Shown: one piece after another, positions 1-64,000 of the stretch
Numbering within the stretch: the first letter of the stretch is position 1
Layout of the letters: each line of letters opens with the position of its first letter
Source of the DNA: Paludibacteraceae bacterium
GTDB taxonomy: Bacteria; Bacteroidota; Bacteroidia; Bacteroidales; Paludibacteraceae
Assembly: GCA_051870995.1 (NCBI GenBank)
Contig: JBJECK010000036.1
Location: 4,742-68,741 of the forward strand
Length of the DNA: 64,000 nucleotides
Direction of reading: 5' to 3'
Program-made: the position numbers and the translations under genes
The notes under the pieces: generated by a model
The model's database searches: none
What the model was told of the DNA's origin: nothing
What the model saw: only the letters and a program-made list of their open reading frames with translations

Positions 1-1
1 T

Positions 2-982
2 CTTACTGTAGAAAACAACGACAAAGAGGCTAAATGCAATGTAAAATCACCGACCGAGATTGTTTGGACATGGGATGAGGTAGAGATCACACCCTCCAAT
101 TGGTTCAAATTCAAAGACTTTGTTACCGGCTGGAAAATCGTCTTGGACGATGCAAATATGGTAAAAGCACACACCAACATGGGTGCACGCGATGACGATC
201 CTACCAAGTTGATTAATGGTACCGGTAACTTACCTAATGTAGAGAAATCAGGTTTCTACAAAATTACTTTGACTTACAATTTAGCAAAAGGCAATGTAGG
301 CGATAGTTACTCTTATACTATCGAACTTGTACGGGAGAGCGATGCAAAAGATTACAGCCTGTGCGAACTGGAATTGGTAGGTACGGCTGTTGTTGACGGT
401 GTCAAAGACGAATCTTCGTGGTCGTGGGGCAATGTGCTTTCTATCGGTACACCCGCCGTTCCTAATGCTGGCAAAGTATACATATGGTTTGCATACAACG
501 TAAACCTCAAAGCCGGTGAAGAATTTAAGATTCGTACCCTCAATGCAGCAGAAAGCGGTGGAATCGCTGCTTTTGACAATGGAGTAAACCTGAAAGTAGA
601 AACGGATGGATTATACGATATCATCTTCCGTATTGACGCTGCTACCGACTTGAGAAGTGATAGTATCTTCCTTGCTCCGGAAAATACTACAATTATCGAC
701 ATCACTGCTACTGTTACAGGTTGGGAAAATCCTGTATATGTCTGGACTTGGAATAATAATCCCATATATGCAGACCATTTCCTTCCCTGTGTAAAACAAG
801 CAGATGGTTCTTGGAAGTTCCAATATCGTTTGGATGCTGCCGCGTATAGTCAACCGGGCGGTTGCATGGTAAACGGCGCAGCATGGGGCAAAGGGCAGAC
901 TTCCGATATGGATCTTTCCAAATCTGCCAATTACACTATCACCGGCAACGGTACCGAGAAAGTTGATGCTGTAGAACTATAA
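2..982 (+). CDS. SusE/SusF-like surface glycan (starch)-binding lipoprotein, C-terminal part; the 5' end lies outside the window
   Basis: The frame of the 143..982 ORF stays open back to base 2, so the gene is cut by the window edge. Beta-rich, Trp/Tyr-rich modules (GWENPVYVWTWNNN...) look like the CBM-like domains of SusE/F proteins. An SLC45-type sugar transporter lies nearby, as in Bacteroidota starch loci. The family call is by eye only. Confidence 0.45.
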   Translation, partial: LTVENNDKEAKCNVKSPTEIVWTWDEVEITPSNWFKFKDFVTGWKIVLDDANMVKAHTNMGARDDDPTKLINGTGNLPNVEKSGFYKITLTYNLAKGNVGDSYSYTIELVRESDAKDYSLCELELVGTAVVDGVKDESSWSWGNVLSIGTPAVPNAGKVYIWFAYNVNLKAGEEFKIRTLNAAESGGIAAFDNGVNLKVETDGLYDIIFRIDAATDLRSDSIFLAPENTTIIDITATVTGWENPVYVWTWNNNPIYADHFLPCVKQADGSWKFQYRLDAAAYSQPGGCMVNGAAWGKGQTSDMDLSKSANYTITGNGTEKVDAVEL

Positions 983-1041
983 TAGCCAACGCCGGTACAG
1001 GCTCTATCCAATAAGAGTTACTGCTACAAACATAACAAAAA

Positions 1042-1069
1042 AGCGTATCAAACATGATACGCTTTTTTG
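1042..1069. terminator. Bidirectional intrinsic terminator between the SusE/F-like gene and the convergent ATPase gene
   Basis: A 9-bp stem agcgtatca/tgatacgct with a 4-nt loop is flanked by an A-run (1036..1041) and a T-run (1064..1069). Confidence 0.65.
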
Positions 1070-1073
1070 TTTA

Positions 1074-1107
1074 AGTGTATATCTATCTGACGATTTCACA
1101 TATAGTA
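1074..1107. repeat. 34-nt direct repeat, copy 1 (33 nt past the ATPase stop)
   Basis: agtgtatatctatcTgacgatttcacatatagta is 33/34 identical to 2392..2425 in the same orientation. Confidence 0.9.
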
Positions 1108-1140
1108 ATAAGGAAAAAAATCACAATCTCTCCCCTACAT

Positions 1141-2391
1141 TCAGATTTGCACCTTGTCCAACAGAAAATCGTAAATATTCAGCATCAGAATCCCATCCTC
1201 ATCTTGGTAAGTAGGTTGCAGACCGCCCGTAATCACCACTTTACGGAAATTGTCGTGTATCAAGCGGAGCGAACGCAATTCCTGCTCCCGTTTTTCCTGT
1301 GTCGGCAGTGCAAACGCCGATTGGATATAAACGCGCTGATAGCCCTCGTTGCATACAAAATCCACCTCCATCTGCTGCCGGACGCTTTTGCCCTCTGCAT
1401 TACGGGTGTTTTGGCTCACCTGCCCCACATCCACCGAGTAGCCACGTCGGCACAATTCGTTGAACAACAGATTTTCCATCAGGTGCGTTTGCTCTGTCTG
1501 TCGGAAATTCAGTCGCGCGTTGCGCAGACCCAAGTCCTCGAAATAGTACTTGGCGGGAGTCTCAATATACTTACGTCCTTTCACATCGTATCGGATGGCT
1601 TTCCGTATCAGAAAAGCGTCCTGCATGTAGTCCAAATACTGCTTGATGGTAGCCGAACTGATTTTGCTCTGCTTTACGGAGCGGAAAGTATTCTGTATCT
1701 TCAGAGGGTTGGTCAGACTGCCGATACCGCTCGCCACCATATCAACCAAATCTTCCAATTCACTGTCCAGCAAGATTTCGTACCGCTCTTTGATGTCCCT
1801 GAGATAGGTATTCAGAAACAACTGTTGCAAGTAGTCTTTCCGTTCCTGCGGGCTTTCTATGGTCGCTACCTGCGGCAAACCTCCGTATTGCATATACTCG
1901 CCCAGTGTCTGCTCCATGTACATCGTGTCGCGCGTAGTGACAAACTCGCGGAAAGAGAGGGGATAGACGTGCATCTCGTCGCCTCTTCCGCGAAACTCGG
2001 TAATCACATCTTTGGACAGGAAGCGCGCATTCGACCCCGTAACATACACATCCGCATTCGGCACATGCAGATAACTGTTCAGCACATCCTCGAACTCCGC
2101 CACCATCTGCACCTCGTCCAGCAGGATATAGTGCATCTGCGAATCTTTAATCTGCGCATCTATATACGCCAACAGGTTGTCCGGATTGCGCAAAGCATTG
2201 TTGCGCCGGTCTTCCAAGTTGATTTTCACGATATGGTCTGCAGCAGTACCTTCCGCCTGCAGTCTGTTGGCAAACAACTCGAACAGCAAGTACGATTTGC
2301 CCACACGGCGCATACCTGTAACCACTTTTATCCTGCCATTGTGCCGCTTGCTCCACAATTTGTCCAAATAAAAATCCCGCTTTATTTCCAT
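1141..2391 (-). CDS. AAA+ ATPase with C-terminal DUF4143 domain (COG1373 family)
   Basis: 416-aa ORF with Walker A GMRRVGKS near the N-terminus and Walker B ILLDEVQ. The overall sequence is typical of the multi-copy Bacteroidales ATP-binding protein family with DUF4143. Confidence 0.85.
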   Translation of the reverse strand: MEIKRDFYLDKLWSKRHNGRIKVVTGMRRVGKSYLLFELFANRLQAEGTAADHIVKINLEDRRNNALRNPDNLLAYIDAQIKDSQMHYILLDEVQMVAEFEDVLNSYLHVPNADVYVTGSNARFLSKDVITEFRGRGDEMHVYPLSFREFVTTRDTMYMEQTLGEYMQYGGLPQVATIESPQERKDYLQQLFLNTYLRDIKERYEILLDSELEDLVDMVASGIGSLTNPLKIQNTFRSVKQSKISSATIKQYLDYMQDAFLIRKAIRYDVKGRKYIETPAKYYFEDLGLRNARLNFRQTEQTHLMENLLFNELCRRGYSVDVGQVSQNTRNAEGKSVRQQMEVDFVCNEGYQRVYIQSAFALPTQEKREQELRSLRLIHDNFRKVVITGGLQPTYQDEDGILMLNIYDFLLDKVQI

Positions 2392-2425
2392 AGTGTATAT
2401 CTATCCGACGATTTCACATATAGTA
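2392..2425. repeat. 34-nt direct repeat, copy 2 (abuts the ATPase start codon)
   Basis: agtgtatatctatcCgacgatttcacatatagta lies directly adjacent to the ATG (complement of 2389..2391). Confidence 0.9.
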
Positions 2426-2495
2426 TTTAGTAGCAACATATTAGTAGTATATACTCATCTCACATCACATACCATCCATTTTCATCACACACCAC

Positions 2496-2537
2496 CCATT
2501 TCAAATTTTTGCGTATTGCGACAGAAATTTGAAATGG
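2496..2537. repeat. Palindromic element, copy A (13-bp arms, 16-nt loop)
   Basis: ccatttcaaattt-ttgcgtattgcgacag-aaatttgaaatgg has perfectly complementary arms. Confidence 0.85.
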
Positions 2538-2612
2538 TTTTTTCATCATTTCTTGCCTACGTATATACTTACGGCCGCAAAAATACAGATATTTTACGAC
2601 ATATCCAAATAT

Positions 2613-2652
2613 CCATTTCAAATTTTTGCATATTGCTACAAAAATTTGAAAT
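2613..2652. repeat. Palindromic element, copy B (11-bp arms)
   Basis: ccatttcaaattt-ttgcatattgctaca-aaaatttgaaat is near-identical to copy A and lies 117 nt downstream in the same orientation. Confidence 0.85.
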
Positions 2653-2786
2653 AACAATCACATACACTTCCGGAAAATAAGCAAGTAGATCATAGTTACA
2701 TCCCAAACATTTCGAGGATAGCAGAAAAACAGGCAAAAAAACTTGCATAACTCAGTTACCATCCCGGACACAACCAGTACACCCCG

Positions 2787-2871
2787 CCTTTATTGCGTCT
2801 TTTTTGCCCTTTATCAACCTTTTTCGGGCTTTTTGGAGTGTCTATAAAGGCAAAAAAAGACGCAATAAAGG
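2787..2871. repeat. Long inverted repeat (about 28-nt arms, 29-nt loop) downstream of the MFS transporter gene
   Basis: cctttattgcgtcttttttgccctttat (2787..2814) pairs with ataaaggcaaaaaaagacgcaataaagg (2844..2871) with one indel. A third partial copy, ataaagagcaaaaagacgc, lies at 2885..2903. Confidence 0.85.
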
Positions 2872-2998
2872 GGAAACAGCCCCGATAAAGAGCAAAAAGA
2901 CGCTCTGTAACAGAAAATTTGAACAAAGGCTATCCCGCTAACCAAACAAGGGAGCAAAGACAAACAGTCGGTTGTTTTTGCTCCTGGTTCCCTGCTCC

Positions 2999-4357
2999 TT
3001 ACTCCCTGCTCTTTTTTTCCTTAATCAGCAGGACGGAGGCGGCACCGAGGAGGAGGAGGATACCTGCCACCACGAGCATTCCCGCCTGCGAGTCGTTGCA
3101 GCAGCCTTTGAGCAGTACGCCGCCGAGCAGGGCTGCCACAATCTGCGGCAGGCAGATGGTGCAGTTGAAGAGCCCGAGGAGCGTGCCCATCTTGCTGCTT
3201 CCCTCAATGGCATTGGTGAAGAGCGTGAAAGGCAAAGCGAGCGTCGCCGCCCATGCTGCACCGATGAGTGCGTAACTGAGGAAAAGCAGGTACTGGTTGT
3301 GCACCCAAAAGACTGATATGAATCCTATTCCGCCGACAAGGAGAGAGAGGATATACGCCCCTTTGTTGCCCATCTTATGCTCGATGGCGGGCAGGAGAGC
3401 AGCCCACAAGAGGGAGCCGACTGCCTGCACGGCAAAGCATACACCCACCCAGTTGCCTGCATTCTGAAATGCCTCGGCAGCGGTGTTGGCACCGTCCCAA
3501 CCGAAGCAGAGGGAGGCGATGGCGCCGTTGGAGTAGGTCCACATATACATGAACGCCGCCCAGCAGAAGAACTGCACGAGTCCGATAGTAAGGAAAGCGC
3601 GGATGATACGCCCTGTATCCTCACTGCCTTCCTCCTTGGTCTGCGTTTCCTTAATGCCGTGGAACTCAGCGTACTCCTTGGGGTCCATCTCACGTACGGC
3701 GAAGAACGTATAGAGCACGCAGAGGATAAGGATAGCGGCACCGATGTAGAACGACCACTTGACGGAGTCGGGGATGACGCCCTCGGGTGCGGTATTGGCA
3801 AGCCCAATCCACGTGAAGAAGATGGGGAAGAGGTAGCCTACCAAGGAGCCTGCATTGCAGAGGGCGGACTGGATGGCATAGGCGGTACCTTTCTGCTCCT
3901 CGTTGACCATGTCGCCGACCATCATCTTGAAGGGCTGCATGGCGATATTGATAGAGGTATCAAGAAACATGAGGGAGAACAATCCGAACCACATGGCGGC
4001 ATTGAGCCCGAGGTAAACGCTTTGTTCGAAGGTGAAGTTGCCCGCATTGGGGAGGAGCACCATGACCGCGACGGCAATGACCGCACCTATAAGAAGATAG
4101 AACTTACGTCGTCCGAAGACCGGTCCGAGCCACGTTTTGTCGGATAGAAGCCCGATGAGCGGCTGCACAATCATACCCATGAGGGGCGGCAGGATCCAAA
4201 AGAAACTGAGTTGGTGCGGGTCAGCGCCCAGCGTGGCGAAGATGCGCGAGATGTTGGCAGACTGCAAAGCGTAGGCAATCTGCACGCCGAAGAAGCCGAA
4301 ACTGAGGTTGAACAATTGGGCGAACGAACGGTTGGTCTGTGTCGGGTTGTTTTTCAT
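2999..4357 (-). CDS. MFS sugar transporter, SLC45/GPH-like (probable maltose/maltodextrin-type permease)
   Basis: 452 aa and about 12 predicted TM segments. The N-terminus FAQLFNLSFGFFGVQIAYALQSANISRIF...LSDKT is typical of SLC45-family transporters found in Bacteroidota starch loci. Confidence 0.8.
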   Translation of the reverse strand: MKNNPTQTNRSFAQLFNLSFGFFGVQIAYALQSANISRIFATLGADPHQLSFFWILPPLMGMIVQPLIGLLSDKTWLGPVFGRRKFYLLIGAVIAVAVMVLLPNAGNFTFEQSVYLGLNAAMWFGLFSLMFLDTSINIAMQPFKMMVGDMVNEEQKGTAYAIQSALCNAGSLVGYLFPIFFTWIGLANTAPEGVIPDSVKWSFYIGAAILILCVLYTFFAVREMDPKEYAEFHGIKETQTKEEGSEDTGRIIRAFLTIGLVQFFCWAAFMYMWTYSNGAIASLCFGWDGANTAAEAFQNAGNWVGVCFAVQAVGSLLWAALLPAIEHKMGNKGAYILSLLVGGIGFISVFWVHNQYLLFLSYALIGAAWAATLALPFTLFTNAIEGSSKMGTLLGLFNCTICLPQIVAALLGGVLLKGCCNDSQAGMLVVAGILLLLGAASVLLIKEKKSRE

Positions 4358-4396
4358 TAGTATAGTATGTTTGTTAATATATTTGTCTTTTCCGGG

Positions 4397-4528
4397 GATG
4401 CCCGAGAGTCCGATGAGAGTCCGATAAATTGCCCTCGGGCAACTACCGCATATCCACAGCTTATCTACAGCTTATCCACCGCTGAATTTCCGCTATCGTC
4501 TCGTTATCGTTTCGTCATCACCTTGTGA
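4397..4528. repeat. 11-nt-period degenerate tandem array (12 units) in the 5' leader of the MFS transporter gene
   Basis: The units read gatgcccgaga gtccgatgaga gtccgataaat tgccctcgggc aactaccgcat atccacagctt atctacagctt atccaccgctg aatttccgcta tcgtctcgtta tcgtttcgtca tcaccttgtga. The register never slips. Confidence 0.85.
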
Positions 4529-4538
4529 AACGCGGGTG

Positions 4539-4546
4539 CAAAAATA
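4539..4546 (-). promoter_or_regulatory. Bacteroidota -7 promoter box (TAttTTTG) for the MFS transporter
   Basis: caaaaata on the + strand is TATTTTTG on the - strand. It lies immediately upstream of the 11-nt array, so the array would be transcribed as leader. Confidence 0.45.
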
Positions 4547-4689
4547 GTGTTTTTTTTCGGTATGCACAAGTTTTGCCGTTTTTTCCGTCCAAAATATCCC
4601 CGCATGCGTGCCGTAAAGCGTCCTGACGGGCACAGATGCGTTTTTTTCTTTTTTTCTATCAAAAAGTTTGCAGAACAAAAAAAAACTAC

Positions 4690-4697
4690 TACCTTTG
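4690..4697 (+). promoter_or_regulatory. Bacteroidota -7 promoter box (TAccTTTG) for recQ
   Basis: tacctttg lies 107 nt upstream of the recQ ATG. Confidence 0.5.
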
Positions 4698-4803
4698 CAC
4701 AACCAAAGAGCATTTTTATGCTTTTTTTCTCGTGGCTAATCCGGCTGTCAATCGGGTTGGTAACAAGAAGTAAAACCAATACCTCAAAATCCGTTTTTGT
4801 TAG

Positions 4804-6987
4804 ATGAACGCGACCCACGAACAACTAATCGAAGCACTACAACACTACTTCGGATTCGACACATTCAAAGGCAACCAAGAGGCAATCATTCTCAATGTGA
4901 TGAACGGCAACGACACGTTCGTACTGATGCCTACGGGCGGCGGAAAGAGCCTCTGCTACCAACTTCCGTCGATGCTGATGGAGGGGACTGCTATCGTTAT
5001 CTCTCCCCTGATAGCCCTGATGAAGAACCAGGTAGATGCCATGCGCAACTACTCGGAGGAAGACGGCGTCGCGCACTTTATCAACTCGTCGCTCTCCCGT
5101 CCTGAGATAAATGCGGTCAAAGAGGACGTTATCTCGGGCAAAACGAAATTGCTCTACCTCGCCCCCGAGAGCCTGCAGAAGGCGGAAAACGTCGATTTCC
5201 TGAAGAATGTTACGATTTCGTTCTATGCCGTGGACGAGGCACATTGTATCTCCGAGTGGGGACACGATTTCCGTCCCGAATACGGGCATATCCGCGATAT
5301 GGTGAAGCGTATCGGCAAGGCGCCAATTATCGCCCTGACGGCTACGGCGACCCCGAAGGTGCAGAAAGACATTCAGAAGAACCTTGGCATGCTGGACGCG
5401 ACGGTTTTCAAGAGCTCGTTCAACCGCCCTAACCTCTACTACGAAGTACGCCCCAAGACCAACGACGTCAACAAAGACGTTATCAAATATATCCGCTCCA
5501 TGGAGGGCAAATCGGGCATTATTTATTGTCTCGCGCGCAAGGAGGTGGAAGACCTGGCGCAGACGCTGGTGGTCAACGGTATTTCCGCCCGCCCCTACCA
5601 TGCAGGCATGGACGCAGAGACCCGTAGCGCCAACCAAGACGCGTTTCTCATGGAGGAGTGCCAGGTGATAGTGGCTACCATAGCGTTCGGTATGGGTATC
5701 GACAAACCGGACGTGCGCTTCGTGATACACTACGATATACCAAAGTCGCTCGAGGGCTACTACCAAGAGACCGGGCGCGCCGGACGCGACGGCGGCGAGG
5801 GACAATGTATATGCTTCTACTCGCCCGACGACATAGAGCGCCTGCGCCGTTTCCAGCAGGGCAAGCCCGTCAAGGAGGTGGAAATAGGCAACCAGCTGCT
5901 CTTCGAGACGCAGTCGTATGCCGAATCGACTATCTGCCGCCGCAAACTGCTGATGCACTATTTCGGCGAGGAATATGAGGAGGACAACTGCGGCAACTGC
6001 GACAACTGCAAGAAGAACTACCGCATGATGGACGCCACCGAGCTGGTAGGGCTGATTCTGGAGACTATCGTTCAGGTGAACGAGAAATTCAAGGCGGAGC
6101 ATATCGTGGATATTCTCCACGGCAACGAAACGGCAGCCATAGTGAGCTACAAACATACCGGGCTGGAGAACTTCGGCGCGGCGGCGGATGTGGAAGAATC
6201 CACCCTGCACGCTATCATCCGACAGGCTATGCTCAACGGCTTTATCAATAAGGATATCGACTCCTACGGCGACCTCAAGATGACCTCCGACGGGCGAAAG
6301 TACATGAAGCGCCCCTCGAAGTTCGAAGTGCCAATTGAAGTGCACGACGAAGAGGCGGAGGATATCGACAACAACGTAGCTACCTGCGCCGCCGCAGACG
6401 ACGTGCTCTTCTCTATCCTGAAGGATGTGCGCAAGAAGCTGTCGAAGAAGTGCGACGTACCGCCGTTCGTCATCTTCCAAGACCCTTCGCTGGAGGCGAT
6501 GGCTACTACCTACCCCATCACGATGGAGGAGTTGCTGACCATCCCGGGCGTAGGGCAGAGCAAAGCCAAACGCTACGGCGACGAGTTCCTGCGCGTTATC
6601 AAGGAGTACGTGGACGAGAACGAGATCATCCGCCCCGAGGACCTGCGTATCCGCACTATCGCCAAGAAATCGACCCGCAAGAAGCAAATCATAGCCGCTA
6701 TCGACAGCCGCAAAGACCTCGACGACATCGCCGAATCCTACGGCATATCCATGGAGGAGATGCTGGACGAACTGGAGGCGATTGTCTTCTCCGGCACGAA
6801 GGTGAATATCAACTATTTCATCAAAGAGGTACTCGACCCCGACGAAGAAGAGGAGATTTACGACTATTTCAAGAACGCCGAAAGCGACAGCATCAAGGAC
6901 GCTATGGAAACGCTGGGGGAAGACGACTACGACGAGATACACGTGCGGCTGGTGCGCATCAAGTTCCATTGCGACCTCGGCAACTAA
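4804..6987 (+). CDS. recQ: ATP-dependent DNA helicase RecQ
   Basis: 727 aa with the motifs FGFDTFKGNQ, MPTGGGKSLCYQLP, DEAHCISEWGHDFRPEY and the zinc-binding CGNCDNC. An HRDC-like C-terminus follows. Confidence 0.95.
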   Translation: MNATHEQLIEALQHYFGFDTFKGNQEAIILNVMNGNDTFVLMPTGGGKSLCYQLPSMLMEGTAIVISPLIALMKNQVDAMRNYSEEDGVAHFINSSLSRPEINAVKEDVISGKTKLLYLAPESLQKAENVDFLKNVTISFYAVDEAHCISEWGHDFRPEYGHIRDMVKRIGKAPIIALTATATPKVQKDIQKNLGMLDATVFKSSFNRPNLYYEVRPKTNDVNKDVIKYIRSMEGKSGIIYCLARKEVEDLAQTLVVNGISARPYHAGMDAETRSANQDAFLMEECQVIVATIAFGMGIDKPDVRFVIHYDIPKSLEGYYQETGRAGRDGGEGQCICFYSPDDIERLRRFQQGKPVKEVEIGNQLLFETQSYAESTICRRKLLMHYFGEEYEEDNCGNCDNCKKNYRMMDATELVGLILETIVQVNEKFKAEHIVDILHGNETAAIVSYKHTGLENFGAAADVEESTLHAIIRQAMLNGFINKDIDSYGDLKMTSDGRKYMKRPSKFEVPIEVHDEEAEDIDNNVATCAAADDVLFSILKDVRKKLSKKCDVPPFVIFQDPSLEAMATTYPITMEELLTIPGVGQSKAKRYGDEFLRVIKEYVDENEIIRPEDLRIRTIAKKSTRKKQIIAAIDSRKDLDDIAESYGISMEEMLDELEAIVFSGTKVNINYFIKEVLDPDEEEEIYDYFKNAESDSIKDAMETLGEDDYDEIHVRLVRIKFHCDLGN

Positions 6988-7014
6988 TTATTAATTTGTA
7001 ATTGATAATTGGGC

Positions 7015-7043
7015 AAATCTTAAAAATAGAACATTTTGACCGC
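7015..7043. repeat. 29-nt direct repeat, copy a, flanking the rimO-upstream 11-nt array
   Basis: aaatcttaaaaatagaacattttgaccgc is 26/29 identical to 7120..7148. Confidence 0.85.
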
Positions 7044-7048
7044 TCGCG

Positions 7049-7103
7049 GGTTATACGCGGTCTATGCGCTGGTTATACGCGGTTTATACGCGGTGAATAG
7101 AAT
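7049..7103. repeat. 11-nt-period tandem array (5 units) upstream of rimO
   Basis: The units read ggttatacgcg gtctatgcgct ggttatacgcg gtttatacgcg gtgaatagaat. Confidence 0.85.
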
Positions 7104-7119
7104 GCGCCTGAAAGACCAA

Positions 7120-7148
7120 AAATCTTAATAATCGTACATTTTGACCGC
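7120..7148. repeat. 29-nt direct repeat, copy b
   Basis: aaatcttaataatcgtacattttgaccgc. Confidence 0.85.
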
Positions 7149-7164
7149 ACCGCCCGAAAACGAG

Positions 7165-7187
7165 ATATTAACTATTAATTATTAACT
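7165..7187 (+). promoter_or_regulatory. 23-nt A/T box atattaactattaattattaact, 6 nt upstream of the rimO GTG start
   Basis: It is identical (23/23) to the sequence on the - strand at 45325..45347, which lies 14 nt upstream of the fcl GTG start. Confidence 0.8.
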
Positions 7188-7193
7188 GTCCCC

Positions 7194-8507
7194 GTGCACA
7201 AAGGAGAGATTGACATAATCACGTTGGGGTGCTCCAAGAACCTCGTGGATGCCGAGCGGCTGATGCGCCGCTTGGAGGCTGCCGGCTGGCGTTGTGTCCA
7301 CGACGCGGAGAAGCCGAACGGCGAGATAGCCGTCATCAACACCTGCGGATTTATCGGCGATGCCAAGGAAGAGAGTATTCAGACCATCTTGGAGTTCGCC
7401 GCACGCAAGACGCACAAGCGGATGAAGAGGCTGTATGTCATGGGCTGCCTCAGCGAACGCTATCTGCACGAGCTGGAGGAAGAAATACCTGAGGTGGATA
7501 GCTGGTACGGCAAGTTCGACTTTATGGGGCTTGCAGATGCTATCGGGACGGCAGCTGAGGCGGAGCAGGCAGGCTGTCTGGCGCCCTACGAACGCACGCT
7601 GACCACGCCGAACCATTACGCTTATCTGAAGATATCCGAGGGTTGCAACCGCTATTGCTCCTATTGCGCCATCCCGCTTATTACGGGCAAGCATACCTCG
7701 CGCCCCGAAGAAGAGATACTGGACGAGGTGCGTTGGCTCGTCGGACAAGGGGTGAAAGAGCTGAATATCATCGCGCAGGACTTGTCCAGCTACGGACTCG
7801 ACCTATACGGAGAACATCGCTTGCCGCAGTTGGTGGAAGCAATAGCCCAAACGCAGGGTGTCGAATGGATCAGGCTCCACTACGCCTACCCGACCGACTT
7901 CCCCGAGCAACTGCTGGACGTGATGGCGCGTTACCCGAACGTATGCAAGTACTTGGACATAGCGCTCCAACATTGCTCCGACCACATGCTCGGGCTGATG
8001 CGCCGCCATATCACCCGTACCGAACAAGATGCGCTCATACGCCATATCCGCGAGGCTGTGCCGGGCATCTGCATCCGCACCACGCTCCTCGTGGGACACC
8101 CGGGAGAGACGGAAGAAGACTTCGAAGAACTGAAGGCTTGGGTGCGCCTGATGCGCTTCGACCGCATGGGAGCCTTCGCCTACTCTGACGAAGAGGGCAC
8201 GTATGCCAACCGCCATTATACCGACGACATACCGCAAGCCGTCAAAGAACAACGCGTAGCGGAGATAATGGCGATACAGCAGGATATATCCCGCGAACTG
8301 CAGGAAACCAAGGTAGGGTGCGTTGAAAGGGTGATTATCGACCGCGAGGAGGGGGATTACTACGTGGGACGGACGCAGTACGATTCGCCGGAGGTGGACT
8401 GCGAAGTGTTGATAGACAAGCGAGAAATGCTCCGCCCGGGGACTTTCTACAACGTAGAAATAACGAAGGCGGAAGAATTTGACCTGTACGGACAGGTAAA
8501 ACATTGA
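7194..8507 (+). CDS. rimO: Ribosomal protein S12 methylthiotransferase RimO (radical SAM)
   Basis: 437 aa with an N-terminal IDIITLGCSKNLVD...INTCGF motif, the radical-SAM motif CNRYCSYC and a TRAM-like C-terminus. The start is GTG. Confidence 0.9.
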   Translation: MHKGEIDIITLGCSKNLVDAERLMRRLEAAGWRCVHDAEKPNGEIAVINTCGFIGDAKEESIQTILEFAARKTHKRMKRLYVMGCLSERYLHELEEEIPEVDSWYGKFDFMGLADAIGTAAEAEQAGCLAPYERTLTTPNHYAYLKISEGCNRYCSYCAIPLITGKHTSRPEEEILDEVRWLVGQGVKELNIIAQDLSSYGLDLYGEHRLPQLVEAIAQTQGVEWIRLHYAYPTDFPEQLLDVMARYPNVCKYLDIALQHCSDHMLGLMRRHITRTEQDALIRHIREAVPGICIRTTLLVGHPGETEEDFEELKAWVRLMRFDRMGAFAYSDEEGTYANRHYTDDIPQAVKEQRVAEIMAIQQDISRELQETKVGCVERVIIDREEGDYYVGRTQYDSPEVDCEVLIDKREMLRPGTFYNVEITKAEEFDLYGQVKH

Positions 8508-8521
8508 TTTTGGTTCAGACT

Positions 8522-8800
8522 ATGCTAACAAAAAATCTGATAGCCAATGTAGCTACGGCTACGGGCATGACAAGAAAGCGGGCAGAAGAGATGCTTAACA
8601 CCACCACAGCCGTGATGCGTGAGGCGCTTATGTCCGGCAAAACCATATCCGTACAGGGAGTGGGTACATTGGAAGTGAGACAAAGAGGCGAGCGCACCAT
8701 TGTGCATCCCCGTACGGGAGAAAAGGGCATCATTCCCGCTAAGAACCAGCTCTATTTCAAGCCGTCAGGCACTATCAAAGACGAACTAAAACGATTGTAG
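8522..8800 (+). CDS. HU/IHF-family DNA-binding protein
   Basis: 92 aa from the ATG at 8522. The sequence LTKNLIANVATATGMTRKRAEEML...GVGTLEVRQRGERTIVHPRTGE has a typical HU fold and arm. The upstream in-frame extension overlaps the rimO stop and is unlikely to be real. Confidence 0.85.
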   Translation: MLTKNLIANVATATGMTRKRAEEMLNTTTAVMREALMSGKTISVQGVGTLEVRQRGERTIVHPRTGEKGIIPAKNQLYFKPSGTIKDELKRL

Positions 8801-8803
8801 GCT

Positions 8804-9970
8804 ATGATGGAGAAACTTAGTTGGACGGACCTGCGCCGTGCCCTCATAGAGCGGACGGGTGCGGATGAGAAAGAAGCAACCCTCTTTCTCAATGCCTTGG
8901 CTGAACAGATCAAAGAGGCGCTGCGCACAGACAAACAAGTCAAGATAAACGGATTGGGCACTTTCCGCCTGCAATCGGTTGCACCCCGCAAGAGTGTCAG
9001 CATAGCTAGCGGAGAAAGCATCACTATTGATAGCTACAACAAGGTAGTCTTTGCGCCGGAAATAGGTATCAAGGAGCTGGTGGAGAATAATCCCATTGAG
9101 CAGCCCGAAGAAGCCATAAATCCTCTGCAGAAGTTAGGGCAGCAGGCCGATGAAATAATCGACATCTTGGCAGACCTGGGGCAAGGACCACGCGCAAATA
9201 AGCAACCCGCCCCCGAACCTGAGCAGACGGCAACCAATCCTATTGCGGAAAAAGAAGAAGAGGTGTCTCCTGCACCCGCAGAGGAGACAAAAGAAGAATC
9301 TGTTACGCCTACAGATGTAGTAGAGCAAGCCGAGCCTGCCGAACCTGAGCAGACATCGGAACCTGCGAAGGTACAGGAGGAGCCGCAGCCTGCAGTTATC
9401 CCGCCGACACCCGCGCAGGAGCAACCGCAAGCCCCTGCTCCGTCCAAGCCGAAACGCAAATACCATTTCCTGCGTGATACGCTTATCTGCACGATATGTA
9501 TTCTGCTCCTTTTGCTGGGAGGCTACTTCTTCCTGCGCGAGCAGTTGGCAAGTTGGGTCAACTCCTTGTCGCAGAAGCAGACTCCGGTTATCGAGGTAGT
9601 GGATACGCTCGCCGTTCCCGTAGCTACGGAGACCGACAGCACAGCCGTAGATTCCGAGCCGACAGACCAACAGCAAACCGATACCGCGGCAACGGTTTTG
9701 CCGCCGGCATACACTCGTTTCCTTGCTACGGAGAACATCCGCGAGGGTAGCCGCCTTTCGTGGCTCGCCTATCGCTACTATGGCAATAAAGAACTATGGG
9801 TATTCATCTACGATGCCAACAAGGAGCATCTGTCCGACCCGAATCAAATCAAGACGGGGACGCCCATACGCATCCCCGAACTGACGACGGAGCAGATGGA
9901 TACATCCAATATACAAACCCGTGCCCTGATAGAAGCCTTGAAAACGGCTGCAAATGCCAAAACGCATTGA
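8804..9970 (+). CDS. Membrane-anchored HU-like domain protein with a Pro/Glu-rich linker, one TM helix and a C-terminal LysM-like domain
   Basis: The N-terminus LSWTDLRRALIERTGADEKEATLFLNAL...INGLGTFRL is HU-like. A P/E/Q-rich region of about 120 aa follows, then the TM segment LICTICILLLLLGGYFFL. The C-terminus GSRLSWLAYRYYGNKELWVFIYDAN...GTPIRIPEL is LysM-like. Confidence 0.7.
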   Translation: MMEKLSWTDLRRALIERTGADEKEATLFLNALAEQIKEALRTDKQVKINGLGTFRLQSVAPRKSVSIASGESITIDSYNKVVFAPEIGIKELVENNPIEQPEEAINPLQKLGQQADEIIDILADLGQGPRANKQPAPEPEQTATNPIAEKEEEVSPAPAEETKEESVTPTDVVEQAEPAEPEQTSEPAKVQEEPQPAVIPPTPAQEQPQAPAPSKPKRKYHFLRDTLICTICILLLLLGGYFFLREQLASWVNSLSQKQTPVIEVVDTLAVPVATETDSTAVDSEPTDQQQTDTAATVLPPAYTRFLATENIREGSRLSWLAYRYYGNKELWVFIYDANKEHLSDPNQIKTGTPIRIPELTTEQMDTSNIQTRALIEALKTAANAKTH

Positions 9971-12705
9971 GTAACGACGCAATACATATAGAAGGAGCAT
10001 CCACCCACAACCTCAAGCATATATCGGTTGATATTCCGCGCAACAAGTTGGTGGTCATTACGGGTGTGAGCGGCAGCGGTAAGTCATCGCTGGCGTTCGA
10101 TACGTTATACGCGGAGGGACAACGGCGCTACGTGGAGAGCCTCAGCGCATACGCAAGGCAGTTCCTCGGACGTATGCAGAAGCCCGAGGTGGACAAGATA
10201 GACGGTATCCCGCCCGCTATCGCTATCCAGCAAAAAGTCAGCAGCCGCAATCCCCGCTCTACCGTCGGTACGGTAACGGAGATATACGACTATCTCAAGT
10301 TGCTCTTCGCGCGCATCGGACACACATGCTCGCCTGTCAGCGGCAAGGAGGTGAAGCGTCACACTATACGTGACGTGGTTGGCTATATGGAAGCGCAACC
10401 GACAGGTACGCGTATCTATCTTATATCGCCCATTATCCTGCGCAATAGAACTCTGCAAGAACAGTTGTCTATATGGCAATCCGAGGGTTTTTCACGCCTT
10501 TTGTGGAACGGAGACGTCGTGCGGCTCAGCAGTACCGTTGCCGACCAGATAAGCGACAATCAGGGAAGACCGCACAAGCAAGCTTATCTCTTGGTTGACC
10601 GTATCGTTACCGACGGAGAGCCATCCAATTCCAATCGGTTCGCCGACTCGGTACAGACCGCTTTCTTCGAGGGAGACGGCGAGTGCGCGCTATGGATCAA
10701 CGGTGCATACGAGGTATTCTCCGAGCGTTTCGAAGCCGATGGCATCCGCTTTGCCGAACCAAGCGAGCACTTGTTCGATTTCAACAATCCCTTAGGCGCA
10801 TGCCCTACGTGCAAAGGCTTCGGTAATATCATCGGCATAGACCCCGATTTGGTTGTGCCCGATAAGTCGAAGTCTGTCTATGACGATGCTATCGCCTGCT
10901 GGCACGGGGAGAAAATGAGTGCCTGGCGCGACCGGTTGATATACAATGCCGCTAAGTTCGATTTCCCGATCCACAAGCCTTTCTACGAGCTGACCGCGGA
11001 GCAGCGGCAGCTTATCTGGACTGGAAACGAATACTTCCGTGGCTTGAACGACTTTTTCCAAGAGCTGGAGGCGAAGCAATATAGTAAGATACAATACCGC
11101 GTGATGTTGGCGCGCTACAAGGGAAAGACCGTCTGCCCCGACTGCAACGGTCTGCGCCTGCGCAAGGAGGCAAACTATGTCCTTGTCAATGGCAAGAGCA
11201 TATCCGACTTGTGCCTCATGCCTATCGACGACTTGGCACAGTGGTTCCGCGAGCTGCAATTGTCCGAGGTGGAGCAAAAGACTGCCGAAATGCTCTTGCA
11301 GGAAATCAACGCGCGTCTGCAATTCATGGAGGACGTCGGGCTTGGTTACCTTACCCTCCGGCGTATGAGCAGTACCCTTTCCGGCGGAGAAAGCCAACGC
11401 ATCAGTCTTGCCAAGTCCTTGGGAAGCAGTCTGGTAGGCTCGCTCTACGTATTGGATGAGCCCTCTATTGGCTTGCACCCGCGGGACACACAGCGACTGA
11501 TTCGCGTCCTCCGGGAGCTCCGCGATTTAGGCAACACCATAGTAGTGGTAGAGCACGACGAAGAAATCATCAAGTCCGCCGATTACACAATCGAAATAGG
11601 TCCTGCGGCTGGCAGAAACGGAGGAGAAATAACGTATGTGGGTCGGCCTAAGCCGGATGACTTCCTGCATATCGTTCCCGCTATGCGCCGTCCGTGGAAC
11701 AACTACATCGAGCTACACGGGGTTTGTGAGAACAATCTGAAGAACCTGACCGTGCGCTTCCCGCTCAATGTCATGACCGTTGTTACGGGCGTGAGCGGCA
11801 GCGGCAAGTCGTCCCTCGTGAGCAAGGTGCTCTATCCCGCGCTGAAGAAATACTATGGCGGAGTAGCCGAGCATACAGGCTCGTTTAGTACCCTCAACGG
11901 CAGCCTCCATCTGGCAAAGGACATCGAGTTCGTCGACCAGAACCCGCTCAGCCGCTCCTCGCGCTCTAACCCCGTTACATACCTCAAGGCATACGACGAA
12001 ATCCGTCGGCTCTACGCCGACCAACCATTGAGTAAGCAACTCGGATTCTCGCCCTCCCATTTCTCTTTCAATACGCCCGGAGGACGTTGCGAGCAGTGTC
12101 AGGGAGAAGGTACAATCACCATCGAGATGCAATTCATGGCGGACCTTGTCTTGGAGTGTGAGCAATGCCACGGCAAACGCTTCAAACAGGATGTGCTGGA
12201 TGTGCACTACCGCGGAAAATCCATCTACGACGTACTCACGATGACTATTGACGAGGCGGTTGACTTCTTCGCTGCCGATCCAGCATGCGACAAGATAGTC
12301 AAGCGACTCAAGCCCTTGCAGGACGTCGGCATCGGGTATATCCAACTGGGACAATCCAGTAGCACGCTGTCCGGCGGCGAGAGCCAACGCGTTAAGCTCG
12401 CTTCTTTCCTCGCGCAGGAAGATACACAGCCTACTATATTTGTCTTCGACGAACCTACTACCGGTCTCCACCACAAAGATATACAGGTCTTGCTCAAAGC
12501 GCTCAACCTGCTTATCGAAAGAGGACACACAGTGATTATCATAGAGCACAATCCCGATGTTATCCTTTCGGCGGACCATATCATCGATTTAGGACCGGAG
12601 GGAGGAAACGAAGGCGGGCATATAGTCTTCGAGGGAACGCCCGAACAGCTTGCTGAGTGTACAAACAGCTATACAGGTCAATATATCCAACAATTGCTAA
12701 ACTGA
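9967..12705 (+). CDS. uvrA: Excinuclease ABC subunit A (UvrA)
   Basis: IHIEGASTHNLKHISVDIPRNKLVVITGVSGSGKSSLAFDTLYAEGQRRY is the canonical UvrA N-terminus. Two ABC modules and zinc-finger Cys pairs are present. The nearest start to the conserved N-terminus is TTG at 9967. The ATG at 9796 would add 57 aa that overlap the upstream gene. Confidence 0.9.
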   Translation: MSNDAIHIEGASTHNLKHISVDIPRNKLVVITGVSGSGKSSLAFDTLYAEGQRRYVESLSAYARQFLGRMQKPEVDKIDGIPPAIAIQQKVSSRNPRSTVGTVTEIYDYLKLLFARIGHTCSPVSGKEVKRHTIRDVVGYMEAQPTGTRIYLISPIILRNRTLQEQLSIWQSEGFSRLLWNGDVVRLSSTVADQISDNQGRPHKQAYLLVDRIVTDGEPSNSNRFADSVQTAFFEGDGECALWINGAYEVFSERFEADGIRFAEPSEHLFDFNNPLGACPTCKGFGNIIGIDPDLVVPDKSKSVYDDAIACWHGEKMSAWRDRLIYNAAKFDFPIHKPFYELTAEQRQLIWTGNEYFRGLNDFFQELEAKQYSKIQYRVMLARYKGKTVCPDCNGLRLRKEANYVLVNGKSISDLCLMPIDDLAQWFRELQLSEVEQKTAEMLLQEINARLQFMEDVGLGYLTLRRMSSTLSGGESQRISLAKSLGSSLVGSLYVLDEPSIGLHPRDTQRLIRVLRELRDLGNTIVVVEHDEEIIKSADYTIEIGPAAGRNGGEITYVGRPKPDDFLHIVPAMRRPWNNYIELHGVCENNLKNLTVRFPLNVMTVVTGVSGSGKSSLVSKVLYPALKKYYGGVAEHTGSFSTLNGSLHLAKDIEFVDQNPLSRSSRSNPVTYLKAYDEIRRLYADQPLSKQLGFSPSHFSFNTPGGRCEQCQGEGTITIEMQFMADLVLECEQCHGKRFKQDVLDVHYRGKSIYDVLTMTIDEAVDFFAADPACDKIVKRLKPLQDVGIGYIQLGQSSSTLSGGESQRVKLASFLAQEDTQPTIFVFDEPTTGLHHKDIQVLLKALNLLIERGHTVIIIEHNPDVILSADHIIDLGPEGGNEGGHIVFEGTPEQLAECTNSYTGQYIQQLLN

Positions 12706-12713
12706 TTATTGTT

Positions 12714-14672
12714 ATGAACGCTAAAATGAAAGAACTCAAGAATTCGGATATGTTTGCGCACATCGAATCGCTCCACTACATGCCGCGTTGGGGAGTATTG
12801 TTGATAGATATCATGCTTTGTGCTATTGCTTTTGGCATAAGCATACTGATTGGGAATGGTATTTTCTCCTACGGCTTGCATTGCAGTGATGTGCTGCCTT
12901 TTTGGCAACAATTCTTGGTTGTTATGCTCGTGCAGATAGGCTGTTTTTGGCTATTCCAGTCCTATTCGGGCATCTTGCGTTATTCTACGTTTATTGATAC
13001 CGTCAAGTCGCTGTTCGCTGTGCTCACCTGCGGTGTAGCTATCCTTGCGTTCAACGGCATCTACATGGCTTTTAGCGGACAGAAATTGTTCCTCAACACG
13101 GCGTTGGTTATCTATATACCTATCGCTTTCGTCCTGCTTTTCTGCTTGCGGGTGGGTGTAAAAACGCTTTTTGAAACGATTAAGCAACAGCAATCCGGCA
13201 ACAAGAAAGTAATGATTTGGGGCACGAAGTCCGCCGGGGTGTCTATCGCAAAGATGTTGCGCAATGCCAGCGACAATTCCCTCTACCGCCCGGTCGGGTT
13301 TATCGGCGAGCAAGGAGAAGAGAAAGAGCACCACAGCATCGTCGGACTCCGCGTCTATCCGATGTCGGACAAGACGATACAATGGATGAAAGACCACAAT
13401 GTGCGTGATGTGATTGTGTCACCTATCAAGATGAGCCATATAAACCCCGCAAAGGACCTGCAGGTATTCTTCGACAACCATATCCATGTACTTACCACAC
13501 CCTATTTTACGGAATACGACCAGGATACAGATGTCAATGCGCAACGCATCGGCAAGATTGATTCCATCCAGATAGAAGACCTTTTGGAGCGTCCCGCTAT
13601 CCAGATAAATACCGACAACGTGCGCCAGATACTCCATGACCGTATCGTCATGGTGACAGGCGCTGCCGGTAGTATAGGCTCCGAACTCGTGCGACAAGTC
13701 CAGAAGTACCAACCCAAAGTGACTATCCTCCTCGAGCAGGCGGAGTCCCCTCTCCATGACCTTACGCTCGACTTGAAAGGACAATTCCCTGACTCTCGCT
13801 TTATTCCCCTCATCGGAGACATCCGCAACCGCGAACGTATGGAGGAAATCTTTAGCGAGTTCCGTCCCAATGTGGTCTATCATGCCGCTGCCTACAAACA
13901 CGTGCCCCTGATGGAATCCCACCCGAACGAGGCTATTCGCGCCAACGTTATGGGCACCAAGAACGTAGCGGACATGGCGCTTAAATACGGCAGCGAACGG
14001 TTTGTGATGATTAGTACCGACAAAGCCGTCAATCCTACCAACATCATGGGTGCCAGCAAGCGTATTGCAGAAATCTACGTGCAATCTTTGTTTAAAAAGA
14101 TGGTCAAGGAGAATCCCGACACTACCAAGTTTATTACAACTCGCTTCGGCAACGTCTTGGGGTCCAATGGCTCGGTTATCCCCTACTTTAAGAAGCAGAT
14201 TGCTGCCGGCGGACCGGTTACTGTCACCCATCCGGACATCATACGCTATTTCATGACCATCCCCGAAGCCTGCTGCTTGGTAATGGAAGCCAGTACGCTC
14301 GGCAACGGCGGTGAAATCTTTGCCTTCGATATGGGACACCCCGTGAAGATACTCGACCTTGCTAAGAACATGATACGCCTTGCGGGTTATATCCCCGGAG
14401 AGGAGATACCCATTGTCTTTACCGGTCTGCGACCGGGCGAAAAGCTCTATGAAGAGTTGCTCAACCAAAAGGAAACCACCCTGCCTACTTCCAACGAGAA
14501 GATTATGGTGGCGCGTGTACGCGAGTTTGAGTTCGATGTTGTCTCTCAACACATCCAAAAACTCATTCAGCTGACCGAGGAGAACAAACCCTTTATGACG
14601 GTTAGCGAGATGAAAGCCATCGTGCCGGAATACATTAGCAAAAACTCTATCTACGAACAATTAGACAAATAG
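12714..14672 (+). CDS. Polysaccharide biosynthesis protein, CapD/WbpM/PglF-type membrane-bound NDP-sugar 4,6-dehydratase/epimerase
   Basis: Four N-terminal TM helices precede an SDR Rossmann domain (VTGAAGSIGSEL, YHAAAYKHVP, STDKAV). The ATG at 12714 avoids overlap with uvrA. Confidence 0.85.
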   Translation: MNAKMKELKNSDMFAHIESLHYMPRWGVLLIDIMLCAIAFGISILIGNGIFSYGLHCSDVLPFWQQFLVVMLVQIGCFWLFQSYSGILRYSTFIDTVKSLFAVLTCGVAILAFNGIYMAFSGQKLFLNTALVIYIPIAFVLLFCLRVGVKTLFETIKQQQSGNKKVMIWGTKSAGVSIAKMLRNASDNSLYRPVGFIGEQGEEKEHHSIVGLRVYPMSDKTIQWMKDHNVRDVIVSPIKMSHINPAKDLQVFFDNHIHVLTTPYFTEYDQDTDVNAQRIGKIDSIQIEDLLERPAIQINTDNVRQILHDRIVMVTGAAGSIGSELVRQVQKYQPKVTILLEQAESPLHDLTLDLKGQFPDSRFIPLIGDIRNRERMEEIFSEFRPNVVYHAAAYKHVPLMESHPNEAIRANVMGTKNVADMALKYGSERFVMISTDKAVNPTNIMGASKRIAEIYVQSLFKKMVKENPDTTKFITTRFGNVLGSNGSVIPYFKKQIAAGGPVTVTHPDIIRYFMTIPEACCLVMEASTLGNGGEIFAFDMGHPVKILDLAKNMIRLAGYIPGEEIPIVFTGLRPGEKLYEELLNQKETTLPTSNEKIMVARVREFEFDVVSQHIQKLIQLTEENKPFMTVSEMKAIVPEYISKNSIYEQLDK

Positions 14673-14676
14673 CATC

Positions 14677-16473
14677 GTGCTCAGCGTAGAACATCTGTCC
14701 ATAGAATTTGCATCCCGTCCCGTCTTGGACGACATTTCGTTCATGGTCAACAAGAAGGACCGCATCGCCCTTGTGGGCAAGAACGGTGCAGGCAAGAGCA
14801 CCTTGCTGCGTCTCATCGCGGGCGAATACACTCCCACGGCAGGACGCATCTCGCGCGATGCGGACATGACTATCGGCTACCTCCCGCAGGTCATGATGCA
14901 CGTGGACGGCAAGACCCTCCGCGAGGACGTGCAGTCGGTTTTCGCCCACGAGCCCGCCGAGGAGCAAGCGCGCCGTATCGCCGAGATGGACAGGACCATC
15001 ATCGGCTTGGGCTTCGGGCGCAACGACTTCGACCGCCCATGCTCCGAGTTCTCCGGCGGCTGGCGCATGCGCATCGAACTGGCGAAGATACTCCTCCGCC
15101 ACCCCGATTTGCTCCTGCTCGACGAGCCCACCAACCACCTTGACATCGAGTCCATCCAGTGGTTCGAAGACTTCCTCCGCACCTCCCCGAGCGCCATCGT
15201 GCTCGTCAGCCACGACCGCAAGTTCATCGACAACGTGACCACCCGCACCATAGAGATTACCCTCGGGCGCATCTACGACTACAACGTCAACTACTCCCGT
15301 TTCCTCACCCTCCGCCAAGAGCGCCACGAGCAGCAGGTCCGCGCCTACCTCAACCAGCAGAAGATGATTCAGGAGACCGAGGACTTTATTGAGCGTTTCC
15401 GCTACAAGGCGACCAAAGCCGTGCAGGTGCAGTCGCGCATCAAGCAACTCGAGAAAATAGAGCGCATCGAGGTGGACATCGAGGACACCTCGCGCCTCAA
15501 CCTGCGCTTCCCTCCCGCCCCGCGCAGCGGCGATTTCCCCCTTATCATCGAAGATCTGCGCAAGGACTTCGGTGAGCATAATGTCTTCCACGACGTTACG
15601 TTCACCATCCGCCGCGGCGAGAAGGTGGCGTTCGTCGGCAAGAACGGCGAAGGCAAATCCACCCTCGTGAAGTGCATCATGGGGCAACTCGACTACATGG
15701 GCACGCTCAAGGTCGGGCACAACGTCAAGATTGGCTACTTCGCACAGAACCAGGCTGCCCTCTTGGACGAGAATCTTACGGTCTTTCAGACCATCGACTA
15801 CGTGGCGGTCGGCGACATCCGCACCAAGATACGCGACATCCTCGGCGCATTCATGTTCGGCGGCGAAGCTTCCGAGAAGAAAGTGAAGGTCCTCTCCGGC
15901 GGCGAACGCAGCCGTCTTGCTATGATTCGCCTCCTCCTCGAGCCCTGCAACCTCCTCATCCTCGATGAGCCCACAAACCACCTCGACATGCAGTCCAAAG
16001 ACGTACTCAAAGCCGCCTTGCAGGATTTCAACGGCACCGTCATCTGCGTCAGCCACGACCGCGATTTCCTCGACGGCTTGGTCAGCAAGGTCTATGAGTT
16101 CGGCGGAGGCTTGGTCCGCGAGCACCTCGGCGGCATCTACGACTTCCTCCAATCCAAGCGCATCGACTCCCTCCAAGAACTCGAGCGCAAGAATCTAACC
16201 TCAAACAGCGAAGCGGTCAAACCTCAAACAGCCACAGGCGGTCAACTATCCTATGCTGCACAGAAGGCGGAAGCCGCAGCGCGCCGCAAAAAGGAGAAGC
16301 AGATAGCGGAAACCGAAGCCGCCATCGCCCGCCTCGAAGCGGAGCAGAAAGCACTCGAAGAGACCATGGCATCCGACCCCGCACAGCAGACGCCCGAGAA
16401 CTTTCAACGCTACGAGCACATCAAACGCGAGATAGAGCAGAAACTATACGAATGGGAAATCCTGAGCGAATAA
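14677..16473 (+). CDS. ABC-F family ATPase (tandem ABC cassettes, no TM domain)
   Basis: Two Walker A motifs (GKNGAGKST, GKNGEGKST), two signature motifs (FSGGWRMR, LSGGERSR) and a C-terminal coiled-coil. The start is GTG. Confidence 0.9.
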   Translation: MLSVEHLSIEFASRPVLDDISFMVNKKDRIALVGKNGAGKSTLLRLIAGEYTPTAGRISRDADMTIGYLPQVMMHVDGKTLREDVQSVFAHEPAEEQARRIAEMDRTIIGLGFGRNDFDRPCSEFSGGWRMRIELAKILLRHPDLLLLDEPTNHLDIESIQWFEDFLRTSPSAIVLVSHDRKFIDNVTTRTIEITLGRIYDYNVNYSRFLTLRQERHEQQVRAYLNQQKMIQETEDFIERFRYKATKAVQVQSRIKQLEKIERIEVDIEDTSRLNLRFPPAPRSGDFPLIIEDLRKDFGEHNVFHDVTFTIRRGEKVAFVGKNGEGKSTLVKCIMGQLDYMGTLKVGHNVKIGYFAQNQAALLDENLTVFQTIDYVAVGDIRTKIRDILGAFMFGGEASEKKVKVLSGGERSRLAMIRLLLEPCNLLILDEPTNHLDMQSKDVLKAALQDFNGTVICVSHDRDFLDGLVSKVYEFGGGLVREHLGGIYDFLQSKRIDSLQELERKNLTSNSEAVKPQTATGGQLSYAAQKAEAAARRKKEKQIAETEAAIARLEAEQKALEETMASDPAQQTPENFQRYEHIKREIEQKLYEWEILSE

Positions 16474-16494
16474 AGATGTACACCTGTTAATCAC

Positions 16495-16593
16495 GTAGGA
16501 TATACGTAAGATATACGTAGGATACACGGAAGATAACCGAGATACAACCGAGAGATGCGCGAGAGACAACCGACACAATAAAAATATACTATG
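16495..16593. repeat. 11-nt-period tandem array (9 units) running up to and including the rhuM ATG
   Basis: The units read gtaggatatac gtaagatatac gtaggatacac ggaagataacc gagatacaacc gagagatgcgc gagagacaacc gacacaataaa aatatactatg. Confidence 0.85.
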
Positions 16594-17610
16594 GCTACTG
16601 CCATGGAACAAGACAAGGGCAATATCATCATATACCAATCGCAAGACGGCGCCACCCGGCTGACTGCCCGCCTTGAGAACGAAACCATTTGGCTCACTCA
16701 AAAGTCAATGGCAGAGTTGTTTGGTGTAGGAGTTCCTGCTATCAACAAGCATCTTGGCAATATCTTCGACAGTGGAGAATTGCAGCCTGATGCAGTTGTT
16801 TCCAAAATGGAAATAACTGCTGCGGACGGGAAACACTATCTTACAAACTTCTACAACCTCGATGCCATCATCTCTGTCGGCTATCGTGTTAATTCCCAGC
16901 GCGCTACACAGTTCCGCATATGGGCAACGCAAGTATTGAAAGAATACATCATCAAGGGCTTTGCGCTAAACGATGAACGCTTGAAGAACCCGCATGGCTA
17001 CACCGACTATTTTGACGAGTTGCTGGCGCGCATCCGCGACATACGCGCCTCCGAAATGCGTTTCTACCAGAAACTGCGGGACCTCTTTGCCATGAGCATC
17101 GACTATGCACAACGTAACGTAGAGACGGACAAATTTTTCGCCGAAGTACAGAACAAACTGCTCTACGCCGTCACCCACAAGACCGCAGCGGAACTCGTGG
17201 TTAGCAGAGCCAACGCAGACCTGCCAAACATGGGGCTCACGACATGGAAAGGCACTATCGTGCGCAAGGAAGACATCTATATTGCCAAGAACTATCTCAC
17301 CCAAAGCGAGATAGACATGCTCAACAGGCTGACTGCCCTGTTCCTCGACTCTGCGGAGTTGCGCGTGCAGGAATATAAGGAACTCACACTTGACTACTGG
17401 CTTAACAGCACCGACGACCTGTTGCGCTTTCAAGGGAAAGAGATTTTGCAGAACGCAGGCACGGTCTCCAAGAAAGCCAAAGACCTGTTCGTAGAGAAGC
17501 ACTACGCCTTGTTTGACAAGCGCCGCAAAGAGCAGCAGGCTATAGAGGCGGACCTCCGAGACGAGCAAGAACTCAAAGCCATCGAACAGCAACTCAAAAA
17601 CCGCAAATAG
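16591..17610 (+). CDS. RhuM-family virulence-associated protein
   Basis: 339 aa. The sequence IIIYQSQDGATRLTARLENETIWLTQKSMAELFGV...NLDAIISVGYRVNSQRATQFRIWATQVLKEYIIKGF is characteristic of the RhuM family. Confidence 0.85.
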   Translation: MATAMEQDKGNIIIYQSQDGATRLTARLENETIWLTQKSMAELFGVGVPAINKHLGNIFDSGELQPDAVVSKMEITAADGKHYLTNFYNLDAIISVGYRVNSQRATQFRIWATQVLKEYIIKGFALNDERLKNPHGYTDYFDELLARIRDIRASEMRFYQKLRDLFAMSIDYAQRNVETDKFFAEVQNKLLYAVTHKTAAELVVSRANADLPNMGLTTWKGTIVRKEDIYIAKNYLTQSEIDMLNRLTALFLDSAELRVQEYKELTLDYWLNSTDDLLRFQGKEILQNAGTVSKKAKDLFVEKHYALFDKRRKEQQAIEADLRDEQELKAIEQQLKNRK

Positions 17611-17620
17611 TCCCGCACCT

Positions 17621-18838
17621 ATGAATACACCAACAGACATCCGGTCCATTATCGACTACATCAAGCAGTTCCTCCTCTACGGCAACACGGAGGCGGCGGC
17701 ACAGATTGGCTACACCTCCGACGAGCAGGAGTGGGCGAACTACCGCGTAGTGATTGTCCCGAACGGGCACCTTGGCAAAGACATCGTGCTCCCCGACATG
17801 GGACGCCCTGTCATAGAGCAGGCGGGCAAGACGTGCATCATCCGTACAGACCTGATTTACAACACGTTCTTCTTCATCTCCCGTGCCGAAGAACTGATCA
17901 ACCCGCAGCGCGACGAGCACGGACGTTTCTGTGCCCGCTACTCGCTGCTCGGGCAGGGCAACCGCCTGCAGATACCCATCATCGACGAGTACGCCCACAT
18001 CCTGATGAAGCGCCTCGAGTTGGACATCCCCGCCCGCAGATACAGCCATATATACCTCACCCACGACATTGATACCATCGACCGTTACCGCCACCTGCGC
18101 GGTTTCCTTGGAGGTATCTACCGCGGCGAGATACGCCAGGCTCTCAATGCCCTCACGGACATCCGCCGCGACCCCGCCTACACTTTCCCGTGGTTGATAG
18201 AGCAGGACGCCAAAGTGCCGAATGCCACCTGCATCTATTTCGTAAAGCACACCAACGGCAAGGGTTACGACTATCCGCAGTACAACCTCCGCGGCAGCGA
18301 TTTCCGGCACTTGCAGACCCTGCTGCAGAAAAGCGGAGCCCTGCTCGGAATACATTCGAGTTACTACGGCAACTCTATCAGCGAAGCGGTCAAACATCTA
18401 ACAGCACAGCGGTCTAACAGCAACGCGGTCTTGTTCCACCGCAGCCATTACCTCCGTTGCTCTATTGATAATATGCAAGCCCTCGCCGACGCAGGCATCA
18501 CGGACGATTTCACCATGGTGTTCCCCGACCGTGCGGGCTTCCGCTTGCAGACCACGCGTGCCGTGCGCTGGATCAATCCTCGCACGATGCAACTCACGCC
18601 GCTCACCCTCCACCCCCTCACCGTCATGGACTGCACGTTGAGCAACAGCAACTACATGGACCTGCAAACAGAAGACGAAGCCTACTTCTTCTGCGAACAA
18701 CTCTTCGACAAGGTCCGCCAATACGCCGGCGACATCACCCTCCTCTGGCACAACAGCATCTTCACTGCCGACAACTACCACAACGCCTTATATATCAAAC
18801 TTCTAAAAGGCCTCCGCCACTATTCAAAGACACTGTAA
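17621..18838 (+). CDS. Hypothetical protein, probable polysaccharide deacetylase-like (CE4-like) enzyme
   Basis: 405 aa. The LTHDIDT and GIHSSYY motifs resemble the metal and catalytic motifs of CE4-fold deacetylases. It is the first gene of a tightly packed glycan operon. The family call is tentative. Confidence 0.5.
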   Translation: MNTPTDIRSIIDYIKQFLLYGNTEAAAQIGYTSDEQEWANYRVVIVPNGHLGKDIVLPDMGRPVIEQAGKTCIIRTDLIYNTFFFISRAEELINPQRDEHGRFCARYSLLGQGNRLQIPIIDEYAHILMKRLELDIPARRYSHIYLTHDIDTIDRYRHLRGFLGGIYRGEIRQALNALTDIRRDPAYTFPWLIEQDAKVPNATCIYFVKHTNGKGYDYPQYNLRGSDFRHLQTLLQKSGALLGIHSSYYGNSISEAVKHLTAQRSNSNAVLFHRSHYLRCSIDNMQALADAGITDDFTMVFPDRAGFRLQTTRAVRWINPRTMQLTPLTLHPLTVMDCTLSNSNYMDLQTEDEAYFFCEQLFDKVRQYAGDITLLWHNSIFTADNYHNALYIKLLKGLRHYSKTL

Positions 18839-18842
18839 ACAT

Positions 18843-19925
18843 ATGCGCATCATAACCATCATAGGAGCCCGTCCCCAATTCATCAAAGCCGCCATTGTGA
18901 GCCATACCATCCGGCAGCACAATGCCTGCTCTTCTGTACAGATAGAAGAGACTCTGCTTCATACGGGGCAGCACTATGATTACAACATGAGCCAAATCTT
19001 TTTTGAAGAACTGAACATCCCCGCGCCCCGCTGGCATCTGTCCTGCAACGATTGTACGGTGGAGCAGATGCGCGACGCCATCGTTCCCCTCATAGACGGC
19101 AATGCGGACTACATCATGGTCTATGGAGACACCAATTCTACCCTTGCAGGTGCGCTAGCTGCCGAGCAATGCCATATACCGCTCATCCACATAGAGGCAG
19201 GTTTACGCAGTTTCAACACCCGCATGGCGGAAGAGCATAACCGCATCGAGACCGACAAACGCAGCCGGTTGCTTTTCTGCCCGACACGGACTGCCGTGGA
19301 AAATCTAAAACGCGAGGGCATCACCCGAGGCGTGTATCTGACAGGCGATGTGATGTATGATGCGTCTCTCTTCTTTACCGAACAGGCACACCAACGCTCA
19401 TGCCTCCTCGATAGCCTCCAAGTCGCCCCCAAACAATATCTTCTTGCTACAATCCATCGCGCCGAAACAACCGACCATCTGGAAAAGGTTGCCAATATCT
19501 TGCGTGCGTTTGCACAGATACCATACCCAATTATCCTTCCCCTGCACCCACGTACACAGAAAATGATAGACTCGTCTTCCTTGCTCATCGGTCTGCTCCA
19601 TGCTGCGTCCAATGTCCGCATTATCCATTCGGTAAGTTATACGGACATGCAACTGCTGGAGCACCATGCAATGTGCATCCTTACCGACTCCGGCGGCGTA
19701 CAGAAAGAAGCCTATTTCCACCGTGTGCCCTGTGTTACCATGCGCGAGGAAACCGAATGGGTGGAGACCGTGCAGACAGGCTGGAACACCCTTGTCGGCA
19801 CGGATACACAACAGATAGTGGACGCAGTACACAACCTCTCCACTCCGGCAACAACCATTTCCGAATACGGAAACGGGCACGCTGCCGAACAAATCATCGA
19901 ACTACTATTATGTCAAAACGCTTAA
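18843..19925 (+). CDS. wecB: UDP-N-acetylglucosamine 2-epimerase (non-hydrolysing)
   Basis: MRIITIIGARPQFIKAA...HTGQHYDYNMSQIFFEEL...GDTNSTLAGALAA...HIEAGLRS is the classic WecB signature. Confidence 0.9.
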   Translation: MRIITIIGARPQFIKAAIVSHTIRQHNACSSVQIEETLLHTGQHYDYNMSQIFFEELNIPAPRWHLSCNDCTVEQMRDAIVPLIDGNADYIMVYGDTNSTLAGALAAEQCHIPLIHIEAGLRSFNTRMAEEHNRIETDKRSRLLFCPTRTAVENLKREGITRGVYLTGDVMYDASLFFTEQAHQRSCLLDSLQVAPKQYLLATIHRAETTDHLEKVANILRAFAQIPYPIILPLHPRTQKMIDSSSLLIGLLHAASNVRIIHSVSYTDMQLLEHHAMCILTDSGGVQKEAYFHRVPCVTMREETEWVETVQTGWNTLVGTDTQQIVDAVHNLSTPATTISEYGNGHAAEQIIELLLCQNA

Positions 19926-21127
19926 TCATACTTTGTGACGGCTTTGGACCTCCCACCTATGGTCCCCGCATGACCCAATTGTGCAAACACTTGGCGAAAA
20001 GCGGCTGGGATATCACCCTGTTTACCGAACAGATGCAAGGGGAATCATATGTAGTACCGAATTGTACGTTCCATAGCCTATCCTACTACCATGGCGGGAA
20101 ATGGCGTACCAAGATACAATGGGCATTGGATAAGGTGTTTGACTGCAAAGAGCGAAAGTTTTATCGTTTTGTGAGCAAGCATGTTCAAGCAAATACGTTC
20201 GACATCATGCTATGCAGTTCGTTCAATGATTTCCCGTTGGAGACTGCTGCCCGCATAGCCAAAGAGAAGAACTTGCCTTTGGTAGTTGATTTGCGGGATA
20301 TTGCAGAGCAATGGGGCACGGAAAGTTATATGGTGCACCATTTGGGTATGGGACAAATAGGAAAATGGATTACGGCACGGTATCAACAACGAATGATAAA
20401 AAAACGTAATAACACCTTACGCCGTGCCAAGATTGTAACAACAATCTCCCCGTGGCATTGTCACATACTCAAGCAATATAACCCCGATACCCGCCTTATC
20501 TACAACGGCTACGACCCGGACACCTTTTATAAGACCACCCACGCAGTCCCTGTATTTATCATCTCCTATACAGGACGCATATACGACTTGTCTTTCCGCA
20601 ACCCGACCCCGTTGCTCCAAGCAGTGGCGGAACTATATCATCAGCAACAGATTGACAAAACGCTGTTCCAAGTGGTCTTCCATGTAGAAAGCGACCTATG
20701 CCAACCTTTGCGCGATATAGCACAGCGATTAGGTATAAGTGAGATATGCCGCATTGACGGCTATGTTCCAAGTAACGCCGCCCAAGAATTGCTGCGCAAC
20801 TCCGCCATCAGCGTTGTCTTGCTACAACAGGAGACTGCACAAGGTTCCCACGGCATTATGACCACCAAGTTTTTTGAGGCTTTGGGATGCGAGAAACCTG
20901 TCATCTGCACTCCCTCCGACAACGGTTGTCTGGCAGATACCATACGCGAAACCAACGCGGGCATTGCCTCTGGCGACGTGGAAGAAATCAAGGCATTCAT
21001 TCTAGAGAAGTACCACGAATGGCAAGCCAACGGCTACACACACCAAGCCGTCCGAAACAAAGAGTTATTCTCGCGTGAATACCAAGCACACCAATTCGAA
21101 AACCTGTTTCTGCAATGCCTACAGTAA
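19910..21127 (+). CDS. Glycosyltransferase (GT-B fold, GT4-like)
   Basis: The ATG at 19910 (MSKRLIILCDGFGPPTYGPR) overlaps the wecB end by 16 nt. The C-terminal motif FFEALGCEKPVICT is typical of GT4 enzymes. Confidence 0.7.
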   Translation: MSKRLIILCDGFGPPTYGPRMTQLCKHLAKSGWDITLFTEQMQGESYVVPNCTFHSLSYYHGGKWRTKIQWALDKVFDCKERKFYRFVSKHVQANTFDIMLCSSFNDFPLETAARIAKEKNLPLVVDLRDIAEQWGTESYMVHHLGMGQIGKWITARYQQRMIKKRNNTLRRAKIVTTISPWHCHILKQYNPDTRLIYNGYDPDTFYKTTHAVPVFIISYTGRIYDLSFRNPTPLLQAVAELYHQQQIDKTLFQVVFHVESDLCQPLRDIAQRLGISEICRIDGYVPSNAAQELLRNSAISVVLLQQETAQGSHGIMTTKFFEALGCEKPVICTPSDNGCLADTIRETNAGIASGDVEEIKAFILEKYHEWQANGYTHQAVRNKELFSREYQAHQFENLFLQCLQ

Positions 21128-21846
21128 GCGTCATAGTGCCCATCTACAACACCGCAGCCTACCTGTCCAGGTGCATTGAGTCAATTGTAAATCAGACATA
21201 TAGCGATTTGCAAATCATACTTGTCAATGACGGTTCTACGGACAACAGCGGTGCGATTGCCTGGGAATGGCAGGCAAAAGATGCGCGCATTGAGGTGTAT
21301 CACCAGCCCAACCACGGCTTATCCACCGCACGCAACACGGGTTTGCTCCATGCAAAAGGCGAATATCTTTGTTTCATTGATTCGGACGATTATATTGAAG
21401 CACAGTTTGTGCAAACATTGGTGGAAAATACAAGCGACAACACTGACTACATACAATTCGGGTATAAACGGGAGAATACGCACAATCAGATTATAGAAGA
21501 CAAAATACCGCATGGTCGTTACCAACTCACTTCTGCATGTCTTCGCCTGTATAAACGGAACTTTTTGCTGCGGCACCATTTGACATTCACTCCTGACATC
21601 CTATATGAAGATGTCATTTTTTCCACGCAACTATGGGCAACCCGTCCGAAAGTGTTTCTGCTGGAGTATAGCGGTTACCATTATACGCTACGCGAAGCCT
21701 CTATCACTTCCAAGCGCAACAAAGCAGCAGAAAAAACAGTCTTTCATTGTCTTACCAAACAATTGAAAGAAACGGAATCCTTTCGAGCAAAAGTCATCAT
21801 CATCTATACGATAATCCGACTAAAAATACATTTTCTAAAATCATGA
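21115..21846 (+). CDS. Glycosyltransferase family 2
   Basis: VSVIVPIYNTAAYLSRCIESIVNQTYSDLQIILVNDGSTDNS...FIDSDDY is the canonical GT2 N-terminal domain. The gene overlaps the upstream gene by 13 nt. Confidence 0.9.
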   Translation: MPTVSVIVPIYNTAAYLSRCIESIVNQTYSDLQIILVNDGSTDNSGAIAWEWQAKDARIEVYHQPNHGLSTARNTGLLHAKGEYLCFIDSDDYIEAQFVQTLVENTSDNTDYIQFGYKRENTHNQIIEDKIPHGRYQLTSACLRLYKRNFLLRHHLTFTPDILYEDVIFSTQLWATRPKVFLLEYSGYHYTLREASITSKRNKAAEKTVFHCLTKQLKETESFRAKVIIIYTIIRLKIHFLKS

Positions 21847-24215
21847 AAAAGTCTTTCTTTATATTATCATTACTTTTTATCCTTTCCCTTTCTGTATCTG
21901 CTACTACCTATTATGCTTCGCCGAAGGGGAGCGGCGACGGTAGCAGTTACACCAAGCCCTGCTCATTTAGCACGGGTATCGGGAAACTGAAAAACGGAGG
22001 CGACACGCTGTATCTTTTGGGCGGGCAGTATGACCTCGGCAACACCAAGATAAGCAGCAAGAATGGCAACAGCAATGCCTGTATTGTCATCTCCGGCTAT
22101 CCGGGCAAGCAAGCGATTCTGGACTTCCGCACCACCTCATACGGCACACGCGGATTGCAGATAGCCAACTCTTGTACTTACCTACATATCAAGAACTTGA
22201 CGCTGCGTTATTCCGGCAAAAACAACCTCTACAACGAGGGTAGTCACTGCATCTTCGAACACTTGGACATCTACGGTTCTTCCGACACGGGATGCCAAAT
22301 GAAGAACGGCGGCAACAATCTTATCAAGAATGTGGATTCGCACGACAACTTCGACTACCAGTTGGACAAGTCGGGCAACCTGACCGCCTGCGATTTCGGA
22401 GGCAATGCCGACGGCTTCGCCGACAAGCAGCACAGTGGGGCTCCCAACCACTACATCGGTTGCCGCAGTTGGAACAACTCGGACGACGGTTGGGATTTCT
22501 TCCAGCGTATCACAACAAGTGAGACCGTCATCGAGCAGTCTGTCTGCTACAAGAACGGTCCCGCTTACTACGATATGCGCAACCACCCGCGCTATCAGAC
22601 CGACAAAGCGTGGTTTGACCAGTTCAGCACACCGAGGACAGTGACAGATGCCGACGGCAACGAAGTTGTAGTCAGTTTGGAAAAATACCCCAACATGGGC
22701 AACGGCAACGGTTTCAAGTTGGGAGGCGGCTATACCGACCACAAGGTGCGTGTGCAACAATGTCTCGCCGTAGCCAACACCGTGAAGGGTTTCGACCAGA
22801 ACAACAACGACGGCACTATGGTGCTGTACAACAACACGGGGTATATGAACGGCTACGACTTCGGCTTTACCACAAAATACGGCACGCTTACCATCCAAAA
22901 CTGCCTGTCGTACCAAAGCCAAAACGGCAACGCCACGCAGTCCGCCACCACGCTTGTCAATTCCTATAACAGTTGGAATATCAAAGGATTGCAGGTTAGC
23001 ACAGCCGATTTCCAGTCCTTGGATACCACGCAAATCCTGCTTCCCCGCGATGCCGACGGCAGCCTGCCTGCCACCACTCTGCTCCATCTCGCCGCAGGCT
23101 CTGCACTGATAGATGCCGGCACGGATGTGGGGCTTGACTATACCGGCACCGCGCCCGACCTCGGATGCTACGAGACCGACGGCGTACTGCATCCGACCAT
23201 CACCTGCATCTCCGCCAACGCGGAGCAATGGGTTGCTGCCAATGAAGAGATACAACCCATTGTTTTCCAATGGGGCGGCGCGGCAACACGGCTCACATGC
23301 AGCAGTCTGCCCGCCGGCATCACCTACAAGATAAGCAACAACGGGCACACGCTGACCCTCTCGGGAAGCATAGAGCGAGCAGGCACCTATACTATCACCG
23401 TCTCCACCGTGTCGGACATGGCGGAGGTCAACAGCCTCACCGCCACGCTGCATGTCAAGTCTGCCAATGCCCGCAAAGTGGCATATATCACACTACCAGA
23501 CAGTCCCGAAGACGCACTCATTCTCAACAAGTTACGCCACAGCGATTCAATAAGCGTCAGCGAATTGGATGCCAACAGCACCGACGCGGACTATTCCTCT
23601 TACGATGTGCTTATTCTCGGCGCGAAACCCAACAGCGGCGCGGCAGCCTTTGCGCAACTCAAAGGCTACGACAAACCCATGCTCGTACTGAAGCCCTTCC
23701 TCTACAAAAACACCGTATGGAGCTGGGGCTCGCCCGTCAATACACAAGATGTAAGCGTAATCGTATCTGACACCAATCACCCTATCTTCCAACATATCCA
23801 ATTCCATGATTCGAATAGATTAACCCTGTTCACACAGTGCAAGACAAATGCAGTAACCGCTATCAGTGATTGGACGATAGACAATAGTTGCTTGGCTTCG
23901 CCTATTTCCGAGCCAACCTATACAAGCATTGCCGATATGCCTGCAGGGACAATCATGAATGGGACTACACTCACACAACGATTGATAACTATCGGCGTCT
24001 CAGAATATAGTACTGCCTATCTTACGGAAGACGGTCTGCAACTTATTGAGAATGCTATTTACTACTTATTAGGTTTACCTATCCCTGCACCTTCTACACA
24101 CCTGCATACACCTATAATCCCCTCCACTGCGACCAAGATACTTACACCAAATGGCGTGCGCATCTGTAGTAACAGGAAATGCTATAACTTGTTGGGACTC
24201 GTAGTACCTAATTAA
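21843..24215 (+). CDS. Secreted right-handed parallel beta-helix (pectate-lyase-fold) protein with extra C-terminal domains
   Basis: The ATG at 21843 overlaps the GT2 stop (ATGA). A signal peptide MKKSFFILSLLFILSLSVSA is present. Repeated ...N.I.N. turns such as LHIKNLTLRYSG, FEHLDIYGS and LIKNVDSHDN, plus WNNSDDGWDFF, are typical of beta-helix lyases/hydrolases. Confidence 0.6.
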   Translation: MKKSFFILSLLFILSLSVSATTYYASPKGSGDGSSYTKPCSFSTGIGKLKNGGDTLYLLGGQYDLGNTKISSKNGNSNACIVISGYPGKQAILDFRTTSYGTRGLQIANSCTYLHIKNLTLRYSGKNNLYNEGSHCIFEHLDIYGSSDTGCQMKNGGNNLIKNVDSHDNFDYQLDKSGNLTACDFGGNADGFADKQHSGAPNHYIGCRSWNNSDDGWDFFQRITTSETVIEQSVCYKNGPAYYDMRNHPRYQTDKAWFDQFSTPRTVTDADGNEVVVSLEKYPNMGNGNGFKLGGGYTDHKVRVQQCLAVANTVKGFDQNNNDGTMVLYNNTGYMNGYDFGFTTKYGTLTIQNCLSYQSQNGNATQSATTLVNSYNSWNIKGLQVSTADFQSLDTTQILLPRDADGSLPATTLLHLAAGSALIDAGTDVGLDYTGTAPDLGCYETDGVLHPTITCISANAEQWVAANEEIQPIVFQWGGAATRLTCSSLPAGITYKISNNGHTLTLSGSIERAGTYTITVSTVSDMAEVNSLTATLHVKSANARKVAYITLPDSPEDALILNKLRHSDSISVSELDANSTDADYSSYDVLILGAKPNSGAAAFAQLKGYDKPMLVLKPFLYKNTVWSWGSPVNTQDVSVIVSDTNHPIFQHIQFHDSNRLTLFTQCKTNAVTAISDWTIDNSCLASPISEPTYTSIADMPAGTIMNGTTLTQRLITIGVSEYSTAYLTEDGLQLIENAIYYLLGLPIPAPSTHLHTPIIPSTATKILTPNGVRICSNRKCYNLLGLVVPN

Positions 24216-24234
24216 ACCGCAAAACACTAATACC

Positions 24235-25518
24235 ATGGATCTACTGCAATTACTTCATCAAGAAGTCGTGCCTGCGATAGGGTGTACAGAGCCGATGGCT
24301 GTGGCACTCTGTATCGCAAAAGCAAAAGAGCGGTTAGGCGGAGAGCCTGCCTCTATTTACGTAGCTCTAAGCAAGAATATATATAAGAATGCACTGGCAG
24401 TAGGTATTCCTAATACAGATATGACGGGGCTTCCTATTGCTATCGCATTAGGTGCTACTATAGGTAAGAGCCAATATCAGTTGGAGGTCTTGCGTGACGT
24501 TACTCCCAAAGCCGTAGAGTATGCCAAACAATATATAGAGCGCACACCTATCACCATCGAAATGGATATGCATGCTCCGGATATATTATATATCCATGCT
24601 GAGGTCAGACGTAGATTCGACAGTATAGAACATACTGCCACGGCAACAATCCAAGGTTCGCATACACATTTCGTAGATAAGGACTCTGTTCATACATCAA
24701 GCCTTGATACACAGCTGACATATACGAACAACTCACTAAAGTTACTCGATGTGTACCATTTTGCCACCACAACTCCATTAAACGATGTACGTTGGCTGTT
24801 AGATGGAGCAAAGATGAATATCCGCGCAGCCGAACAATCGTTTGAAGGCAATTACGGGCATGGTCTCGGTAGGTTGCTTCACAGAGACAATATTTCTGCA
24901 TCATCACCCATTGAAACAATCTTCGGCGACACATTGTTCACTAAGATACTCAGTTATACCAGTGGAGCATGCGACGCACGCATGGCTGGAGCAATGATGC
25001 CTATTATGAGCAATTCAGGTTCCGGCAATCAGGGGATATCCTGTTCTATTCCTGTCTATCTCTATGCTACCGAACATCAATGCTCTGAAGAACAAACTCT
25101 TCGGGCACTAACTCTGAGCAACTTGACCGTCATTTATATCAAACAATCCCTCGGCCGCCTTTCCGCTCTATGCGGATGCGTAGTTGCCGCTACAGGTTCA
25201 GCCGCAGGTATCACATACCTTATGGGAGGAGGCTATACAGAAATAACGTATGCTATCAAAAATATGATAGCCAATATATCCGGCATGATATGCGACGGTG
25301 CCAAACCCGGCTGCGCCCTAAAAGTAACAAGCGGCGTTGCAACCGCCATCCTGTCCGCCTCTTTGGCTATGCAACATTCGTTTGCCGACAGCACAGAAGG
25401 AATCGTTGAAGACGACATAGACCGCACCATACACAACCTGACACGTATTGGTAGAGACGGCATGACACAAACCGATGATTTGATATTGGATATTATGACT
25501 CATAAACATATAAGATAA
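24235..25518 (+). CDS. UPF0597/YhaM-type L-cysteine desulfidase (serine dehydratase alpha-chain-like)
   Basis: 427 aa. The sequences VVPAIGCTEPMAVALC and SGSGNQG...ICDGAKPGCALK are conserved family motifs. Confidence 0.8.
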   Translation: MDLLQLLHQEVVPAIGCTEPMAVALCIAKAKERLGGEPASIYVALSKNIYKNALAVGIPNTDMTGLPIAIALGATIGKSQYQLEVLRDVTPKAVEYAKQYIERTPITIEMDMHAPDILYIHAEVRRRFDSIEHTATATIQGSHTHFVDKDSVHTSSLDTQLTYTNNSLKLLDVYHFATTTPLNDVRWLLDGAKMNIRAAEQSFEGNYGHGLGRLLHRDNISASSPIETIFGDTLFTKILSYTSGACDARMAGAMMPIMSNSGSGNQGISCSIPVYLYATEHQCSEEQTLRALTLSNLTVIYIKQSLGRLSALCGCVVAATGSAAGITYLMGGGYTEITYAIKNMIANISGMICDGAKPGCALKVTSGVATAILSASLAMQHSFADSTEGIVEDDIDRTIHNLTRIGRDGMTQTDDLILDIMTHKHIR

Positions 25519-25520
25519 AA

Positions 25521-27296
25521 ATGAAAAGCAGAATTATCAACCTCTTATTTGCGCTATTGTGCACACTTGTTCTACATGCAGAAGATGCTGTTTATCAAGA
25601 AATCAACTACACTATCAATCCCGACTTTGGGACAGCCGAAGTTGCCCAAAACTTCAAAGTAAGCGGAGAATTGTTCATTCCCGACGAGATTACTATAGAC
25701 GCCGAGACTTACCGTGTAACCTCTATTGTAGACAAAGCGTTCAAAGGATGCAAGAACTTAACAGCAATAGTTCTACCAAAGTCTATTGAACGTATCTATC
25801 GTAGTGCTTTCGAGGGAACAGGTATTATGCTAAACAAAAACAATTGGGCAGAAGGGGCATTATATATAGACAGTTGCTTAATCGCTACAGACAAGACTAT
25901 TAAGGGGAAATACATTATTCCGGAAGGCACACGCGTAATCGCAGCAGGAGCATTCAAGGACAACAAATCACTCACACGCGTGGAGTTTCCGTCCTCTGTC
26001 ACTCGTATTGACCACGAGACATTCCGCAACTGCAAAAACTTAACGCGGGCAGTCATTCCCACTACTATCACCTCCATAGGTGAAGATGCTTTTACCAATT
26101 CCGGCATTTATAACAACGATAAGAAGTGGAAGAAAGGAGCATTGTATATTGACGGCTGCTTGATTGCCGTTAACGATAATGCCCCTGCCAAGTTTGTCTT
26201 CAAAAACAAATTCCCTACCCGGCTGATAGCCGAACGGGCATTTGCCAACAACAAGCAAATCAAGTCGGTCGTTATTCCTGCAGGTATTGATAATATTCCT
26301 GCTGCCGCTTTCTACCAATGCGAAAACTTGACTGAGATTGTTATTCCTACAACTGTCCAACGTGTAGGTAACTTCGCTTTCTATGGCTGCACTCTTCTCA
26401 AAACGGCTCCCCTACCGGACGCCGTACACGAAATCGGCATGGGCGCGTTCTACGGCTGCCGAAATCTACGTGAGCAAAAGTTATCCAACGAAGTCAAGAT
26501 TATCCCGCAGGCATGTTTCTATATGTGCCATACAATAAAGTACTTCACTTTGCCCACCCAACTACGCAAGATAGACAATGGCGCCTTCGGAGGATGCTCG
26601 TCATTAGAGAATATCAAATTCCCTGCCAGCGTAGAAGAAATAGGCGAGATGGCATTTGCAGGTTGTGCATCCCTAACAGAAATCACCTTGCCGGAGAAAC
26701 TGCCCAGCCTGAGCAAAGGACTATTCCAAAGTTGTACACACCTGCGCAAAGTAGTGCTGCCGGAAGGCACATACGCTATAGGAGACGAAGCTTTCAAAGG
26801 GTGTGTCGCACTTATGAATGTCAACATTCCAAAATCAACTTTCCGTATAGGGAAATACGCATTCCAGAACTGCCAACAGATGCACGGTATCGCTCTTGTC
26901 AACCATATACACGTTATTGAAGAAGGTGCTTTCAAAGAGTGCAAGATGTTGGAAGAAATCATACTGCCGGAGCAATTAACTGTACTAAGCAAGAACGTAT
27001 TTGCACAATGTATCAGCCTTCGCAGTATCAAGTTCAACACGCGGCTCCGTATAATAGAGCAAGCGGCTTGTGCCGATTGCCGCCAGCTACGCGAGTTAAC
27101 TCTCACAGATAGCATTCAAATCATAGGAGACGAAGCGTTTATGGGATGCAAGAACTTGCGCAAAGTAGTATATCCAAAGGGTTTACGCAAGATAGGAACG
27201 GCCGCTTTCAAAGATTGCGAGAGTCTCCTTGCTCCTATGTTTCCGAGCGATATCGTCATCGGCAGAAATGCGTTCAAAGGCTGCAAAGAACGCTAA
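25521..27296 (+). CDS. BspA-type leucine-rich repeat surface protein
   Basis: A signal peptide is followed by more than 20 repeats of about 23 aa of the form ..I...AF..C..L..I.LP.. Confidence 0.85.
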   Translation: MKSRIINLLFALLCTLVLHAEDAVYQEINYTINPDFGTAEVAQNFKVSGELFIPDEITIDAETYRVTSIVDKAFKGCKNLTAIVLPKSIERIYRSAFEGTGIMLNKNNWAEGALYIDSCLIATDKTIKGKYIIPEGTRVIAAGAFKDNKSLTRVEFPSSVTRIDHETFRNCKNLTRAVIPTTITSIGEDAFTNSGIYNNDKKWKKGALYIDGCLIAVNDNAPAKFVFKNKFPTRLIAERAFANNKQIKSVVIPAGIDNIPAAAFYQCENLTEIVIPTTVQRVGNFAFYGCTLLKTAPLPDAVHEIGMGAFYGCRNLREQKLSNEVKIIPQACFYMCHTIKYFTLPTQLRKIDNGAFGGCSSLENIKFPASVEEIGEMAFAGCASLTEITLPEKLPSLSKGLFQSCTHLRKVVLPEGTYAIGDEAFKGCVALMNVNIPKSTFRIGKYAFQNCQQMHGIALVNHIHVIEEGAFKECKMLEEIILPEQLTVLSKNVFAQCISLRSIKFNTRLRIIEQAACADCRQLRELTLTDSIQIIGDEAFMGCKNLRKVVYPKGLRKIGTAAFKDCESLLAPMFPSDIVIGRNAFKGCKER

Positions 27297-27311
27297 CCAC
27301 CCTACAAAGTA

Positions 27312-28196
27312 CTACTTGAGCGGAACAAAGCGGTATCGGATTTCGTTTCCCATATCCACTACCATGTAGTAGGGACTTTCTGCAGGATCTTGGCACGAAT
27401 CGACAATAATGTATTCTGTTCCTGCATAGCGAGTAACTTCGCGGCTATGATCGTGCCCACACCAATACATATCTACGCCTGACGAACCCAAGAGATGCGT
27501 CAGTTCGTATGTTTCTTCGACTGAGTAGTTGGAAGTATGTCCCTGCGAATTATCCTGCTTGAACATGTGCGTGTGCGTAAAAACAATCGTATGCCGATAG
27601 CCCTGTTCGGCTTTTTCTGCAAGCAAAGTGCGCAACCAGTCTAATTGCTCCGTACCTAAAGTGCCTTCGGCAGAGTCCAAGCAAATAAACAAGTCCAACA
27701 TGTTTCCCTCTTTGTCCTGCGTATCAAACCAATAGGTTGCCGTTCCAAAGTACGTACGGAAGATGTGCCATTGGTTGAAATAGATATCGTGATTCCCCGG
27801 CGTCAAAAAGAACTCTGCCATGTCTCGTCCGCCCGACTCCAGCGTATTCCGCACAACAGAAACCGCATGCTCGTAATTGTCTTGCGCATTAATCAGGTCG
27901 CCCAAATGGATAACTAAGCGCGCAACCGTATCCTCAGCATAGGTTTCCATGATATGTTGCAGATTACGATGCGTAGAATCAATATGCGAATCAGTACAAA
28001 CATAAACGCGGTAATCTGTTTCTACTTGCACATGCCGCGCGCCAACACTATCATTATAAGCCGCAGACTCCCCAAAGCGCGTATCCACCTTCGGACTTGT
28101 ACCGTTGAACATTCCCGGTATATCGTAGTTCGGATTGCAAGCACATAAGCCGAACAAGCCTAAACAAGCAGCAATAAAAGTCTTTCTCATACCCAT
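27312..28196 (-). CDS. Metallophosphoesterase (calcineurin-like) lipoprotein
   Basis: A lipobox LFGLCAC follows the ATG at 28196 or 28190. The motifs CTDSHID, GDLIN, GNHD, HTH and GHDH are present. Confidence 0.8.
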   Translation of the reverse strand: MGMRKTFIAACLGLFGLCACNPNYDIPGMFNGTSPKVDTRFGESAAYNDSVGARHVQVETDYRVYVCTDSHIDSTHRNLQHIMETYAEDTVARLVIHLGDLINAQDNYEHAVSVVRNTLESGGRDMAEFFLTPGNHDIYFNQWHIFRTYFGTATYWFDTQDKEGNMLDLFICLDSAEGTLGTEQLDWLRTLLAEKAEQGYRHTIVFTHTHMFKQDNSQGHTSNYSVEETYELTHLLGSSGVDMYWCGHDHSREVTRYAGTEYIIVDSCQDPAESPYYMVVDMGNEIRYRFVPLK

Positions 28197-28200
28197 AGTA

Positions 28201-29121
28201 TTAAAAACAATAACAGAACCCTGCACGTACAGAAGCACTATACAGCGTTGCATTCAAGTGGAACATACCCGTCGGTTTGCATTCCGCCTCCGCCAAGACC
28301 CGCCAATGGTTATCCACATCATAGCGACCGCCAAGCATAAAGATAGGCTGCCACATACGCTCCATCTGGAAGTCATCCACGTTGGCGATACAAGCCGATA
28401 TATTCCAGTTGCACGTCTGCGGACGGCAAAAGACCTCCAAACGATAGAGCAGATTAAAGGGCTCTATATTGTATGTCTCGGTAGTGTGCCAGTCTCTATC
28501 CCACGAACTCATCACACGCCCGAACATACCGATATTCAAAGATACATAGTCCATCCTATATCCTACCGACAAAGCCGCACAGAAGTCGCCCTGACGGTTG
28601 CGGGCTACGGCACGATAAAGCAACTCCGTTTCAAGAAACAATTCGCCCGCGGGCAAAGCAAACTTCGGACGCAATACCGCCGCACCCGTATAAACTGCCG
28701 CAGAAGACAACTGCACATTCGCTTGCATTTCAAAGTAAGGATTGATTGGCATCAACGCTCGGATATCGACATTTCCCATGTGCCCCCACGTGCGGTTGTA
28801 GGCATACTCGCCCATAATACCCAGTTGGTAACGCGACTCTCCAAAGCCGCGTAAGGAATGCCCGTCTTTGGCTATATACTCGGTCGGGGAAGCTGCGGTT
28901 GCGACCCAAGCAAGGCAAATGGCTATGAGACTAAGGCAGGCTCGCTTGATACCCAAAAGCAACAGGAAGGTAGTGCATTCTCTCGGCGAAGACAGCTCTC
29001 GTTGCCGTGTCGTTGCCGTGTCGTTGCCGTGTTTTTGCCGTAATCGACCGCTTATCGACCGCTTATCGACCGCTAATTGTCGGCTTTGATTTCTCATATA
29101 TTCTTCTAATTCGATTTTCAT
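28201..29121 (-). CDS. Outer-membrane beta-barrel protein (uncharacterised); the start is uncertain
   Basis: Alternating amphipathic strands and a C-terminal ...GFCYCF (terminal Phe) fit a beta-barrel. The first 40 or so codons of the longest ORF are encoded by an 11-nt tandem array. The signal-like segment KRACLSLIAICLAWVATAASP starts near 28960 and only in-frame TTG codons precede it. The true start is probably about 28950-28965. Confidence 0.5.
   Translation of the reverse strand: MKIELEEYMRNQSRQLAVDKRSISGRLRQKHGNDTATTRQRELSSPRECTTFLLLLGIKRACLSLIAICLAWVATAASPTEYIAKDGHSLRGFGESRYQLGIMGEYAYNRTWGHMGNVDIRALMPINPYFEMQANVQLSSAAVYTGAAVLRPKFALPAGELFLETELLYRAVARNRQGDFCAALSVGYRMDYVSLNIGMFGRVMSSWDRDWHTTETYNIEPFNLLYRLEVFCRPQTCNWNISACIANVDDFQMERMWQPIFMLGGRYDVDNHWRVLAEAECKPTGMFHLNATLYSASVRAGFCYCF
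29000..29087. repeat. 11-nt-period tandem array (8 units) between the mutS2 stop and the OMP signal peptide
   Basis: The units read cgttgccgtgt x3, ttttgccgtaa, tcgaccgctta x2, tcgaccgctaa, ttgtcggcttt. Confidence 0.9.
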
Positions 29122-31425
29122 TTAGGGTATGGTTACTATGGTGTAGCCCGCTCCGCCTCGATCGGGGTCTCCGTCCTTGAACAGCAAAGGGGCGTCTCCG
29201 CGCTTGCGCAGTTGCTTGTTGCGCGCCTCAAGGTGCTCACGCACGACCTGTTTGAGTGCTCCCGTACCCGTTCCGTGGAGAATAGTAACCTCGCCGGCAT
29301 TCACCATTATGGCGTCGTCCATGTAGGCAATCAAGCGCTCCAATGCCTCGTCGGCACGCATCCCGCGCAAGTCGAGTGTGCGCTCGAACGACAAGACCCG
29401 TTGGCGAATGGTATTGCGCATCACGGGATTACTGACGGGCAGGTCTTTGCTTATTCCTTTGAGTTCGCGGAAATCGTGGAGGACTTGCTTTTTGCGCGGC
29501 TCTTTCTCCACCGGAATGGGCGTTACTTCCCGCTTCATTTTCTCAACCCGCGCACGCGCTTGCAGGGTTTGCTGCTTGTTTGCCTTTGCTTCTTTAATCT
29601 CGCGAATGGTTCGTTCGATAGTCGCATTACTTGCCTGCAAGAGTTCAGCCGCCTGTTTCTTTGCTTCGTCCAGCATCTCGCGTTGTTTCTTCTTCAGCCC
29701 CGCAATCTCTTGCTCGTAATAAGCAATCCGCTCTTCGAGATGTTTCTCACGTTGTCGAACCGCTTGCCGCTTGTTTTCCCAATAGCGCTTGTCGCGCGCT
29801 ATATCCTGCAACTGTTTGTCGTAGTCGATATGCTCTTCGCCTACCAAGTCGGTTGCATGCGCTATAATCGTCTCGGGGAGACCGATTTGGCGCGCTATCT
29901 CTACGGCAAAACTACTTCCCGCCTGCCCAATACTGAGTTGGAAAAGCGGCTTCATCTGCCCGCGGTCGTAGAGCATAGCACCATTCACGACTCCTGCTGT
30001 ACTTTCCGCGAAGTGTTTCAGATTGGTATAGTGCGTCGTAATCACTCCGAAAGCCTGCTGCGCCACGAGTTGCGCCAAAACCGCCTCTGCTATAGCTCCG
30101 CCGATAAGCGGCTCCGTGCCTGTGCCGAACTCGTCTATCAACAACAACGTTTCCGCATCAGCGTTGCGCACGAACACCTTCATATTGCGCAGGTGGCTGG
30201 AATAGGTTGACAAATCGTCCTCAATAGATTGTTCGTCTCCGATATCAATCATTATTTGCCGAAAAATACCCATTCGGCTCGTCTCCGCGAAGGGCACAAG
30301 CAAGCCACATTGCACCATATACTGCAAAAGTGCGACCGTTTTGAGGCAGACCGACTTTCCTCCCGCGTTCGGTCCACTAATGACCAGCAACCTGTTTTCG
30401 TTCGCCTGCAAGCGTATAGAAAGAGGAACAACCTGCTTGCCCTGCTGCTGAAACTTAAGGAACAAGACCGGGTGACGCGCTTCTTGCCAGTCAATCAAAG
30501 GCGTATCCGCTATTTCGGGACGAATGGCATGCAGGGTCTGCGCCAGCAAAGCCTTGGCACGCAGGAAGTCCACATACGCCAACATCCGCTCTGTCTCCAT
30601 TATCACAGGCACATTGGGGCGAAGGACAGCCGTCAGTTCTTGCAAGATACGCAAGCGTTCACGGCGCTCTGCGCCCTCCAACTCACGGATACGGTTGTTC
30701 GCCTCCACAACCTGTTGCGGCTCGACATAAACCGTTTTTCCCGTTGCCGACTCGTCGTGGACTATACCGCCAATCTTGCGTTTGTACGCGGGTGGCACAG
30801 GAATAACCAAGCGCCCTTCGCGCAAGGTAGGCGCACTATCCTTCTCCACTATCCCTTCTGCTTGGGCTTGGCGCAATATCTGATTGAGCACGCGCCCGAC
30901 ACTACTCTGCGCCAGCGTCAACTCGTGGCGGATGCGCCCCAACTCGGGCGAAGCGTTGTCCGCCAAACGCCCGTATTTGTCAATCGTGCGGTCAATCAGC
31001 CGCACTATGTCTCCGAGGCTCAGGAAGTCCGATGAGCGTCCGTTGAGAGTCCGAACAGCATGCAAGCGCGGAAAACGCGCCTCGTCCAAAGACGCAAAGA
31101 ACGCTTCCAACCGCCCGGCGTAGTCGATGGTTTGGCGCAAGGAGAACAACTCTGCCTCGTCCAAGAACAAGCCCTCTATACGAATGCGCGCCAGCGCCTC
31201 ACGCAGGTCGTGAATCTCTCCGCGGGGAAATGCTAACGAGCCGTCCTCGAGCACGCGCTTCATCTCGTCGGTCTCGGACAACAAACCAACTATATCTTCA
31301 TAGCCGGTCAGGAACGACATCGCATCCACTTGCTCCCTGCCCAAGAGGGAAGCACACCGTTTGCGCAACTCGTCACGCAAGACGCAGAAGTCAATTTTTT
31401 GCTCTATATTATCCGGATAAATCAC
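29122..31425 (-). CDS. mutS2: Endonuclease MutS2 (MutS domain plus C-terminal Smr)
   Basis: 767 aa with Walker A GPNAGGKS, DEFGTGTEP and a C-terminal Smr domain (LDLRGMRADEAL...ILHGTGTGALK). Confidence 0.95.
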   Translation of the reverse strand: MIYPDNIEQKIDFCVLRDELRKRCASLLGREQVDAMSFLTGYEDIVGLLSETDEMKRVLEDGSLAFPRGEIHDLREALARIRIEGLFLDEAELFSLRQTIDYAGRLEAFFASLDEARFPRLHAVRTLNGRSSDFLSLGDIVRLIDRTIDKYGRLADNASPELGRIRHELTLAQSSVGRVLNQILRQAQAEGIVEKDSAPTLREGRLVIPVPPAYKRKIGGIVHDESATGKTVYVEPQQVVEANNRIRELEGAERRERLRILQELTAVLRPNVPVIMETERMLAYVDFLRAKALLAQTLHAIRPEIADTPLIDWQEARHPVLFLKFQQQGKQVVPLSIRLQANENRLLVISGPNAGGKSVCLKTVALLQYMVQCGLLVPFAETSRMGIFRQIMIDIGDEQSIEDDLSTYSSHLRNMKVFVRNADAETLLLIDEFGTGTEPLIGGAIAEAVLAQLVAQQAFGVITTHYTNLKHFAESTAGVVNGAMLYDRGQMKPLFQLSIGQAGSSFAVEIARQIGLPETIIAHATDLVGEEHIDYDKQLQDIARDKRYWENKRQAVRQREKHLEERIAYYEQEIAGLKKKQREMLDEAKKQAAELLQASNATIERTIREIKEAKANKQQTLQARARVEKMKREVTPIPVEKEPRKKQVLHDFRELKGISKDLPVSNPVMRNTIRQRVLSFERTLDLRGMRADEALERLIAYMDDAIMVNAGEVTILHGTGTGALKQVVREHLEARNKQLRKRGDAPLLFKDGDPDRGGAGYTIVTIP

Positions 31426-31432
31426 GTCTGTA

Positions 31433-31723
31433 TCAACTTAGAATACGTACATCCCGCAACACTTTCGCCCCGACTGCCTCGTTGAGTTTCGCGACCAGTT
31501 CGAACCTATTCTCGAACAACTGCGCCCTGAGCGCGGCACTATATATATGGACGATAAGCACTCCGTCTTTGACCTCTACGCTACGGGTCATATGCGCGAC
31601 CGTTTTGCCCATCACTACCTGCCATTTCTCCACGACCTCCGTCTCCAAAACGGGTTTCTCCAAGCCCGACTCGCGCAGGTATTGCGGCAGTACATCTGCC
31701 AAAGATTGCGTTTTACCGCGCAT
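31433..31723 (-). CDS. DUF721 (DciA-like) domain protein
   Basis: 96 aa. The pattern LADVLPQYLRESGLE...VVEKWQVVMG...LIVHIYSAALRAQL is typical of DUF721. Confidence 0.7.
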   Translation of the reverse strand: MRGKTQSLADVLPQYLRESGLEKPVLETEVVEKWQVVMGKTVAHMTRSVEVKDGVLIVHIYSAALRAQLFENRFELVAKLNEAVGAKVLRDVRILS

Positions 31724-31729
31724 AAAAGC

Positions 31730-32734
31730 CTATTTTTGCTTGCGCAGCAAGATCTGCTGGCGCGTTTTGAACACTTGTACAGACGGCGCAAATCCATTCA
31801 GTTTCTGCACCTTACGCATCTGTATGCCCTCGCGCTGGCAGACTTGCCAAAGGGTCTCGCCCGGGTGCACCCACATAAGCGCTTTCTCCTGCGGAACGGT
31901 ACATTTCTTACGCGACAAGAAGACTCTGTCGCCTGCCGCCAAATCGCGCCCCAACGCATCGTTCCACTCCCTGAGCGTGCGCTCTTTCACGTTCATGCGG
32001 AAGGCTATATTCGCATAAGTATCACCCTCGCGGGCAATAATATATTTCAGTCCGTTGCAGGTATGTTTGGCATGGGTCAGCAAAAAAAGCTGTTTCTCCT
32101 TGTAGGCAGACAGCGGCTCGACATATTCCCCGTCCAGCGCGGTATTGGAAACAACGGCAGGAGCAGTAGGAGAAAGGACTTTATTCTGCGGTTGTGCCTT
32201 TGGCGTTGGTGTCCCCGAAACCATAAACGAGGCGGCAATAGTATCCAAACGATAGTCTTCAATCAACTTAATCAGCTTCTTCGGATACGCGGGGTCCGTA
32301 GCGTAGCCGCATTGCTTGAGGCGATATGCCCAACCCGAATAGTCCTCTACGACAATCTCGAAACAAGTTTGATAGCGAGGACGTTGCAAGAACAACGCGT
32401 GGTCCTTGAACGACTCAGCCGCATCGCCGTAAACGCGAAAACAATCGTCCTTTGCATCATCGTCGTGGTAATAATTGCCCCCCATCCAATCGGAGGTACA
32501 CTTGATACCGAAATGGTTGTTCGCCTCACGCGCCAACTCGCTTGTACCGGCAGCAGATTCCAGCAATCCCTGCGCCAAGATGATACTTGCAGGAATACCG
32601 TAATCGTGCTGGTTGGCAACCGCCGTCTCGCTCCATTGCACTATATATGCCAAGTATTTCTCATTCTGCTGTTGCCCGAACGCAACAAAAACACTTGCGA
32701 CTGTCAGTAAGCTAAAAAGGAATATCTTTCTCAT
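31730..32734 (-). CDS. Glucosaminidase (FlgJ-like muramidase) with two LysM domains
   Basis: The ATG at 32734 gives a signal peptide MRKIFLFSLLTVASVFVAFG. The sequence IPASIILAQGLLESAAGTSELAREANNHFGIKC is the glucosaminidase domain. Two C-terminal LysM-like segments follow. Confidence 0.8.
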   Translation of the reverse strand: MRKIFLFSLLTVASVFVAFGQQQNEKYLAYIVQWSETAVANQHDYGIPASIILAQGLLESAAGTSELAREANNHFGIKCTSDWMGGNYYHDDDAKDDCFRVYGDAAESFKDHALFLQRPRYQTCFEIVVEDYSGWAYRLKQCGYATDPAYPKKLIKLIEDYRLDTIAASFMVSGTPTPKAQPQNKVLSPTAPAVVSNTALDGEYVEPLSAYKEKQLFLLTHAKHTCNGLKYIIAREGDTYANIAFRMNVKERTLREWNDALGRDLAAGDRVFLSRKKCTVPQEKALMWVHPGETLWQVCQREGIQMRKVQKLNGFAPSVQVFKTRQQILLRKQK

Positions 32735-32755
32735 TTTGTATGTTGTTTTAGCGTG

Positions 32756-32763
32756 CAAAGTTA
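32756..32763 (-). promoter_or_regulatory. -7 promoter box (TAacTTTG) for the glucosaminidase gene
   Basis: caaagtta on the + strand lies 22 nt upstream of the ATG at 32734. Confidence 0.5.
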
Positions 32764-32795
32764 ATACAAAATTTGCACATATCCAAAAATGCACG

Positions 32796-32803
32796 TATCT
32801 TTG
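32796..32803 (+). promoter_or_regulatory. -7 promoter box (TAtcTTTG) for the divergent lipoprotein gene
   Basis: tatctttg lies 25 nt upstream of the ATG at 32828. Confidence 0.5.
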
Positions 32804-32827
32804 CAGCAACAAATTCAGATTTTTATT

Positions 32828-33301
32828 ATGAAACGATTTTTGGCTTATATTTTTCTGCCGACAGTGTGCGCGCTTGTGTTATCAGGTTGCGAATACAGTT
32901 TCTCCCCCGGCAATGAACCTTGCACCAACAGCGCGGTTATTTCACTTCACATCAGTCAGAACCAATGGCAGTGGTCCGCAGACGGCAGCTATTTCTACTA
33001 CACGTTCAACAACATCAATGAGCTGACTACCAATGTATTCAACAATGGTATTGTCAGTTGCTACCGCGAATACAATATCGGTACGCCCGACGCGTATCAG
33101 ATTCCTCTGCCGCAGACGTTACACAAAGCGGAAAGTGTTACAGAGAACGGCAATACATACTATGCTTTTTATACCCAAACAATTGATTATTCGTTTCTGC
33201 CGGGGACGGTTGAGATTGTGCTTACGAACTCCGACTATGCCTATGGCACAGAGAATCCAGAATCGATGAATTTCCGCCTGTGTTTGCTGTGGAATAAATA
33301 A
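32828..33301 (+). CDS. Hypothetical lipoprotein
   Basis: MKRFLAYIFLPTVCALVLSGC provides a lipobox. I recognise no domain. Confidence 0.5.
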   Translation: MKRFLAYIFLPTVCALVLSGCEYSFSPGNEPCTNSAVISLHISQNQWQWSADGSYFYYTFNNINELTTNVFNNGIVSCYREYNIGTPDAYQIPLPQTLHKAESVTENGNTYYAFYTQTIDYSFLPGTVEIVLTNSDYAYGTENPESMNFRLCLLWNK

Positions 33302-33469
33302 CGTGAACTCGGCATACGGTTTATACACAAAAACAAACAATAATTGTGACAAAAACAACAAAAAAGATACTATTTGAGTATTACCAAAAACCAAGTTAGT
33401 AATTGAGCGAAGAAATAGTCCTCACATATTGAAATCACGTTATATTAACAACAAATGACGTGTAGAAAG

Positions 33470-33916
33470 ATGAAAAAAGTATTCTTCATGATGATTTGTA
33501 TGGCGCCGGTGATGGTGGCGTGCAATGTGCGTTCGGCGCAGGATAAGCAGTCGGAGAACGTAGTCGAAGATTCGATTGCGACCACCATGGAAGGCAACGC
33601 AGTAGCGGCAGAAAACAGCGCGGACGCAGAAGCCGTGATGAGTGCAACCGAACCAACAGAGGAAGAGATTGCGCCGGCAGAGCCCGCGAAAGCATCGGGT
33701 TCTTCTGCTTCCGCTTCATCCTCCTCAAACGGACGATACGGCAATGATGCAGGGAGTTATAATCATTCGGGGGACTATGGTAGTTCCAGTTCGGACAGAG
33801 AGAAAAGCGACTTGGAAAAACTGCGCGAACACTCGCCGAACGACAACTACCTGTTGGGCTTTGATGAAGACGTGGACGACGTACACGACATGGAAATCTA
33901 CATGGAAGATTATTGA
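33470..33916 (+). CDS. Hypothetical acidic, low-complexity lipoprotein
   Basis: MKKVFFMMICMAPVMVAC provides a lipobox and Ala/Glu/Ser-rich sequence follows. The alternative ATG is at 33455. Confidence 0.45.
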   Translation: MKKVFFMMICMAPVMVACNVRSAQDKQSENVVEDSIATTMEGNAVAAENSADAEAVMSATEPTEEEIAPAEPAKASGSSASASSSSNGRYGNDAGSYNHSGDYGSSSSDREKSDLEKLREHSPNDNYLLGFDEDVDDVHDMEIYMEDY

Positions 33917-33998
33917 CAAACCGCTTGCAGGGCACAGAATTTTAGGTCAGTATGTACGAAAAGTGGTGCTCGAGCTTGTATAATTGCCGATTTTGTCG

Positions 33999-34006
33999 TA
34001 TCTTTG
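33999..34006 (+). promoter_or_regulatory. -7 promoter box (TAtcTTTG) for cdd
   Basis: tatctttg lies 45 nt upstream of the ATG at 34051. Confidence 0.5.
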
Positions 34007-34050
34007 CGGGCTATTCCCAAAAGATAGCACTTATTTAACACGGAAAAACC

Positions 34051-34536
34051 ATGAGAGAGTACGAAGTGAAGACTTTGGTTCGCTCCTACAGTTGGGACGA
34101 ACTGAGCCAAGAACAGCAAGAATTACTCACCATTGCCAAACAGCAGACACAGCATGCCTATTGCCCCTATTCGCATTACCATGTAGGCGCCGCTGCCCGA
34201 CTGGAAAACGGCGTGATAGTAGTAGGTGCCAATCAGGAGAATGCCGCTTATCCGAGCGGTTTGTGCGCAGAGCGTGCCGCCCTATTTGCCGCCGGTGCAC
34301 AGTATCCCAAAGAGCCGGTATTGCAACTGGCGATAGCGTGCTACACGCAGGGAAATTTCACGGAATTGACCGCCAGCCCGTGCGGCGCCTGCCGACAGGT
34401 GATGGTAGAAACGGAGCACCGATACGGCAAGCCGATGGAGATACTGCTCTACGGCGAGAAAGAAATATGCGTATTCCGTAGTGCCGCAGATTTGTTGCCG
34501 CTGACTTTCGTTTCGGAGTCGCTAAGCGGCAAATAG
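34051..34536 (+). CDS. cdd: Cytidine deaminase
   Basis: The zinc-binding motifs YCPYSHYHVGAA...CAERAA...PCGACRQ are present. Confidence 0.9.
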   Translation: MREYEVKTLVRSYSWDELSQEQQELLTIAKQQTQHAYCPYSHYHVGAAARLENGVIVVGANQENAAYPSGLCAERAALFAAGAQYPKEPVLQLAIACYTQGNFTELTASPCGACRQVMVETEHRYGKPMEILLYGEKEICVFRSAADLLPLTFVSESLSGK

Positions 34537-34557
34537 CAATAAGAGGCACAAAAAAGA

Positions 34558-36108
34558 TTGTTAAGAAAAGGTGCACTGCGAGCTGTGCATATTGTGAGAT
34601 TGCGTAATCCGATTAAGAAAATAGACATCTATCTGCTCAAGAACTTCCTCGGGCTGTTCTTGGCGACATTTTTCATCTGTATCTTCGTATTGCTGATGCA
34701 GTTCGTATGGATGCATGTCAAGGATTTAGTGGGTAAGGGCGTGGAGGTTTCCGTACTGGGTGAGTTCTTTATTTACGCGGTCGCCAATGTAATTCCGCTG
34801 GCTTTGCCCCTTGCCATCTTGCTGGCTTCGCTTATCTCGTTCGGCAACTTAGGCGAGAAATTCGAACTGACAGCCATGAAAGCGGCAGGAATATCGCTAT
34901 TCAGGATTATGCGACCGTTGGTAGTGGGCGTAGCCATGATTGCCGTAGGCGCATTCTTCTTCTCGAACTACGTATTGCCGAAATCGCAGATGAAATTGTG
35001 GGCGTTGATATTCTCGCTGCGTCAGAAGTCGCCCGAACTGGATATACCCGAGGGAGAGTTCTACGACGGTGTGCGCGGCTACAACATCTACGTGCGGCAC
35101 AAAGACACCAAGACAGGCTTGCTGTGCGACTTGATGATTTACGACTATTCGGCTGGGTTTCAGAACGCAACGGTGATGGTGGCGGACTCGGGGCGACTGG
35201 CTTTTTCCGCCGACAAGAAATACCTTATCCTGCGACTATACAGCGGCGAGTCGTTCGAAAACCTGAGTCAGCAGCAACAACGCGTAACGGGAACGCAACA
35301 GAATATCCCTTACCGACGTGAGACCTTCGCGGAAAAACAGCTGCTGATTGATTTTGATGCCGAGTTTAACCGCTATGACGAATCGGTATTGGAGGATCAG
35401 CACGTATCGAAAAATGTGGTTCAGCTGATTCAGTCTATCGATTCCGTGCAGGTGCTGGCACACGAAAAGAGTCAGGAACAGAGCAAGAATCTCGTGGAAA
35501 ACCGCTACTTCGGACGCGAGCGCAAGTCGGGAAGGCAACTGATTGCCGTCGAACCGGCGGAAGCGACGAATTACAGCATAGATTCGCTATTCGCACATTT
35601 CTCGCAAGCCCAGCAACGGACCGCGCTGGACATCGCCATCGACAAAGCCACTATGCAACGCGACCAAGTGGAATACAATGCGCTGCTATTGGACGATTCG
35701 CAACGCTACATCCGCAAGCACGAGATAGAGTTATACCGCAAGTTCACGTTGGCATTTGCCTGCCTGATATTCTTCTTTATCGGCGCTCCGCTGGGGGCGA
35801 TAATCCGCAAGGGAGGATTGGGCGCGCCAGTGGTCATCTCAGTAGTGATGTTTATTATCTACTACATCATCGACAACACCGGTTACAAGATGGCTCGCGA
35901 GGCGTTGTGGCCCTGCTGGGCGGGTATGTGGCTCAGCTCGTTCGTACTGCTGCCTATCGGTATATTCCTAACCTACAAGGCCGCCACCGACGCCGCGTTG
36001 CTCAATCCGGAAGCATGGCTCAAGCTGTACGACAGCATCAAACATAAGATAGTAAAGTTGCTAAAGAAAAGAACTACTCATATCATCAAGTACAAGCAAT
36101 TATGGTAA
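34558..36108 (+). CDS. LptF/LptG-family LPS export permease
   Basis: [30 protein letters not shown] is the typical YjgP/YjgQ N-terminus, and six TM segments flank a large periplasmic loop. The start could instead be GTG at 34594. Confidence 0.8.
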
Positions 36109-37349
36109 ATACGATAGAGGAAGCCTTGGAGAACATCCGCGCAGGCAAATTTGTAATAGTAGTGGACGATGAAGACCGCGAGAACGAAGGCGATTTCATC
36201 ATTGCGGCGGAGAAAATAACGCCGGAGAAAGTGAATTTCATGCTCAAGCACGGTCGCGGTGTGCTCTGTGCACCAGTGACGGAAGAGCGCTGCGCGCAAC
36301 TCGGGCTGATGCACCAAGTGGCTAACAACACGTCGATGCTCGGTACACCTTTTACCGTTACGGTGGACAAATTGGAAGGGTGCACCACGGGCGTGAGCGC
36401 TGCCGACCGCGCAGCCACCATTCTGGCGTTGGCAGACCCTTCGTCCAAGCCTGAGACATTCGGCAGACCCGGGCATATCAACCCGCTTTATGCGCGTGCA
36501 GGAGGCGTTTTGCAGCGCGCGGGACATACCGAAGCGGCAGTGGATTTAGCACGTTTGGCGGGCTTAAAACCGGCAGCGGCACTCATAGAGATTATGAATC
36601 CGGACGGCACAATGGCGCGCATGCCCCAGCTCCAACAAGTGGCGCAAGAATACGGACTCAAACTGATCACCATAAAAGACCTGATTGCCTTCCGCCTAAG
36701 ACAAAGCAACAACGAACAAACGTCCGTTGCGCCAACAACACAGACGCTGCAGGACGTACTGATAGAACGCGGAGAAACGGTGTTCTTGCCCACCGAATAC
36801 GGTGAATTTCAGCTGACTCCGTTCCGCGATTTGAGCAACGGTTTGGAGCACGTGGCGCTGGTGAAAGGCGAATGGAAAGAAGGCGAACCGGTCTTGTGCC
36901 GCGTCCATTCCTGCTGTCTGACGGGCGATGTATTCGGCTCTATGCGTTGCGAATGCGGCGAGCAGTTGCACCGCGCTATGCGCATGATAGAGAAAGAAGG
37001 GCGCGGTATTGTTGTATATATGAACCAAGAAGGACGAGGCATCGGCTTGATGAACAAGATACGTGCCTACAAACTGCAAGAACAGGGCGATGATACCGTT
37101 GAGGCGAACGTACACTTGGGCTTCAAACCTGACGAACGCGACTATGGCGTAGGCGCGCAGATACTCAAGGAGATGGGGGCAACCAAGTTGCGATTAATGA
37201 CCAATAACCCCGTGAAGCGTGTTGGTCTGGAAAGCTACGGGATTGAAATTGTGGAAAATATCCCTATCGAGATACAGCCGAATCCGTACAACGAGCGCTA
37301 TATGCGCACCAAGAAAGAACGGATGCACCACGATTTGCACCTCGTCTGA
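36102..37349 (+). CDS. ribBA: Bifunctional 3,4-dihydroxy-2-butanone-4-phosphate synthase / GTP cyclohydrolase II
   Basis: [12 protein letters not shown] and [14 protein letters not shown] mark Rib[22 protein letters not shown] and NQEGRGIGL mark RibA. Confidence 0.95.
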
Positions 37350-37469
37350 CCCTTATGTTGAGCGTCCTAACAAGATTTGGCACGATAATTGAACAATAGA
37401 TTGTGTATGCGCTTCGGAAGACATAGCGCATATCGGCAACCACTCATTAACTATTAAAACTTTTGTATT

Positions 37470-38801
37470 ATGAAACGTTTGGTATCTTTTCTATTTGCAT
37501 TGCTGCTCGTAGGGGGCATGACAATGCGGGCAGACGAAACGATAACCGTTTCTGCCAACAGCTCAGACATTTCCGACGGGCTGGATCTCAAAGTGGTAGC
37601 TAAGTTGTTCGCGCAAGCCAAAGACTTGGAAGAATTTGAGACGCTACTCAATAACCCCGACTCCGCTTTCTGCAATTTAGACCTCAACGGAGACGGAATG
37701 GTAGATTATATCCGCGTGGTGGAGACCGGAGAAAGCAACAAGCGGCTGGTGCTGCTCCAAGCCATCTTGGCGAAGGACATCTATCAGGATGTAGCAACTA
37801 TCTACGTAGAGAAATCCGCTGAAGAGAAAGTGTCAGTGCAGGTAGTCGGCGATGAGTATATCTACGGCAAGAACTATATCATCGAGCCCGTCTATGTTTA
37901 TCGCCCGATAATCTATGATTGGTTCTGGGGTCCGACATGGTATGCTTGGTCATCGCCGTGGTATTGGGGATATTATCCGTCTTGGTGGTATGCGCATTCA
38001 CTGTGGGCATATGATGCCTATTGGCACCACTGCTATACATTCCATCACCGCCACCCATATTGCAGTTTCCATTACGCACGCGAGCCGCGCCCGGCTATCC
38101 GTGATATGCGCGCAGGAATCAGCCGGAGGGACTACGCTGCTGCCCACCCCACCCGCTCGTTCGAGCATCGTAACGCAGGGGTAAACAATGTACGAGACAT
38201 GCGCTCTACGCGCACTCAGGTGGCGGCAACACGCAACAGCGCAGCGGGTGTATCTACCCGTCAGGCAGCAACGGGAGCGACACGGTCTTCCGTACACCAA
38301 TCATCTGATGGACAAGCAACGGCAAGCACGCGCAGCACGGCTGCAAGCCGCACCTTCGGAAGCCAAAATACGGCAGCGGCACGCACCAGCACAGCTACCC
38401 GTACAAGTGCCACGACACGTACTGCTTCTGCTGCAACAACACGGACAGGTGCAGCTTCAACAACGACACGCACGCCGGCTTATACAACTACTACAACACG
38501 CACAGCGGCTACAGGTAGCAGCACGCGCACAGCGGCTTCCACGCCGACACGGGTGAACAATTCAGCGGCAACAACTACCACCCGCAGCAATGTCAGTTCC
38601 TCGACGCATACCCGTAGTACATACAACGGCAGTTATAATGCGCCTGCAACGACACGCAGCAGCTACGATAGCGGTAGCACACGTAGCACCGGCAGCTACA
38701 ACCATGGCGGCAGTTACGGCGGTAGCACACGCAGCAGTGGCAGTTATGGTGGAGGTAGCACACGTGGAGGTGGATATAGTGGCGGAAGTACACGCAGGTA
38801 A
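37470..38801 (+). CDS. Secreted protein with an EF-hand-like loop, an extreme Trp/Tyr/His block and a long R/S/T/A/G/Y low-complexity tail
   Basis: The signal peptide is MKRLVSFLFALLLVGGMTMRA and the DxNxDGxxD loop is DLNGDGMVDY. The aromatic block is IYDWFWGPTWYAWSSPWYWGYYPSWWYAHSLWAYDAYWHHCYTFHHRHPY. A tail of about 220 aa made of TR/STR/SYGG units follows. Confidence 0.6.
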   Translation: MKRLVSFLFALLLVGGMTMRADETITVSANSSDISDGLDLKVVAKLFAQAKDLEEFETLLNNPDSAFCNLDLNGDGMVDYIRVVETGESNKRLVLLQAILAKDIYQDVATIYVEKSAEEKVSVQVVGDEYIYGKNYIIEPVYVYRPIIYDWFWGPTWYAWSSPWYWGYYPSWWYAHSLWAYDAYWHHCYTFHHRHPYCSFHYAREPRPAIRDMRAGISRRDYAAAHPTRSFEHRNAGVNNVRDMRSTRTQVAATRNSAAGVSTRQAATGATRSSVHQSSDGQATASTRSTAASRTFGSQNTAAARTSTATRTSATTRTASAATTRTGAASTTTRTPAYTTTTTRTAATGSSTRTAASTPTRVNNSAATTTTRSNVSSSTHTRSTYNGSYNAPATTRSSYDSGSTRSTGSYNHGGSYGGSTRSSGSYGGGSTRGGGYSGGSTRR

Positions 38802-38825
38802 TATGTATCTATACGAAAGAATAAA

Positions 38826-38858
38826 AAGAGGGTGTAGCGTTTATGCCCTCTTTTTTTG
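38826..38858 (+). terminator. Intrinsic terminator
   Basis: The stem aagaggg/ccctctt is followed by a T7 run. Confidence 0.6.
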
Positions 38859-38902
38859 TGTGTGATTTGCGCCTCAAAATTGTATATGTAAAAAAAAAGT
38901 TG

Positions 38903-38910
38903 TACCTTTG
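38903..38910 (+). promoter_or_regulatory. -7 promoter box (TAccTTTG)
   Basis: tacctttg lies 23 nt upstream of the ATG at 38933. Confidence 0.5.
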
Positions 38911-38932
38911 CGAATTGTTTAGCTGAAAATAT

Positions 38933-40249
38933 ATGTTTGAACTGATAGCGGTAATAGCGAGTTTTGTAGTACAGAGCAACAAAGAGGTTTCTGCAGAAGG
39001 TATACTGCCGGAAAACTCCACAGCGAGTTACCATTGTTCGTACAAGAAAGGACAACTGACGGCAGGCAATACGGCGACGTTAACACTCTCGGGGTGGGAA
39101 AACATAGATATTCAAAGTGTCAAACTATCGATGAAATCAAACAAAGCCGCAGGAGCAGGGTCCTTGGAAATGAGAGTGGACGATAAGCCAGTTTGGGCTA
39201 TCTTAGATAGCGGCTTCGACAATTGGTACGGTTCGTACTCTTCTGATTATGTACCTATTGTGCATTCGTTTTCTCCCGCTGTGCGCACTACCGACGGAGC
39301 TATTACAATTACCATCTCGGCGTCTCAAAACTCGCTGTATATTGCCGGTTACGAGATTGCTTATACCAAAGCGGCACCACGGCCATACGAAGTTTCTCTC
39401 ATGGCAGGGACGAGCACTCCCGCTCAGGTGCTTACCGAATCTGTTGCGGGGTCCGGCGTCCTCCTGCCTTCGCTCCCCGACGAAGTGGGCTGGTGGTTTA
39501 TCGGCTGGAGCGAGTCTCCCGTCAACCGAACAGCCCAAAAGCCCGATATACTGCCTGCCAGCGAACGTTTTTATCCGCATTCGGACACTCGTCTTTGGGC
39601 GGTTTATACAGATTATATCGTTTCTGTTTCCGACATGCGCCAGTGCGTGGATTTACAATCAGATTATTACATAATGGCGTATCCTATACTGGACAAGGCT
39701 TTTGCCGGTCCGGTGGAAAACGCCACCCTGCCCGTGGCAGATATCCGACTGACTCACGTTGAGGGAGAAGGCTGGTATGAATGCCAATTCGGTCAAAATA
39801 ACGACTGGGTGTACTATATTGATTTCGCTGCCGATAGTACGGCGTCTATTGTCCATGCGGGAACAGGCACCCACGTGGGCTACAATGCCACTCACAATGC
39901 CCTTTCGCGCGACAACGTGCGGTGGCGATATCGGCTATTGGCTGATACTACAGTGGCTTTCTATACCCCCGATAACGACAGCACGGTGGCAACTCTTTGG
40001 GTGACGACACCGGGCCTCGGCGAGTGGGAGGGCAAACTATTGCCTGGGATAAACGCCCGCAAGTTGCAGAAGCAGACTCTCCTCTATAAAGCCGCATTGC
40101 AACCTGATTTTGTATATTATACTTCTTACCCGAACGGTACGGACATTGTCCGTGTGCGCGAAGACAACGCCGCTGAAACGGTGATGCCGTTCGGTATATA
40201 TGAACTCTATATCCGTGACGGAAAAAAGAAAATAAAGTTGCGTAATTGA
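38933..40249 (+). CDS. Hypothetical protein, probably exported, co-transcribed with DPP-IV
   Basis: 438-aa ORF with a promoter box just upstream and its stop 1 nt before the DPP-IV start. A GWWFIGWSESP segment resembles the Listeria-Bacteroides repeat GYxFxGW. I cannot make a firm family call. Confidence 0.5.
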   Translation: MFELIAVIASFVVQSNKEVSAEGILPENSTASYHCSYKKGQLTAGNTATLTLSGWENIDIQSVKLSMKSNKAAGAGSLEMRVDDKPVWAILDSGFDNWYGSYSSDYVPIVHSFSPAVRTTDGAITITISASQNSLYIAGYEIAYTKAAPRPYEVSLMAGTSTPAQVLTESVAGSGVLLPSLPDEVGWWFIGWSESPVNRTAQKPDILPASERFYPHSDTRLWAVYTDYIVSVSDMRQCVDLQSDYYIMAYPILDKAFAGPVENATLPVADIRLTHVEGEGWYECQFGQNNDWVYYIDFAADSTASIVHAGTGTHVGYNATHNALSRDNVRWRYRLLADTTVAFYTPDNDSTVATLWVTTPGLGEWEGKLLPGINARKLQKQTLLYKAALQPDFVYYTSYPNGTDIVRVREDNAAETVMPFGIYELYIRDGKKKIKLRN

Positions 40250-40250
40250 T

Positions 40251-42308
40251 ATGAAGACTTTCAGATTTGTTTCGACGATGTGCTTGCTGGCAGTGTCTAT
40301 GTGGCTGCATGCCGACTTGCTCTCCGACCTGTTGGACGGCGACTACAACGCACATACCATGACTACCGAGCAGCAGGACAGCGTGTTGGGGAACGTGCCG
40401 CAAGGGCGTTTCCGCTTGGAATACGAAAACAAGCAGACACTCTTCCGACATTCGTTCCTCGCCGACTATTATATCGTGGACAACCAAAAACATACGCGTA
40501 CGCACCTGAGCGACACCCTTGTACGCGACGCACTGCTTTCGCCGGACGGGCGCTATATTGCCTTCGTCAAGGGCAACAACCTCTACCTGCACAAGTTGGA
40601 TTTCGGCACGGAGGTTGCCATCACAACAGACGACAATTCGCAGATATTCAATGGATTGACCGACTGGCTCTACGAGGAAGAGTTCGGCGTTACAGCCCTG
40701 TTTGCCTTCTCGCCGGACTCCAAGCAACTGGCTTTCGTCCGTTTCGACGAGACTGAAGTGCCAACCTTCGAATGGCAGGAGTTTTTGGGCGGCACCTACC
40801 CCGCCAAAGACTCGCTTCGTTATCCGAAAGCAGGCGAGCCCAATGCCAAAGTGAGCGTATGCGTCTATGATATCAAGACCAAGACCATACGCACGATGCA
40901 GACGCACGATGCAGACGAGGATGTCTATCTGCCCCGCTTGCGCTGGACCAATCCGCAGCAGCATGGCAAAGAAATGAGGCCTGCCGATTTGGCGGTGCTC
41001 AAACTCAACCGAGACCAAACCAAAATGGAAGTGCTGCTTTGCAACCCGCGCTCCACGGTGACGCGCTTGCTCTACAAAGAGGAGAGCCGCGACTATTTCA
41101 TTGACTACGAACTATTCGACCAATGGCGCTGGTTGTCCGACAACCGTATGATTATCCTCAGCGAGAAAAGCGGCTGGCGGGCAACGTATCTCTATTCCGC
41201 ACAAGGCATACAGCAACAGCAGCTGACCAAAGACGGCGTAGATATTACGGCACTCTACGGTTTCAACGAAGCTACGCAAACCCTCTTCTACCAACAGGCT
41301 ACATCTCCTATAACGCGGCAGGGCATGGCGATGAATATCAAGCGGGGAACGGTCGTACCACTTACCGACAACGACGGAACGCACGACCTTACTTTCTCCC
41401 ATGATTTCCGCCAAATGATTGATTGCTACCAGAGCCTCAACACACCCAACCGCTATTCCCTCTATTCGCTCGCGAAAGACGCTGCGCCCAAGTTGCAGAG
41501 TGTGCTCTTGGACAACAGCGACCTTACCCGGCAGTGGGCTGCACTCAACTTGCCCGAGAAAGAGTTCTTCTCTTTCGCTACTGAGCACGGCGACCGGCTC
41601 AACGGCTATATACTCAAGCCCAAGCATCTACAAGCAAACCGGCGCTACCCCGTCGTGCAGCTGCAGTATTCCGGCCCGCAAAGCCAACGCGTGCTCAACC
41701 GTTGGCGCAAACGATGGGAGTATTATCTCGCCGACCAAGGCTATGTCGTCGTTTGTGTGGACGGGCGCGGTACCGACTGCCGCGGGCGCGCTTTCCGCAA
41801 TGCCTCGTATATGCAACTCGGCCTCGTTGAGGCGCAAGACCAGATTGCCGCCGCCCGATATGTACAAACACTCCCGTTTGTGGACGATCAGCGCCTATGC
41901 ATATGCGGCTGGAGCTACGGAGGATTCCAGACTATCATGACTATGTCCCAACCCGATAGTCCCTTCCGTTGTGGCATTGCTATTGCACCTGTTACCGACT
42001 GGAGGTTCTACGACACCGCCTATGCCGAGCGATATATGCGACGACCGCAGGTGAACGAAGCAGGCTATCAAGCGGCAGATCTCGTCGCGCGGGCGGAGCA
42101 GCTCAACGGGCAACTGCTCATCGTTCATGGGCTCGCGGACGACAACGTACATGCGCAGAATACGCTCCTTTATGTGGACGCTCTCGTACAAGCAGGAAAG
42201 CAGTTCGACATGCAGATTTACCCCGACGACAACCACTTCCTAAAGAAGCGCGGCAACTACCTGCACCTCCATCAGAGCCTGATGCGATTCCTGAGAAACA
42301 ACCTGTAA
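40251..42308 (+). CDS. Dipeptidyl-peptidase IV (S9B serine peptidase)
   Basis: A signal peptide and beta-propeller N-terminal half are followed by the catalytic GWSYGG, a later Asp and the His of DDNVH. Confidence 0.9.
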   Translation: MKTFRFVSTMCLLAVSMWLHADLLSDLLDGDYNAHTMTTEQQDSVLGNVPQGRFRLEYENKQTLFRHSFLADYYIVDNQKHTRTHLSDTLVRDALLSPDGRYIAFVKGNNLYLHKLDFGTEVAITTDDNSQIFNGLTDWLYEEEFGVTALFAFSPDSKQLAFVRFDETEVPTFEWQEFLGGTYPAKDSLRYPKAGEPNAKVSVCVYDIKTKTIRTMQTHDADEDVYLPRLRWTNPQQHGKEMRPADLAVLKLNRDQTKMEVLLCNPRSTVTRLLYKEESRDYFIDYELFDQWRWLSDNRMIILSEKSGWRATYLYSAQGIQQQQLTKDGVDITALYGFNEATQTLFYQQATSPITRQGMAMNIKRGTVVPLTDNDGTHDLTFSHDFRQMIDCYQSLNTPNRYSLYSLAKDAAPKLQSVLLDNSDLTRQWAALNLPEKEFFSFATEHGDRLNGYILKPKHLQANRRYPVVQLQYSGPQSQRVLNRWRKRWEYYLADQGYVVVCVDGRGTDCRGRAFRNASYMQLGLVEAQDQIAAARYVQTLPFVDDQRLCICGWSYGGFQTIMTMSQPDSPFRCGIAIAPVTDWRFYDTAYAERYMRRPQVNEAGYQAADLVARAEQLNGQLLIVHGLADDNVHAQNTLLYVDALVQAGKQFDMQIYPDDNHFLKKRGNYLHLHQSLMRFLRNNL

Positions 42309-42355
42309 TAAACGAATAAACCTCTTATAGACTCATTTTAATACAAAACAATATC

Positions 42356-43606
42356 ATGTCAAAACAACGTAACATCTTACCCATCGTGGTAATGTTTTTG
42401 CTCTTCTTTATGATTGCCTTCGTAACCAACTTTGCCGGTTCCATGGGCGTCATTGTTAAGAATCAGTTCGGTGCAAGCAATGCCATGGCGCAGCTGGGCA
42501 CATTGGCGAACTTTATCGCATATGCCGTGTTGGGCGTACCCGCAGGCATCATCCTCAAGCGCAAAGGCTACAAGTTCACCTCCTTGCTGGCTGTCTCTGT
42601 CGGCTTCGTCGGAGTCGCTATCCAGTGGCTCAGCGGATATGCCGAGAGCTTCGGAGTCTATGTGCTCGGCGCTTTTGTCGCAGGGCTCAGTATGTGCTTG
42701 CTCAATATAGTGGTCAATCCCATGCTCAATACACTTGGAGGAGGAGGAAAAAGGGGCAACCAGCTGGTGCAGTTCGGTGGATCATGCAACTCTATCGGAG
42801 GCACAATCGCACCCGTGCTCCTCGGCTACCTCATCGGAGGAGAAGCCGCTACTGCACAAGTTAAAGACGCCGCACCCGCTATGATTATTGCATTGGTCAT
42901 CTTCCTGCTCGCTTTCCTCATTATCGCGCTCACCAATATACCAGAGCCGCATATACAGACTCCCGAGCAACGAGCTGTCGAACGAGCTAACAAGGACAAA
43001 TACAGCCCGCTCTCCTTCCGACATTTCGTCTTGGGAGCACTCGCCATCTTCTTCTATGTCGGTGTCGAAGTAGGTATTCCTAATACAGCCAATCTCTATA
43101 TGTCCGGCAATCCCAGCGTAGGACCCGCTATTGCAGGCACCGTCATCGCTGTCTACTGGCTGCTCATGATGGTCGGACGACTTCTCGGAGGAGCTATCGG
43201 AGGAGAAGTCTCTAGCAAAACCATGCTCGCTACCGTCGCATCACTCGGAATCCTACTCCTCCTCGGCGTCATGCTCCTACCCGAAACATGCGTCGTCTCC
43301 TTCAGCGGTACACAACTACCCGTCAGCATGATACTTATGGCACTCTGCGGACTATGCACATCCGTCATGTGGGGAAGCATTTTCAACCTCTCCGCTGAAG
43401 GACTCGGCAAATACACACCAGCTGCCAGCGGCATCTTCATGGCGCTCGTTTGCGGGGGGGGGATCATGCCTTTCCTCCAGAACCTACTCGCAGACCACAC
43501 CTCCTACCTCTTCTCATACATCGTACCGGTACTATCCCTCGCATACATACTCTTCTACGCTCTCGTCGGCAGCAAAAACGTTAACACAAATATACCTACC
43601 GAATAA
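42356..43606 (+). CDS. Sugar MFS transporter, FucP/GluP (FHS) type
   Basis: 416 aa and 12 TM segments. The sequence FLLFFMIAFVTNFAGSMGVIVKNQFG...FIAYAVLGVPAGIILKRKGYK is typical of fucose or glucose/galactose:H+ symporters. Confidence 0.8.
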   Translation: MSKQRNILPIVVMFLLFFMIAFVTNFAGSMGVIVKNQFGASNAMAQLGTLANFIAYAVLGVPAGIILKRKGYKFTSLLAVSVGFVGVAIQWLSGYAESFGVYVLGAFVAGLSMCLLNIVVNPMLNTLGGGGKRGNQLVQFGGSCNSIGGTIAPVLLGYLIGGEAATAQVKDAAPAMIIALVIFLLAFLIIALTNIPEPHIQTPEQRAVERANKDKYSPLSFRHFVLGALAIFFYVGVEVGIPNTANLYMSGNPSVGPAIAGTVIAVYWLLMMVGRLLGGAIGGEVSSKTMLATVASLGILLLLGVMLLPETCVVSFSGTQLPVSMILMALCGLCTSVMWGSIFNLSAEGLGKYTPAASGIFMALVCGGGIMPFLQNLLADHTSYLFSYIVPVLSLAYILFYALVGSKNVNTNIPTE

Positions 43607-43754
43607 CAATACAAACCTGCTAAGTACCAAAACTGCCAACAAAACGGCATCACAACAAAGAGTACTGTAACGAAATACACCTCGCAGAGCAGGATGCATT
43701 AGTGAGGTGTATTAAATAGAATAAGTCAGGCTATCAGCAACTATTTAACTATCG

Positions 43755-44159
43755 TCAGCACTGGACGAAGAACGGATCGAAGAGCTTGCCCAACGCCGAG
43801 CGAACACCATCGTTGATAACGAAACTCTGCACCAACGAGATATTGTCACCCTCTACGCCGCAACGGCTCGACAGAAAGATAGGATAGCTCTCCGCTTTCG
43901 AGGCATCATTCGCCCAATGCATCGGCTGCAAATTCATAATATCGTTGATTGCCTCTTCCGGTACATGGTGACGCTCCAATAGAGAAAGAGGACAAATATG
44001 GTCTATCACCCAGCCGAAATTACTGCTCCTATCGCCGTACTTATCGCGAGTTATCCACGCACCACACGCATCCTTGCGGAATTTGGCAGGGTCATACCCC
44101 TTTACTACATGTGCTTTCTCCCATACCACTTCGATAATGTCTTTGTCAAACTCTTTCAT
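43755..44159 (-). CDS. Small stand-alone HNH endonuclease-family protein
   Basis: 134 aa from the ATG at 44159. The HNH core is GWVIDHICPLS...NLQPMHWANN-like. Confidence 0.6.
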   Translation of the reverse strand: MKEFDKDIIEVVWEKAHVVKGYDPAKFRKDACGAWITRDKYGDRSSNFGWVIDHICPLSLLERHHVPEEAINDIMNLQPMHWANDASKAESYPIFLSSRCGVEGDNISLVQSFVINDGVRSALGKLFDPFFVQC

Positions 44160-44323
44160 AATACTTTCTTTTTTAAGGTTAATACTTATATTGTGTGGTC
44201 TTCGTTGGCAAAGATAATCATTTAGGAGCAAATATGCAATAGCTACACATTGGATTTTGTCAAATTATTCACTATCTGTTATTCCCATGTTGCATTTTTA
44301 ATTTATCTTTCTGTTCTGCAACA

Positions 44324-44353
44324 TAAAAATGCCCCCGAAAGCGGCAGGGGCAT
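44324..44353 (-). terminator. Intrinsic terminator of fcl
   Basis: The - strand reads atgcccc-tgccgctttcg-ggggcat followed by ttttt. Confidence 0.6.
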
Positions 44354-44368
44354 CAAATATCCTATGGC

Positions 44369-45310
44369 TTATCTCTCCGCACGCATGGGGTTGTGGAGGA
44401 AGTCGGCATAGGCGAGGCGAATGCCGTCTTCGAGTTCGGTTTTGTATGTCCAGCCCAAAGCCGTTGCTTTGGATACATCCAAGAGTTTGCAGGGTGTGCC
44501 GTTGGGGCGCGTGGTATCCCAGAGGATTTGCCCTTCGTAGCCAATGACCTTGGCGACGAGTTCCGTCAGTTGCTTGATAGTCAGTTCTTTGCCTGTTCCT
44601 GCATTGACGGTCTCGTTGCCGGAGTAGTGGCTCATCAAGAATACACAGAGGTTGGCAAGGTCGTCCACATAGAGGAACTCGCGCAAGGGTGAGCCGTCGC
44701 CCCAACAAGTAACCGACTCGGCGTGCGCCTCCTTCGCCTCGTGGAAGCGGCGGATGAGGGCAGGGAGTACGTGGGAGTGCTCGGGGTGGTAGTTGTCGTT
44801 GGGTCCGTAGAGGTTGGTGGGCATGACGGAGATATAGTCAGTACCGTACTGGCGGTTGAGGAACTCGCAGTATTTGAGTCCGGAAATCTTAGCCAAGGCA
44901 TACGCCTCGTTGGTCTTCTCCAACTCTCCGGTGAGGAGGCAACTCTCCGTCATAGGCTGCGGGGCAAGGCGCGGATAGATACAAGACGAGCCAAGGAACT
45001 CCAATTTCTTGCAGCCGTTCTGCCACGCGGCGTGGATGACGTTCATTTCGAGTATCATGTTGTCGTACATAAAGTCGGCGAGGGCGTTTTGGTTGGCAAC
45101 AATGCCCCCCACTTTCGCCGCGGCGAGGAAGACGTACTCCGGCTTCTCCTGCGCGAAAAACGCCTCTACCGCATCCTGACGGCAAAGGTCCAACTCCTTG
45201 TGCGTGCGCGTGATGATATTGGTGTAGCCCTGACGCTGCAACTCGCGCACAATAGCAGAGCCCACCATTCCACGGTGACCCGCTACGTATATCTTGCTTT
45301 GTTTCTCCAC
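44369..45310 (-). CDS. fcl: GDP-L-fucose synthase (GDP-4-keto-6-deoxy-D-mannose 3,5-epimerase/4-reductase)
   Basis: IYVAGHRGMVGSAIVREL...VFLAAAKVGGI...SSCIYP...YALAKI are present. The start is GTG at 45310. Confidence 0.95.
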   Translation of the reverse strand: MEKQSKIYVAGHRGMVGSAIVRELQRQGYTNIITRTHKELDLCRQDAVEAFFAQEKPEYVFLAAAKVGGIVANQNALADFMYDNMILEMNVIHAAWQNGCKKLEFLGSSCIYPRLAPQPMTESCLLTGELEKTNEAYALAKISGLKYCEFLNRQYGTDYISVMPTNLYGPNDNYHPEHSHVLPALIRRFHEAKEAHAESVTCWGDGSPLREFLYVDDLANLCVFLMSHYSGNETVNAGTGKELTIKQLTELVAKVIGYEGQILWDTTRPNGTPCKLLDVSKATALGWTYKTELEDGIRLAYADFLHNPMRAER

Positions 45311-45324
45311 AATAACAGTTAAAT

Positions 45325-45347
45325 AGTTAATAATTAATAGTTAATAT
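45325..45347 (-). promoter_or_regulatory. 23-nt A/T box atattaactattaattattaact (second copy), 14 nt upstream of the fcl GTG start
   Basis: The reverse complement of 45325..45347 is identical to 7165..7187. Confidence 0.8.
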
Positions 45348-45356
45348 TTCATTGCG

Positions 45357-45499
45357 GCACTCGGTATCGGTGCGGTATTGTCCCGGTATCGGTTCGTGAA
45401 TCACCCACTAATCACATACTAATCACCCACTCTTGGCTCGGCATCGTCTCGGTATCGATTCGGTAATCACCCGATAATCACCCGATAATCACCCGATAA
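45357..45499. repeat. 11-nt-period degenerate tandem array (13 units) in the gmd-fcl spacer
   Basis: The units read gcactcggtat cggtgcggtat tgtcccggtat cggttcgtgaa tcacccactaa tcacatactaa tcacccactct tggctcggcat cgtctcggtat cgattcggtaa, then tcacccgataa x3. There is no register slip. Confidence 0.9.
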
Positions 45500-45601
45500 A
45501 GACAGGTAAGGGACTCGGGGAAGAATAGAAGGGAGTCAGATGCCGCTGCGCGGTGGGACGTGCAGGAGCAGCGTCCCTCCATCGAGGTAACCGGCAGATA
45601 C

Positions 45602-46705
45602 CTATTTGACAATTCCTTTCTCCAAGTACTCCGCCAAGTTGGTGCGCGCCTGCTCTGCGGCGTGGTCGGCTGCGACCTTGCGCATATCCAACTGCACCAT
45701 GAGGCGTACCAACTGCTCGAACGTGGTTTTGCCCGGGTTCCATCCCAACTCCTTGCGCGCCTTGGCGGGGTCTCCCCAGAGGTTGACCACATCGGTTGGG
45801 CGGTAGAAGTCGGGAGAGACCTCGACAAGGGTCTTACCTACAAGGTGGGCAGGTCCTGCGGTGCAGACACCCTTCTCGTTCTGTCCCTCGCCATCGAAAC
45901 GGAGCGTGATGCCGACCTCACGGAATGCGAGGTCGCAGAACTCGCGCACGGAGTGCTGCACGCCGGTGGCGATGACAAAGTCCTCGGGGGTGTCGTGCTG
46001 GAGGATGAGCCACATGCACTCGACATAGTCCTTGGCATAACCCCAGTCGCGCAGCGAAGAAAGGTTGCCGAGGTAGAGTTTGTCCTGCTTGCCCTGCGCG
46101 ATACGCGCCGCCGCGAGGGTGATTTTGCGGGTGACAAATGTCTCGCCGCGGCGCTCGGACTCGTGGTTGAAGAGGATGCCGGAGCAGCAGAACATGTTGT
46201 ACGCCTCGCGGTACTCCTTGACAATCCAGTAGCCGTAGAGTTTGGCGACGGCGTATGGCGAATAGGGGTGGAAAGGCGTGTTCTCATTCTGCGGGACTTC
46301 CTCGACCTTGCCGTAGAGTTCGGACGTGGACGCCTGGTAGATGCGGCAGGTGTCGGTCAGACCGCATGCGCGCACCGCCTCCAAGATACGCAAAACGCCG
46401 GTAGCATCAATATTCGCCGTATATTCAGGGGAGTCGAAACTAACTTGCACGTGGGATTATGCCGCAAGGTTGTAGATCTCGTCGGGACGCACCTTGCCGA
46501 TGACTTGGATGAGTCCCATGGAATCGGAGAGGTCGCCGTAGTGGAGGTGGAAATGAGGTTGCCCCTCGAGGTGGGCGATGCGCTCGCGGTAGTCCACCGA
46601 CGAACGGCGGATGATGCCGTGGACATCGTATCCCTTGTCCAACAGGAACTCGCTCAGGTAAGAGCCGTCTTGTCCTGTTACTCCCGTGATTAAAGCTGTC
46701 TTCAT
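45602..46705 (-). pseudogene. gmd: GDP-mannose 4,6-dehydratase interrupted by a single in-frame TAA (codon 83)
   Basis: The two co-linear, in-frame ORFs 46457..46705 and 45602..46450 together read ...[22 protein letters not shown].... Gmd orthologues have NLAAQSHV here, so CAA has become TAA at 46457..46459. The rest of the gene is intact ([25 protein letters not shown]). Confidence 0.85.
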
Positions 46706-46730
46706 ATCCTATTGGTTAAATAATTTATTG

Positions 46731-46738
46731 CAAAGGTA
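46731..46738 (-). promoter_or_regulatory. -7 promoter box (TAccTTTG) for gmd
   Basis: caaaggta on the + strand lies 26 nt upstream of the ATG at 46705. Confidence 0.5.
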
Positions 46739-46882
46739 CAAATAAAAAACAACATGTACAAATAAATGTTGAAAATCCTCTTTTATCGGGTATCTATGAA
46801 CAAAAACCGATAGTGGATGGATATATGTGCGTAAAATGTAAACAAAAAAGTAATTTATTTGCATATATCAATAAAAAAGCAG

Positions 46883-46890
46883 TATCTTTG
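46883..46890 (+). promoter_or_regulatory. Orphan -7 promoter box (TAtcTTTG) with no ORF behind it
   Basis: tatctttg is preceded by an A-rich tract. The next credible gene starts 680 nt downstream at 47570. Confidence 0.4.
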
Positions 46891-47569
46891 CACCGCGAAA
46901 CCCACATTTGGAGTCTGTCTCATGGTGCTAAAGTTTTTTTTGGGCACAGTGGAGTAATCAATCGGTGGGGATTGCAGACATTTTGAAAAAGGCGTTTGTT
47001 GAAGCGCTGTTCTGACTCTTGAAATCTCGCAAATTTCTAATTACCTCAGAGCATCCGCAACGATGAATGTCCGTGGGATATAAGTATCTATCATGTCCCC
47101 CTTGGATTGTTGTGTCCGTTTTTTTGGGGATGTGGTTATTTATATCTGCGTGGGCTTCGCGTTGTCGTTCTTAGGTAATGGGCAATGCGAGAGCCTCAAG
47201 AGTGGGAACGACATCAAGAGAACTCCCACGCTTTTTTTATGTCTGATTGTGTCATTGCTGATATGGGTGAATAGTGCCCTATATTCGGAAGGCGCATATT
47301 TGTTTTACTAATCATACGGGATAGGAGTTCGCCTGTACAATAAAGCATTGTAGGTATAACTTGTACGTTAGTAAGAACTTCATCATGTTGTTATTTGCCG
47401 GATTTATTGGCAAGGATTGCGTTATTAGCGGGAGAGAGTGTTCTTCCGCCGGATGGTTTGTATGTATTTTCGTACAGGTAAAACGGTGTGAGTCTCAAAA
47501 TGATATGGAGGAACTCGAAAATCCAAAAAAGAGTAGAGGAATAATCTAATTACAAAACAAAACATTACA

Positions 47570-48331
47570 ATGAAAAAAGTTTCATTTATTCTGTGTTCTC
47601 TTCTTTGCGCCATGAGTGTATCGGCTCAGTTATCAACAGGCAAGGTGAACTCAACCATTATTCCGCGCACAGGGAACCGTCCGCAAGCAGGCGATATGGG
47701 TTTCTATATCGGTGCATCGGTAAGCCAGGTTCTGGACCTAATCAACTTCAACAACTCCCACGCTGACAAGGCGACGGGTTACGGTGAGTGGTACTGGGCA
47801 TTGCCTGTACTGAATCTCAAGTACTATGCGACCGACAACTGGGAGACCCGTCTCGGTTTTGAATTCTCGTGCTACTCGGAGACCAACAAGACGAGCATGG
47901 ACGGCGATACGTACAAGACAGCCACCAACTGCAATTTCACGCGTCTGCTTCCCGGTGCGGCATACCACTTCAACACCAACAATATCTTAGATGTATATTT
48001 GGGTGCACAAATTCCTATCGGATGGAATATCAACAGCGAGAAGACAAGCGGTCCGGACATGACCAAGAAGACGACTGAAAACGCCTTTGTTATCGGTGCC
48101 GGAATATTCGGCGGTTTGCAGGTATTCATCGCGGACCTGCCTTTTGCCATCGGTGTAGAGTTGGGCTATTCGGGAAAAGCCACCTTCGGCGGTGCGCCAA
48201 ATACCAAATACACGACCAACGGCGACACCGGCAACACAGAAGAAGGCAACATGAATACAAAGGCGACACGTGCTTCGGGTACATGGGGTGCGGATGCTGC
48301 TATCACGTTCTCTTATTATTTCCGCAAGTAA
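47570..48331 (+). CDS. Outer-membrane beta-barrel (porin-like) protein
   Basis: The signal peptide is MKKVSFILCSLLCAMSVSAQ. Alternating strands and a C-terminal ...ITFSYYFRK fit a beta-barrel. Confidence 0.7.
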   Translation: MKKVSFILCSLLCAMSVSAQLSTGKVNSTIIPRTGNRPQAGDMGFYIGASVSQVLDLINFNNSHADKATGYGEWYWALPVLNLKYYATDNWETRLGFEFSCYSETNKTSMDGDTYKTATNCNFTRLLPGAAYHFNTNNILDVYLGAQIPIGWNINSEKTSGPDMTKKTTENAFVIGAGIFGGLQVFIADLPFAIGVELGYSGKATFGGAPNTKYTTNGDTGNTEEGNMNTKATRASGTWGADAAITFSYYFRK

Positions 48332-48358
48332 TTGTCCGATCCACAAAAGTATGCAAAT

Positions 48359-48826
48359 ATGAAAAAATATATAATGATTCTGCTTACCATGATGCTTGTA
48401 TTCACATCCTGTGTGAGCCAACATGAGGTAAGCAAGCAGTACAGTACTCCTTTTCGTCCGAATGTAGTTCGTCTGGATATGACGATGGACGACTACGAGT
48501 ATTTGGGAGAAGTAACGGTAGCGGTAGAATACAAGACCTACTTCGGTATATTCAAGAAGATGGTCAGCATCAACGGCAAGGCCTATAATCCGCGTACCTA
48601 CCGTTTGAGCCAACTCAACATGTATCCATCCGCCAACTATACCGTTTTCCGCAAAGCGTTGTACAAAGTAACGGATGCGTATCCGATGGCGGACTATATT
48701 ATCCCCGCCTCCCGCACCAAGCAAGTGGAGCACATGATAGGCGGGCGCATCATCAAAGAGCAGATGACCGTCAAAGTATTCGCTATCCGGACAGGCAAAC
48801 AAGTTCAGCAGACAGGTAATGAATAG
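48359..48826 (+). CDS. Hypothetical lipoprotein
   Basis: MKKYIMILLTMMLVFTSC provides a lipobox at the ATG at 48359. Confidence 0.5.
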   Translation: MKKYIMILLTMMLVFTSCVSQHEVSKQYSTPFRPNVVRLDMTMDDYEYLGEVTVAVEYKTYFGIFKKMVSINGKAYNPRTYRLSQLNMYPSANYTVFRKALYKVTDAYPMADYIIPASRTKQVEHMIGGRIIKEQMTVKVFAIRTGKQVQQTGNE

Positions 48827-49637
48827 GTACATTATTCTGATAGTGAGCATTGTCTTGCTGATGTCGTCGTGCGACCGGTCTCCCCAAATGCTGTATGTTG
48901 CCCCGATAGGTATGGATCAGATGAGAGAATATGCAGCGTCCAACAGTCCGCTGCGTATCTCCATCAAAGCATCGTCAAAGGAAGCCCCCATCCGTCAAGT
49001 GGTGATAAAGACCTACGACGAGGTATATCTATACCGAACCGTGTTGGACAGCAGTTTTGTGGATGCACTGAGCCAGTTGGATACAGAATTTCTCTACACA
49101 ACGGGGTCTTATCCCGACACTACCACCGTCCAAATGACCACGACTATATTTTGTACGGACGGTACGATAATGCGATATACCTATCGTTTGTACGTGCTTC
49201 CCGACGGCTCTTACCTGCAGCCATCAGACGCCATTACGATGTATTCCGCATCGTCCCGCAAGAAATGCGGTTTCAGTTTTCCGTTACTCAATACCATATA
49301 CCCCGACAGCAACCGCATTGATTCGCTCACTTTCTACGATTTGGTACAGTCTGACAGTCTCCACAGGGATAATTTGTCGCGCTACTGGTATTCCGAATCC
49401 GGGGTATATTTTGCCCGTTCGGAAAGTTTCGACTACGCCGGAGCCACCGTTCTTGCGCTGAAACAAACTTTCTTGAACTGCAAACGCGACAGTATTATTT
49501 ACGGGCTCAAGAATGATGACGTTATCCTGTTCGGCAAGTATGGTGAAGCACTCGGTGTAATAAAGATTCTACTGATTGACGACATAGCCGGCGTAGAAGA
49601 CGACCGCTATGTATTCAGTCTGAAATACGCAAAGTAG
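48819..49637 (+). CDS. Hypothetical lipoprotein
   Basis: MNRYIILIVSIVLLMSSC provides a lipobox. The gene overlaps the upstream gene by 8 nt. Confidence 0.5.
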   Translation: MNRYIILIVSIVLLMSSCDRSPQMLYVAPIGMDQMREYAASNSPLRISIKASSKEAPIRQVVIKTYDEVYLYRTVLDSSFVDALSQLDTEFLYTTGSYPDTTTVQMTTTIFCTDGTIMRYTYRLYVLPDGSYLQPSDAITMYSASSRKKCGFSFPLLNTIYPDSNRIDSLTFYDLVQSDSLHRDNLSRYWYSESGVYFARSESFDYAGATVLALKQTFLNCKRDSIIYGLKNDDVILFGKYGEALGVIKILLIDDIAGVEDDRYVFSLKYAK

Positions 49638-49669
49638 GATTCTGCACCGCGAGCACAGGCATCAGCGCG

Positions 49670-49704
49670 GGACCCGGCAAAACAGTTTGCCGGGTCCTTT
49701 TTTT
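49670..49704 (+). terminator. Strong intrinsic terminator
   Basis: ggacccggcaaa-acag-tttgccgggtcc is followed by a T7 run. Confidence 0.8.
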
Positions 49705-49838
49705 GCAGCAAAATACGACAGTATAGGCTCTCACGGAGGCTACCCGTCCACAGGGCAAAAAAAGACGGCACACGGACATAATTGCAATATAAAACCGTCA
49801 AAATTGCATTTCTATTTGCTCAGGTATGAATTTTGTTG

Positions 49839-49846
49839 TATTTTTG
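49839..49846 (+). promoter_or_regulatory. -7 promoter box (TAttTTTG) for pepC
   Basis: tatttttg lies 22 nt upstream of the ATG at 49868. Confidence 0.5.
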
Positions 49847-49867
49847 CAGTGATATTACAAAAAAGAT

Positions 49868-51088
49868 ATGTTTATGAAGAAAATAGCAATCGCCGCAGGC
49901 TTATGTATGATGAGTATCGGTTTGGCGGCACAGAATGACACTACCCTATTGCCCAAGGATACCACCGAGGGGTTTGTATTCACCACGATAGACAGCGTAG
50001 GCATCACGCCCGTCAAGGACCAACACCGCAGCGGGACATGCTGGGCATTCTCGACCATCGGTTTCCTCGAGAGCGAACTGATACGTATGGGCAAGGGCGA
50101 ATACGACCTGAGCGAGATGTTCGTAGTAAACCACACAATGGTTGACCGCGCGGAGTACGTAGTACGCATGTACGGGAATGCGCAGTTCGCCGCAGGCGGG
50201 TCTGCCTACGACGTCATATACTGCCTAAAGAACTACGGAATGGTGCCCCAATCGGCTATGCCCGGTATCCTATACGGCACTACGAAAGCCGACACGCTAC
50301 CCGTACATGGCGAACTGGATGCCGTAGCCGGAGGGTATGTAAACGCCCTGACGAACAGCAAACTGAAGCGCCTGACGCCGGTATGGAAACAAGGTCTGCA
50401 GGCTATCTACGACACATATCTCGGGGCTTGTCCGACGGAATTTACCTACGAGGGGAAGACTTACACACCGCAATCGTTTGTCCAATCGCTGGGGCTGAAC
50501 GCAGACGACTACGTGAGCATCACCTCGTACACCCACCATCCTTTCTACACCACGTTTGCGCTGGAGGTGCCTGATAACTGGCGTATGGACCAAATGTACA
50601 ACGTACCGATAGACGAACTGATGCGCATCATAGACAACGCGCTTGCCAAGGGCTACACCATGGCATGGGGCGCGGACGTGAGCGAAGTGGGATTCACGCG
50701 CAAAGGTATCGGCGTGATGCCCGATGCCGACAACGGCGCAGACCTAACCGGCAGTGATATGGCAAAATGGCTGGGAATGAGCAGCGACGACCGCCGCAAA
50801 GAACTGACAAAAAAGCCCCTACCCGAGCTCGAGATTACCCAAGAGATGCGCCAGCAAGCCTATGACAACTGGGAGACCACCGACGACCACGGGATGCAAA
50901 TCTTCGGCACTGCCAAAGACCAGAACGGCAAACGCTATTATATGGTAAAGAACTCGTGGGGGACGCAACGGAGCAACTACCAAGGGATATGGTATATTTC
51001 CGAAGCGTTTATGAAATACAAGACCAATGACATCCTTGTGCACAAGGATGCTGTCCCGAAAGATATCCGCAAGAAATTAGGAATATAA
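49868..51088 (+). CDS. pepC: C1-family cysteine peptidase, aminopeptidase C / bleomycin hydrolase-like, with signal peptide
   Basis: VKDQHRSGTCWAFS contains the catalytic Cys, and the C-terminal part ...HGMQIFG...NSWG contains the His/Asn region. Confidence 0.85.
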   Translation: MFMKKIAIAAGLCMMSIGLAAQNDTTLLPKDTTEGFVFTTIDSVGITPVKDQHRSGTCWAFSTIGFLESELIRMGKGEYDLSEMFVVNHTMVDRAEYVVRMYGNAQFAAGGSAYDVIYCLKNYGMVPQSAMPGILYGTTKADTLPVHGELDAVAGGYVNALTNSKLKRLTPVWKQGLQAIYDTYLGACPTEFTYEGKTYTPQSFVQSLGLNADDYVSITSYTHHPFYTTFALEVPDNWRMDQMYNVPIDELMRIIDNALAKGYTMAWGADVSEVGFTRKGIGVMPDADNGADLTGSDMAKWLGMSSDDRRKELTKKPLPELEITQEMRQQAYDNWETTDDHGMQIFGTAKDQNGKRYYMVKNSWGTQRSNYQGIWYISEAFMKYKTNDILVHKDAVPKDIRKKLGI

Positions 51089-51115
51089 ACACATACAATT
51101 TAATTCATTACTACT

Positions 51116-51637
51116 ATGATTTCAAAAAAAATGGAAGAGGCTATCAATGCCCAAATCAATGCTGAGATGTGGTCTGCACATCTGTATCTGAGTATGTCAG
51201 CGTATTGCCAAAAAATCGGCTATACGGGCATGGCAAACTGGTTTATGGTACAGTTTAAGGAGGAAGAAGACCATGCAATGATTTTCTTCAACTACCTGCA
51301 AAGCCGCGGCGGCGTAGTTACGCTGAGAGGGCTTGACGCGCTACCTACCGAATGGGCAAATCCTCTTGCCGTCTTCGAGCACACGCTACAGCACGAGGAG
51401 AAAGTAACCGCAATGATCAACAACCTGATGGATATTGCGGTAGCAGAGAAAGACTACGCTGCACAATCACGCCTGCAATGGTTCATCGACGAGCAGGTAG
51501 AAGAGGAAGAGAACGCCAACGAGCTGATCCAAAAGCTGAAAATGCTGGATGGTAACAGCTACGGAATGTATGTGCTGGACCAAGAATTGGCTGCCCGCAC
51601 CTACACCCAGGCATCTCCGCTGGCTACTGCCGAATAA
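51116..51637 (+). CDS. ftnA: Ferritin (non-haem bacterial Ftn)
   Basis: INAQINAEMWSAHLYLSMSAY...FKEEEDHAM...HEEKVT contains the ferroxidase-centre residues. Confidence 0.9.
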   Translation: MISKKMEEAINAQINAEMWSAHLYLSMSAYCQKIGYTGMANWFMVQFKEEEDHAMIFFNYLQSRGGVVTLRGLDALPTEWANPLAVFEHTLQHEEKVTAMINNLMDIAVAEKDYAAQSRLQWFIDEQVEEEENANELIQKLKMLDGNSYGMYVLDQELAARTYTQASPLATAE

Positions 51638-51676
51638 ACCGTTCAGAACTGCGTCTGCAACTGACGAACAAAACTA

Positions 51677-51711
51677 CATCCGCCGCACAGGTAACTTCTA
51701 TGCGGCGGATG
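51677..51711 (+). terminator. Terminator hairpin after the ferritin gene
   Basis: An 11-bp stem catccgccgca/tgcggcggatg. The T-tract that follows is weak. Confidence 0.55.
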
Positions 51712-51845
51712 TCTGTATTATAATAGTTGGTGTGGTAAGATATGCCTGGACATACGGGCACCTACTTAGATTTTGGAAAGTGGAGGAGAGAAATAAAAAA
51801 GACGAAAAAAACGCTCGGATATTTGTGCATATCAAAAAAAAGCCG

Positions 51846-51853
51846 TATCTTTG
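51846..51853 (+). promoter_or_regulatory. -7 promoter box (TAtcTTTG) for tRNA-Gln
   Basis: tatctttg lies about 95 nt upstream of the mature tRNA 5' end. Confidence 0.5.
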
Positions 51854-51947
51854 CAGCCGCTTTTGAGACAGCAGACGCTCTATGGTGCTATCGCGCCGCT
51901 TCACGAAAGCAGGAAAGAGCCTGTTTCGGCAGGTAACTTTCCGACGG

Positions 51948-52019
51948 TGTCCAATGGTATAAAGGCTATTACGTCAGATTTTGGTTCTGAAAATCCTGGT
52001 TCGATTCCGGGTTGGACAA
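51948..52019 (+). tRNA. tRNA-Gln (anticodon UUG)
   Basis: I folded the cloverleaf by hand. The acceptor is tgtccaa/ttggaca with a U1:A72 pair and the D stem is gta/tac. The anticodon stem is tcaga/tctga with loop tt-TTG-gt. The T arm is cctgg-ttcgatt-ccggg. CCA is not encoded. Confidence 0.8.
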
Positions 52020-52027
52020 CAAAACAA

Positions 52028-52050
52028 AGAGCCTGAGACGGCTCTTTTTT
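52028..52050 (+). terminator. Intrinsic terminator after tRNA-Gln
   Basis: agagcc-tgagac-ggctct is followed by ttttt. Confidence 0.65.
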
Positions 52051-52213
52051 ATCGGGAGACAGGTTTTCCCGGCGTGTGATGGGATACGGGCAGCCACACA
52101 ACAACCGAAAAAGCGAACGCGCTATTTACGGATAGTTTGAAAAATTAGACAGACAAGTACGCAAGAGGTTGACATTCTGCCCCATATTGAGTAACACAAC
52201 AACAAATTACACA

Positions 52214-52774
52214 ATGAAGACATTTGAACTGACAGGTACTCTTCGTTCGGAGTACGGAAAGAAGGCGGCAAAGGCATTGCGCGCCGAAGAACTGGTTCCC
52301 TGCAACCTATACGGAGCCGGCGAGAACATGACTTTTACGGTAAAAGCTGCCGATGTACGCAAGCTGATTTACACTCCTGACACGTTGATCGTTCTGCTGA
52401 CTATCGGCGACGTAAAGAAAACAGCCGTCGTAAAAGAGTATCAATTCCACCCCCTGAGCGGCAATGTACTGCATATCGACTTCTTGGCTGTAAACGAGGA
52501 GAAGCCTGTAACGGTAGAAATCCCTGTACAGCTGGTAGGTCACGCAGAAGGTGTGAAAGCCGGTGGTAAGCTGGTAATGAACATGCGCAAGATGAAGGTG
52601 AACGGTATTTACACCAAGTTCCCGGATCGCGTCGTAGTGGACGTAACTTCCTTGGGCTTAGGCAAGAAGATTGCCGTAGGCGACGTACAAATCGAAGGTT
52701 TGAAGATGATGAACCCGAAAGATGCGTGCGTAGCAGAGGTAAAGACCACACGTCAGAGTGCTGCAGCGCAATAA
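52214..52774 (+). CDS. rplY: 50S ribosomal protein L25 / general stress protein Ctc
   Basis: MKTFELTGTLRSEYGKKAAKALRAEELVPCNLYG...HPLSGNVLHIDF. The ATG is at 52214. Confidence 0.9.
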   Translation: MKTFELTGTLRSEYGKKAAKALRAEELVPCNLYGAGENMTFTVKAADVRKLIYTPDTLIVLLTIGDVKKTAVVKEYQFHPLSGNVLHIDFLAVNEEKPVTVEIPVQLVGHAEGVKAGGKLVMNMRKMKVNGIYTKFPDRVVVDVTSLGLGKKIAVGDVQIEGLKMMNPKDACVAEVKTTRQSAAAQ

Positions 52775-52844
52775 TCTGCAACAAGAATGAAGGTAAGGAG
52801 TGGAGAAGCGCGTCTTTTCCACTCTTTTCGTAAATAAAGAAGGT

Positions 52845-53408
52845 ATGAAATACTTAATAGTAGGTCTCGGCAACATCGGCGACGAGTACGCGCACACGCG
52901 CCACAACATAGGGTTTGAGATGATAGACGCCTTCGCCGGCAGCGTCCACGCCGTTTGGGAAGACAAACGATACGGATTCGTTGCCAAATGCAGGGTAAAG
53001 AACGCAGAGCCGGTGTTGCTGAAACCATCCACTTATATGAACCTCAGCGGCAATGCCGTCCGCTACTGGCTGCAGCAGGAGAAGATAGCCGTAGAGAATA
53101 TGCTGGTGCTGGTGGACGACCTGAACTTACCCTTCGGGAGCATCCGCATCCGCAAACAGGGCAGCAACGGCGGGCACAACGGACTGGGAAATATCCAGTC
53201 GGTACTGGGGACGGAAAACTACGCGCGCGTGCGTTTCGGCATCGGTAACCAGTTTACGCGCGGCACACAATGCAACTTTGTTTTGGGGCGCTGGACAGAG
53301 GAAGAGCAAGCTGCGTTACCCGAACGGCTGAAGGTAGTAGCGGAGATTATTCCCTGCTTCTGCCTACAAGGTATCGACCGGACGATGAACCTCTACAACG
53401 GCAAATAG
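52845..53408 (+). CDS. pth: Peptidyl-tRNA hydrolase
   Basis: [24 protein letters not shown]...YMNLSG...GGHNGL. Confidence 0.9.
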
Positions 53409-55385
53409 ATGAGACGCTTTTGGCAACATCCGTGGACAATCGCAACATGTAACCTATTGATAGTGATGGCAATATACTCGCTATCGCGGTTGTTTTTCTA
53501 CGCTATCAATACGGACATATTCCCGAATGTAACGCCTGCGCATTTGGCAGAGATGATGGCGGGAGGCTTACGGTTTGACCTAACCGCCCTACTCTACCTC
53601 AACTCGGTATATATCCTGCTGATGTTATTGCCTCTGCCCGCCGTCATACGCAACAATCGCCATTACAAGCGAGTAGTGCACGGATTCTACCTGATTCCGA
53701 ACAGCATTGGTATAGCAGTAAACTGCATAGACATGGTGTATGTGCGTTTTACAGACCGCCGTACCACATGCACGTTCTTCTCTGAATTTCAACACGATAA
53801 CAACTTGGGAACTATCTTCCTGCAAGCGGTAGTGCAATACTGGTACGTCAGCCTGTTTGCCATAGCGATGATAGGACTGCTGATTTGGGCATCGCGGAAA
53901 CCGAAAGTGGTGGACGAGCACCTATACCGACATCGGACGGGCTATTACGCAAGCGAAAGCCTGCTACTATGCGTATCCGCCTATTTCTGCGTTATCGGCA
54001 TCCGAGGAGGGTTCGGCAGCTACACACGCCCTATCACCATATCCAACGCCCTACAATACACCAATACACCGCAAGAAACGGCTATTCTGCTGAACACACC
54101 GTTCTCGCTGATGAAGTCGATAGAAAACGAGACCTATATCAACCCGCACTACTATCCGGACAACGAAATAGAGCAGCATATGTCGCCTATACAGCTGCCA
54201 CAACCTACTGCCCATATGGTGGACAAGATGAACGTAGTTGTGCTGATTCTGGAATCGTTCTCCAAAGAGTATATCGGATTCTTCAACCACGACCTCGAGG
54301 ATGGGACATACCAAGGCTATACGCCATTCCTTGATTCACTATTATCAGAATCCGTAACCTATACATATTCATTCGCCTCCGGGCGGAAATCGATAGACGC
54401 CATGCCGTCGGTATTGTCTTCCATCCCGATGCTGATAGAGCCGTACATCGTAACACCGTATTCCACCAATGCCGTGTCGTCGATAGCAGCCTGTCTCGGT
54501 CGTGAGGGCTATACGACCGCATTCTTCCACGGTGCACCCAACGGCAGCATGGGTTTTCAGGCATACGCCCGTTCTGCGGGCTTCGGAGCCTATTACGGTA
54601 TGGACGAATATGACGGTCCCTCCGCCTTCGACGGCACATGGGCCATTTGGGACGAAGAGTTTCTGGAATACTACGCACGCACGATGAGCAGCATGAGCGA
54701 ACCGTTTATGACCGCTGTCTTTACCGCCTCAAGCCACCATCCATTCCACATCCCGACACGTTATAAGGACAGCTTTCCCTCAGGTACGCAGCCCATACAC
54801 CGTTGTATAGGCTACTCCGACTACGCCCTGCGCCGTTTCTTCGAATACGCACAAACACAGCCATGGTTTGAGCACACGCTTTTCGTTCTGACAGCAGACC
54901 ACACCAACCAACTCTCATACGCCGAATACACCAACGCCAAAGGGCTATACGAGGTGCCTATTATCTTCTACTGCCCCAAGAAATTGAAAGCAGAGCTGCA
55001 CACGAAAGAAGTAGTGAGTCAGACTGATATCATGCCATCGGTATTGGGGTATTTAGGATATAAAAAGCCGTTCTTTGCCTTCGGCGAAGATGCCCTAAGC
55101 CAAGCTAAGCGGCATCCATACGCCGTCTGCTATAACAACCCCGTCTATCAGATTATATCAGACAGCCTATTGATTCAGTTCGATGGGCAGACAACAACAG
55201 GCGTATATAATCACAAGAAAGACAGGTTACTCCAACACAACATAGAGCAAGCAACAAGAGGCAGCACAGAAAGAGCAGCGATGGAAGATTACCTCAAAGC
55301 CTATATCCAACAATATATCGCACGCATTACGACCAACCGAATGACAACGGACAAAGAGACAGAAAATGGAAACACGCGTAGATAA
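53409..55385 (+). CDS. LTA synthase-family / sulfatase-like membrane phosphotransferase
   Basis: Five N-terminal TM segments precede an alkaline-phosphatase-superfamily domain (VVLILESFS..., TADH). The start directly abuts the pth stop. Confidence 0.8.
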   Translation: MRRFWQHPWTIATCNLLIVMAIYSLSRLFFYAINTDIFPNVTPAHLAEMMAGGLRFDLTALLYLNSVYILLMLLPLPAVIRNNRHYKRVVHGFYLIPNSIGIAVNCIDMVYVRFTDRRTTCTFFSEFQHDNNLGTIFLQAVVQYWYVSLFAIAMIGLLIWASRKPKVVDEHLYRHRTGYYASESLLLCVSAYFCVIGIRGGFGSYTRPITISNALQYTNTPQETAILLNTPFSLMKSIENETYINPHYYPDNEIEQHMSPIQLPQPTAHMVDKMNVVVLILESFSKEYIGFFNHDLEDGTYQGYTPFLDSLLSESVTYTYSFASGRKSIDAMPSVLSSIPMLIEPYIVTPYSTNAVSSIAACLGREGYTTAFFHGAPNGSMGFQAYARSAGFGAYYGMDEYDGPSAFDGTWAIWDEEFLEYYARTMSSMSEPFMTAVFTASSHHPFHIPTRYKDSFPSGTQPIHRCIGYSDYALRRFFEYAQTQPWFEHTLFVLTADHTNQLSYAEYTNAKGLYEVPIIFYCPKKLKAELHTKEVVSQTDIMPSVLGYLGYKKPFFAFGEDALSQAKRHPYAVCYNNPVYQIISDSLLIQFDGQTTTGVYNHKKDRLLQHNIEQATRGSTERAAMEDYLKAYIQQYIARITTNRMTTDKETENGNTRR

Positions 55386-55776
55386 ATATCTGTTTGCCAT
55401 GCGCATCTACAAGACGCGCACCATTGCGGCAGACGCTTGCAAGAAAGGGCGCATCACGATGAACGGCACTACGCTAAAGCCGTCACGGACTTTCCGTATC
55501 GGCGACACGTTCTCCGTACGCAAAGGACCTATCACCTACACCTACAAAGTGCTGCAACTGACAGAGAACCGAGTGGGTGCAAAATTAGTATCGGAATACA
55601 TGCGCGACATCACCTCCCCCGAGCAGTTGGAGCTACTCGAGCTGGCACGCATGGCAGGCGCCGGCGGACGGGAAAGAGGCGCAGGACGCCCGACGAAAAA
55701 AGACAGGCGCGAGATAGAAACGTTCCTAAGCGACGATTATATAGACGAAATAGACTTTGACGACGATGAAGAGTAA
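55366..55776 (+). CDS. S4-domain RNA-binding protein, Hsp15 (HslR)-like
   Basis: RVDKYLFAMRIYKTRTIAADACKKGRITMNG is an S4 alpha-L motif. An acidic C-terminal tail follows. Confidence 0.7.
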   Translation: METRVDKYLFAMRIYKTRTIAADACKKGRITMNGTTLKPSRTFRIGDTFSVRKGPITYTYKVLQLTENRVGAKLVSEYMRDITSPEQLELLELARMAGAGGRERGAGRPTKKDRREIETFLSDDYIDEIDFDDDEE

Positions 55777-56221
55777 ACGGGAAAACATAGCTGAATACAT
55801 CCTCTATCTATGGCAGATAGAAGACTATCTGCGCGCCTTCCCCGAACAGGCACATGCCACACCGGAACTCAAAGAACTAAGCGACATGATGCATCAAGAG
55901 GGCATCACAGAGCAAGGGCATCTGCAGATAGCAAGGAATGCCCTACTGCAGATGGAAGAGCTGCACAACCGGATGCTCAGTACAGACGCGAGTTACCAAG
56001 CCGCCTGTCTGCGACTCTGTCCGCCGTTGGCACAACTGAAAGCCAAGACCGACAACCCGACGATGTCGGACATAGAGGCATGCCTTGTGTTGCTCTATCA
56101 GATAATGCTACTGCACCTGCAACACCGCCCTATCTCCGCCGAGACGGAGCAAGTACAACGGCAAGCCACCCAACTGCTGCAGTACATCAGCCGTTGCTTT
56201 CGCGACCAACCCGCAGAATAA
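55757..56221 (+). CDS. DUF4924-like conserved hypothetical protein
   Basis: KRENIAEYILYLWQIEDYLRAF is the typical N-terminus of this Bacteroidota family. The call is from memory. Confidence 0.5.
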   Translation: MTTMKSKRENIAEYILYLWQIEDYLRAFPEQAHATPELKELSDMMHQEGITEQGHLQIARNALLQMEELHNRMLSTDASYQAACLRLCPPLAQLKAKTDNPTMSDIEACLVLLYQIMLLHLQHRPISAETEQVQRQATQLLQYISRCFRDQPAE

Positions 56222-56240
56222 CCATTCAATAACGATAGCC

Positions 56241-56897
56241 ATGACCACCAAACAGCGTTTTGAACACATACTCGGCTGGTTCACAGAGAACATGCCCGTT
56301 GCCGAATCGGAACTCGTGTACGACAATCCTTTTCAGTTGCTGGTAGCCGTAATGCTATCCGCCCAATGCACGGACAAGCGCGTGAATATGGTTACGCCCG
56401 CGCTCTTTGCTGCCTACCCCACGCCTGAAGCGATGGCGCAGGCAAGCAGCGAAGACGTACTGCACTATATCCACTCCGTATCCTATCCGAACGCTAAAGC
56501 GAACCATCTGGTAGCGGCGGCAAAACGCTTGTGCGAAGTATATCAAGGCTCTGTGCCCGACAATATAGACGACCTGCAGACACTGCCCGGCGTAGGGCGA
56601 AAAACCGCCAATGTGGTGTGCGCCGTCATATGGAATCAGCCGACAATGGCGGTTGACACGCATATCTTCCGTATCTCCGAGCGTTTAGGACTGACAACCG
56701 ACAGCAAGACGCCACGGCAGACAGAAGACCAGTTGGTAAAGTATATCCCTGAAGCGTTTATCCCCAAGGCGCATCACTGGCTTTTGCTGCACGGGCGCTA
56801 CGTATGCCAAGCACGCAAACCGAAATGCGAACGTTGCGGACTGCAGGACTGGTGCAGGGCATATGGAAAGCAAGAATTCTCCACACACAAGAAATAG
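56241..56897 (+). CDS. nth: Endonuclease III
   Basis: [16 protein letters not shown], the HhH motif [12 protein letters not shown] and the C-terminal 4Fe-4S cluster motif [17 protein letters not shown] are present. Confidence 0.9.
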
Positions 56898-56950
56898 CCC
56901 GTCGCATAGCGAATTGTTTGCGAATATCGGAGAATAGTTGTATCTTTGCA

Positions 56951-56958
56951 GCGAATAA
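56951..56958 (+). promoter_or_regulatory. -7 promoter box (TAtcTTTG) for recA
   Basis: tatctttg lies 50 nt upstream of the ATG at 57008. Confidence 0.5.
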
Positions 56959-57007
56959 GACAATTAAGACAAAACAACTACATTCTATAACTAAAAATAC
57001 ACTTTCT

Positions 57008-58015
57008 ATGGCAGAACAAAAGAAACAGCCGTCGGCAGACAAACTCAAAGCCCTGCAGATGGCGATGGCGAAGATAGACAAAGACTTCGGCAAAGGCGCA
57101 ATCATGAAGCTTGGCGACGACAAAATAGAGGACATCCCCGTTATCTCGACCGGTAGTATCGGGCTGAACATTGCGTTGGGCGTGGGAGGTTACCCGCGCG
57201 GTCGTGTAATAGAAATCTACGGTCCGGAGTCGTCCGGTAAGACCACGCTGGCGATTCATGCGATGGCTGAGGTGCAGAAGCAAGGCGGTATTGCCGCCAT
57301 CATCGATGCGGAGCACGCTTTCGATCGGTTCTACGCCGAGAAACTGGGCGTTGATACCGACAACCTGCTGATCGCTCAGCCCGATTGCGGTGAGCAAGCC
57401 TTAGAGATAGCCGACGAACTCATCCGCTCTTCAGCCGTAGATTTGGTGGTCATCGACTCCGTAGCTGCACTTACTCCGAAAGCGGAAATTGAAGGCGATA
57501 TGGGTGAGAACAAATTAGGATTGCAGGCTCGCCTAATGTCGCAAGCCCTCCGCAAACTGACCGCCACTATCAACAAGACACAGACCACCTGCATCTTCAT
57601 CAACCAATTGCGCGAGAAAATCGGCATAACGTTTGGTAATCCGGAGACGACGACCGGTGGTAATGCACTCAAATTCTACGCTTCCGTGCGCTTGGACATC
57701 CGCAAGACGGGTCAAATCAAAGATGGCGACGACGTCCACGGCAACTCGGTACGCGTAAAAATCGTGAAGAACAAAGTGGCGCCACCATTCAAAAAAGCCG
57801 AATTTGATCTGATGTTCAACGAGGGTATATCCAAGGCCGGTGAGATCATCGACCTAGGCGTAGAAAACGGTATATTGAAGAAATCCGGCAGTTTCTACAG
57901 CTACGGCGATACCAAGTTGGGACAGGGGCGTGATGCAGTGAAAAAGCTTCTGCGCGAGAACCCCGACCTAATGGATGAGCTGGAAGCAAAGATAATGGAT
58001 AGCCTCAAAAAATAG
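57008..58015 (+). CDS. recA: Recombinase RecA
   Basis: [24 protein letters not shown], Walker [10 protein letters not shown] and IDAEHAFD are present. The longer upstream ORF has no homology-like sequence and overlaps nth. Confidence 0.95.
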
Positions 58016-59518
58016 GTGAACTCCATCCAAACTATATTATCGCATCAAGAGGCGTACGAAGCGGAGCAGAAGTACCGCATCGTAAAACGTTCGGTAGATG
58101 CACGTCAGCGGGAGCTGAAGGTGCATCTTACCATCTTAACCGATGAACAGGGACACAAAATAGAACGAAATGCTCCTGTTCCGCTCTATGCGCCGCCTCA
58201 ATGGCAAGATGTAAGTGCATCCCCCCACTCTGTCGCTATCATCGGCGCCGGACCTGCGGGTTTGTTCGCCGCATTGACGCTTATCGAGCACGGCATCAAA
58301 CCTGTTATCTACGAGCGCGGGAAAGAGGTCGGGCAACGCAAGCGAGATATTGCTCTGCTCAACCGCAACCAAGGTCTCAACACCGAGAGCAACTATTGTT
58401 TCGGCGAAGGCGGCGCCGGTACGTTCTCCGACGGCAAGCTATTCAGCCGCAGCAAGAAGCGGGGGAATATGCAACACGTGATGGAGCTATTCCATTATTT
58501 TGGCGCTGACGACAGCGTACTCTACGAAACCCATGCCCATATAGGTAGCGACAAACTGCCCTGTATCATCCGTGCGATGCGGGAGTGTATATTGTCCCAC
58601 GGCGGTGAGATACATTTTGAGTATTGTGTAGATGCGCCGATGTTCCGCCAATTGATGCACGCCGCCAGAATTTCTTCCGATGTAGCAGGCGTAATACTCT
58701 CTATCGGGCATTCCGCCCATGACACCTACCGCATGCTAGCATCCGAAGGCGTAGCGATAGAGACGAAGGGGTTTGCGATGGGGGTACGGGTGGAGCATCC
58801 GCAGGAGCTTATCAACCGCTTGATGTACCATGGGCAGCCGCAATCAGTCATCGATATGGTAGGCAATGCCAGCTATTCGCTGGTTACCCAAGTGAACGGG
58901 CGTGGCGTCTATTCGTTCTGTATGTGCCCGGGCGGGCATATCGTTCCCGCAGGCAGCAGTGCAGAGAGCTGTGTGGTCAACGGCATGTCGGCAAGCCATC
59001 GCAACTCACCGTATGCCAATTCGGGCATCGTGGTAGAGCTGCGCCCGGAAGACCTACCGACGCAAGGCGCACTTTCGGGGTTGCACTTTCAGGAATGGCT
59101 TGAGCATGAAGCCTTTCTGCACGGAGCTGCGTCCAGTCAAGCTCCCGCACAGCGTTTACGCGATTTTGTAGAGGGTAAGAGCAGTGCCTCTCTACCCGCT
59201 TGCAGCTACTTGCCGGGAGTTGTAAGCAGCCGACTTGACCAATGGCTGCCGCAACAGATAGGACCGCGTTTGCAGCAAGGTTTCCGTGATTTTGACAAGA
59301 AATACCGAGGTTATCTAACCAACGATGCCGTTGTGCTGGGTGTAGAAAGCCGCAGCAGTAGCGCCGTGCGCATTCCGCGCGACAGCGAGACGTTGCAGTC
59401 GGTTTCTACGCCGCATCTCTATCCTTGCGGAGAAGGAGCAGGTTATGCGGGCGGCATCACCTCGTCCGCGCTCGACGGTATCCGTGCGGCGGAACGTATC
59501 GCCGACACATTGGCATAA
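58016..59518 (+). CDS. FAD-dependent oxidoreductase (COG2509-like)
   Basis: The dinucleotide-binding motif IIGAGPAGLFAAL is present and the overall layout is typical of the NAD(P)/FAD-dependent protein family. The start is GTG. Confidence 0.7.
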   Translation: MNSIQTILSHQEAYEAEQKYRIVKRSVDARQRELKVHLTILTDEQGHKIERNAPVPLYAPPQWQDVSASPHSVAIIGAGPAGLFAALTLIEHGIKPVIYERGKEVGQRKRDIALLNRNQGLNTESNYCFGEGGAGTFSDGKLFSRSKKRGNMQHVMELFHYFGADDSVLYETHAHIGSDKLPCIIRAMRECILSHGGEIHFEYCVDAPMFRQLMHAARISSDVAGVILSIGHSAHDTYRMLASEGVAIETKGFAMGVRVEHPQELINRLMYHGQPQSVIDMVGNASYSLVTQVNGRGVYSFCMCPGGHIVPAGSSAESCVVNGMSASHRNSPYANSGIVVELRPEDLPTQGALSGLHFQEWLEHEAFLHGAASSQAPAQRLRDFVEGKSSASLPACSYLPGVVSSRLDQWLPQQIGPRLQQGFRDFDKKYRGYLTNDAVVLGVESRSSSAVRIPRDSETLQSVSTPHLYPCGEGAGYAGGITSSALDGIRAAERIADTLA

Positions 59519-59536
59519 AAAACGATTTTTTGAACG

Positions 59537-59602
59537 GTTTATAAAGCATTTATAAAGCGTTTATAAACCATTAGAATCTATATAAACAGAACACAAAATA
59601 TG
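59537..59602. repeat. 11-nt-period tandem array (6 units) running into the tcdA ATG
   Basis: The units read gtttataaagc atttataaagc gtttataaacc attagaatcta tataaacagaa cacaaaatatg. Confidence 0.8.
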
Positions 59603-60274
59603 TCTTTCGAGCGAACAATAGAGATGGTCGGACAAAGGAGCTTCGAGCGTATGCAAAATGCGCGTGTTATTCTCTTTGGTGTAGGGGGTGTCGGAGGCTG
59701 GTGCGCCGAGGCGCTGGTCCGCACGGGGATCAAGCACCTGACTATTGTTGATTTCGACAGCATAGCCGCAAGCAACATCAACCGGCAAGTGGTAGCAACG
59801 GCGGCGAACATCGGTTTGCCCAAGGTCGAGCAGATGCAGCAACGCTTGCTATCTATCGCGCCGGATGCCAATATCGAAACTATCCAAAGCAGATACGATA
59901 CGGATACCGCCGACCTCTTCCGCCTCGACCAATACGACTACGTAGTAGATGCTATTGATTCACTCGACTGCAAGATGCTCCTCATCCATCGCGCCACACA
60001 GACCCGCGCAACGCTCTTCTCCTCCATGGGCGCAGGGCGCAAGTTCGACCCCCAGCAGATACGGGTAGCGGAGTTCTGGAAAGCGGAAGGTTGCCCGCTG
60101 GCGCGCGCCCTACGTACGCGGATGCGGCGTAGCGGGATAATGCCGCAACGGAAATTCCTGTGCGTCTATTCGCCTGAGAACGCCTCAGACAAAGGCACGT
60201 TAGCACCTGTGGTCGGCACCTTCGGAATGCAACTGGCGGCACTCGTGATTAACGATATTTGCCGCCAGGAATAG
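59600..60274 (+). CDS. tcdA: tRNA threonylcarbamoyladenosine dehydratase (ThiF-family, TcdA/CsdL)
   Basis: ILFGVGGVGGWCAEALVRTGIKHLTIVDFDSIAASNINRQ. Confidence 0.85.
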   Translation: MSFERTIEMVGQRSFERMQNARVILFGVGGVGGWCAEALVRTGIKHLTIVDFDSIAASNINRQVVATAANIGLPKVEQMQQRLLSIAPDANIETIQSRYDTDTADLFRLDQYDYVVDAIDSLDCKMLLIHRATQTRATLFSSMGAGRKFDPQQIRVAEFWKAEGCPLARALRTRMRRSGIMPQRKFLCVYSPENASDKGTLAPVVGTFGMQLAALVINDICRQE

Positions 60275-60293
60275 CCACGAGGCTATAAAAAAA

Positions 60294-60320
60294 TGCAGGA
60301 GCATCGTGGATGCTCCTGCA
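60294..60320 (-). terminator. Intrinsic terminator of hsp20 (possibly bidirectional)
   Basis: A 12-bp stem tgcaggagcatc/gatgctcctgca with a 3-nt loop. The T-run lies on the - strand. Confidence 0.75.
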
Positions 60321-60349
60321 GAAAACAAATTCATAGTTTTTCGTTCGGA

Positions 60350-60805
60350 TTATTGTATGTCTATCACCCGTGTGGGATTCTTCTGTACTGTCGGGTCGAG
60401 TTTTGGCAACTCTACGCGCAATACGCCGTCCGCTACTTTCGCGGAGATAGCCTCTTTGTTTACGTTGTCCGGCAGCAATAGCGATTGCTCGAACTTGCTA
60501 TAAGAGAACTCGCGGCGCAGATACTTGCAATTGCATTTTTTCTCGTCCTCGGTCTCCTTATGTTCATCCTTTTTCTCTACGAGGATTACCAAGGCGTCTT
60601 GGTCGTTAACATGAACGGAAAAATCGTCTTTCGTCATCCCCGGAGCGGCTATTTCTACGTAATACGATTTCTCGTCTTCCAGTACGTTCACTGCGGGAGT
60701 AGAAACGTTTGCAGTACGCAATACGGGCCATTCCTCTGTAAACAGGTCGTTCAACAAACTCGGTAACCAGTTTTGGTCATTTCTTCTTGATGGTAACATA
60801 ATCAT
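60350..60805 (-). CDS. Hsp20 / alpha-crystallin small heat-shock protein
   Basis: PAVNVLEDEKSYYVEIAAPGMTKDDF...REFSYSKFEQSLLLPDNV...AKVADGVLRVELPK. Confidence 0.9.
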   Translation of the reverse strand: MIMLPSRRNDQNWLPSLLNDLFTEEWPVLRTANVSTPAVNVLEDEKSYYVEIAAPGMTKDDFSVHVNDQDALVILVEKKDEHKETEDEKKCNCKYLRREFSYSKFEQSLLLPDNVNKEAISAKVADGVLRVELPKLDPTVQKNPTRVIDIQ

Positions 60806-60917
60806 AAAATTTTAATAGTTTCGTTTAGTGGCTGAGCAGGTAAGTTCCTCCATGGAGTCCTTCACTCGTCTCAGGCATTCACCCTAATAAAGTCAATAAG
60901 TGTGCCAACCGACGAAT

Positions 60918-60955
60918 TGTGCCAATTTGTCATAATCCGCTGACAAATTGGCACA
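60918..60955. promoter_or_regulatory. Perfect palindrome (15-bp arms, 8-nt spacer) between the uvrB stop and the hsp20 start
   Basis: tgtgccaatttgtca-taatccgc-tgacaaattggcaca. A further half-site-like tgtgccaa lies at 60901..60908. Confidence 0.7.
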
Positions 60956-60980
60956 AGCATACAACAAACGCAACAAGGTT

Positions 60981-62999
60981 CTATCCGCCTATAGCATCCA
61001 ATCGGTTTTCCATCTCCAGCATCTCGTCGCGCAGGCGCGCCGCGTTATCAAAATCGAGGTCTTTGGCGGCAGCCAACATCGCGCGGCGTTTCTGCTCTAT
61101 GGCGCTTTTTAGCTGCTTGGCATTCATTTGCTGCCACGGTGCCGTTTTCCACGACTCGCGAATAGCCTGCTCGATACGTTGTTTCTCCTCCTGTGGGTCT
61201 TTGTAGAGCGAAGCCAAAGCTGAAGTATTGATTTCTTTCTTGATGGGCGTAGGTACAATATGGTGCTCCTCGTTGTAGGCTATCTGGATACGGCGGCGGC
61301 GGTTGGTCTCGTCGATAGTCGCCTGCATGGCCGCCGTAATGCTGTCGCCGTACATAATCACCTTGCCGTGGACATGGCGCGCCGCACGGCCAGCAGTCTG
61401 CGTCAGGCTGCGTTTGTCGCGCAAGAAACCCTGTTTGTCCGCATCGAAGATAGCTACGAGGCTCACCTCCGGCAGGTCTAATCCTTCGCGCAGCAGGTTG
61501 ACGCCCACCAGCACGTCATATACCCCGCGGCGCAAATCCTCCATTATCTTCACGCGCTCTATCGTATCAATATCCGAGTGGATGTATGCCGAGCGAATGC
61601 CGTAGCGCCGCAGATAGTCGTCCAGTTCCTCCGCCATGCGCTTGGTGAGGGTCGTAATCAGCACGCGCTCTTCGCTGTGGATACGTTGCTGTATCTCCTC
61701 CATCAGGTCGTCCACCTGATGTTCGCTAGGGCGCACCTCTATCTCGGGGTCGAGCAAGCCCGTCGGGCGTATCAACTGGTCCACAACGATGCCGTCCGAC
61801 CGTTGCAGCTCGTACTCGTCCGGCGTGGCGGATACGTAGATAGTCTGCCCCGTTTTCGCCTCAAACTCGTCGAAGGTCAGCGGACGGTTGTCCCGCGCAG
61901 CCGGAAGGCGGAAACCGTAATTGACAAGGTTGTCTTTGCGTGCTTTGTCGCCGCCGTACATGCCCCGTATCTGCGGCACAGTAACATGGCTCTCGTCGAT
62001 CACGAGCAGCATGTCGTCCGGAAAATAATCCAGCAGGCAGTAGGGCGGAGACCCTGCTTCGCGGCCGTCGAAATAGCGGCTGTAGTTCTCTACGCCCGAG
62101 CAATAACCCAGCTCCTGAATCATCTCGAGGTCGTACTTAACGCGCTCCGCGATGCGGTTGGCGTAGAGCGGCTCGCCTATCTCGTTGAAATAGTCCACTT
62201 GGTTCGCGAGGTCCAACTTTATCTGCGCCATCGCGGCGTTTATCCGCTCTTTGTTCGTGCAGAATATCGTTGCCGGCGCGATGTTGTAGCGGTCAAACTC
62301 CTCCAACAAACTCCCGTCCACGGGGTCAAGCGTAGCGATAGCGTCTATCTCGTTGCCGAAGAACTCTACGCGCACGACGTAGTCCGCATACGACAGCGCG
62401 ATATCCACCGTGTCGCCCTTCACGCGGAAACGCCCGCGCGCCAGCTCTATGTCGTTGCGGATATACTGCGCAGCAACCAGTTGCTTCAAGAACTCGTCCA
62501 TCGGCAACACCTCACCCCGCCGCACAGCCACAATGCTCTGACTGAAATCCTGCGGAGAACCGATGCCGTAGATACAGCTGACCGACGAAATCACCACCAC
62601 ATCTTTGCGTCCGCTCAGCAACGCCGCAGTCGCCGAAAGCCGCAGCCGGTCTATTTCTTCGTTGATACTCAGGTCTTTGTCGATGTACGTATCGGTGGAT
62701 GGGATGTAAGCTTCGGGCTGGTAGTAATCGTAGTAAGATACAAAATACTCCACGGCGTTTTTCGGAAAGAACGCCTTCATCTCCGAGTAGAGCTGCGCCG
62801 CGAGGGTCTTGTTGTGGCTGAGTATCAGCGTCGGGCGGTTCAGCTGCGCGATAACGTTCGCTATCGTGAAGGTCTTCCCGCTGCCCGTGACGCCCAGCAG
62901 CACCTGCGCCGGTGCACCCGCACGCACTCCCTCCACAAGCGACTTGATAGCTTGCGGTTGATCGCCCGTCGGGCTATATGGACTCTCTAAATGGAACAT
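60981..62999 (-). CDS. uvrB: Excinuclease ABC subunit B (UvrB)
   Basis: PTGDQPQAI...GVTGSGKTFT...DESHVT are present, with a C-terminal UVR domain (AAKDLDFDNAARLRDE). Confidence 0.95.
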   Translation of the reverse strand: MFHLESPYSPTGDQPQAIKSLVEGVRAGAPAQVLLGVTGSGKTFTIANVIAQLNRPTLILSHNKTLAAQLYSEMKAFFPKNAVEYFVSYYDYYQPEAYIPSTDTYIDKDLSINEEIDRLRLSATAALLSGRKDVVVISSVSCIYGIGSPQDFSQSIVAVRRGEVLPMDEFLKQLVAAQYIRNDIELARGRFRVKGDTVDIALSYADYVVRVEFFGNEIDAIATLDPVDGSLLEEFDRYNIAPATIFCTNKERINAAMAQIKLDLANQVDYFNEIGEPLYANRIAERVKYDLEMIQELGYCSGVENYSRYFDGREAGSPPYCLLDYFPDDMLLVIDESHVTVPQIRGMYGGDKARKDNLVNYGFRLPAARDNRPLTFDEFEAKTGQTIYVSATPDEYELQRSDGIVVDQLIRPTGLLDPEIEVRPSEHQVDDLMEEIQQRIHSEERVLITTLTKRMAEELDDYLRRYGIRSAYIHSDIDTIERVKIMEDLRRGVYDVLVGVNLLREGLDLPEVSLVAIFDADKQGFLRDKRSLTQTAGRAARHVHGKVIMYGDSITAAMQATIDETNRRRRIQIAYNEEHHIVPTPIKKEINTSALASLYKDPQEEKQRIEQAIRESWKTAPWQQMNAKQLKSAIEQKRRAMLAAAKDLDFDNAARLRDEMLEMENRLDAIGG

Positions 63000-63059
63000 T
63001 CCTACTCTTATATAGAGGAGTATAAGAAAAAAGAGCCTTGCGGCTCTTTCTCTCTTTTT

Positions 63060-63413
63060 TTACTTAACTCGACGTTCTTGGATACGAGCCTTCTTACCTG
63101 TAAGCTTGCGAAGGTAGTAAATCTTCGAGCGGCGAACCTTACCGTACTTGTTGACAGTGATCTTCTCGATGAAAGGGCTGTCCATAGGGAAGATACGCTC
63201 TACGCCGATATTGCCCGACATCTTGCGAACCGTGAAACGCTTCTTGTCTTGGCTTCCGTGGATAGCGATTACGTCGCCGCGGAACTCCTGAACGCGCTCC
63301 TTGTTACCCTCTTTGATACGATAAGCTACGGTGATTTGGTCACCGGCTTTGAATGCCGGAAACTCTTTTTTCTCACCGGCGAATGCCTCTTCGGCAATCT
63401 TCATTAAATCCAT
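63060..63413 (-). CDS. rplS: 50S ribosomal protein L19
   Basis: FKAGDQITVAYRIKEGNKERVQEFRGDVIAI...FTVRKMSGNIGVERIFP. Confidence 0.95.
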   Translation of the reverse strand: MDLMKIAEEAFAGEKKEFPAFKAGDQITVAYRIKEGNKERVQEFRGDVIAIHGSQDKKRFTVRKMSGNIGVERIFPMDSPFIEKITVNKYGKVRRSKIYYLRKLTGKKARIQERRVK

Positions 63414-63528
63414 TGCTGTTGTTCATTTAATGGTTACCGCGCAGAGTATGTACTACTTTTCAGCCTTTGTAGCTCTCTAAAAGCCAGTGCCTACTCCTAT
63501 CGCCAGAGACTCTGCGCAAAATCGGTTG

Positions 63529-63536
63529 CAAAGATA
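63529..63536 (-). promoter_or_regulatory. -7 promoter box (TAtcTTTG) for rplS
   Basis: caaagata on the + strand lies about 115 nt upstream of the rplS ATG. Confidence 0.5.
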
Positions 63537-63639
63537 CGGCAAAAACTTGATACGTGCAAATTATTCTGCACCAAAAACATCACTTTTCTCAAAAAGGCAG
63601 ACCGCTGTAGAGTCCAAAAGCAAATGCAATTTGTTGCTG

Positions 63640-63647
63640 CAAAGTTA
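63640..63647 (-). promoter_or_regulatory. Outward-facing -7-like box (TAacTTTG) overlapping the IS30 transposase stop codon
   Basis: caaagtta on the + strand. The TAA stop of the transposase supplies the TA of the box, and it points towards rplS. Confidence 0.3.
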
Positions 63648-64000
63648 GTGAAAATGTTTAGCAAAGCAAAATAAAGGTGTTTCAAACTTCAATTTTTCTC
63701 TTGGTCTGTTATTTAATTTATCCTGTATATATTTGATTTTCTGATTACTAATGGTATTAAAATTCGTTCCTTTCGGAATGTATCTTCTGACGAGTTTGTT
63801 AAAGTTCTCGATGCTGCCTTTCTGCCACCCGCAGAACGTGTCCGTAAAATAGATTTTCACATCTTCTTTCCCTTTGGTTCTGAGTCGTTTCGTGATTAGC
63901 CCATGTGCTGCAAACTCGCTCCCGTTGTCCGTTGTGATAGTTTTGACGATGTGTCTGTATGGAAAAAGCAGTTTAGCCACCATTTCCGCCACCGGCACGG
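63645..64000 (-). CDS. IS30-family transposase, C-terminal part (gene continues beyond the window)
   Basis: ...ITTDNGSEFAAH...FTDTFCGWQKGSIENFNKLVRRYIPKGTNF...IQDKLNNRPREKL is the DDE catalytic C-terminus of IS30-type transposases. GC content is visibly lower than in the flanking genes. Confidence 0.85.
   Translation of the reverse strand, partial: VPVAEMVAKLLFPYRHIVKTITTDNGSEFAAHGLITKRLRTKGKEDVKIYFTDTFCGWQKGSIENFNKLVRRYIPKGTNFNTISNQKIKYIQDKLNNRPREKLKFETPLFCFAKHFH
63645..64000 (-). mobile_element. IS30-family insertion sequence (one end; the terminal inverted repeat could not be delimited)
   Basis: The transposase fragment described above. The exact IS terminus, between about 63540 and 63645, cannot be set without the other end. 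Confidence 0.7.

Follow-up and report, generated by a model that had tools for sequence, protein, structure and literature searches.

The A/T-rich box that precedes rimO and fcl in the window (the whole 64-kb stretch of DNA analyzed here) is a short tandem array of heptamers, and on balance we favor the view that it serves as a leader for translation initiation independent of Shine-Dalgarno (SD) pairing, at which the ribosome would find a landing or standby site. The evidence for this view comes from the anatomy and predicted folding of the box in the window, from its recurrence in front of other genes, and from a gene family in which the leader is conserved far better than the synonymous sites beside it.

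The 23-mer ATATTAACTATTAATTATTAACT occurs exactly at two sites, positions 7165-7187 on the plus strand and 45325-45347 on the minus strand, as a preliminary description of this DNA had reported. We found no third match in the 64-kb window, even with up to three mismatches allowed, and no match in 100 dinucleotide-preserving shuffles. The likeness between the two copies reaches 27 of 29 positions when six further upstream bases are included (AAYGARATATT..., with two mismatches) and then ends. Each copy consists of three units, ATTAACT, ATTAATT and ATTAACT, preceded by AT, a form that we call "split" for its deviant second unit. TRF reported a period of 7 at both sites, with 3.1 copies at rimO (7166-7187) and 4.7 copies at fcl (45313-45346); the higher number at fcl arises because the run goes on in degenerate form (ATTTAACT GTTATT, 45311-45324, minus strand) up to the GTG. 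The box had been described as a motif of its own kind, distinct from the 11-nt arrays that lie upstream of it; because it is a period-7 tandem repeat, it is instead the same type of object as those arrays, built from an A/T-rich unit.

The first copy ends 6 nt 5' of the GTG of rimO (7194-8507, plus strand), which encodes a 437-aa protein with UPF0004, radical SAM and TRAM domains, and the second ends 14 nt 5' of the GTG of fcl (44369-45310, minus strand), which encodes a 313-aa epimerase of the GDP-L-fucose synthase type. Pfam identified both genes, the names of homologues agreed for fcl, and alignment to orthologues placed both starts at the same codon, so the distances and GTG starts given previously stand. 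The sequences between box and start are GTCCCC at rimO and ATTTAACTGTTATT at fcl; neither contains GGAGG, and position -3 of the rimO start is C, not the favored A. An 11-nt array with the consensus CGCGGTTTATA (4.5 copies, 7045-7094, plus strand) lies in the recQ-rimO spacer and ends 70 nt 5' of the first box, and four adjoining 11-nt arrays with differing units (45362-45499, minus strand) lie in the gmd-fcl spacer and begin 14 nt 5' of the second. The upstream distance of 10-60 nt that had been assigned to these arrays is therefore right for fcl and wrong for rimO.

Of the approximately 50 genes in the window, two have the full box and two have short echoes of it, the other leaders being generic and A/C-rich. 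One echo, ATTAACTATTAA (37446-37457, plus strand), is a partial copy of fewer than two units that lies 12 nt 5' of an ATG at 37470; its sequence has six matches at no more than one mismatch against 0.22 expected, so the echo pointed out earlier near position 37445 is real. The other is the 9-nt sequence AACTATTAA (60812-60820, minus strand), 6 nt 5' of the hsp20 ATG (60805). A further echo proposed near position 4375, an 8-mer at 4373-4380, is within chance expectation, with four occurrences against 1.9 expected and 10 of 100 shuffles reaching four.

The window is from a Bacteroidota genome: canonical TTTG...TAnnTTTG promoters recur in it, and the nearest homologues of its RimO, 79-81% identical, come from MAGs named as Paludibacteraceae. 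The -7 promoter motif of this phylum, TACCTTTG, is present 5' of recQ (4690-4697, plus strand) and 5' of gmd (46731-46738, minus strand), where it marks the putative promoters of a recQ-rimO and a gmd-fcl transcript. The signature of Bacteroidota sigma-ABfr promoters, TAnnTTTG with TTTG about 20 nt upstream, is not found at the box, since TAnnTTTG is absent from the box itself, from the recQ-rimO spacer (6988-7193) and from the gmd-fcl spacer (45348-45601). As the -7 motifs lie only 5' of recQ and gmd, and as neither spacer contains TAnnTTTG or a terminator-like site, both boxes would probably be transcribed as intercistronic RNA ahead of a second cistron.

Such RNA is predicted to be open at the box. 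The predicted minimum free energy (MFE) of the box alone is 0.0 kcal/mol, as is that of five copies of the unit. The box is free of ATG, GTG and TTG, and it presents a TAA stop in all three frames because 7 is not a multiple of 3. In folds of the whole spacers, the GC-rich arrays pair with one another and the box is left unpaired, at rimO in both the MFE and the centroid structure and at fcl in the centroid structure. The stability of the spacers is not unusual against shuffled controls (z = 0.42 and -0.53). We also considered a long-range hairpin between the box and the TAATTnn heptads after the recQ stop and rejected it, as the predicted pairing of these heptads is among themselves and leaves the box free. 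A known RNA family (riboswitch, leader or sRNA) was likewise ruled out as the identity of the box: Rfam 15 gave no match at E<=1 in either spacer, and at the Rfam gathering score nothing overlaps the box in the window or in 15 box-bearing loci.

Comparison with close relatives, which the preliminary description had recommended, gave a mixed picture. Two further samples with the exact RimO protein have a recQ-rimO spacer that is 100% identical and hence uninformative, and an exact-sequence look-up of the Fcl protein returned no match. In four syntenic relatives (RimO 77-81% identical), the recQ-rimO spacer holds short-period arrays with a different unit in each. Three of the four lack the box at the orthologous position; the fourth (L126) has a version that is identical at 18 of 23 positions, ATGTTAATTATTACTTGTTAATT, at the matching position before a TTG start, and this version is the sole match with up to five mismatches in approximately 160 kb of relatives' DNA. 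In the closest Fcl relative (L127), whose Fcl is 94% identical and whose gmd-fcl layout is the same, part of the array region is shared but the box is missing; its fcl starts with ATG and has an A/T-rich leader of another sequence. To judge from these loci, the exact box is lineage-specific at both positions, and it is dispensable, as the relatives without it manage with generic A-rich leaders. The association with GTG starts that had been pointed out is coincidental: relatives' rimO genes start with ATG, GTG or TTG irrespective of the box, and starts at other box sites are nearly always ATG.

Loci of the relatives, which were not selected for the box, also showed other A/T-rich heptamer arrays ending 5-10 nt 5' of starts, with the units TCTTAAT in L124 and TCATAAT in L125, and also TAATTCC. 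Together with ATTAACT and the TAACTGA unit discussed below, all five heptamers seen abutting starts fall into a single class, defined by four features: none of the canonical start trinucleotides, stops in every frame, a predicted structure of zero for five copies and at least five A/T positions out of seven. Of the 2344 heptamer necklaces, 118 belong to this class, all of them among the 532 that are A/T-rich.

To place the box more widely, reference genomes were scanned with the pattern ATTAACTATTAAYTATTAACT, in which the middle unit is degenerate (ATTAAYT), and at least 120 loci were found. Among the matches listed, the groups with (ATTAACT)n arrays include cyanobacteria, Ignavibacteria, Planctomycetes and Bacteroidales, and the arrays often have other NNNNACT heptamer arrays as neighbors; the form containing ATTAATT is present at no fewer than 15 of the loci listed, and the exact 23-mer, again among the matches listed, in one Paludibacteraceae MAG and one Bacteroidales MAG. 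These arrays favor the sense strand of a following gene. For 131 arrays among the matches listed, an ORF of at least 100 aa opens within 60 nt downstream in 41 cases on the sense strand and 22 on the opposite strand (p = 0.02), and for starts no more than 20 nt away the numbers are 27 sense and eight antisense (p = 0.002), with related contigs included.

In metagenomes, the exact 23-mer was found in 61 stretches, mostly from few assemblies and with a GC content of 0.36-0.54; the taxonomy of these contigs was inferred from promoter motifs and composition, and ORF calls in the fetched loci were mechanical. The stretches represent 57 non-redundant contexts, in all of which the split form, with ATTAATT as second unit, recurs; a fourth unit follows in most of them, ATTAACT in 30 and ATTAATT in 11. 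Apart from this fourth unit and a purine-rich -2/-1 position, the flanks are unrelated across the 57 contexts. An ATG-opened ORF begins within 40 nt downstream in 25 sense and eight antisense instances (p = 0.005, related contigs included), a bias that becomes approximately 15 versus 7 when redundant contexts are collapsed (p = 0.13). The 23-mer is thus not scattered at random with respect to genes, an outcome that had been named as one that would speak against a leader. Starts are indeed found near the other 23-mer sites, typically 11-22 nt away, and they are mostly ATG rather than the GTG of the two window genes. About one-quarter of the instances elsewhere are antisense to the nearest start, and some lie 250-300 nt from it. 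On the upstream side of the box, 19 of 59 contexts have other short-period arrays within 120 nt; on the downstream side, 11 of 58 do. The order of array, box and start, proposed earlier as a composite leader, therefore recurs (also at rpsF, described below), yet in the window the full box is present in only two of the approximately seven spacers that bear arrays. A phage link for the box was unsupported, as viral contigs gave a single match to the 23-mer and nine to its perfect-repeat version.

Two sets of loci bear on whether the leader is under constraint. In six contigs, the box precedes the ribosomal-protein gene rpsF, and all six have a conserved TTTG...TAccTTTG promoter upstream. Between this promoter and the invariant sequence AAATATTAACTATTAATTATTAACTATTAACTAATCAAA(A)CATT-ATG lies a hypervariable stretch, which contains indels and small arrays. 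Because the promoter lies upstream of the box, the box is within the predicted 5' UTR of rpsF.

The second set consists of seven copies of an uncharacterized gene for a 104-aa basic protein (MAKIDY...), which has no significant match in Pfam or PHROGs. The DNA upstream of the seven copies is unrelated, and all share a 42-nt leader that opens with the first base of the box and extends as far as the ATG. Among the six type-1 genes of this family, the leader is 99.2% identical, compared to 77.7% for all positions of the first 33 codons, 62.4% for third positions of the same codons and 43.0% for the 60 nt upstream. The leader is far more conserved than the neighboring synonymous sites in this family, which supports the earlier suggestion of functional constraint. 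At three of these loci, the TAA of the upstream gene overlaps the first bases of the box, and the box ends 16 nt before the ATG; this arrangement leaves no room for a promoter in between and therefore points to a role in mRNA.

Every rpsF locus and every MAKIDY locus has four units, so that copy number is fixed in both sets. Two near-identical loci elsewhere (L153 and L156) differ by exactly two heptad units, so slippage does occur. Tested for phase variation, copy number was constant at the window loci (two further samples, identical spacer), at rpsF and in the MAKIDY family, and the L153/L156 pair was two units apart.

Taken together, these data lead us to propose the following model. Bacteroidia ribosomes, which do without SD pairing, would depend on an unstructured, A-rich, AUG-free region, and the heptad run would supply 23-40 nt of such RNA directly 5' of the start of the downstream cistron, following a GC-rich spacer full of self-pairing arrays. 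There it may offer the 30S subunit a place to land or stand by, possibly via S1 or an RRM-type A/U-binding protein, and its UAA stops would halt translation entering from upstream. The SD-independent role in initiation that the preliminary description had listed among possible functions is the best-supported reading of the box, as far as sequence can tell; that the box is transcribed in this organism, that initiation is raised or tuned by it and which factor reads it are all points that we infer. The two window copies are identical because they share a preferred and widely used sequence form, not because of a common operon history or a mobile element. Counting against the model are the presence of the box at only two of about 50 window genes, its absence from three of four RimO relatives and from the closest Fcl relative, the C at position -3 of rimO, the antisense and distant instances elsewhere, and the drop of the orientation bias to p = 0.13 once redundant contexts are collapsed. 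We also observed that a generic lack of structure does not account for the recurrence of the exact sequence.

The main rival to the leader explanation is that the box is a tolerated product of slippage without positive function, in which case only harmless forms, free of starts and of structure, would survive in non-coding leaders and the 23-mer would be a common mutational end-state. The absence of the box from most close relatives at both loci is consistent with this, as are the two-heptad difference between L153 and L156 and the fast turnover of the neighboring arrays. Heptanucleotide repeats are moreover the commonest long class of bacterial simple-sequence repeats (SSRs) and have been connected with polymerase slippage (Mrazek 2007, as cited in PMC4679880), and the finding that five of five start-abutting heptamers belong to the "safe" class fits a filter as well as it fits a function. 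Slippage alone, however, does not sit well with a leader identity of 99%, beside 62% at synonymous sites, in seven diverged gene copies whose upstream DNA is unrelated, with the four units fixed in all rpsF and MAKIDY loci, with the recurrence of the split form in 57 contexts or with the bias toward the sense orientation. We therefore regard this explanation as unlikely, if the strongest of the alternatives.

A second alternative is that the 23-42-nt leader is a putative mRNA site for a dedicated RNA-binding protein or sRNA, with a post-transcriptional regulon that would include rpsF, rimO and fcl, in contrast to a constitutive enhancer. Its appeal is that letter-for-letter identity across unrelated genes and taxa exceeds what generic unstructuredness would need, and that the conserved block in the MAKIDY family is sharply bounded by the first base of the box and the ATG. 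There are also precedents in Bacteroides, where translation-initiation regions are the targets of the sRNAs GibS and FopS and where RbpB has a preference for A/U-rich RNA around ribosome-binding sites (PMC11697453). For TAACTGA repeats, MacGregor suggested S1, Csp or CsrA-like proteins as candidate readers (PMC4679880). Against such a site, neither a candidate factor nor a sequence complementary to the box was found in the window (the two copies are complementary to each other only as DNA), no theme of function unites the downstream genes, and relatives lack the site at the same genes. A dedicated regulatory site is accordingly, in our estimation, a doubtful reading.

It is highly improbable that the box is an element acting at the DNA level on downstream transcription, whether as a promoter, UP-like element or operator or as a site bound by a nucleoid protein. 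The box is A/T-rich and partly palindromic (TTAAnnATTAATnnTTAA), is sometimes antisense to the neighboring start and carries a weak -10-like hexamer in a sigma-70-type scan, but the sigma-70 consensus is not applicable to this phylum and the box lacks its -7 motif, TAnnTTTG. Furthermore, it lies downstream of the promoter at rpsF, the three MAKIDY boxes that start in an upstream stop codon and end 16 nt before the ATG leave no space for a promoter and a leader, and the sense-strand bias is not what such an element would predict.

We give equally little credence to a mobile origin of the box, either as an element's footprint or terminus or as a recombination site able to place copies of itself before genes: identical sequence at new loci that is missing in relatives, the sharp 5' boundary in the MAKIDY family and a MITE-like inverted partner in other phyla (a reverse-oriented partner within 200 nt upstream, often flanking a GC hairpin, for 21 of 131 forward arrays among the matches listed) would fit, but the likeness between the window copies stops after 29 nt, there are no terminal inverted repeats or target duplications, the layout of reverse heptamers, GC hairpin and forward heptamers is absent from the window and from all 63 Bacteroidales-type box instances, phage contigs almost never carry the 23-mer (one match), and the flanks are unrelated both in the window and in the 57 contexts, contrary to the possibility raised earlier that the 23-mer is the end of a longer mobile element.

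Returning to the SD-independent leader, a bolder version of it is possible, and we advance it tentatively. The 23-42-nt ATTAACT/ATTAATT leader might be a portable, sequence-specific, SD-independent module of rumen and gut Bacteroidales that is read by a dedicated protein or sRNA, kept letter-perfect by selection before dozens of unrelated genes per genome (including rpsF) and gained and lost at single genes over short evolutionary times; the heptamer leaders of Beggiatoaceae, Cyanobacteria and Bacteroidota might then represent one general mode of start-site selection. How Bacteroidia choose start codons without SD pairing is only partly understood, and the box is a natural, compact leader that bears on this question. 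If it works as such, it would be a useful expression part for engineering Bacteroides and Prevotella, and the function of the heptamer-repeat leaders described in 2015 would become accessible for the first time. Even as a tolerated product of slippage, it would reveal which repeat units selection permits beside starts.

Several known systems resemble the box in part. Phase-variable repeats in 5' UTRs, such as the AGAT repeats of Moraxella uspA2 (as cited in PMC4679880) and those of Haemophilus (PMC12721329), are likewise tandem repeats between promoter and start with a copy number that can vary by slippage, as between L153 and L156. The units of the box are few, however, and the genes downstream of it are housekeeping genes, not surface antigens. 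Heptanucleotide tandem repeats also form the STRR arrays of cyanobacteria. Heptanucleotide SSR and STRR arrays are, like the box, period-7, intergenic and phylogenetically scattered, but they are usually long and in no fixed relation to starts, whereas the box is short, abuts starts and has a fixed length at conserved loci. The "epsilon" sequence of phage T7 gene 10, UUAACUUUA, resembles the box in being a short, A/U-rich enhancer that lies 5' of a start and contains a UUAACU core. It differs in being present in a single copy, in working with an SD sequence and in its proposed pairing with 16S rRNA. We treat the resemblance only as a lead. The T7 gene 10 leader sequence and the term "translational enhancer" are given in PMC9324987. 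No 16S rRNA gene is present in the window or in the fetched loci.

Closer to the box are the SD-independent initiation regions of Bacteroidia themselves. Initiation without SD pairing in Bacteroidetes is tuned by low mRNA structure, upstream A and depletion of AUG (Baez et al. 2019, PMC6847099), and according to published abstracts, bS6, the product of rpsF, is among the proteins that sequester the anti-SD. The box is A-rich, weakly structured and depleted of AUG, as these regions are; what is known to determine initiation there, however, is the nucleotide at certain positions (A at -3 and others) together with the overall structure, rather than a fixed 23-mer or a repeated heptamer.

The closest counterparts of the box are the TAACTGA tandem repeats described by MacGregor in 2015 (PMC4679880), which are mostly in forward orientation, end approximately 1 nt before starts and are not accompanied by a ribosome-binding site (RBS). 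As described there, 36 sets are split by a related 7-mer, the repeat RNA is predicted to be unstructured with stops in all frames, and the repeats precede unrelated genes, ribosomal-protein genes included, amounting to approximately 3% of genes. They were reported from Beggiatoaceae, Cyanobacteria and five Bacteroidetes, among them Paludibacter propionicigenes, which belongs to the same family as the nearest relatives of the window. Our literature search found no follow-up work on these repeats and no paper on an ATTAACT repeat in a start-leader role. The box shares with them the 7-nt tandem units (two to six copies in that system; TRF period 7 at both of our sites), the split form, the intergenic and forward position near a start (the window copies end 6 and 14 nt before theirs), the predicted lack of RNA structure, the stops in all frames and the absence of a canonical RBS. 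It differs in its unit, which in the same register reads TAACTAT or TAATTAT and is at best identical to TAACTGA at five of seven positions, in being a fixed form of 23-42 nt that recurs exactly across taxa, and in that arrays with other periods (11 nt here) often come before it. All defining features of the TAACTGA repeats that we checked in the 64-kb window are present at the box except the unit, and because of this difference in unit sequence we class the box, on its sequence features, as a variant of TAACTGA-type repeats and not as a member. The evidence for purifying constraint, a leader 99% identical beside synonymous sites 62% identical, is new relative to the work on TAACTGA repeats.

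The heptad arrays related to the 23-nt box, itself three such units, change in length. Two metagenome contigs carry near-identical box-bearing loci (L153 13210-13232 and L156 4232-4254) in which one has exactly two more heptads (14 nt) than the other immediately after the box; this attests directly to slippage-type changes in array length. Of 131 forward (ATTAACT)n arrays listed from other phyla, 21 are accompanied by an AGTTAAT array in reverse orientation no more than 200 nt upstream (L020, L094, L052, L009, L037 and 16 others among the reference-genome loci L001-L120), while only one has such a partner downstream. The paired arrays often stand on either side of a GC-rich hairpin, just past the stop codon that ends the preceding gene. 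None of the 63 Bacteroidales-type box instances has this palindromic arrangement.

Many intergenic spacers, both in the window and in the loci of relatives (L123-L127), contain 11-nt tandem arrays whose unit is different in each; those in the window lie at 4404-4519, 7045-7094, 16493-16573, 28999-29074, 31026-31054, 45362-45499 and 59538-59572. The orthologous recQ-rimO spacer holds arrays in every relative, with a differing unit, indicating that the presence of an array persists while its sequence changes. 11-mers sharing the core GTGATTA are found repeatedly near the box, in the unrelated contigs L127, L163, L173 and L187.

The recQ-rimO spacer of the window contains further repeats. An approximately 27-nt motif, AATCTTAAnAAT..ACATTTTGACCGC, is present in two copies (7014-7043 and 7119-7148), one before and one after the 11-nt array. 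Relative L123 shows the same kind of duplication (6675-6822), with its second copy only 10 nt away from the GTG. This motif may mark the junction of a duplication, or be a weak promoter-like element (ACATTTTG). The spacer also has a second run of A/T heptads (TAATTAT TAATTTG TAATTGA TAATTGG, 6986-7012), which begins within the recQ stop codon and folds into a local A/U hairpin of its own.

Next to the other box-bearing spacer, the gmd reading frame (45602-46708) is interrupted by an in-frame TAA on the minus strand (46457-46459), where the NLAAQSHV motif has its conserved glutamine (giving ...IYNLAA*SHVQVSF). The TAA splits gmd into ORFs of 82 and 282 aa; gmd may be a pseudogene, or the TAA may come from a sequencing error or be recoded. 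The fcl gene downstream of it is intact. Elsewhere in the window, a 62-nt direct repeat (79% identical; 1060-1121 and 2378-2439) lies on both sides of a minus-strand gene of 416 aa. Near it, within an A/T-rich region (2400-3000), are a 40-nt direct repeat (93%; 2496-2535 and 2613-2652) and a 28-nt inverted repeat (93%; 2787-2871).

In seven metagenome contigs (L144, L169, L172, L176, L189, L192 and L141), small basic proteins of ~104 aa, MAKIDY(S/A)FPVE..HGKISKKHK and its paralogue MAKITPMDLVK..., form a family whose genes, frequently arranged in tandem, each follow an invariant 42-nt heptad leader. Searches of Pfam and PHROGs returned nothing significant for this family.

Conserved segments also follow the box. 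In Paludibacteraceae-type contigs (L061, L068, L165, L179 and L185), a conserved hairpin (CCCGCCCTCGGGCG) comes after the box, and in the first three of these a 250- to 300-nt leader rich in small GC hairpins then extends to a secreted-protein gene (MKKILSI...). Because it has no match in Rfam, it may represent a structured leader not described before. In L145, L162 and L193, the segment that follows the box, GTTAACTTATTATGGTGGCAGAGCA...CCGCCACC, is conserved and contains a GGTGGC/GCCACC stem; it lies downstream of a TAnnTTTG motif, had no Rfam hit at the gathering score and may be a small RNA. The plus strand of the window also carries a tRNA-Gln (anticodon TTG, 51948-52020) and a DUF805b RNA motif (47505-47539; Rfam RF02914, scoring 37.6 bits where the gathering threshold is 35.6).

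Follow-up and report, generated by a model that had tools for sequence, protein, structure and literature searches.

What is the origin of the thirteen consecutive 11-nt units that lie between gmd and fcl, and do they do anything for the genes that they separate? Short tandem arrays of non-triplet units fill the intergenic DNA of several bacterial lineages, and both their origin and their role are unexplained. The array considered here belongs to a 64-kb stretch of DNA (64,000 nt; hereafter, the window) whose host is an uncultured gut or rumen member of the Bacteroidales (Paludibacteraceae). A first-pass annotation had described it as the flagship copy of a family of arrays of strictly 11-nt period, seated in gene leaders and running in the same direction as the gene that follows. 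The features of the locus are these:

44369..45310, minus strand: fcl (GDP-L-fucose synthase; Pfam), downstream of array A5
45325..45347, minus strand: AT-rich, 7-nt-periodic 23-mer ATATTAACTATTAATTATTAACT, between A5 and fcl, 14 nt upstream of the fcl GTG start
45357..45499, unstranded: array A5, 13 units of 11 nt in one register, in the gmd–fcl spacer
45602..46705, minus strand: gmd, upstream of A5

Direct reading, TRF and a lag scan agree on the strict period of A5 and on its thirteen units without a register slip, just as the first-pass annotation had it. TRF divides the array into four adjoining period-11 blocks. Two unit types alternate – GGTATCGGTxC in units 1–3 and 8–10, TAATCACCCxA in units 5–7 and 11–13 – giving a higher-order repeat of about 77 nt, in which the second half roughly repeats the first and the three final units are identical in sequence. 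The block-wise drift of units that had been described holds, with runs of identical units beside diverged ones, and the rotation of stop triplets through the reading frames can be seen directly in the sequence. As for the surroundings, the gmd reading frame is broken by an in-frame TAA (46459–46457), gmd has a −7 box at 46731, and an intrinsic terminator rated good (44354–44328) lies 3′ of fcl. Co-transcription of gmd and fcl is plausible because the spacer holds no −7 box and the interval between the two genes no intrinsic terminator.

The period recurs along the window. A self-match scan of its whole length (33-nt windows, at least 73% identity at lag p, p = 5–30) detected eight segments at p = 11 and none at other periods except single matches at 22 and 24, the segment at 22 being a harmonic of 11. 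Markov shuffles of the window gave 0.0 period-11 segments in the same scan, which bears out the expected excess over shuffled controls and leaves 11 as the sole enriched tandem period. With the arrays masked, the background 10–11-bp dinucleotide periodicity of the window showed weak, uninformative peaks near 10.75–11.75. TRF found period-11 blocks at all five sites that had been named besides the flagship, their ends slightly trimmed (59537–59572, for example, holds only about 3.2 units), and by TRF and the lag scan the period is 11 in 6/6 arrays. Genes were placed by a codon-model map together with Pfam; on the codon-model map, an array occupies six of the 25 intergenic gaps that measure 60 nt or more. 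Five copies lie between co-oriented genes, again in line with the earlier description, and A1 in a divergent spacer. The arrays other than A5, with the elements that accompany them, are as follows:

4378..4385, plus strand: −7 box TATATTTG, a Bacteroidetes promoter box pointing into A1
4397..4528, unstranded: array A1, 12 units of 11 nt in the divergent MFS–recQ spacer (TRF and unit reading)
4539..4546, minus strand: −7 box TATTTTTG, pointing into A1 toward the MFS gene
7045..7103, unstranded: array A2, about five units (GGTTATACGCG) in the recQ–rimO spacer (TRF and unit reading)
7165..7187, plus strand: 23-mer identical to ATATTAACTATTAATTATTAACT, 6 nt upstream of the rimO GTG start
16493..16580, unstranded: array A3, about eight units (ACGTAGGATAT drifting to CCGAGAGACAA) between an ABC-F gene and rhuM
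28999..29087, unstranded: array A4, two blocks (CGTTGCCGTGT three to four times, TCGACCGCTTA three to four times) between mutS2 and a signal-peptide/OMP-like gene, the start codon of which was reassigned
31026..31058, unstranded: internal copy in mutS2, three 11-nt units in coding sequence, in a variable loop
59537..59572, unstranded: array A6, about 3.2 AT-rich units (GTTTATAAAGC) upstream of tcdA

A1 consists of three sub-blocks; the middle one (4450–4480) is weak as a repeat and can be read as a set of three 9-mers resembling DnaA boxes, one every 11 bp. On either side of A2 stands a copy of the 13-nt direct repeat ACATTTTGACCGC (7032–7044 and 7136–7148), and two HU-family genes, encoded at 8522–9970, adjoin rimO. 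The exact 11-mer AGTCCGATGAG is common to A1 and the internal copy in mutS2. The weakest member, A6, has a palindromic unit and one CG only. Separate 7-nt-periodic arrays stand beside A2 and A5, where the TAACTNT-like 23-mer directly precedes the two start codons.

The arrays recur, with the same sequence, in independent assemblies of the species, and are therefore not an assembly artefact. Sameness of species was taken from MutS2 (in the 90%-identity cluster of the 99%-identical P0001) and from RimO and RhuM (identical to those of the window). In independent Logan assemblies so defined, the A1 and A2 spacers are base-for-base identical to the window's (A1 in contig L170, A2 in L170 and L171), and A3 and the first part of A4 are exactly reproduced; more generally, the same-species contigs for RimO, RhuM and MutS2 are either identical to the window or end in arrays. 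Samples in which the species occurs are SRR30758339–45, SRR30616838/41/46 and SRR11223915. At A4, five of six such contigs end inside the first block (A4a), within 3 nt of each other, a hint of heterogeneity or of more copies in those samples, since a k=31 graph should be able to pass through the three that the window has. The lengths of A1 and A2 are constant among the same-species assemblies, which come from two other samples; this lends no support to hypervariability of the kind seen at contingency-locus VNTRs, whose copy number differs between strains of one species. Exact look-ups of Fcl and TcdA, made for strain-level copy-number variation, returned nothing; the best Fcl relative in the protein collection has 94% identity.

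The units have a recognisable composition. Observed/expected CpG is 1.85 in the arrays and 1.09 in the remaining intergenic DNA, the corresponding TpA values are 1.33 and 0.81, and CG is present in 41 of 50 units; the make-up that had been proposed for the units, a TA step with a CG core, thus holds in a statistical sense. Folding the arrays as RNA on both strands gave no signal against dinucleotide shuffles (z −1.5 to +0.4) except in A6 (z −3.6 and −2.3), which has a unit, TTTATAAA, that is a palindrome in its own right. Since the folding energies match those of the shuffles, the arrays appear to be neither structured nor selected to be unstructured, and both possibilities were rejected; against Rfam 15 at the gathering threshold the arrays have no match, the window having only a tRNA and a DUF805b motif, both elsewhere. 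Palindromic 4-mers, sought as restriction or nick sites, are not enriched. A Rho rut-like strand, rich in C and poor in G, was dropped as a candidate because A5 alternates between G-rich and C-rich units and the 11-nt class averages a |GC skew| of just 0.33.

Intrinsic curvature, which the first-pass annotation had expected from TA steps phased on one face of the helix, was predicted with two dinucleotide wedge models. A4 alone exceeds the 95th percentile in both, reaching the 99th; predicted values are ordinary for the other five arrays, including the flagship (29th and 80th percentile in the two models), and curvature was rejected as a general property. DnaA boxes fare similarly. Compared with TTATNCACA, A1 has its three 9-mers at no more than one mismatch, A2 and A4 have matches at two mismatches only and A3, A5 and A6 are at chance level, so the fit is confined to A1 and does not serve as a general explanation. 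The consensus for pausing by RNA polymerase is G−10/Y−1/G+1, and A1–A5 contain about one such triplet per unit, or 9–15 per 100 nt on the sense strand versus 3.65 in coding DNA. These triplets are equally frequent on the antisense strand, and the units of some relatives, L011 and L012 among them, have no YG on either strand.

That the copies in the window are non-coding and occupy spacers upstream of start codons holds, and they are probably transcribed, to judge from the distribution of promoter boxes: the Bacteroidetes −7 box TAnnTTTG has 20 of its 44 window matches in the roughly 9% of the DNA that is intergenic, and none in the spacers of A2–A6, hence none between array and downstream start. 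A1 alone is bracketed by inward-facing boxes (4378, plus strand; 4539, minus strand), and would be the 5′ UTR of the MFS gene if the minus-strand box were used. In relatives whose spacer includes a −7 box for the gene that follows, the array always lies upstream of that box and is therefore probably untranscribed; the claim that all copies are transcribed is consistent with A2–A6 and with the uninterrupted gmd–fcl interval, and probably does not extend to these relatives. In at least seven related species the array stands between back-to-back MFS and recQ promoters, and the distance from array to −7 box ranges from 52 to 488 nt without phasing. Per kb of spacer, co-directional intervals hold 0.49 arrays, divergent ones 0.61 and convergent ones 0.21. 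In co-directional spacers, arrays are no nearer the downstream start than the upstream stop, and their orientation shows no measurable polarity with respect to genes – the GATA/TATC core is sense in 12 cases and antisense in 14 – which disposes of a sense-strand motif and of the supposed co-directionality with the gene alike. The family is thus not defined by being a leader, contrary to what the first-pass annotation had proposed, and we infer that the arrays are not a dedicated leader signal.

How far the family extends was gauged from 80 genome loci around rimO (1.3 Mb) and from a further 80 loci around fcl taken from metagenomes. Those closest in RimO are MAGs of uncultured Bacteroidales and Paludibacteraceae with at most 77% identity; one member of the 90%-identity MutS2 cluster to which the window belongs carries the label Paludibacteraceae. 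Seventeen of 18 period-11 arrays were found in 23 Paludibacteraceae-like loci (L002–L024), and one in 55 other Bacteroidota loci. The period-11 arrays are, in short, a real, lineage-restricted repeat family. They are not the only one among these organisms: the periods of non-coding arrays cluster at 7 and 11/22, with 5, 8–10 and 12–13 rare, the fcl set has 52 segments at period 7 versus eight at period 11, and 7-nt arrays are numerous in the rimO-locus relatives too. The two classes differ in composition, the 7-nt class having a CpG value of 0.52 and a |GC skew| of 0.64, and the 11-nt class a CpG observed/expected of 1.85 in the window and 1.33 in relatives. Arrays of 7 or 8 nt occur even inside conserved genes of relatives – in a surface loop of gmd, for example – and, together with the period-11 copy in mutS2, they indicate that the repeat-generating process is not tied to leaders.

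Orthologous spacers reveal both turnover and persistence. In a sister species (L162; MutS2 80% identical) the mutS2–OMP spacer measures 30 nt and has no array, and in two relatives (L001 and L002) the recQ–rimO spacer is reduced to 53–69 nt, again without one. These same two relatives carry an 11-nt array downstream of ABC-F, at the position of A3, with diverged units. Likewise, the MFS–recQ spacer holds an 11-nt or 22-nt array in at least nine related species, with quite different units, and persistence at both the MFS–recQ and ABC-F sites spans RimO identities of 68–77%. The gmd–fcl spacer of L081 (Fcl 95% identical) contains five units of the two A5 types, versus 13 in the window, within flanks unrelated to the window's; variation in unit number of this kind was seen between species only.

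The units themselves are related across loci and species. Among block consensuses, seven pairs lie at a distance of at most 1, compared with 0.1 expected from shuffled units; an A3 unit exactly matches a unit at a different locus in L017, and an A4 unit is one mismatch away from units at two L135 loci. Aligned with the best rotation and strand chosen for each, the units yield 7.25 bits of information against a null of 5.89 ± 0.18 from shuffled units, with (T)TATC as the core. GATA/TATC is the top periodic 4-mer and occurs in 14 of 27 independent arrays, and about half of the related arrays have a TTATC/GATAA core. Within arrays, this core is no better conserved than its surroundings (deviation 0.24–0.32 in core columns, 0.16–0.35 elsewhere), so that no purifying selection on it was detected. 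Being mixed in orientation and variable within arrays, the core looks like the product of common descent or mutational bias rather than a maintained binding site. Phased protein binding, as suggested at first, may still occur, but this lack of preferential conservation speaks against it. An all-against-all comparison of the six spacers (blastn-short) found similarity inside arrays only, with no common leader, tail or terminal inverted repeats; in L135, two oppositely oriented arrays share, besides the array, a partly similar tail of about 20 nt.

Full-text searches of the literature turned up no intergenic repeat family with an 11-bp or 11-nt unit, either from Bacteroidetes or from Paludibacteraceae. 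That the arrays are not CRISPR, REP-like or coding repeats, as the first-pass annotation had stated, is confirmed by abutting units, folding close to that of shuffles and location in spacers: the 11-nt units join head to tail, in place of the 23–50-nt repeats and unique spacers of a CRISPR array, and REP/BIME-type palindromic elements would not be expected to fold like shuffles (A6 apart) or to lack enriched palindromic 4-mers. The MIRU of mycobacteria are intercistronic units of about 46–100 bp whose small ORFs are coupled to the flanking genes; they resemble the present arrays as tandem repeats in operon spacers between co-oriented genes, with lineage-variable copy number, and differ from 11-nt units that have stops in all frames. 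Head-to-tail repeats with 11-bp spacing are also bound by proteins, as in Pho boxes, ArcA and PhoP sites and the low-affinity DnaA-box arrays of oriC. Likeness to these lies in the 11-bp spacing of a 4–5-bp core in single orientation and in the three near-consensus DnaA boxes of A1, but the known cases have two to five units and a well-conserved core near a promoter or origin, whereas here there are up to 13 units, a core that is unconserved and found in about half of the arrays and a variable promoter distance. A direct-repeat operator of the response-regulator type was set aside on the same grounds (core in 14 of 27 arrays; −7 box at 52–488 nt).

BrickBuilt of Porphyromonas gingivalis, which had been put forward for comparison, is a MITE built as a minisatellite of 23-nt units (Klein et al. 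2015, PMC4596501), with one conserved unit sequence, leader and tail subunits, small inverted-repeat ends and promoter activity (PMC4596501). Both systems are found in Bacteroidales as spacer-less intergenic tandem units at multiple loci per genome, those of BrickBuilt 49–591 nt from genes. However, the units here are 11 nt long and differ between loci, and conserved flanks and inverted ends were not found; neither the conserved 23-nt unit nor the leader and tail with inverted ends that define BrickBuilt is present, and the two do not match. Long-unit SSRs are reportedly over-represented in the intergenic DNA of some prokaryotes (Mrazek and colleagues, 2007). The same has been described for units of about 5–11 bp (Huang & Mrazek 2014, PMC4060949). 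Such SSRs are similar in being non-coding, in having units too long for suppression by mismatch repair and in their genome-specific excess; intergenic SSRs of 6–11 bp form a broader, statistical class, unlike the single dominant period and the units related across loci and species that are seen here.

Heptamer arrays come closer. TAACTGA arrays are known from Beggiatoaceae, Cyanobacteria and some Bacteroidetes, including Paludibacter propionicigenes (MacGregor 2015, PMC4679880), and, together with the STRR of cyanobacteria, they share with the present family a short unit, spacer-less intergenic tandem arrangement, frequent proximity to start codons, restriction to lineages, shorter repeat-free spacers in close relatives and assembly breaks within arrays. 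Relatives of the window carry many 7-nt arrays, and the window itself has its heptamer-like 23-mer before two starts. The present arrays are likewise missing from orthologous spacers of close relatives; yet their period is 11 rather than 7 in all six cases, they are rich in CpG with modest strand skew, and a fixed forward orientation directly upstream of the start codon is not what the even split of core orientations shows. Intergenic heptamer arrays (STRR, TAACTGA) are the nearest described phenomenon, and the 11-nt class is compositionally distinct from them.

What, then, could maintain or generate such a family? An effect at the level of DNA is somewhat unlikely, in our estimation, although several observations invite it: flexible TA and CG steps, often with a GATA core, would be presented on one face of underwound DNA, and a protein that oligomerises head to tail (an OmpR/PhoB-type regulator, DnaA or a Bacteroidetes HU-family protein) might coat the array, or the array might pin or absorb negative supercoils, in either case insulating or tuning adjacent transcription units. 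The exact period near the helical repeat, the enrichment of CpG and TpA, the prominence of GATA, the HU-family genes beside rimO and the predicted curvature of A4 can all be read in this way. So can the arrays held between the back-to-back MFS and recQ promoters, given that divergent transcription generates negative supercoiling (the twin-domain model), and the DnaA-like 9-mers of A1, whose 11-bp spacing is that of low-affinity DnaA arrays at oriC. But the units vary widely within and between arrays, the core is unconserved and missing from about half of them, curvature is ordinary in five of six arrays including A5, DnaA-like boxes are missing from A3, A5 and A6, the distance to the −7 box is unphased, the array is missing at two sites in sister species, and helical phasing of each unit is impossible for the 7-nt arrays that occur alongside. 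A more specific version, in which the 11-bp arrays would be a clade-specific chromatin or topology device that insulates genes by nucleating, through phased TA/CG steps, a head-to-tail protein filament (a Bacteroidetes-specific HU-family fusion or DnaA, for example) or by pinning negative supercoils, strikes us as improbable; it would explain why period and position, and not sequence, are kept at the MFS–recQ and ABC-F sites across genus-level divergence.

An element acting in RNA, the view of the first-pass annotation, seems unlikely as well. As a leader or intercistronic element the array could be bound by a single-strand RNA-binding protein (S1- or Csp-like), serve as a ribosome standby site or insulator, or present a train of pause sites, the last because a periodic YG supplies G−10/Y−1/G+1 once per unit. 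Five window arrays do lie in co-directional spacers without a −7 box, the gmd–fcl interval lacks a terminator, inward-facing boxes bracket A1, stops rotate through all frames, pause triplets in A1–A5 exceed the coding frequency and an identical AT-rich heptamer 23-mer follows two arrays just before a GTG start. Against this stand the absence of strand polarity and the equal number of antisense pause triplets, folding energies equal to those of shuffles, arrays upstream of −7 boxes in relatives, arrays in convergent spacers and no closer to starts than to stops, units without YG (L011, L012) and sister-species orthologues that do without the array. Binding by S1- or Csp-like proteins was proposed earlier for the TAACTGA heptamers. 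It is, finally, very improbable that the arrays are remnants of a BrickBuilt-like MITE or of some other mobile element with an internal minisatellite that inserted into intergenic DNA. Near-identical units at non-orthologous loci in different species, the opposite L135 arrays with their partly similar tail and the 13-nt direct repeat around A2 would fit such an origin, but the six spacers have no leader, tail or terminal inverted repeats in common, the unit is 11 and not 23 nt long, and persistence at one position with changing units fits in-place evolution better than repeated insertion.

The reading that we prefer, at a probability of about one half, is that the arrays are a clade-restricted, satellite-like family of long-unit repeats in tolerant spacer DNA, with at most generic effects. 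Arrays would grow and shrink by duplication or deletion of whole units and groups of units, through slipped-strand mispairing or unequal exchange, with 11-nt loops escaping mismatch repair; growth by whole units would pass on the period, the unit sequence drifting and being homogenised locally. Such growth would account for the way in which the period is inherited, for runs of identical units and for the higher-order repeat, and the common period, core and dinucleotide signature would reflect descent and spread of one family rather than independent origins or a shared binding site. Arrays would persist where a non-triplet insertion is tolerated – in operon-internal spacers, upstream of promoters and occasionally in frame in protein loops – and their effect on neighbouring genes would at most be generic: a longer spacer, stops in all frames, altered local DNA mechanics. 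This satellite-like reading is favoured by the excess of period 11 alone, by its confinement to Paludibacteraceae-like loci, by the kinship of units across loci, by quick turnover of arrays (five units in place of 13 at gmd–fcl; A4 and A2 absent in sister species), by the presence of arrays in all types of spacer, by concerted in-place change at the ABC-F and MFS–recQ spacers, where the units are altered, and by the absence of gene polarity, of an RNA-structure signal, of consistent curvature and of a selection signature on the core. Simple slippage, however, does not account for the clustering at 7 and 11 nt, and the MFS–recQ and ABC-F arrays have lasted long for useless bacterial DNA. Bacteria tend to lose DNA under deletion bias. 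The preference for 7 and 11, the persistence at the two spacers and the route of spread are left unexplained by a satellite-like origin.

The short-unit arrays of bacterial intergenic DNA gain from this genome a second class, different in composition, with one sharp period of 11 bp and units common to loci and species; some of its arrays keep position and period while the sequence changes. Should the arrays be passengers, they offer a clean bacterial case of the dynamics of satellite DNA, with its concerted evolution and higher-order repeats, and are also a practical cause of breaks in metagenome assemblies. A selected period would point instead to a way of insulating genes, or of organising the nucleoid, that depends on helical phase and not on sequence, in a clade of the gut and rumen that is abundant but uncultured.

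Both rimO and fcl begin with GTG, and an identical 23-mer, ATATTAACTATTAATTATTAACT, stands a short distance before each start codon:

7165-7187, plus strand, ATATTAACTATTAATTATTAACT, 6 nt upstream of the rimO start codon
45325-45347, minus strand, ATATTAACTATTAATTATTAACT, 14 nt upstream of the fcl start codon

The sequence is 7-nt periodic, with TAACTNT-like units, and no match like this pair arose in 100 shuffles. It is similar to the start-proximal TAACTGA heptamer repeats reported from Beggiatoaceae and Bacteroidetes (MacGregor 2015, PMC4679880).

A2, the 11-nt-unit array of the recQ–rimO spacer, is – together with about 30 nt of adjoining sequence – flanked by a 13-nt direct repeat, both copies of which look like the Bacteroidetes promoter element TAnnTTTG (the -7 box) with one extra T. 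Directly downstream of rimO lie two HU-family genes, the second encoding a protein of HU-HIG type according to the annotation of a same-species contig:

7032-7044 and 7136-7148, direct repeat ACATTTTGACCGC
8522-8800, HU-family gene, 92-aa product
8804-9970, HU-family gene, 388-aa product with a Bac_DNA_binding domain

The divergent MFS–recQ spacer, which houses the 11-nt-unit array A1, contains three DnaA-box-like 9-mers arranged head to tail with 11 bp spacing, and an AT-rich stretch (about 4640-4690) follows ~150 nt beyond them. These 9-mers, and features of other kinds in two further spacers, are:

4450-4480, DnaA-box-like 9-mers ATATCCACA, TTATCTACA and TTATCCACC
47505-47539, Rfam DUF805b cis-regulatory motif, preceding the gene at 47612 in a divergent spacer of 906 nt
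51948-52019, tRNA gene in a 576-nt spacer at about 51.9 kb

At A4, the array between mutS2 and an OMP-like gene, five short-read contigs from the same species, each independent of the others (L161, L163, L164, L166 and L167), all have their 3' ends in the stretch 29020-29035 inside the first block, A4a, no more than 3 nt apart; a sixth, L165, terminates before reaching the array. A copy number that is heterogeneous, or that exceeds three in the samples concerned, may lie behind these shared ends.

The gmd gene (45602-46705, minus strand) is divided by an in-frame TAA (46457-46459) into ORFs of 82 and 282 aa, and is therefore either a pseudogene or the product of a sequencing error; the downstream fcl is intact. 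The TAA falls at the conserved NLAA(Q)SHV motif.

Tandem repeats also occur within coding sequence, both in the window and in related metagenome contigs:

31026-31058, three 11-nt units in mutS2 (about aa 124-134)
L083 9622-9704, L096 3765-3814 and L101 3655-3695, 7-/8-nt arrays within predicted genes
L115, 7-nt run in gmd, upstream of fcl

The mutS2 units, which share the exact 11-mer AGTCCGATGAG with A1 (4408-4418), fall in a loop whose length and sequence vary among homologues. In the related contigs, 7-/8-nt arrays are found in a surface loop and the C-terminal region of the gmd coding sequence, as well as within other predicted genes. The process that generates the repeats therefore invades ORFs too, provided that the frame is kept.

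Follow-up and report, generated by a model that had tools for sequence, protein, structure and literature searches.

In Bacteroides fragilis, GDP-L-fucose is provided by two routes: de novo synthesis by gmd-fcl and salvage by Fkp (Coyne et al. 2005, cited in PMC8698959). According to PMC8698959, the GDP-fucose of Bacteroidales feeds capsules and a general O-glycan, and a delta-gmd-fcl delta-fkp double mutant has a truncated O-glycan and is outcompeted in mice. The window, i.e. the whole stretch of 64,000 nucleotides that was analysed, carries the same two-gene route (Gmd, then Fcl) with gmd and fcl adjacent, like B. fragilis, the species in which this route has been studied best among Bacteroidales. 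As assembled, its gmd is interrupted by one in-frame stop. This stop is probably a recent loss-of-function nonsense allele of a single gmd, as judged from comparison of sequences.

The gmd frame lies on the minus strand, from an ATG at 46705 to a terminal TAG at 45604..45602 (Table 1). The locus is gmd by descent, and a complete Gmd is not encoded as assembled: no single uninterrupted frame was found for the whole enzyme. When the internal TAA is read through, the product has 367 amino acids and matches TIGR01472 with 509.8 bits (cut-off 415) over positions 1-341 of the 342 of the profile. This product aligns over its full length with E. coli Gmd (1DB3, E=8e-137), and all motifs are kept (GVTGQDG, 8-14; ASTSE, 125-129; YAVAK, 151-155; NHESERRG, 180-187). 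The C-terminal ORF keeps the catalytic STSE and YxxxK; the nucleotide-binding start is absent from it. A first-pass annotation of the window had stated that one TAA splits gmd at a conserved Gln. The stop was found at 46459..46457, codon 83 of the minus-strand frame, and the pieces of 82 and 282 amino acids that it had named are both present in the list of ORFs. Its description of the two halves as otherwise undamaged agrees with the full TIGR01472 profile and with the presence of all motifs on read-through. Exact look-ups in the public protein collection found neither the read-through Gmd nor a piece of 82, 282 or 257 amino acids. Pattern scans of metagenomes around codon 83, including one with degenerate positions, gave no match.

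Table 1. Features of the gmd-fcl region and its surroundings (positions are those of the window)
Feature	Position	Strand	Characteristics
gmd (GDP-mannose 4,6-dehydratase) frame	45602..46705	-	367 codons + stop; broken at codon 83
In-frame TAA, codon 83 of gmd	46457..46459	-	Replaces the conserved Gln of NLAAQSHV
N-terminal gmd ORF, 82 codons	46460..46705 (stop 46457-46459)	-	Start of the Rossmann fold, including NADP-binding GxxGxxG
C-terminal gmd ORF, 282 codons	45602..46450	-	Possible GTG start (codon 86)
Antisense ORF, 377 aa	45560-46693	+	Across all of gmd; shadow ORF
fcl (GDP-L-fucose synthase), 313 aa	44369..45310	-	No internal stop; NF047922, PF01370
gmd-fcl spacer	45311..45601	-	11-nt and 66-nt tandem repeats; public assemblies of the species break here
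TAccTTTG box	46731..46738	-	Bacteroidetes -7 consensus TAnnTTTG; 26 nt upstream of the gmd ATG
Segment absent in strains from five other runs, 1293 nt	45668..46960		gmd codons 1-346, promoter box, 255 nt upstream (part of a gene-less region)
MFS sugar transporter ("FucP-type" in the first-pass annotation)	42356..43606	+	PF07690; not assignable to FucP

The antisense ORF that spans gmd is open only in GC3-rich alleles (the window, L094, L096 and L003) and is interrupted in other relatives. It was rejected as a real gene and is considered a shadow ORF. A gene caller might pick this ORF instead of the broken gmd.

The fcl protein matches NF047922 with 475.8 bits (cut-off 500; profile positions 2-305 of 308; E=6.5e-143) and PF01370 with 211 bits. 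It is 97-98% identical to the proteins encoded by fcl genes found beside an intact gmd in relatives. The gene had been described as intact, and it is indeed open and full-length. The promoter box, also given as undamaged, is present. The window contains 44 TAnnTTTG motifs for 32.75 expected, which is no enrichment; therefore, only the position of the box supports a role as promoter.

The two genes are adjacent in 78 of the 95 relative loci. A GC-rich hairpin (GGGACG...CGTCCC) that is not followed by a T-run is found directly past the gmd stop (window 45527-45601). In the deletion-allele strains described below, 9 nt (CGGTGGGGA) take the place of this 75-nt stretch (45527-45601). On the other side of gmd, the Rfam DUF805b RNA motif (RF02914) was found at 47505-47539 on the plus strand (37.6 bits, gathering score 35.6); it sits just upstream of a gene encoding a 253-aa outer-membrane protein at 47570. 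The gmd-fcl cassette (44369-46713) has 93-94% DNA identity to the locus L094 (GCA_965317055.1), where it is located after purH-purD-folD. For the genes flanking it in L094, this genome offers no match, or one of just 69%. The GC content of the cassette is 56-59% and its GC3 is 74-78%, versus 49.7% GC for the genome. These characteristics suggest either a horizontal exchange of the cassette or a very strong codon bias.

Codon 83 encodes Gln (CAA or CAG) in nine same-genus relatives, in the three closest public sequences and in PDB 7KF3, and Met in E. coli and in more distant Bacteroidales; every relative examined has either Gln or Met. The surrounding motif is NLGAMSHV in E. coli and NLGAQSHV in 7KF3. 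The alignments thus agree with the initial statement that Bacteroides-type Gmd has Q and E. coli has M at this position. No internal stop was found in the gmd of the 33 relatives with a gmd match or in the 95 relative loci that were fetched; the stop thus stands as an exception within the family, not as one of its features. A TAA that seemed to lie inside gmd in two genomes of other families (G029 and G039) was rejected: the alignment had run past the end of the gene, and the TAA is its natural C-terminal stop.

The closest public gmd genes (L094, GCA_965317055.1; L096; L097) have 91-94% DNA identity to that of the window and are all intact. The dN/dS ratio between the window gmd and these three genes is 0.046-0.050, and it is 0.048-0.053 among the intact ones. 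Private substitutions number 21 in the window gmd, 17 in L094 and 18 in L096. Besides the stop, three private amino acid changes were identified in the window (H51, D271, L339), and the load is similar in neighbouring lineages. Since no signal of relaxed constraint is found in dN/dS, the stop is either very recent, relative to a private divergence of about 2%, or not real. This is in line with the proposal made from the sequence alone that the lesion is recent or a sequencing error, the dN/dS being the same as that of intact relatives.

The same proposal described a single step from CAA to TAA. The window reads GCA TAA at codons 82 and 83, the three nearest genes read GCG CAG, and more distant relatives read GCA CAA. 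A CAA intermediate is plausible according to these distant relatives, but it was not observed and the nearest genes have CAG. A one-step change from CAA to TAA thus needs an unobserved CAA intermediate. Four substitutions private to the window are found in 20 nt near codon 83. This clustering is marginal (permutation P ~0.05), and similar clusters are found in other lineages.

The assembly comprises 1.93 Mb in 38 contigs with 300 N; it is 97% complete with 0% contamination, and the window belongs to a 97-kb contig. The closest public gmd loci are all carried by MAGs labelled Paludibacteraceae, Bacteroidales or Candidatus Cryptobacteroides, obtained from ruminant, chicken and other gut samples. 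The genome is therefore treated as a MAG from an uncultured, small-genome member of the Bacteroidales of the gut or rumen. Its NCBI label is Paludibacteraceae; we infer a Cryptobacteroides-like genus placement.

A reassignment of TAA to an amino acid in this organism would make the interruption only apparent. Nothing beyond the one gmd codon favours it. TAA terminates 602 of the 1142 ORFs of at least 300 codons and is the main true stop here. Among the 39 tRNAs found by ARAGORN, all ordinary, none has a stop-reading anticodon and none has the anticodon UUA; no gene other than gmd was found to contain a TAA within its frame. No credence is given to this reassignment. Both an alternative genetic code and a suppressor tRNA are ruled out by the usage of TAA as a stop and by the tRNA set.

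The whole genome was scanned for single in-frame stops that have at least 50 codons on each side and lie in the frame with the best coding potential of the six. Of 88 matches, 87 are gene boundaries: either a start codon comes next or unrelated conserved proteins abut (adk/obg, rpsI/rpsB, ffh/folD). Only gmd has a conserved domain across the stop. As a control by homology, the ORFs of ~340 kb of a same-genus genome were compared with this genome (167 non-overlapping segments, 62,785 aligned amino acids). The stop in gmd is the sole internal stop, and no frameshift was found in the 167 segments. Pseudogenes are not abundant in this genome, and its assembly is clean.

These counts bear on the main rival of a true nonsense allele, i.e. 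an error of consensus or assembly. According to this explanation, the true codon in the cells is CAA, and T appears at 46459 either through a sequencing error at low coverage or through a misresolved bubble in a metagenome with several Bacteroidales whose gmd genes are nearly identical. It is judged unlikely, although it keeps a real share of the probability. The genome resembles a metagenome draft (38 contigs, 300 N) whose close relatives are all MAGs. The gene shows no decay besides the stop, which fits an error as well as a very recent mutation. Moreover, the public assemblies of the species break on both sides of gmd, a gene that is highly conserved between co-resident Bacteroidales. Against an error, no other internal stop or frameshift appears in the 62,785 aligned residues and none in the genome-wide scan. 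Besides, de Bruijn assemblers invent no k-mers, which would place the T in at least some reads.

Even if the stop is real, some active enzyme could be made if it were leaky or bypassed. UAA could be read through by tRNA-Gln(UUG), or translation could re-initiate at the GTG of codon 86, the pieces then assembling. A tRNA-Gln(UUG) is encoded by the genome, and read-through by it would restore the native Gln; the GTG lies 6 nt past the stop; and fcl and the remainder of gmd are fully preserved. Such a bypass is nevertheless very improbable. A read-through signal, a suppressor tRNA and a recoding element were all looked for and none was found. The TAA is followed by T, an ordinary stop context here (165 of the 602 true TAA stops), and the preservation of gmd is equally explained by the recency of the lesion. 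Basal read-through of UAA in bacteria is about 1e-4 to 1e-3. We know of no split Gmd.

Broken gmd genes are also found in other lineages. The search with the 82-aa protein retrieved a contig (L149:337-726; ENA ERZ27298491 k141_610678) on which the gmd of an unrelated Bacteroidales has a TAA at the same codon 83. It encodes an 82-aa protein whose N-terminus is 84% identical, and the frame continues past the stop. The 5.8-billion-protein collection includes many thousands of gmd, so a single recurrence of this nonsense codon is compatible with chance; given this database size, the second TAA at codon 83 is probably a coincidence. In another lineage, gmd lies in a GT2-GT2-gmd-fcl-manC locus and has, on at least six contigs, a +1 frameshift at codon 85 (AGCCAT to AGCCCAT; L151 and L152:2501-3590, Logan SRR33526785 and SRR33526980). 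In the sister allele P0189, the frameshift is -1 and falls at codon 84.

Non-homologous tails are present on 74 of the best 120 short N-terminal gmd fragments from the database. Short, frameshifted or chimeric pieces of gmd are common in metagenome assemblies. Both points count in favour of an error in the window. The break points of the 74 disrupted fragments extend over codons 73-130, and the fragments were picked by length, which forces the break points near codons 80-100. The second TAA was therefore not taken as evidence of a mutational hot spot at codon 83. On two short metagenome contigs (L095:1-60, ENA ERZ28639938; L150, ENA ERZ1767605, coverage 0.84), one limit of the homology to gmd falls between codons 79 and 80, next to unrelated sequence. 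Their foreign parts match neither each other nor this genome. These contigs are probably chimeras formed at a highly conserved stretch.

Contigs of conspecific strains were located via the exact MFS protein (12 Logan contigs) and via close variants of the outer-membrane protein gene (a dozen more). In their flanks, these contigs share 98.7-100% identity with the window. One of them (L128, run SRR30616841) is an independent assembly that is 100.000% identical over 36356-45041 and ends inside fcl; the contig structure is thus reproducible up to fcl. Codon 83 is covered by none of the conspecific contigs found: either the assembly breaks in the spacer or gmd is deleted.

The deletion was found on five contigs (L135, L136, L138, L141 and L142) from five runs (SRR30758342, SRR30758339, DRR843054, DRR848875 and DRR734671), whose flanks are 96.8-98.7% identical to the window. 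At the junction, the spacer repeats are followed by the last 66 nt of gmd (45602-45667), then by the sequence corresponding to window 46961 onward. An 11-nt sequence, ATCGGTGGGGA, is found on both sides of the 66-nt gmd remnant in these strains. The presence of this 3' remnant indicates a deletion in those strains rather than a gain in the strain of the window. At the level of the genus, 3 of 24 species have neither gmd nor fcl (completeness 84-90%). Since gmd is deleted outright in conspecific strains and absent elsewhere in the genus, it is dispensable and the locus is variable, so a nonsense allele is unsurprising. The deletion in conspecific strains likewise argues against an error, a null allele being biologically unsurprising here. 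The first-pass annotation had considered that the lesion may be tolerated, which these strains support.

In strains of the species in which the deletion is found, fcl is open: one copy is complete (313 aa, L127) and five partial copies have no stop. The dN/dS of fcl is low (0.033); erosion of the partner gene is not yet visible, which counts against a real nonsense allele. Between the window and other strains, the dS of fcl is 0.21-0.31, versus 0.012-0.02 for the adjacent peptidase and transporter genes. As this value far exceeds that of the flanking genes, the HNH-fcl-gmd segment is considered a divergent, recombined allele. An allele replacement by recombination at HNH-fcl is thus indicated by the divergence pattern. 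The HNH-fcl segment (43655-45428) differs by ~3% from L127 and L129-L134, and the genes on its left (36356-43660) differ by ~0.9%. The change in divergence is sharp, at ~43655-43660. On two other contigs (L125 and L126, runs DRR843054 and SRR30858920), a type I restriction-modification cassette (hsdM, a small ORF, hsdS, a 767-aa ORF and hsdR) follows the MFS gene, to the right of window 43660; the window has the HNH islet and fcl at this place.

Surface-glycan genes of Bacteroidales are often phase-variable. The lesion had been likened to an on/off switch in surface glycosylation, and the locus does vary between strains (deletion allele, divergent fcl allele, type I restriction-modification cassette). 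A programmed and reversible switch of surface fucosylation is nonetheless hardly credible. Neither a homopolymer nor a short tandem repeat is found at codon 83 (46440-46480), and the inverted repeats by the promoter are limited to two weak pairs (14 nt at 86%). A point nonsense mutation reverts only at the rate of base substitution, and the deletion, which is the other null allele, cannot revert. The likeness to a switch was consequently abandoned, for want of a repeat tract and of convincing inverted repeats at the promoter. On the sequences compared, the variation is best described as a between-strain polymorphism of the gmd locus, not as a programmed switch.

Selection, for example by phages or by host antibodies directed against fucosylated glycans, might keep the species polymorphic for fucosylation. 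This would be an on/off variation of the population, based on recombination and devoid of salvage. The recurrence of gmd null alleles would fit this proposal: a nonsense mutation here, a 1.3-kb deletion in five runs and a replacement by a divergent fcl-gmd. As fcl is retained, the function could then return by recombination. This proposal is regarded as improbable.

A recent nonsense allele, the preferred reading, would leave the cell devoid of GDP-L-fucose only if no other route exists. A protein search of the whole genome identified gmd as the sole copy, the next match being an unrelated SDR (27 bits). The search for a second gmd advised at the outset returned no other gmd. With a single broken gmd in a genome that is 97% complete, de novo synthesis of GDP-fucose should be off; the earlier prediction to this effect, made for the case in which the stop is real, would thus stand. 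A ManC-like guanylyltransferase gene is present. The Fkp family (PF07959) gave no match in this genome (97% complete) or in any of 41 genomes of its genus, and the B. thetaiotaomicron control scored above the cut-off. The cell as assembled should thus make GDP-mannose, should not convert it and should have no fucose salvage.

A salvage route had been suggested on the grounds of a FucP-type permease gene lying 2 kb from gmd. Neither element of this suggestion was supported: PF07959 was not detected in the genomes just listed, and the permease is not assignable to FucP. This transporter scores 73.5 bits with fucP (cut-off 280.4) and 69.1 with the other FucP model (cut-off 427) [TIGR00885 / PRK10133]. 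Its best matches are gluP (140.7 bits, cut-off 202.55) and NagP (119.3 bits), both below cut-off. It is a neighbour of gmd in none of the 95 relative loci. A GT11 fucosyltransferase was found in 6 of 24 relatives of the genus and not, by the same search, in this genome. The search for GT10 is uninformative, its control being silent, and the O-glycan fucosyltransferase of Bacteroidetes belongs to GT2, so that a search by family cannot single it out.

The sequence of events that best accounts for these data would be as follows. The Gln codon 83 (presumably CAA) would have become TAA, and translation would end after 82 residues that include only the start of the NADP-binding fold. A product restarted at the GTG of codon 86 would have no such start. 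From what is known of the extended-SDR fold, no active Gmd would be expected. With neither a second gmd nor Fkp, GDP-L-fucose would not be made, though fcl and the ManC-like gene are intact. The species would tolerate this loss, as suggested by the independent 1.3-kb deletion of gmd and its promoter elsewhere. The locus would thus show a gene-loss polymorphism through at least two different lesions, without reversibility. It looks like an ordinary pseudogene or gene-loss polymorphism: the loss of a pathway and not a switch. These results imply that fucosylation is not needed for the persistence of the species.

A real stop would be a further natural null allele of gmd, and it would suggest that this genus can do without fucosylation or is even burdened by it. 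Several natural strains of this uncultured gut lineage, which is related to B. fragilis and devoid of salvage, appear to live without gmd. For annotation, gmd should be given as a pseudogene, and no salvage of fucose should be deduced from the neighbouring transporter. In metabolic reconstructions of this MAG, GDP-fucose synthesis should provisionally be considered absent. The locus would be of modest interest for population genetics if the nonsense and deletion alleles are kept by selection.

Compared with known systems, the motifs of the E. coli enzyme (1DB3; extended SDR) are conserved over the full length: GxxGxxG, STSE, YxxxK and NHES(x)RRG. Unlike that of E. coli Gmd, the frame in the window is interrupted after residue 82. 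Unlike in B. fragilis, no Fkp was found in this genome or genus, hence no back-up route. Unlike in the B. fragilis mutants, the pathway is broken naturally, by a stop here and by a deletion in other strains. Like ordinary variable glycan loci, this one includes a divergent allele derived by recombination, and some strains carry a restriction-modification cassette there. Like ordinary within-species pseudogenes of surface glycans, it combines one nonsense change with a deletion allele elsewhere, and it differs from them in nothing of kind.
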